This document shows positions 1-15,808 of a stretch of 15,808 bases of DNA, piece after piece. Under the pieces are notes generated by a model. That model ran no database searches. It saw only the letters and a list, made by a program, of their open reading frames with translations, and was not told the DNA's origin. A program made the position numbers and the translations under genes. Location: positions 1 to 15,808 of the forward strand of contig CAZBPC010000077.1 in NCBI GenBank assembly GCA_964493715.1. Direction: 5' to 3'. Each line of letters begins with the position of its first letter. Within the stretch, counting starts at the first letter, position 1. This DNA is from an uncultured archaeon (GTDB lineage Archaea > Asgardarchaeota > Lokiarchaeia > Sigyniarchaeales > SOKP01).

Positions 1-95
1 TGTCAAATTATATTACAGGGCATTGTTTTCCTGTGGATGGAGGAATGTCTGAAGTGGGCGTACCGCCATATAAATTAAAAGATGTAAAATATTAG
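1..95 (+). CDS. C-terminal fragment of a classical short-chain dehydrogenase/reductase (FabG-like SDR), truncated by window start
   Basis: Frame starting at nt 3 reads SNYITGHCFPVDGGMSEVGVPPYKLKDVKY* (TAG at 93-95). YITGxxxxVDGG is the typical SDR C-terminal motif. Not in the ORF track. Confidence 0.85.
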   Translation, partial: SNYITGHCFPVDGGMSEVGVPPYKLKDVKY

Positions 96-136
96 GATAT
101 ATCTAAAATAATTATAAAATAAAAAAATAAGAAAAT

Positions 137-2716
137 TTAATTTGTATTTACTTTCTTTTTCTTTTTGGTAGATTCAGGATTTCTCCTTAGATCTTCAAAA
201 CCTGAAGGAAATAGGTTAGTCAGTTTTCTGGGTGTTGTGTCATATCCATGTTTTTGCATTATCTTATAGAGTTTTTCAGAATTGTAATCATTAGAATAAT
301 CCATTACCTCAATTGCTAATAATATGTAAGAGAATGAGGTGAGGAATGGTGTCCCATAGAACATTACTGTAATAAGGAAAATTCCGAATATAAACATGAA
401 AATAGCATTATTATCTGTTCCAGTGAAGAATCCAGAAAAATCTACGGTCTGAAAAAATGCGAAAAAAGTTATTATTGCTGAAAATCCCGCAATACCTTTG
501 ATAATTGATTGCGCCCATATACTGATAGGCTCAATATCTCCAGGTCTTCTATGTTTTTTTGATTCAAGATAATAGGCAATTCCAGCATCATCAAGTAAAT
601 AATTTCCCGAAATAAAGAACGAGAAGATTATAAATGTGAGGACCATTGGAAGGATACATAACAGATTATATCCAATCAAAAACTGGAAGAATTCTTGCCC
701 ACCAAAAATATCGAAAGATTGAGGGAAACCGAAAATATGGGAAAGTGTATTGTATGAATAGAAACCAATGGCGATTGAAAGTAGTAAGGGAAGGATTACC
801 CTTTTTAGTCTAATCATTGTACTTAATTGGTTCCTGTTTTGTAGATCTTCGACAAAAATGGCATGTTTATAGTTTTTTGAAAATTTAAAAAAGAAATTAC
901 GGAGCTTAATGAATCCAAAAGCAAATTGAGGAGCGAATTGATTATAGATACCTGCTGTTAATGGAAGTAACCCAAACCAAATAATCGTAGTAGTGATATA
1001 TACAATCGTGACTCCTGTCATTGGATCACCCATAACGAGTGTTCTATTGAAAATATTTAACTGAATTAAAAACATGACGAAACTGATAGTCATTAACACA
1101 ATGACTACTACGTTAACTACGACTGCCATTTTACTCTGCTGTAACCTATTGCGTTTTGGTTTTAACTTCTTTCCATTAATAATTAGTATGATTAGACCGA
1201 AAAGAAGCATGAGAGTAAGAATTATGAATATTGCGATTCCAGGTTCGAAAAGAGGAGATATCCATATGGCAATTGGTTTTTGGGTTGCAAGAGCTGTAAT
1301 TCTGTCACCATTCTCAAAAGCATAATCTTTTTTGCCATCACCATCAATGTCGGGAATAGTTATAATGGAATTTATATGATAATCAGTATTAGTTAATGCT
1401 AATTCAGAATTTGATCCGGGATCAATTAATACAAATCGTCTAACAGCTTGCGATAACACAGGAGTATAAGTATAATAAAGCAGAAGTTCATCACTATTAT
1501 CTCCTGATAAATCTTCCCCTATTACAAAGCAGTGGGGCATTTCCTCATTTTCATCTGGCGTAAATTTGTAATATTCCCATATAATGTTTTGTTCAGTAAG
1601 AGATATGGAATAAACATACGCAAAATATTGCCTTTCGTTATAAAGTGTAATACTAACCAAAACATGAGCAATTCCATCATCGATAAGTGTATTCATTGCG
1701 GTTAAATCTGCATCAGTCTCAGTTATTGGGATCATAAAATGATGAATGAGGTTTCCATCCAAACCATTTAAGAGACTAACATTCCCTTCCCAACTTATTG
1801 TTAAAATCTCGGGTATCCCATCAAGGTTGAGATCTTCAACATAACAGAATCTTCTAATATGTAATCCATTTTTAGAAAAAATGGGATCTAACAAATTATC
1901 TGCACTTGTGTTATACAAGGTAATATTATTTTCCCTAAGAAAAAGGGCATGATTTTGACCGTTATAATCAAATTCTCTTAAAGCTGGAGTAACGATATCA
2001 TAATGTGCATCAGAATTAAGATAAGCATTCATGAATATAGAATTAGTTTTAGTACCATTGACAAAATAAGTAGACATGTTTATATGATAATTATCATCGG
2101 GAAGGGCAAAGTATTTTCCCTCTAATAATATGAAATCTTCTATGTTATCACCAAAATCACTGATTCTAATAACACCTACAACAAAATTTGTGGTTATATT
2201 TCCTGAGAGTGAACTTCCATCCTCTCCACTTATTATTATATTTGTAAAGTTATCAGGAATCGTAATAGGTTTTAATCGATCCCCCGATTCTACGCCCCAT
2301 GACTTCTCAACTCTTATCATGTTTGCAAAAAAATCCTCATAACCATCCGAATTAATATCTCCTATGGGAAAAAGATTCCGTACAGGTGTACTATATTCTT
2401 TCGACCAAATTTCTAATCCTGTTAAGCCATCTATGGCATAAATAGCCCCGTGTTGCGTGATATTATGAGTATATTTGTTTAAATCTTTCAAATCAACACT
2501 TCGAGTATAACTATTCGAAATTATATCTGGAACTCCATCATCATTTAAATCGTTAGTGAGTTGAATATTAAGCTCGGCAGGATATTGGTTAGAGATACCA
2601 TCCCAATTATATCCCGGAATTAGCTCCATCTGCGTAATAAACACGATTCCAAGAGCGCCAAAAATGAGAAACGATATCGCCAATAGGATAATGTTTACAG
2701 GGTTTTTTAATTTCAT
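137..2716 (-). CDS. Large membrane protein: N-terminal TM/signal anchor, extracellular FG-GAP/VCBS-type Ca-binding repeat (beta-propeller-like) domain, C-terminal multi-pass membrane domain
   Basis: 859-aa ORF with a hydrophobic N-terminus. It has about 6 Dx[N/D]xDGxx[D/E]hh-like motifs (DLNDDGVPDII, DINSDGYEDFF, DFGDNIEDFIL, DLNLDGIPEIL, DLSGDNSDELL, DIDGDGKKDY) and PQQ-like blade segments (AIYAIDGLTGLEIWS, VSLLNGLDGNLI). About 7 hydrophobic segments follow residue ~490. Confidence 0.8.
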   Translation of the reverse strand: MKLKNPVNIILLAISFLIFGALGIVFITQMELIPGYNWDGISNQYPAELNIQLTNDLNDDGVPDIISNSYTRSVDLKDLNKYTHNITQHGAIYAIDGLTGLEIWSKEYSTPVRNLFPIGDINSDGYEDFFANMIRVEKSWGVESGDRLKPITIPDNFTNIIISGEDGSSLSGNITTNFVVGVIRISDFGDNIEDFILLEGKYFALPDDNYHINMSTYFVNGTKTNSIFMNAYLNSDAHYDIVTPALREFDYNGQNHALFLRENNITLYNTSADNLLDPIFSKNGLHIRRFCYVEDLNLDGIPEILTISWEGNVSLLNGLDGNLIHHFMIPITETDADLTAMNTLIDDGIAHVLVSITLYNERQYFAYVYSISLTEQNIIWEYYKFTPDENEEMPHCFVIGEDLSGDNSDELLLYYTYTPVLSQAVRRFVLIDPGSNSELALTNTDYHINSIITIPDIDGDGKKDYAFENGDRITALATQKPIAIWISPLFEPGIAIFIILTLMLLFGLIILIINGKKLKPKRNRLQQSKMAVVVNVVVIVLMTISFVMFLIQLNIFNRTLVMGDPMTGVTIVYITTTIIWFGLLPLTAGIYNQFAPQFAFGFIKLRNFFFKFSKNYKHAIFVEDLQNRNQLSTMIRLKRVILPLLLSIAIGFYSYNTLSHIFGFPQSFDIFGGQEFFQFLIGYNLLCILPMVLTFIIFSFFISGNYLLDDAGIAYYLESKKHRRPGDIEPISIWAQSIIKGIAGFSAIITFFAFFQTVDFSGFFTGTDNNAIFMFIFGIFLITVMFYGTPFLTSFSYILLAIEVMDYSNDYNSEKLYKIMQKHGYDTTPRKLTNLFPSGFEDLRRNPESTKKKKKVNTN

Positions 2717-2912
2717 AGTTCCTTTAATTACTTGATTGTTATTAGAAATTGTATTTTTATATCATATCATACATCTTGCTTCTTATTAATTTAAGGTTTC
2801 TTTTAACTAATTTTGATAAATAAGTTAAAAAAATATCGAATGATTAACCTTTTTTTCTTTACATTTTTATACTAGTTTAATTCCAGTTTTCAACATAATA
2901 ATTATAAAATAC

Positions 2913-2917
2913 GGAGG
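2913..2917 (+). promoter_or_regulatory. Shine-Dalgarno motif for the 137-aa membrane protein
   Basis: GGAGG 8 nt upstream of ATG 2926. Confidence 0.6.
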
Positions 2918-2925
2918 AATTTAAT

Positions 2926-3339
2926 ATGTTAAACATAATATTTGCTATTTTACAAATAATTTTAGCTGTAGGATTGATCGGTTTTTGGGGAATGTTTTAC
3001 TTCACTGAATACAAGAATAAGGAGAGGAAAATGTCAGAAACTGAATACAAGCATGAACTATCATTTCCCTTACCAGATCTTGGATGGGTCCTTCCTAATT
3101 TGATTATCAGCTCAATTGGGCTTTTAATTGGGGCTGATTTTGGGTATTTCTTTACTATTACCGCCGCGAGCGGTATGATGTTTTTAGGCTTGATAGATTT
3201 AGCATATAATCTCCAAAATGGGGGATTCAATATAAAAGAGCATGGATTTGATGCTTACATGAGCATGTTTATTGTCTCTGTAATGTTAATCTTCGGTCCA
3301 ATATTTTTAATCTTTGGATGGTTCAATATGATGCTATAA
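2926..3339 (+). CDS. Hypothetical 4-TM membrane protein, probably co-transcribed with the downstream SDR
   Basis: 137-aa ORF with four hydrophobic segments, a good RBS, and a 21-nt gap to the next gene. Confidence 0.8.
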   Translation: MLNIIFAILQIILAVGLIGFWGMFYFTEYKNKERKMSETEYKHELSFPLPDLGWVLPNLIISSIGLLIGADFGYFFTITAASGMMFLGLIDLAYNLQNGGFNIKEHGFDAYMSMFIVSVMLIFGPIFLIFGWFNMML

Positions 3340-3360
3340 ATTAATAACTGAAAGGAGAAG

Positions 3361-4221
3361 ATGGATATGGTGAAAGAAAAATTACTTAAAAAGCAACCAT
3401 TTAAGGAAAAATCTGCAATAATTTGTGGAGGATCAAAGGGTATAGGAAAAGCTACTGCAAAACTATTTGTTCAGCTAGGCGGAAATGTGTGTATAGTGGC
3501 AAGAACTTTAGATAAATTAAAGGCTGCTGCTGAAGAGATAAAAGGCGTTAAGACAAACGAGAAACAATTTGTAGAAATCATTTCTTGTGATACTTCAAAC
3601 ATGGATCAAGTTGAATCGTTGTTTAATGAGTATATTAAAAATTTTGGAGTTCCGGATTATCTTTTTAACTACGTGGGCATCTCATTGCCAGATTATACAG
3701 AAAAATTAACTATCGACAATTTTAGATTCCACATGAACACTAATTTCTTTGGGCAATTATGTCCAATAAAAGCTTTATTACCTCATTTTATAAAGCGAAA
3801 AGAGGGCTATTTTATTAACATGTCTTCTGTAGCGGGATTTATCGGTTTGATGGGTTATGCAGCCTACACACCTACGAAATTTGCGATTGTAGGTTTAAGT
3901 GAAGTATTACGAAATGAATATAAGGCCGATAACATCAGCGTATCAATGATTTTTCCCCCTGATACGGATACACCCGGACTTCACGAAGAAGCTGAAACTA
4001 GACCAGAAGAACTAAATATTATTTCAGAAAGAGCAGGTCTTCTACAACCTGAAGAAGTTGCTGAGACAATACTTATTGGCGTTCTAAAAAAGAAGCTTTA
4101 CATATTTCCAGGTTCAGCTAAATTTCTGTGGAGGATGATGCGATTCTTTCCAAAATTGGTTCATTGGATCACGGATGGTGATCTTAAAAAGGCTCGAAAA
4201 AAGCTGGGCAAAGATAAATAA
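3361..4221 (+). CDS. SDR oxidoreductase, 3-ketodihydrosphingosine reductase (KDSR/Tsc10)-like subfamily
   Basis: GGSKGIG Rossmann motif, catalytic S (MSSVAG) and YTPTK (YxxxK). The segment FPPDTDTPGLHEEAETRPEE matches the KDSR-like subfamily signature as I recall it. AAGGAG RBS upstream. Confidence 0.85.
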   Translation: MDMVKEKLLKKQPFKEKSAIICGGSKGIGKATAKLFVQLGGNVCIVARTLDKLKAAAEEIKGVKTNEKQFVEIISCDTSNMDQVESLFNEYIKNFGVPDYLFNYVGISLPDYTEKLTIDNFRFHMNTNFFGQLCPIKALLPHFIKRKEGYFINMSSVAGFIGLMGYAAYTPTKFAIVGLSEVLRNEYKADNISVSMIFPPDTDTPGLHEEAETRPEELNIISERAGLLQPEEVAETILIGVLKKKLYIFPGSAKFLWRMMRFFPKLVHWITDGDLKKARKKLGKDK

Positions 4222-4225
4222 ATTT

Positions 4226-4858
4226 TTATTTTTTTTCTTTTTTGGCAAAAATATATCTTAAAACGTGTGAATGGGGTCCTAATTCTCCGTGATTCTCGCT
4301 TTCTTCTATTAATCCCGTCTCTATTACTGAATAATCTTTGAAATGCTCTTTTAAATCAGGCTCTGTGAAGTAATGAGTAGGTCTCCATGGTTTGCTTTCG
4401 AAAGTATTTTCTTCAATTCGTTTTCCCTCTCCAAAACTACTTTCCTTATCGGAAAATACTACGAAAAATATATAACCGTTAGACTTCAATTGCTTATAAC
4501 ATTTATTCAAGAATTTAATTCGATCATCTTTTAGAAGTAAATGTAATAAATTATGGCAGTAGATTCCGTCGTATTTATCATTGGAGAAAGGCATATCTAT
4601 TACTGACCCTTGAAAATATTGTGTTTTTGGATTGAATTTTCTCGCGATACTTATAGCAGATTCAGAAATTTCAATTGCTATTACATCTAAATAAGCATCC
4701 GTGAACAATTTCGTATTTCGACCATAACCTGCACCTGGAACTAATAACTTGTTAAGATCGTGCTTTTTAAAGAGCTCAAGAGCGTAATATGCAGTTTTAC
4801 TCGGTTTTATCCCCCAAATTTTACCTCCATCAGCGAATCGCTTCTCCCAATATTCCAT
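4226..4858 (-). CDS. Class I SAM-dependent methyltransferase
   Basis: Motif I variant LLVPGAGYGRN, acidic motif II (AIEISESAI), GSVIDMPF...YDGIY, and LKSNGYIF. 210 aa. Confidence 0.9.
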   Translation of the reverse strand: MEYWEKRFADGGKIWGIKPSKTAYYALELFKKHDLNKLLVPGAGYGRNTKLFTDAYLDVIAIEISESAISIARKFNPKTQYFQGSVIDMPFSNDKYDGIYCHNLLHLLLKDDRIKFLNKCYKQLKSNGYIFFVVFSDKESSFGEGKRIEENTFESKPWRPTHYFTEPDLKEHFKDYSVIETGLIEESENHGELGPHSHVLRYIFAKKEKK

Positions 4859-4936
4859 AAGAAGATTAATGTTCCTTGCTAAATATCTTTTTATTGATTT
4901 GAAAAATCTCTAACATAAAATATCTGTATTGATCTC

Positions 4937-6040
4937 ATGAAAAGACTTGGATTTATTGTCAATCCTATCGCTGGACTGGGCGGATCTGTTGGTTTAAAAG
5001 GAACCGACGGAGAATTATACAATAAAGCTTTAAAGATGGGTGCTAAATCCATGACTCCAAAATTAATAGAACAGTTTCTAAATGAGGTTAAAAATTTGGA
5101 TAAAATCACCTTTTTAACCGCACCAAGTATAATGGGTGAAGATTATTTAAAATCTAAAGAATTGAATTATGAAGTTATTGGACTAATTGAAAAAAAAACA
5201 TCTTCCAATGACACAATGAACATAGCAAAATTACTATTCAAAGAAAAAGTTGAATTAATTGTATTTTTTGGAGGAGATGGAACTGCTAGAGATTTGTTTG
5301 ATTCGATTGATTTAAATCTACCTGTTATTGCTGTACCTACAGGAGTTAAAATGTTTAGCGCGGTATTTGCTATTAATGCACGAGCAGCGGCAGAATTAGT
5401 CGATGCCTTTTTCTTAAATAATATAGAATTTGAAGAACGGGAAGTATTGGACATTGATGAAGATTCATATGGGAAGGGAATTTTGGAATCAAAACTCTAT
5501 GGATATCTAAAAGTACCAAAAGCACAGAATTTAATCCAAGCAAGCAAGGATACTTCAAGACTAGGGAGTTTACATGAAATTAATAAAAAGAATATAGCTC
5601 TTCATATAACAGAAAATATGAAAAACGATATTCTCTATCTATTAGGTCCAGGTACTACAGTAAAGGCTATTACTGACGAATTAGAATTACCAAAAACTTT
5701 GTTGGGTATAGATGCTGTTTATAATAGGCAAATCGTGGAAAAAGATGTAAACGAACAAGATATCCTAAATTTAATCAAGAAATTTAGTCAAGTACGAGTC
5801 ATTTTATCCCCAATAGGAGCTCAAGGTTTTATTCTGGGAAGAGGAAATAAGCAATTTACACCAAAAATATTAAAAGTATTAGGTAAAAAAAGCCTAATTA
5901 TAATCGCTACAAGAGAGAAATTACGATCACTGAAGTGTTTAAGAATTGATTCGACAGATCTGGAAATTGATAACATGTTTAAAGGATTTATCACTGTTAT
6001 AATAGGATATAAAGAAGAATTGATAACTCAAATTGAATAA
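4937..6040 (+). CDS. ATP-NAD kinase family protein (COG3199-like, archaeal/AcoX-related)
   Basis: N-terminal GFIVNPIAGLGG..GLKGTDG, GGDGTARD kinase motif, PTGVKMFSAVFA, C-terminal LLGPGTT, TLLGID and SPIGAQGFILGRGNKQ. Confidence 0.88.
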   Translation: MKRLGFIVNPIAGLGGSVGLKGTDGELYNKALKMGAKSMTPKLIEQFLNEVKNLDKITFLTAPSIMGEDYLKSKELNYEVIGLIEKKTSSNDTMNIAKLLFKEKVELIVFFGGDGTARDLFDSIDLNLPVIAVPTGVKMFSAVFAINARAAAELVDAFFLNNIEFEEREVLDIDEDSYGKGILESKLYGYLKVPKAQNLIQASKDTSRLGSLHEINKKNIALHITENMKNDILYLLGPGTTVKAITDELELPKTLLGIDAVYNRQIVEKDVNEQDILNLIKKFSQVRVILSPIGAQGFILGRGNKQFTPKILKVLGKKSLIIIATREKLRSLKCLRIDSTDLEIDNMFKGFITVIIGYKEELITQIE

Positions 6041-6117
6041 TTAACAAAATTCATTAATTTGCTAAAGGAAATACTAGATTTACTTTTAAATAAAATTAAA
6101 AATAAATTAAAATAAAA

Positions 6118-7995
6118 TTAGAGGATATTTAGTTCTTTTAATTTTTCTTTTGTAGGTGCCCCTGTATCCCAATCCCAATCTCTTAATTCGTAATATTTCT
6201 TTAGGTTAGGTTCCAAATCAAGAGATACATCGACTGTTTTGCCAGAAGTCAGCACTTTTTTCATGTGGTCTGGTAATCTATCATCTTCCCTAGTTATTCC
6301 GAGTTTCACGTTAATTAATCGTTTGAGATTATTAATTCTCTCACCCACTTTCATTAGGGATTTTTTATTATAATCGAAACCAGTGGCAGCATTGATAAAT
6401 CCAATAATGTGATCAAAGCTAGGGTTCGCAAATCCACAATTTACGGCTGAATCATCAATAGCGCGTAGGTCTTGAAATGCCATAACACCTTTCTCCCTTC
6501 CCTTTATTGAATATCTATCCCCCGGTTTAATACGTAATTTTGGATACGCTACCAGGTTCAATTCTGTCGAAAACCAGTCACATTTTTCATGATTTGCACC
6601 CACGCAACAGGTTATGTAACTTAGCCCTTGACCAGCAAAGGCTCTGGGATCATGCATTGGAATCTCTAATCCTTTCACGTGAGCGGCTAATTCTGGATCA
6701 ACACCTAAATCTTTTGCCATGAATCGTACACCCTCTGCTAAAAGAGCTCCAATTCCATTTCTAGCAGAAATTTTATTGATGAGTTTCAAGATTAAATCAC
6801 CATTCCCCCACCTAATTTCATCCAAATTTATGGTTTCTAGCTTCGATTTAATCTCATCAATTGCAATGTTATTTTCAACTAAATAAATTAAGAAGGCTAT
6901 GCTTACACCGGTGGAAATAGTATCGATTCCATAGACATTACACATATGATGAGCTAATATCACGCTCTTTGAATCAAAGACTCCACATAGTGGTCCAAAT
7001 GCACCTACAGATTCATATTCTGGTCCATCGACACGGATTTCTTTTTCATTTTCTAAAATGATGGTTGTTTTTCCACACCTCATCGTACATCCTGCACAAC
7101 CATAGTCTAAGACGGGATATTCTTCTTTGAGAGTTTTTCCAGAAAGTTTCTCAGCAAGAAATTCAGTTTCAGTATAATAATACCCTGATAGATCTCCAAG
7201 AGCCATTCCAATGTCTAGATAACAATTAGTGCCATATAATGTAAACAACATTGGTACCATTTGTTTCAACAATACAGTTTTTTTCAAGTCTTCTGCTTGT
7301 TTCAAAAACTCTTTGCCAATAGCTGGATCAGCAATTTTAACAGTACTTGTCCCATGGATTGCCAAGGCTTTTAACTTCTTTGATCCCATGAGTGTTCCCA
7401 TACCACATCTCCCAATTGCTCTTCCTTCATCATTGATTATGCAACCGTATTTGACAAGGTTTTCTCCTCCAACTCCGATGGTAGCTACTCGTAAGTTATT
7501 ATTTTTTAATTCTCTCTTAATAATTTTCTGCGTTTCGTAAGTATCTTTACTCCATATGTTATTAGCATCCTTGAATTCAATAGATTGATCATGAATATAA
7601 ATGTATATAGGACTTTTTGATTTTCCTGTAATCACAATAGCATCAAATCCACTATTTCGTAATGAAATGCAGAAAGTTCCTCCCGAACTCCCTTCCCCCC
7701 AGATGCCTGTATGCGGAGATATTCCCGAGACCGTATATCGACCTGAAGAAGGTCTTAGAGTGCCAGTAACTGGTCCAGTAGCAAAAATAAGAGGATTGAT
7801 TCCAGACATTGGATCTTTCTTCAACGTTTCATAATCATCATCTGATAATCTATCATATATTAATTTAGCACTAAGTCCCGTCCCTCCAAGATAATCCTTG
7901 GCGATCTGAGGATCTAATTCTTTAATTTTAACTTTCTGATTATCTAAATCAATAAATGCAACTTTACCATTATAACCAATTAGTTTTTCGCTCAT
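6118..7995 (-). CDS. aor: Tungsten-dependent aldehyde:ferredoxin oxidoreductase family protein
   Basis: 625 aa. Motifs YLGGTGL, SPHTG, GRCGMGTLMGSKKLKA, Fe-S CAGCTMRC, GPEYE, GIDTISTG, HVKGLEIPMHDPR, EDDRLP and YYELRDWD. Confidence 0.95.
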   Translation of the reverse strand: MSEKLIGYNGKVAFIDLDNQKVKIKELDPQIAKDYLGGTGLSAKLIYDRLSDDDYETLKKDPMSGINPLIFATGPVTGTLRPSSGRYTVSGISPHTGIWGEGSSGGTFCISLRNSGFDAIVITGKSKSPIYIYIHDQSIEFKDANNIWSKDTYETQKIIKRELKNNNLRVATIGVGGENLVKYGCIINDEGRAIGRCGMGTLMGSKKLKALAIHGTSTVKIADPAIGKEFLKQAEDLKKTVLLKQMVPMLFTLYGTNCYLDIGMALGDLSGYYYTETEFLAEKLSGKTLKEEYPVLDYGCAGCTMRCGKTTIILENEKEIRVDGPEYESVGAFGPLCGVFDSKSVILAHHMCNVYGIDTISTGVSIAFLIYLVENNIAIDEIKSKLETINLDEIRWGNGDLILKLINKISARNGIGALLAEGVRFMAKDLGVDPELAAHVKGLEIPMHDPRAFAGQGLSYITCCVGANHEKCDWFSTELNLVAYPKLRIKPGDRYSIKGREKGVMAFQDLRAIDDSAVNCGFANPSFDHIIGFINAATGFDYNKKSLMKVGERINNLKRLINVKLGITREDDRLPDHMKKVLTSGKTVDVSLDLEPNLKKYYELRDWDWDTGAPTKEKLKELNIL

Positions 7996-8007
7996 AATTT
8001 AACACCA

Positions 8008-9303
8008 TTAAAAATCTATAGCTTTTCCCTCCCAAGCATATTCAAATATTTTCTTATATAAATCACTATTGATTGGTCGGTATGATGTAAGGCTAACAGC
8101 ATCATCTTCAGCATAAGAAACCATTAAATCTAATTTTGACATATAATCTACTTTTGTTATTTCTGGTTTTCTTAATTCCCTAACACTCGTGGGAGCGTCT
8201 ATTGAATGTATAAAATCTTTCAATTTATCCATAAACTCCTTGAAAAGGTCTTCTCGAGACTTATCCTCAACAGAAATATTAAAAATTGGACATAAATCTT
8301 GCCATCTATCTGTTACTTTTGCTTGAAATTCAATGGAATAGGGTAAATACAATCCCACAGCAATTCCATGGTGAATTCCGAAAATTTTACCTGCAGAATG
8401 ACCTAACGAATGATCAATTCCGGGAACAGTGTTACCAAAACCAATTCCAGCCATCAGTGCGGCCATGTGCATATGATCTCTCGCTTCTATATCTTTTGCT
8501 CCATATGTATAAGCTCGAGGCAAAAATTTAACGATTTCTTTTATTGCTGTGAAGTTTACAGAATCTAAATAAGGAGAACCCCAATTAGATACGTAACTAC
8601 CCATTGCATGAGAGAGTGCATCTAATCCAGTTCCAGCGGTCAACATCGGAGGCATATCTTTTACAAAGTCAGTATCTAATATCGTAATATCAGCGGGAAA
8701 TTCATCGCTCATCACTTCTAATTTTTTAGGGGGATCTCTATCCATATCCGTTAGTACTGCTGCGGAAGATACTTCAGATCCAGTTCCTGATGTAGTAGGG
8801 ATAGCTATGAAAAATCGAAATTTCCTTCTTAATCCTAATGATCCAAAATAAGGAAGAATGTTGAATATGTTTATATCTGGATTCTCATACTTAACTATGA
8901 CCATTTTAGCGGTATCCATTACGCTTCCTCCACCAAGTGCAATTATTACTTGCGGTTTAAATTCTTCACAAATTTGGGCTCCAACATCTATTGTTGGAAG
9001 AGGTACTTCTGGTTCCGCTCCAGACCATATTTTATACTCCATTTCAATGAGATCAAGCATGTTTTCAGTAATTTTTTTAGCATATTTTTGAGTAAAGGAA
9101 TCAGTAATGATTAAGGCTCTTCGATCTTCCTTATCAAACATCGCTTTTAAGTAATTGCTAACTTGAAACAGTCCTACTTTACCCTTGTAAATGCGTGAGG
9201 AAAAGTAATTGGACATTACGCCCCGTAACGCTTTTCCGCCCATTAATGCCATCATATCTTTGACTGTTTGAGATTCATACCAAGCCGGTTGTTCTTTCGT
9301 CAT
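8008..9303 (-). CDS. Iron-containing (group III) alcohol dehydrogenase
   Basis: GGGSVMDTAK, PTTSGTGSEV, and metal ligands in DALSHA, IDHSLGH and HHGIA. It lies 12 nt upstream of aor on the same strand, a likely operon. Confidence 0.93.
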   Translation of the reverse strand: MTKEQPAWYESQTVKDMMALMGGKALRGVMSNYFSSRIYKGKVGLFQVSNYLKAMFDKEDRRALIITDSFTQKYAKKITENMLDLIEMEYKIWSGAEPEVPLPTIDVGAQICEEFKPQVIIALGGGSVMDTAKMVIVKYENPDINIFNILPYFGSLGLRRKFRFFIAIPTTSGTGSEVSSAAVLTDMDRDPPKKLEVMSDEFPADITILDTDFVKDMPPMLTAGTGLDALSHAMGSYVSNWGSPYLDSVNFTAIKEIVKFLPRAYTYGAKDIEARDHMHMAALMAGIGFGNTVPGIDHSLGHSAGKIFGIHHGIAVGLYLPYSIEFQAKVTDRWQDLCPIFNISVEDKSREDLFKEFMDKLKDFIHSIDAPTSVRELRKPEITKVDYMSKLDLMVSYAEDDAVSLTSYRPINSDLYKKIFEYAWEGKAIDF

Positions 9304-9540
9304 TTTTTTTTAATTCCTCTTTTAATTTGTGAATTTCTTTTTAGACCTTATGAAGAAATTCAATTTTTAAAAAAATAGTTAATATGTAATATATTGAATG
9401 TACTAATTAATAAAGACTTATTTAACTTGAAGAATTGAGAGTATTTTAAGCGATTTATAGAAAAATAAATAACATTAAAATACAATGATAAACAACACTA
9501 TTTCACATATAATTTATTAATAATAGGAAGAGAAAATAAA

Positions 9541-9780
9541 ATGGCATGGACACCTCCTACAAAATTAACAGTAATAGTGTCTTTTATATGTGTTGTTCTT
9601 GGATTAATTTTATTAATTGAATTAATCTGGGGAGTCATGGGCTTCTACAGCGTTTTACCAGTATTAACCTTTTTAGAACCAAACTTAAGTTCATATGATG
9701 TATGGTTAGTCATTGGGTTATTCCTCATGTTTTTTGCGTGGTTTTTGATGATACTTGGAGTTCGTGTGAAAGGTTTATAG
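9541..9780 (+). CDS. Small 2-TM hypothetical membrane protein
   Basis: 79-aa ORF with two hydrophobic helices and a basic C-terminus. It fills an otherwise empty AT-rich gap and is followed by a T15 tract. Confidence 0.75.
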   Translation: MAWTPPTKLTVIVSFICVVLGLILLIELIWGVMGFYSVLPVLTFLEPNLSSYDVWLVIGLFLMFFAWFLMILGVRVKGL

Positions 9781-9788
9781 ATATCTAA

Positions 9789-9803
9789 TTTTTTTTTTTT
9801 TTT
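9789..9803 (+). terminator. Oligo-T (T15) archaeal-type terminator
   Basis: 15 consecutive T beginning 9 nt after the TAG of the 79-aa gene. Confidence 0.6.
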
Positions 9804-9840
9804 ACTAATAAACAGAAAAACTTTTTTACTTGAAAGATGC

Positions 9841-9861
9841 TAACTTAACTAATTTAAGTTA
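9841..9861. promoter_or_regulatory. Perfect inverted repeat TAACTTAA-N5-TTAAGTTA, candidate operator upstream of 3-hydroxyacyl-CoA dehydrogenase
   Basis: 8-bp arms with a 5-bp spacer, ending 17 nt before ATG 9879 and lying just downstream of a BRE/TATA-like GAAAAACTTTTTTA. Confidence 0.4.
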
Positions 9862-9878
9862 AATTTGAACCAATTATT

Positions 9879-10709
9879 ATGGATATTAAAACAATTAGTA
9901 TTATTGGAACAGGTTTTATGGGGGACCAAATTGCTTCTAGGGCTATATTGTATGATTATAGATTAAAATTATATGATATTAGCGAAGAGAGCTTGAATGT
10001 AATTAGAAAATCTCTTACTGGCTTTTTAAGAAGAAGGCGAATGAAAGAAAAAGTAGAGTGGATTAGTTATCATAATGATCTTGCTAAAGCTGTAAATGAT
10101 GCGGATTTGATTATTGAAACAATACCAGAGAATTTAGAGTTAAAAAGGGAGATTTTTTCAAAAATCGATGAATTTGCTCCTCCAAATGCCATAATTGCTA
10201 CAAATAGCTCCTCGATCCCAGTTTCAAAGATTGAAGAGGCAGTAAAAAGAAAAGGGCAAGTTTTAAATATCCATTTCTATGCTCCAATAATTACAATGCC
10301 AATGGTTGATATAATGAGAGGTACCCAAACTACTGATATCGTTTTTGAAACTGGAAGAAAGTGGATAGAGAGTCTTGAATGTACCCCGTTAGTGGTTAAG
10401 AAAGAGTGTTTGGGGTTTGTTTTTAACCGTGTATGGCATGCGGTAAAGAAGGAATGTTTAAAGATTTGGGCGGGAGGATATGCCGATTTCGAGACAGTAG
10501 ATACTGCTTGGCAGATTTTTACAGGAATGGGTTTGGGACCATTCCGTTTAATGGATGGTGTTGGCTTGGATACGATATTAAACGTTGAGATGACATATTT
10601 TAATGAAAGCGGGAATTTAGATGATAAACCTCCAAAAGAGTTAAAAGAAATGGTAGATAAAGGTTTACTTGGCAGAAAATCTGGTAAAGGATTTTATTCT
10701 TGGGAATAA
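9879..10709 (+). CDS. 3-hydroxyacyl-CoA / 3-hydroxybutyryl-CoA dehydrogenase
   Basis: IIGTGFMGDQIA Rossmann motif, DLIIETIPENLELKREIF, ATNSSS, catalytic HFYAP, GFVFNR, GPFRLMDGVGLD and LGRKSGKGFY. Confidence 0.93.
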   Translation: MDIKTISIIGTGFMGDQIASRAILYDYRLKLYDISEESLNVIRKSLTGFLRRRRMKEKVEWISYHNDLAKAVNDADLIIETIPENLELKREIFSKIDEFAPPNAIIATNSSSIPVSKIEEAVKRKGQVLNIHFYAPIITMPMVDIMRGTQTTDIVFETGRKWIESLECTPLVVKKECLGFVFNRVWHAVKKECLKIWAGGYADFETVDTAWQIFTGMGLGPFRLMDGVGLDTILNVEMTYFNESGNLDDKPPKELKEMVDKGLLGRKSGKGFYSWE

Positions 10710-10720
10710 TCAGGTGCCAT

Positions 10721-10727
10721 AAAAAAA
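10721..10727 (-). terminator. Oligo-U (T7) terminator downstream of the SECIS
   Basis: The minus strand reads ...GGGATCTATATCTA-TTTTTTT directly after the SECIS stem-loop, which would place the SECIS inside the 3'UTR. Confidence 0.55.
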
Positions 10728-10736
10728 TAGATATAG

Positions 10737-10803
10737 ATCCCTAACCATTGCAGGTTGTCCCCAGATATCTATCGTTTATACATCCAGATCATCCATGCGG
10801 GAT
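10737..10803 (-). promoter_or_regulatory. Eukaryote-type SECIS element in the 3'UTR of the Prx-like selenoprotein gene
   Basis: Minus strand: ATCCC GCATGG ATGAT CTGGATGTAT AAACGAT AGATATCTGG GGAC AA CCTGC AATGGTTA GGGAT. The AUGAU core (10792-10788) opposes GGAC (10760-10757), giving tandem G.A/A.G pairs. Helix II is about 10 bp, the apical loop starts with AAA (10777-10775), and lower stems are GCA-U-GG/CC-UGC and AUCCC/GGGAU. GC is 30/67 nt, far above the other intergenic spacers here. Folded by hand. Confidence 0.8.
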
Positions 10804-11316
10804 TTAAAGTTTTGTATTAATTACTTCCATCATCATTTCAATTGAGGGTCTGTCAGTTTTATCTTTTCCAATATATGTCCAGACGATTTTTCCTTCCTTA
10901 TTTATGAGAAACTTGCTCGGCACTGCTTGTTTTGCATATAGTGAGCCCCCACCTCCGGGAGCAAACCAATAAACATCATAATCTCTTGCAATTTTCGCAC
11001 CGCGGTCAGCTATCATATCTATGGAAAATTCATTTTCTTCCTTGAATTTTTGTAATAACCTCACGCTATCAGCAGCGATTGATATAACTTTAATGTTTTT
11101 GTTTTCAAAATGGAATTTATTTTCTGTTAATAACGCTAAATGTTTTTTGCAATGACTTCACCAATTTCCTCTGAAAAAATCGATAAGAACTCCATTAAAG
11201 ATCTTTAAAAGTTGAGTTAGAATGATGTTATTGCCATAGATGTCTTGCGTGTCGAATAATGGTGCGTTTGAACCAACTGGCAGACCTTTCGGTCTCGGCG
11301 GTTCTTCATCAGCCAT
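10804..11316 (-). CDS. Peroxiredoxin-like (AhpC/TSA, thioredoxin-fold) selenoprotein, 170 aa, UxxC motif (Sec53, Cys56)
   Basis: ATG at 11316 gives MADEEPPRPKGLPVGSNAPLFDTQDIYGNNIILTQLLKIFNGVLIDFFRGNW-U-SHCKKHLALLTENKFHFENKNIKVISIAADSVRLLQKF...KFLINKEGKIVWTYIGKDKTDRPSIE...KL*. The single in-frame TGA (11160-11158) sits at the first Cys of the family motif FxRGxWCxxC. AhpC/TSA-like sequence occurs on both sides of the TGA. Confidence 0.9.
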
Positions 11317-11337
11317 ATTGATCTTATATTCTTACAG

Positions 11338-11352
11338 TTTAAATAATTTTTG
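11338..11352 (-). promoter_or_regulatory. Putative BRE/TATA promoter of the selenoprotein gene (probably leaderless)
   Basis: Minus strand CAAAAATTATTTAAA ends 21 nt before ATG 11316, with no SD motif in between. The AT-rich background limits certainty. Confidence 0.4.
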
Positions 11353-11393
11353 AATAAAAAATAGAAATTAAAAAAGAAAAAGAATTTAATAAA

Positions 11394-12350
11394 TTAAACT
11401 AAAGCCGACCAAGGCACTGGTAAATTAAGAGTCAGATAAATGTAAATAGCAGCGTATAGAGTTTCAAATGAGATTTGTAGCGTTAGTGTATCACTGTTAA
11501 GTATTAAATATCCAACATATGTGGAATTCACTACTAATGTAACACTTTGATCCAGAGTTTGAGTAAAGGAATGAAATCCACCAAAATATTGATTTGGTGC
11601 TCCTCCTAATTTTGTACCGTTTGAGGCATATAATCCTAATGAAAGGTTGACATCATAGATAGCATAGAGGCCATTGTTAATTATATCAAATGTTAGAGTT
11701 ATATTTATGGAGTCATCTGTATAATTACCAAGAGTCCCTGCTTCATCCCATACTACATCACTAGGCACCATTTCATGCAAATGAAAATTCAAATTCATTC
11801 CACTATAAATAATACTCGCAAAATAACCCATGATCAATAATCCCATCAAAAATCCAAACGCTTTAAATATTTGGCTTAATTTAAACCCTTTCTTACTAAC
11901 TGTGTAATCTTTCTTATTACGTAATTCAATGGCTTCTACTAAGTATTGTAAAGCTCTTATTATAATTGATCCTAATAATAACCAAGCAATAATTTGCATT
12001 CCTAATAGAATCTGAATAATATCCGTGTGGATATAATAAGTTCCTAATTTAGTACTCGGTTCAAATCCACCAAAGATATAGAATAGGAATATACCTGAAT
12101 ATATACTAATGAAAAAAGAAACTAAACGATTTGCAGAAGTTTCTTTAGGAAATGCATATTTGAGCATTGAAAAGAATGTTCCAATTAATCCAAAAATTAT
12201 GATTGAGATAGTGAAACTGTCGGCAAATGTAATGACATTAAGATATTCAAATATATAAATAATTCCTAATGGTAAACCAATATAGAACACTGCACTTATA
12301 AATCCGTGAAGGATCATCTTACCCCATTGTATTTCCATTAATATTATCAC
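11394..12350 (-). CDS. Hypothetical membrane protein (about 5 N-terminal TMs and a beta-rich C-terminal domain); true start may be ATG 12338
   Basis: 318-aa ORF with a GTG start and an in-frame ATG 4 codons later. Hydrophobic helices are followed by a beta-strand-rich region with several NxS/T sequons (NYT, NIT, NLS, NGT, NST). Confidence 0.8.
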   Translation of the reverse strand: MIILMEIQWGKMILHGFISAVFYIGLPLGIIYIFEYLNVITFADSFTISIIIFGLIGTFFSMLKYAFPKETSANRLVSFFISIYSGIFLFYIFGGFEPSTKLGTYYIHTDIIQILLGMQIIAWLLLGSIIIRALQYLVEAIELRNKKDYTVSKKGFKLSQIFKAFGFLMGLLIMGYFASIIYSGMNLNFHLHEMVPSDVVWDEAGTLGNYTDDSINITLTFDIINNGLYAIYDVNLSLGLYASNGTKLGGAPNQYFGGFHSFTQTLDQSVTLVVNSTYVGYLILNSDTLTLQISFETLYAAIYIYLTLNLPVPWSALV

Positions 12351-12483
12351 TTTTTTTGTTTAAATTGATTTTAAATTTGAGATTATTAAGTTCATAATTT
12401 CTTTAGTATTTAAAATTATCAATTCACGGATATAAAATATTAGCAATATCCCTTTAATATTAGATAAATTTTAGTTGATGTTT

Positions 12484-13902
12484 TTATTTTGGTGAGGGTT
12501 CTTTTAAGGTAATTCTTCTTATAAAAATCAAACTGATTAAATAGAAAAGGCTCATTGAGAAGAAAAGTAATGTAATCACAATGGGATTGTTTTTATTCGA
12601 ACCTGAAAGAAAGGTTCCGACAAACAGTGAAGCAAAGGCAGGTCCTAAATACGTTACAAAATATAATAAACCATAATAAGATCCTGATATACTAGAAAGA
12701 TTTTTATCTAAATTAGTTCCAGAAGTATTTATTAATTCAGCAGCTTCCTGAACGATAGAAGCACCTAATGGGATAGAAAAAAGAGTATAGGAATAATAGG
12801 AGCCTAAAACTGTACTCCATACGATTATATATAACAAGATCTTTACTCCAAATTGAAGATTTCCAAATAAAAAAAATATGTCAAGTAATGAGGCAATCAC
12901 CGCTACTAAAATTACTCTAAAATACGATTTTACCAATACATTCTTCTTTTTTGTAACTTTTTTCCATAAGAAATACCAACCAAACTTACCGAAAATAGAT
13001 ATGATAATATAAATGTAGAATTCTGAAGCTTTCAATTCAAGTAAAAATGTTTGGAAAGGAAATACTAATAAACCCATAATTTTTCCCGTTATTCCAATAA
13101 AAAAGCTAGCAAGAATAAAATAAAAAAAATTTTTATCTCTTAGTGGAATTCCCATTTTTTTAAATGCACCCAGGATCATTATTTTTTCAGGCTGATCGCT
13201 ATCTTTATTATGAAAACTTTCGTCAACCGAAAAGTAAATTAAAATTACAGATGTCAATCCAAATATCGCAAGAATTGTTGCAGTTAATGGTATATAAAAT
13301 AATAATACTTTTCCAGAAGGTTCCCACCATTTTACATTGGCTGGATCCTCTAGTAAACTTTGGACAATGAGAGGGATAAGAAGTGCTAAAATTGAAGCAA
13401 TTATTGCAAATGCTGAACGTATTGAAGCAACTTTCTCTTGATTCTCTATTGTTTGAGATTGTTCTGGAAGCATCGATAGATACACACTATATAATAACGA
13501 TCTAGAGATAGAAGTCATTATGGTAACAATCCAAAAAAATAGAGCTGTAGGAAGGAAAAGGAAATTATTTTCAGGGCATTTCCAAGGTGGAAACCAAATT
13601 AAAATTGATCCTGCGAACCAAATTGGTAAGGCATATAATAAAAAAGGTCGACGCTTTCCATGTTTTCCGGGTTTTTTGTTATCAACTATAACTCCAAAAA
13701 TAATAGCAAAGATAGAACCAATTATCAATTGGGATGTGACTCCGATTGAAACGAGGACAGAATCTAAATTAATGGTATAGACATAAAATTGGAATACATA
13801 AACCGCTCCTAACATATTTGATAAAAAAATCCCAAAATCTCCAAGACAATAACCAATAAGACGCTTGCCCTTTAATTCACGAGGGGTTTGAAAATCAATC
13901 AT
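12484..13902 (-). CDS. MFS transporter, glycoside-pentoside-hexuronide (MelB/GPH)-like
   Basis: 472 aa with about 12 hydrophobic segments. It has GY.LGD at the N-terminus, FGVIVDN...GKRRPFLL, YLSMLPE and PLRDKNF. Confidence 0.88.
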   Translation of the reverse strand: MIDFQTPRELKGKRLIGYCLGDFGIFLSNMLGAVYVFQFYVYTINLDSVLVSIGVTSQLIIGSIFAIIFGVIVDNKKPGKHGKRRPFLLYALPIWFAGSILIWFPPWKCPENNFLFLPTALFFWIVTIMTSISRSLLYSVYLSMLPEQSQTIENQEKVASIRSAFAIIASILALLIPLIVQSLLEDPANVKWWEPSGKVLLFYIPLTATILAIFGLTSVILIYFSVDESFHNKDSDQPEKIMILGAFKKMGIPLRDKNFFYFILASFFIGITGKIMGLLVFPFQTFLLELKASEFYIYIIISIFGKFGWYFLWKKVTKKKNVLVKSYFRVILVAVIASLLDIFFLFGNLQFGVKILLYIIVWSTVLGSYYSYTLFSIPLGASIVQEAAELINTSGTNLDKNLSSISGSYYGLLYFVTYLGPAFASLFVGTFLSGSNKNNPIVITLLFFSMSLFYLISLIFIRRITLKEPSPK

Positions 13903-13910
13903 ATATTAAC

Positions 13911-14762
13911 CTAATTTCTATGAGTTTTTTCAATCTTAATTAGTAAATTGCCGATTAGATTATGACTGAAAACAAATAAGATATCTATGAGTTTCCACCA
14001 TCTAGGAACGTAAATCTCTTTCTTATTCTTCATTGAAGCATTTAATATTCTTTTAGCAATGTCGTTAGCTTCTAGAAGTTTGAATAAAAACCCCTGACTT
14101 TCATAATTTTCAATCCATTCAATAGTCTCAGGCGTGTTATAGAAACCTGTTTTTGCCGGGGCTGAAATGATTGTTATAACATTTATCATCTCCTCCATCA
14201 TTTTGTATTCCAACCGTATGGAATCTGCCATTGCAATAATTGCACTCTTGCTCATTGCATATGCCGCCATGTTTGGAACCCCTGTTCTTCCAGCTGCACT
14301 TGATGTAAATATAAGCTGTCCGACTTTTTTGTTAACAGTTTTTCTGATTTGAGTAGGTCTCCCAATAAATGGTAATGCTGCTTTTAAAACTAACCACATT
14401 CCATCCGTGTTGATCGCCATTACTTTTCTGTATTCTTCATAAGTTCCCTCATTTGTAATGGAACATTTACTACCTACCCCGGCGTTATTGAATAAAATAT
14501 CAATGTATTGCTCTTTTTGCCCTATTTTATTTATAGCATTCTTAATTTGGTCTTGATTTAAAACATCCATTTCATAAAATTCTACTAATTCCGCGCCTAA
14601 ATCCAGGAGTTCTTGTTTTAATGGATCAATCTTGGGATTAGGCAGATCTAAAATATACATCCTCATACCAAGAGGGGCAAATTTTCGGCATGCTGCACTA
14701 CCGATATCCCCACCACCACCGGTAATTACAAATACTTTACTTTTGTACCATTTCTTTTTCAT
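13911..14762 (-). CDS. Classical SDR oxidoreductase
   Basis: VITGGGGDIG, IDILFNNAG, TSSAAG and YAMSK. It lies 8 nt upstream of the MFS gene on the same strand. Confidence 0.92.
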   Translation of the reverse strand: MKKKWYKSKVFVITGGGGDIGSAACRKFAPLGMRMYILDLPNPKIDPLKQELLDLGAELVEFYEMDVLNQDQIKNAINKIGQKEQYIDILFNNAGVGSKCSITNEGTYEEYRKVMAINTDGMWLVLKAALPFIGRPTQIRKTVNKKVGQLIFTSSAAGRTGVPNMAAYAMSKSAIIAMADSIRLEYKMMEEMINVITIISAPAKTGFYNTPETIEWIENYESQGFLFKLLEANDIAKRILNASMKNKKEIYVPRWWKLIDILFVFSHNLIGNLLIKIEKTHRN

Positions 14763-14907
14763 TATTCAGCACTTTTCAAGTTCCTTTATTTATGATCGAG
14801 AGGAAATTTAATTTATCAAATAAAGCATTTCTGTTAAATTCAATCAATTTTTTTTTAACGACCTTAAAACTAATATGTAATTATTCTTATGTAGTATTGA
14901 TCTTATC

Positions 14908-15808
14908 ATGAAGATTTTAGTTACTGGAAGTGCTGGTTTTATAGGCTCAGTGTTAACAAAAAAACTAGAGGAACAAAAAGATATCGTTATTCCTTTTGAT
15001 ATTAAGGATGACATTCAAATTGATATTAAAAATTTAGAAATTCTTAAAAAATACGTATCAAAAGTAGACGGTATAGTACATTTGGCTGCTGTGAGTAGAG
15101 TGATAACAGCACAAGAAAACCCTCATGAATGTATTTCAACAAATATTGGAGGTGTTGCTAATGTATTAGAAGCAGCTAGAATAAGAGGTAAAAATCCTCC
15201 CTGGATAATCTTTGGCTCATCAAGAGAGGTGTTTGGAGAACCTTCAGTATTACCCGTTGTTGAAGATTCACCGAAAATTCCGATAAATATCTATGGTCTT
15301 TCCAAAATGACGGGAGAAAGGCTTTGTGAAATTTATTCTCGATACTATGGTTTAAAAGTTCGAATTCTAAGATTTTCAAACGTTTATACTAACATCAATG
15401 ATCATTTGGATAGAGTAATTCCCAGATTTATCCTTCAAGCATTAAGAGATGAAGATTTGTACATAAATGGTACAGGTGAGGAACAATTTGATTTTACATA
15501 TATCTCTGATACCATAAATGGTATTTATGGTTGTATTCAGGAGATTGAAAGAAAAGATTCTGTTCTAGACGATTTCAATTTATCAATTGGCACGCCAGTA
15601 TCCTTGAAAGAATTAACTCAAATCATTATTGAAAAAACAGAAAGCAAGAGTAGAATCATATTTAATAAAGCCAGGAAATACGATGTCAATCATTTTTATG
15701 CATCACCCAAAAAAGCCAAAGAAATTTTGAGGTTTTCCCCTTCCATATCAATTGAAAAAGGTATAGAATTAGCAATTCAAGATTTACAAAAATTATCTTA
15801 TCCTAATT
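14908..15808 (+). CDS. NAD-dependent epimerase/dehydratase (extended SDR, GalE/WcaG-like), runs off the window end
   Basis: Not in the ORF track because it has no stop in the window. From ATG 14908 it reads MKILVTGSAGFIGS...VHLAAVS...FGSSREVFG...YGLSK...LRFSNVY...DFTYISD, open for 300 codons to the window end. Confidence 0.93.
   Translation, partial: MKILVTGSAGFIGSVLTKKLEEQKDIVIPFDIKDDIQIDIKNLEILKKYVSKVDGIVHLAAVSRVITAQENPHECISTNIGGVANVLEAARIRGKNPPWIIFGSSREVFGEPSVLPVVEDSPKIPINIYGLSKMTGERLCEIYSRYYGLKVRILRFSNVYTNINDHLDRVIPRFILQALRDEDLYINGTGEEQFDFTYISDTINGIYGCIQEIERKDSVLDDFNLSIGTPVSLKELTQIIIEKTESKSRIIFNKARKYDVNHFYASPKKAKEILRFSPSISIEKGIELAIQDLQKLSYPN

What the first reader, a model, noticed from the sequence alone, without database searches (positions are those of the whole stretch)
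10737..10803. Eukaryote-type SECIS (AUGA_AAA_GA kink-turn stem-loop) in a prokaryotic 3'UTR
Seen: immediately after the TAA of the UGA-containing gene is a 67-nt element of 45% GC. It folds by hand into a lower stem, an AUGAU/GGAC non-Watson-Crick core, a ~10-bp helix (CUGGAUGUAU/AGAUAUCUGG, with several G.U pairs and one A.G mismatch) and an apical loop starting AAA, followed by a U7 tract. The core is about 365 nt downstream of the UGA. Established: bacterial SECIS lie directly after the UGA inside the CDS, and methanogen SECIS use a different GAA/A motif. The RUGA/AAR/GA architecture is eukaryotic and has been reported for Lokiarchaeota. Inference: UGA plus 3'UTR SECIS form a complete eukaryote-like recoding cassette, which also points to an Asgard origin for the contig.
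Basis: partly seen in the sequence, partly recalled or inferred. Interest (0 to 1): 0.88.

Follow-up and report, generated by a model that had tools for sequence, protein, structure and literature searches.

The report
Lokiarchaeal SECIS after a peroxiredoxin-like selenoprotein gene
The hairpin is a genuine selenocysteine-insertion signal of the eukaryote-like type already described for Lokiarchaeota (Asgard archaea), sitting just after a peroxiredoxin-like gene whose in-frame UGA encodes selenocysteine, so it is real but not new.

Summary
The element is real. It lies on the minus strand (10803..10737), 11 nt after the TAA of a 170-aa AhpC/TSA-redoxin gene with one in-frame TGA (UxxC redox box). 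It reads AUGA, a 9-bp stem, an 11-nt A-rich loop ending AG, then GAC. This is the 'lokiSECIS' of Mariotti et al. 2016, described there for this same Prx-like gene family.

Main evidence:
- A covariance model built only from orthologous elements of other genomes finds it at 47.6 bits (E 2e-10).
- The stem covaries: 8 of 9 pairs change on both sides.
- The spacing from the Sec codon is fixed at 367-372 nt.
- The genome holds tRNA-Sec, SepSecS, two Sec-type selD genes, and EFsec-like and PSTK-like genes that score below the curated cut-offs.
- It holds about ten such elements, nine directly behind genes with in-frame stop codons (TGA confirmed in eight).
- TGA-free MvhD paralogues lack the element (0 of 7, against 4 of 4 with in-frame stops).
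- Close relatives are Promethearchaeota (= Lokiarchaeota) MAGs.

Novelty is low.

Two possibly new points:
- A conserved small hairpin directly 3' of the core makes a three-way junction.
- Elsewhere in the genome, two SECIS-linked ORF families have no Pfam match; one carries a C-U-U motif.

The parts
10804..11316 (-). prxL: 170-aa peroxiredoxin-like (AhpC/TSA, Redoxin) selenoprotein gene with redox box W-U-S-H-C. The only Cys in the protein is the one in the box.
   Evidence: ORF under TGA=U. Pfam AhpC-TSA 9.9e-23 and Redoxin 6e-16. U aligns with the first Cys of the ResA CxxC box, 4nmu_A. Orthologues keep the TGA.
11158..11160 (-). In-frame UGA, codon 53, read as selenocysteine.
   Evidence: Unchanged in a DNA contig of another sample, run X5, record 6, which spans 10500-11283 with one difference at 10797. 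TGA is otherwise an ordinary stop: it closes 256 of 1529 long open frames in the genome, and 0 of the other 12 window ORFs contain it in frame.
10804..10806 (-). UAA stop codon of prxL, 11 nt before AUGA.
10799..10803 (-). Helix I, 5' strand (AUCCC).
   Evidence: Pairs with GGGAU at 10741..10737. In the family alignments helix I is 68-76% paired, and 7 of 7 pairs change on both sides.
10794..10794 (-). Invariant G two nt before AUGA. It pairs with the C of GAC and would be the closing pair of the kink-turn C stem.
   Evidence: G-C in 42 of 42 rows and 73 of 73. One element of another gene (contig C59) has U...A at the two positions instead.
10789..10792 (-). AUGA, the 5' half of the SECIS core (sheared G.A quartet).
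   Evidence: Invariant in 42 of 42 orthologous elements. Defining feature of the lokiSECIS (PMC4989117, section 11).
10780..10788 (-). Helix II, 5' strand (UCUGGAUGU).
   Evidence: 9 of 9 pairs with 10768..10760. 8 of 9 pairs change on both sides. The whole tested structure (10 pairs) is 91.4% paired against 27-55% with partners slid; helix II alone is 90.5%. RNAalifold finds the stem unaided.
10769..10779 (-). 11-nt apical loop, AUAAACGAUAG: A-rich start (4 of the first 5), ending AG.
   Evidence: Loop length, A-richness and the terminal G are lokiSECIS features (PMC4989117, section 11).
10760..10768 (-). Helix II, 3' strand (AUAUCUGGG).
10757..10759 (-). GAC: GA is the 3' half of the core; C pairs with G10794.
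   Evidence: Invariant in 42 of 42..
10743..10756 (-). Small hairpin directly 3' of the core (AACC-UGCAAU-GGUU). With helices I and II it forms a three-way junction.
   Evidence: All 10 elements of this genome have a hairpin here (MFE -2.7 to -7.2, mean -4.67), against a mean of -0.74 for 4000 random segments that follow GAC; 0 of 20000 resamples and 0 of 300 shuffles reach the observed mean. Paired in 84-85% of cells.
10737..10741 (-). Helix I, 3' strand (GGGAU).
10721..10727 (-). U7 tract 9 nt after the element. Probably the archaeal oligo-T termination signal (inferred).
   Evidence: Sequence. T-rich runs follow the element in the orthologues. No bacterial-type terminator hairpin was found, 0 sites.

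Best explanation
This is the SECIS element of a Lokiarchaeia-type (Asgard) selenoprotein mRNA.

The prxL transcript carries, between its UAA stop and an oligo-U tract, a kink-turn RNA. Its parts are a G-C closing pair, a 3-nt bulge (N-A-U), tandem sheared G.A/A.G pairs from AUGA and GA, a 9-bp helix and an 11-nt A-rich loop.

While the ribosome translates the mRNA, this 3'UTR structure recruits the Sec-specific elongation factor (EFsec) loaded with Sec-tRNA(Sec, anticodon UCA). Recruitment is either direct or through a kink-turn-binding protein. The UGA 368 nt upstream (codon 53) is then read as selenocysteine instead of stop. The product is a thioredoxin-fold UxxC thiol/selenol oxidoreductase.

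Shown here:
- the anatomy of the element;
- its conservation and covariation;
- its exclusive association with genes that have in-frame stop codons (TGA where checked);
- the Sec machinery genes in the genome.

Inferred:
- the kink-turn geometry;
- the binding partner;
- the recoding itself. No lokiarchaeal SECIS has been tested successfully in vivo.
For: (1) Every sequence feature of the lokiSECIS is met: AUGA, 9 bp, an 11-nt loop with an A-rich start and terminal AG, GA, and closeness to the stop (compare PMC4989117, section 11).

(2) Model R1 was built from 41 PrxL elements of other genomes, with the window's own left out. It finds window 10730-10805(-) at 47.6 bits, E 2.3e-10 per genome.

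(3) Covariation on a sequence-only alignment of 42 elements: the 10 tested pairs are 91.4% paired against 27-55% with partners slid, and 8 of 9 helix II pairs change on both sides. RNAalifold recovers the stem independently.

(4) The distance from the Sec codon to AUGA is 367-372 nt in all 42 non-redundant close orthologues that show the pattern.

(5) Of the 10 pattern hits in the genome, 9 lie within 1-22 nt after (or overlapping) the end of a gene with in-frame stop codons. These are four MvhD/VhuD-like genes (one behind an HdrA with 2 U), one VhuU-like gene, two 'UU' proteins, a 64-aa peptide and this prxL. TGA was confirmed for eight; for the C59 copy only the number of stops was counted. 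The tenth hit lies inside a coding region and is not hit by R1.

(6) In-genome control: 4 of 4 MvhD paralogues with in-frame stops have the element 4-40 nt downstream, while 0 of 7 TGA-free paralogues have anything SECIS-like within -30..+400 nt. Likewise 0 of 20 TGA-free Prx homologues of other Asgard genomes have it within 200 nt.

(7) Sec machinery in the genome:
- tRNA-Sec, 59 bits (cut-off 47), anticodon UCA;
- SepSecS, 476 bits, next to the tRNA gene;
- an EFsec-like gene about 3 kb away on the other strand;
- two selD genes with one TGA each;
- a PSTK-like gene.

(8) TGA is not reassigned genome-wide.

(9) The TGA and the element are unchanged, apart from one linker base, in contigs from other samples.
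Against: - Folding energy is no better than that of shuffles (z -0.10). The thermodynamic optimum for this copy uses a different lower helix.
- No Rfam SECIS family matches, even at E <= 10. The same holds for five other loci with lokiSECIS elements and was also reported by Mariotti et al. (section 17).
- This copy is the weakest of the close PrxL orthologues: 47.6 bits against 56-91 among same-genus and sister-genus copies. It has four G.U pairs, and U at loop position 2.
- The EFsec-like and PSTK-like genes score below the curated bacterial and methanogen cut-offs (231 < 242 bits; 169 < 290 bits).
- There is no experimental evidence. Sec has been shown experimentally only in methanogens (PMC9622424, passage seen). 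A lokiarchaeal SECIS was reported as not functional in Methanococcus maripaludis (PMC11881835, Discussion passage seen; the construct is in a supplement I could not open).
- No true Cys-form orthologue was found, so the test 'absent where Cys replaces Sec' could be run only on paralogues.
Confidence: 0.9

Rival explanations
1. The hairpin is only a 3'-end structure between two convergent genes, prxL on the minus strand and a 3-hydroxyacyl-CoA dehydrogenase gene ending at 10709 on the plus strand. It would serve termination or stability and have nothing to do with Sec.
For: It sits in a 94-nt convergent intergenic spacer and is followed by U7. Its folding energy is unremarkable.
Against: A terminator need not keep AUGA, GAC, an 11-nt A-rich loop ending in G and a fixed 367-372-nt distance to the TGA across 42 orthologues. 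The same motif follows eight other genes of this genome with in-frame stop codons and none of 7 TGA-free MvhD paralogues. No terminator-like site was scored.
Confidence: 0.03
2. The TGA is a true stop. On this view the locus is a split or decaying gene (a 52-aa N-terminal piece and an 86-aa GTG-started ORF at 11064..10804) or an assembly error, and the hairpin is incidental.
For: Under table 11 only the 86-aa ORF is listed. Public gene calls truncate the family: 81 of the 120 database proteins listed are 93-139 aa and, in the 8 whose starts were printed, begin after the TGA.
Against: The TGA sits exactly at the first Cys position of the CxxC box. Both halves are conserved in one frame at 66-76% identity in dozens of genomes, always with the TGA. 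All 39 full-length database calls read W there, meaning TGA read through under another code. Independent contigs confirm the base calls. The Sec machinery is present.
Confidence: 0.02
3. The RNA is a kink-turn bound by L7Ae or L30e for another purpose, such as translational control or mRNA stability. Sec insertion would then depend on some other signal not yet recognised.
For: The core is a generic kink-turn consensus. The genome has two small L7Ae-domain ORFs and no SBP2-like protein. The lokiSECIS did not work in M. maripaludis (PMC11881835, passage seen).
Against: The element is found only behind genes with in-frame stop codons. No alternative structure follows the UGA. Failure in a methanogen is expected if recognition is lineage-specific.
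Confidence: 0.04

Closest known systems
lokiSECIS of PrxL genes (Mariotti et al. 2016, PMC4989117), called Asgard 'eSECIS-like type I' by Huang et al. 2024 (PMC11227280)
   Same: Same gene family (Prx-like, UxxC, no other Cys). Same position just after the stop. AUGA, a 9-bp stem, an 11-nt loop with an A-rich start and terminal AG, and GA. Sec machinery of archaeal type with EFsec close to tRNA-Sec. Detected by a model trained on other members.
   Different: Only details differ: the loop starts AUAAA rather than AAAAA, there are four G.U pairs, and the model score is the lowest among close orthologues. The small hairpin 3' of the core and the G-C closing pair are not mentioned in the main texts I read. 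They may be drawn in figures or supplements that I could not see.
Eukaryotic SECIS, type I (the Rfam eukaryotic SECIS model; its name is recalled and comes from no call)
   Same: 3'UTR location. It acts on a UGA hundreds of nt upstream. AUGA/GA non-Watson-Crick quartet. Unpaired A's in the apical loop.
   Different: No Rfam match at E <= 10. The published comparison says the helix II is shorter (PMC4989117, section 11). There is an extra hairpin in the 3' side of the internal loop. No SBP2-like protein was found, only two L7Ae-domain ORFs of about 126 aa.
Methanogen SECIS (eaSECIS, GAA_A bulge)
   Same: 3'UTR location in an archaeon. Kink-turn-like core.
   Different: There is no GAA trinucleotide anywhere in the 3'UTR (sequence) and no G/C clamp. 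A lokiarchaeal element is reported as non-functional in M. maripaludis (PMC11881835, passage seen).
Bacterial SECIS
   Same: It directs UGA recoding to Sec.
   Different: The bacterial element lies in the coding sequence right after the UGA. Here that stretch is unstructured.
k-junction, a kink-turn elaborated into a three-way junction (Lilley laboratory; recalled, not looked up)
   Same: Tandem G.A pairs, a 3-nt bulge, and a very short C stem from which two further helices leave (inferred).
   Different: No three-dimensional evidence. The resemblance is a lead from memory, not a test.

Membership tests
lokiSECIS / Asgard eSECIS-like type I | AUGA immediately 5' of the main stem | tested here: met
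   10792..10789.
lokiSECIS / Asgard eSECIS-like type I | 9-bp stem (Huang model: 7-15 bp with at most 2 mismatches) | tested here: met
   9 of 9 pairs, 4 of them G.U. Supported by covariation.
lokiSECIS / Asgard eSECIS-like type I | 11-nt apical loop whose first five nt are mostly A and whose last nt is G, usually preceded by A | tested here: met
   AUAAACGAUAG: 4 of the first 5 are A, and it ends AG.
lokiSECIS / Asgard eSECIS-like type I | GA (or AA) directly 3' of the stem | tested here: met
   GAC at 10759..10757.
lokiSECIS / Asgard eSECIS-like type I | Located close to the stop codon of a gene with an in-frame UGA | tested here: met
   11 nt after the UAA. The UGA is 368 nt upstream.
lokiSECIS / Asgard eSECIS-like type I | Recognised by a covariance model of other members | tested here: met
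   R1, built without this sequence: 47.6 bits, E 2.3e-10. This is my own model, not the published lokiSECISearch.
lokiSECIS / Asgard eSECIS-like type I | Host genome encodes the archaeal Sec pathway | tested here: met
   tRNA-Sec, SepSecS and selD (two copies, each with TGA) score above the cut-offs. The EFsec-like and PSTK-like genes score below them.
lokiSECIS / Asgard eSECIS-like type I | Actually directs Sec insertion | not testable with these tools
   No experiment exists for any member. The heterologous test in M. maripaludis was negative (PMC11881835, passage seen).
Eukaryotic SECIS (Rfam model) | Match to the family covariance model | tested here: not met
   No SECIS family at E <= 10 in the whole window or in a 141-nt slice.
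Eukaryotic SECIS (Rfam model) | SBP2-type binding protein in the genome | tested here: not met
   Only two L7Ae-domain ORFs, of 126 and 127 aa. This agrees with PMC4989117, sections 12 and 13.
Methanogen eaSECIS | GAA_A asymmetric bulge flanked by G-C pairs | tested here: not met
   No GAA in the 92-nt 3' region printed.
Bacterial SECIS | Hairpin within about 16-37 nt after the UGA | tested here: not met
   63 nt from the UGA fold at -0.6 kcal/mol; all 200 shuffles fold at least as well.
Prx-like (PrxL) selenoprotein | AhpC/TSA-redoxin fold with a UxxC (or UxxU) redox box in place of CxxC, and no other Cys | tested here: met
   Pfam. W-U-S-H-C aligns to the W-C-K-P-C of ResA. There is a single Cys in the translation.

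The most novel reading that the evidence does not exclude
The lokiarchaeal SECIS may not be a simple stem-loop. It may be a three-way junction built on a kink-turn ('k-junction'-like).

Proposed architecture:
- An invariant G-C pair closes a one-pair C stem.
- From it branch a conserved small hairpin (4-6 bp, often with a GCAA/GCGA/GUGA-containing loop) directly 3' of GA-C, and the closing helix I.

If this junction is needed for recognition, it would be a lineage-specific determinant absent from eukaryotic SECIS. It could bear on why a transplanted lokiarchaeal SECIS failed in M. maripaludis, depending on which part was transplanted (supplement not seen).

Neither the hairpin nor a junction is mentioned in the main texts read (PMC4989117 searched for 'hairpin', 'helix', 'lower stem' and 'three-way'; PMC11227280, sections 7 and 14). 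One full-text search for SECIS + 'three-way junction' + archaea gave 3 papers, none about Asgard SECIS by title. Figures and supplements may show it.
Probability: 0.4. Interest if true: 0.5.

Novelty: new member of a known kind. Interest (0 to 1): 0.3.

Why it matters
The finding itself is a confirmation. It shows that a eukaryote-like SECIS of the Asgard type can be recognised from raw sequence, and that this genome is a Sec-using lokiarchaeon.

Practical value:
- Annotation. Public gene calls for this family are wrong. Of the 120 database proteins listed, 81 are truncated (93-139 aa; the 8 whose starts were printed begin after the TGA) and 39 read W at the Sec position.
- A working tool. A covariance model of the element picks out the selenoprotein genes of the genome.

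That model led to two ORF families with conserved in-frame TGA and a SECIS but no Pfam match, which may be undescribed selenoproteins. It also led to the three-way-junction architecture. That architecture is directly testable by structure probing and bears on the open question of what recognises the SECIS in archaea that lack SBP2.

Tried and rejected
- Rfam scans of the window, of a 141-nt slice and of five other loci with lokiSECIS elements gave no SECIS family. I treat this as a limit of the library, because the published study also found that eukaryotic, archaeal and bacterial models do not hit these elements.

- Folding energy as a test: z -0.10. It is not informative for a motif whose core is non-Watson-Crick.

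- The RNAfold optimum for this copy pairs GCA.GG before AUGA with CC.UGC after GAC. On the family alignment this lower helix is only 57% paired, and two of its five pairs are unpaired in 31 and 34 of 42 rows. I rejected it in favour of the hairpin plus helix I.

- A 'Cys orthologue lacks the element' test could not be run. No Cys-form orthologue was found in 398 Asgard genomes or among the 120 database proteins listed. The 21 TGA-free matches that cover the site are at most 33% identical. I examined 20 of them: none has a CxxC box and none has the element.

- A fixed-register pair count on 26 of the 27 VhuD elements found (one near-duplicate left out) gave only 60.8% pairing for the small hairpin, because its loop length varies. 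Within PrxL alone the hairpin is mostly conserved sequence: only 1 of 5 pairs changes on both sides on the sequence-only alignment. The support for the hairpin therefore rests mainly on its presence with different sequences behind different genes and on an alignment fitted to the model.

- RNA evidence. One RNA-library run (X20, contigs) yielded a 178-nt contig over 11120-11296, 97% alike. It spans the TGA, and none of the five listed differences falls on the TGA. The run gave no cover over the stop codon or the element, so nothing can be said about the 3' end. The library may also contain DNA.

- The genome-wide model search scored only 150 of 3756 first-look candidates, so the list of elements may be incomplete. 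The selD loci gave no R1 hit; the literature describes a different (type II) element there.

- The order-level relatives (loci L105-L110) carry TGA in prxL but gave no R1 hit. One shows an AUGA with a longer stem. I did not pursue this.

Supplements of all papers were closed. They may hold the drawn lokiSECIS structures, the tested SLoki construct and the per-genome selenoprotein tables.
Full report
**What is there**

The window is one whole 15,808-base contig (C77) of a 3.68-Mb, 31%-GC genome in 160 contigs. On the minus strand an ORF runs from 11316 to 10804. Read with TGA as U it gives a 170-residue protein with a single in-frame TGA at codon 53 (11160..11158) in the motif W-U-S-H-C.
- Pfam places it in AhpC/TSA (E 9.9e-23) and Redoxin.
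- Against solved structures, the U aligns with the first Cys of the CxxC box of ResA (4nmu_A), and the following Cys aligns with the peroxidatic Cys of archaeal peroxiredoxins.
- The protein has no other Cys.

The gene ends with TAA at 10806..10804. A convergent 3-hydroxyacyl-CoA dehydrogenase gene ends at 10709 on the other strand.

**Anatomy**

Read 5' to 3' on the minus strand, the element is:
- AUCCC, helix I (10803..10799);
- a 4-nt linker (10798..10795);
- G10794;
- one further nucleotide (G10793);
- AUGA (10792..10789);
- UCUGGAUGU (10788..10780);
- the loop AUAAACGAUAG (10779..10769);
- AUAUCUGGG (10768..10760);
- GA-C (10759..10757);
- the small hairpin AACC-UGCAAU-GGUU (10756..10743);
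- one nucleotide (10742);
- GGGAU (10741..10737).

That register is peculiar to this copy. The family register is 9 bp plus 11 nt.

**Is it more than chance?**

By folding energy it is not: -17 kcal/mol for 91 nt, z -0.10.

By motif it is. The strict pattern is ATGA, N9, N11 (at least 3 A in the first five, last base G), N9, then GA or AA, with at least 8 of 9 pairs. It occurs 10 times in the genome, against 1-5 (mean 1.9) in ten first-order Markov genomes and 0-5 for eleven permuted cores.

Of these ten hits, nine lie 1-22 nt after, or overlapping, the end of a gene with in-frame stop codons. In-frame TGA was confirmed for eight of them; for the C59 copy only the number of stops in the alignment was counted:
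- three MvhD/VhuD-like genes (Pfam FlpD);
- a fourth MvhD-like copy (C59, 38.7% identical to the C7 copy by tblastn) behind an HdrA with two U;
- a VhuU-like gene whose stop is the UGA of the AUGA core itself;
- two paralogous proteins with a U-U dipeptide;
- a 64-residue membrane peptide;
- this prxL.

The tenth hit lies inside a coding region, has no downstream hairpin and is not recognised by the covariance model.

**Comparative evidence**

A six-frame search of 398 genomes of the phylum found the protein in 111 of them, 85 of 132 in the same family.
- Every listed match that covers the Sec site and is at least 34% identical has one to three in-frame TGAs.
- The 21 TGA-free matches that cover the site are at most 33% identical. 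The 20 I fetched have no CxxC box and no SECIS-like structure within 200 nt downstream (0 of 20).

In 70 loci from two sources, 42 non-redundant elements fit the pattern, all with the Sec codon 367-372 nt before AUGA. Four loci that failed the simple pattern (L031, L084, L085, L087) were later found by the model at 45-76 bits.

On a MAFFT alignment of the 42 elements:
- AUGA, GAC and several loop positions are invariant.
- The 10 tested pairs (helix II plus the G-C pair) are 91.4% paired, against 27-55% when partners are slid.
- 8 of 9 helix II pairs change on both sides.
- The first stem pair is non-canonical in 19 of 42 rows, as expected for the fourth pair of a SECIS quartet.
- G(-2)-C is 42 of 42.

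RNAalifold recovers an 8-bp stem with the 11-nt loop without guidance.

A covariance model (R1) built from 41 elements of other genomes, leaving out the window's own, finds window 10730-10805(-) at 47.6 bits, E 2.3e-10. It also finds the elements behind other selenoprotein genes. This copy is the lowest-scoring of the close PrxL orthologues.

**In-genome association control**

tblastn with one MvhD/VhuD-like protein found 11 paralogues in the genome.
- The 4 with in-frame stops all have the 9-bp/11-nt element 4-40 nt after the match.
- None of the 7 without in-frame stops has anything SECIS-like between -30 and +400 nt.

**Machinery and genetic code**

The genome holds:
- a tRNA-Sec, 59 bits against a cut-off of 47, anticodon UCA;
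- SepSecS right beside it, 476 bits;
- an EFsec/SelB-like gene about 3 kb away on the opposite strand, 231 bits, just under the bacterial cut-off;
- two selD genes, each with one TGA;
- a PSTK-like gene, 169 bits, below the cut-off.

TGA closes 256 of 1529 long open frames, and none of the other 12 window ORFs has it in frame, so TGA is not generally reassigned. Only two small L7Ae-domain ORFs exist and no SBP2-like protein. This agrees with the literature.

**Origin**

Of 40 related loci in named public genomes:
- 31 are labelled Promethearchaeota or Promethearchaeia;
- 6 carry other Asgard phylum labels;
- 2 are labelled 'uncultured archaeon';
- 1 is labelled as a bacterium.

Several of these loci are identical to loci of same-genus genomes. 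The taxonomy tool resolves 'Candidatus Lokiarchaeota' to Promethearchaeota and 'Asgard group' to Promethearchaeati.

DNA contigs from other samples hold the locus. One difference (10797) falls in the linker of the element, and neither the TGA nor the conserved core differs.

**Comparison with what is known**

Mariotti et al. 2016 (PMC4989117; sections 8, 11, 13 and 17 read) described five selenoprotein families in Lokiarchaeota, including Prx-like proteins with UxxC or UxxU and no other Cys. They also described a 'lokiSECIS' just after the stop codon. Its features are AUGA, a 9-bp stem, an 11-nt loop with an A-rich start and an ultraconserved final G mostly preceded by A, then GA. They note:
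- that eukaryotic, archaeal and bacterial models do not detect it;
- that one VhuU gene uses the core UGA as its stop;
- that HdrA-VhuD pairs share one element;
- that SBP2 is absent.

I saw all of these again in this genome.

Huang et al. 2024 (PMC11227280; sections 7, 13 and 14 read) found eSECIS-like structures in 85% of 1439 Asgard selenoprotein genes. Type I was the main form for prxL.

The window element meets every sequence-level criterion of this family. It fails the criteria of the Rfam eukaryotic model, of the methanogen GAA_A element (no GAA in the 3'UTR) and of the bacterial element.

Function remains unproven for the whole class. Sec is shown experimentally only in methanogens (PMC9622424, passage seen). 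A lokiarchaeal SECIS did not work in M. maripaludis (PMC11881835, passage seen; the construct is in a closed supplement).

**Mechanism**

The most likely mechanism (confidence about 0.9 that it is a functional SECIS) runs as follows. The 3'UTR kink-turn recruits EFsec carrying Sec-tRNA(Sec) to the translating ribosome, so that UGA-53 is decoded as Sec.

Shown here: the anatomy, the covariation, the association with in-frame stop codons, and the machinery. Inferred: the kink-turn fold, the partner (EFsec itself, L7Ae, L30e or an unknown protein), termination at the U7 tract, and the recoding itself.

**A possibly new structural detail**

Directly after GA-C, every one of the 10 elements of this genome has a small hairpin of different sequence. 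The MFE of the 22 nt there is -2.7 to -7.2, mean -4.67. For 4000 random segments that follow GAC the mean is -0.74, and only 14% reach -2. None of 20000 resamples and none of 300 shuffles reach the observed mean. The hairpin is followed by the 3' strand of helix I.
- On the model-fitted alignment of 74 elements, helix I is 76% paired (7 of 7 pairs change on both sides) and the hairpin 85.5% (4 of 5), against 29-48% for slid partners. That alignment leans towards the structure.
- On the sequence-only alignment, the hairpin is 84% paired but only 1 of 5 pairs changes on both sides.
- All 27 VhuD elements from other genomes have a predicted hairpin at the same place, although a fixed-register count fails.
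- The competing lower helix of the RNAfold optimum is poorly supported (57% paired).

Together with the invariant G-C pair (U...A at the two positions in one element), this suggests a kink-turn embedded in a three-way junction. The main texts I read do not mention it. One literature search found nothing relevant by title. Figures and supplements were not visible.

**Verdict**

The kind is already known, so interest is low to moderate.

Noticed in passing
G000:C48:21729-22196(+) (locus L178/L143) and paralogue G000:C4:10816-11232(-) (L141): A protein family of about 155 aa with no Pfam match and a conserved ...PDVGC-U-U-EKV... motif, that is two adjacent in-frame TGAs. It was found in 113 of 129 genomes of the same taxonomic family, and nearly every full-length copy has 2-3 TGAs. 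Model R1 hits a SECIS right after the gene in 18 of 20 loci, 19 matches in all. It is not among the five families of PMC4989117 or the seven of PMC11227280 (sections read). It is a candidate for an undescribed selenoprotein family.
   Followed up: partly
G000:C14:11102-11293(+) (locus L137/L198): A 64-aa ORF with one hydrophobic segment and the motif DDGGG-U-GC. A lokiSECIS lies 6 nt after its stop (39.8 bits with R1). It has no Pfam match. Matches occur in 15 of 129 family genomes, all 15 with exactly one TGA, but most are weak. It may be a small selenopeptide.
   Followed up: partly
G000:C111:7961-8039(+) (locus L146 2462-2540): The best-scoring PrxL-type SECIS of the genome (57 bits) has no selenoprotein gene in front of it. 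Upstream is only a 37-aa CxxC...CxxC ORF whose penultimate codon is TGA, about 24 nt away. It may be an orphan element left by gene loss, or it may serve a very small gene.
   Followed up: partly
G000:C12:37685-37719(+) (locus L136): The VhuU-like gene ends with the UGA that is part of the AUGA core of its own SECIS. The same arrangement was reported for VhuU.1 in PMC4989117 (Discussion).
   Followed up: no
G000:C59:3615-3649(-) with genes upstream (locus L144): An HdrA gene with two in-frame TGAs, then a VhuD-like gene with two in-frame stops, then a single SECIS whose core is closed by U...A instead of G...C (GA-A instead of GA-C).
   Followed up: partly
Loci L105-L110 (order-level relatives, handles G141, G143, G138, G131, G144): prxL homologues with 1-2 TGAs but no match to model R1. 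One (L108) shows AUGA followed by a stem of about 12 bp and an A-rich loop. SECIS geometry seems to differ between lokiarchaeal families.
   Followed up: no
Public protein database hits to window 10807-11316(-): Of the 120 homologues listed, 81 are truncated (93-139 aa; the 8 whose starts were printed begin after the TGA, some named 'redoxin domain-containing protein, partial'). The 39 full-length ones have W at the Sec position: 29 WxxC and 10 WxxW. The family is systematically mis-annotated.
   Followed up: yes
G000:C18:41768-44417(+) (loci L014, L015, L147): Two selD genes in tandem, each with one in-frame TGA. R1 finds no element there, which fits the different type II SECIS reported for selD/SPS.
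   Followed up: no
window 6118-9303(-) and 13911-14762(-): Neighbouring genes encode aldehyde:ferredoxin oxidoreductase, an Fe-type alcohol dehydrogenase, a short-chain dehydrogenase and an MFS transporter. This is an ordinary fermentative context with no other in-frame TGA.
   Followed up: no
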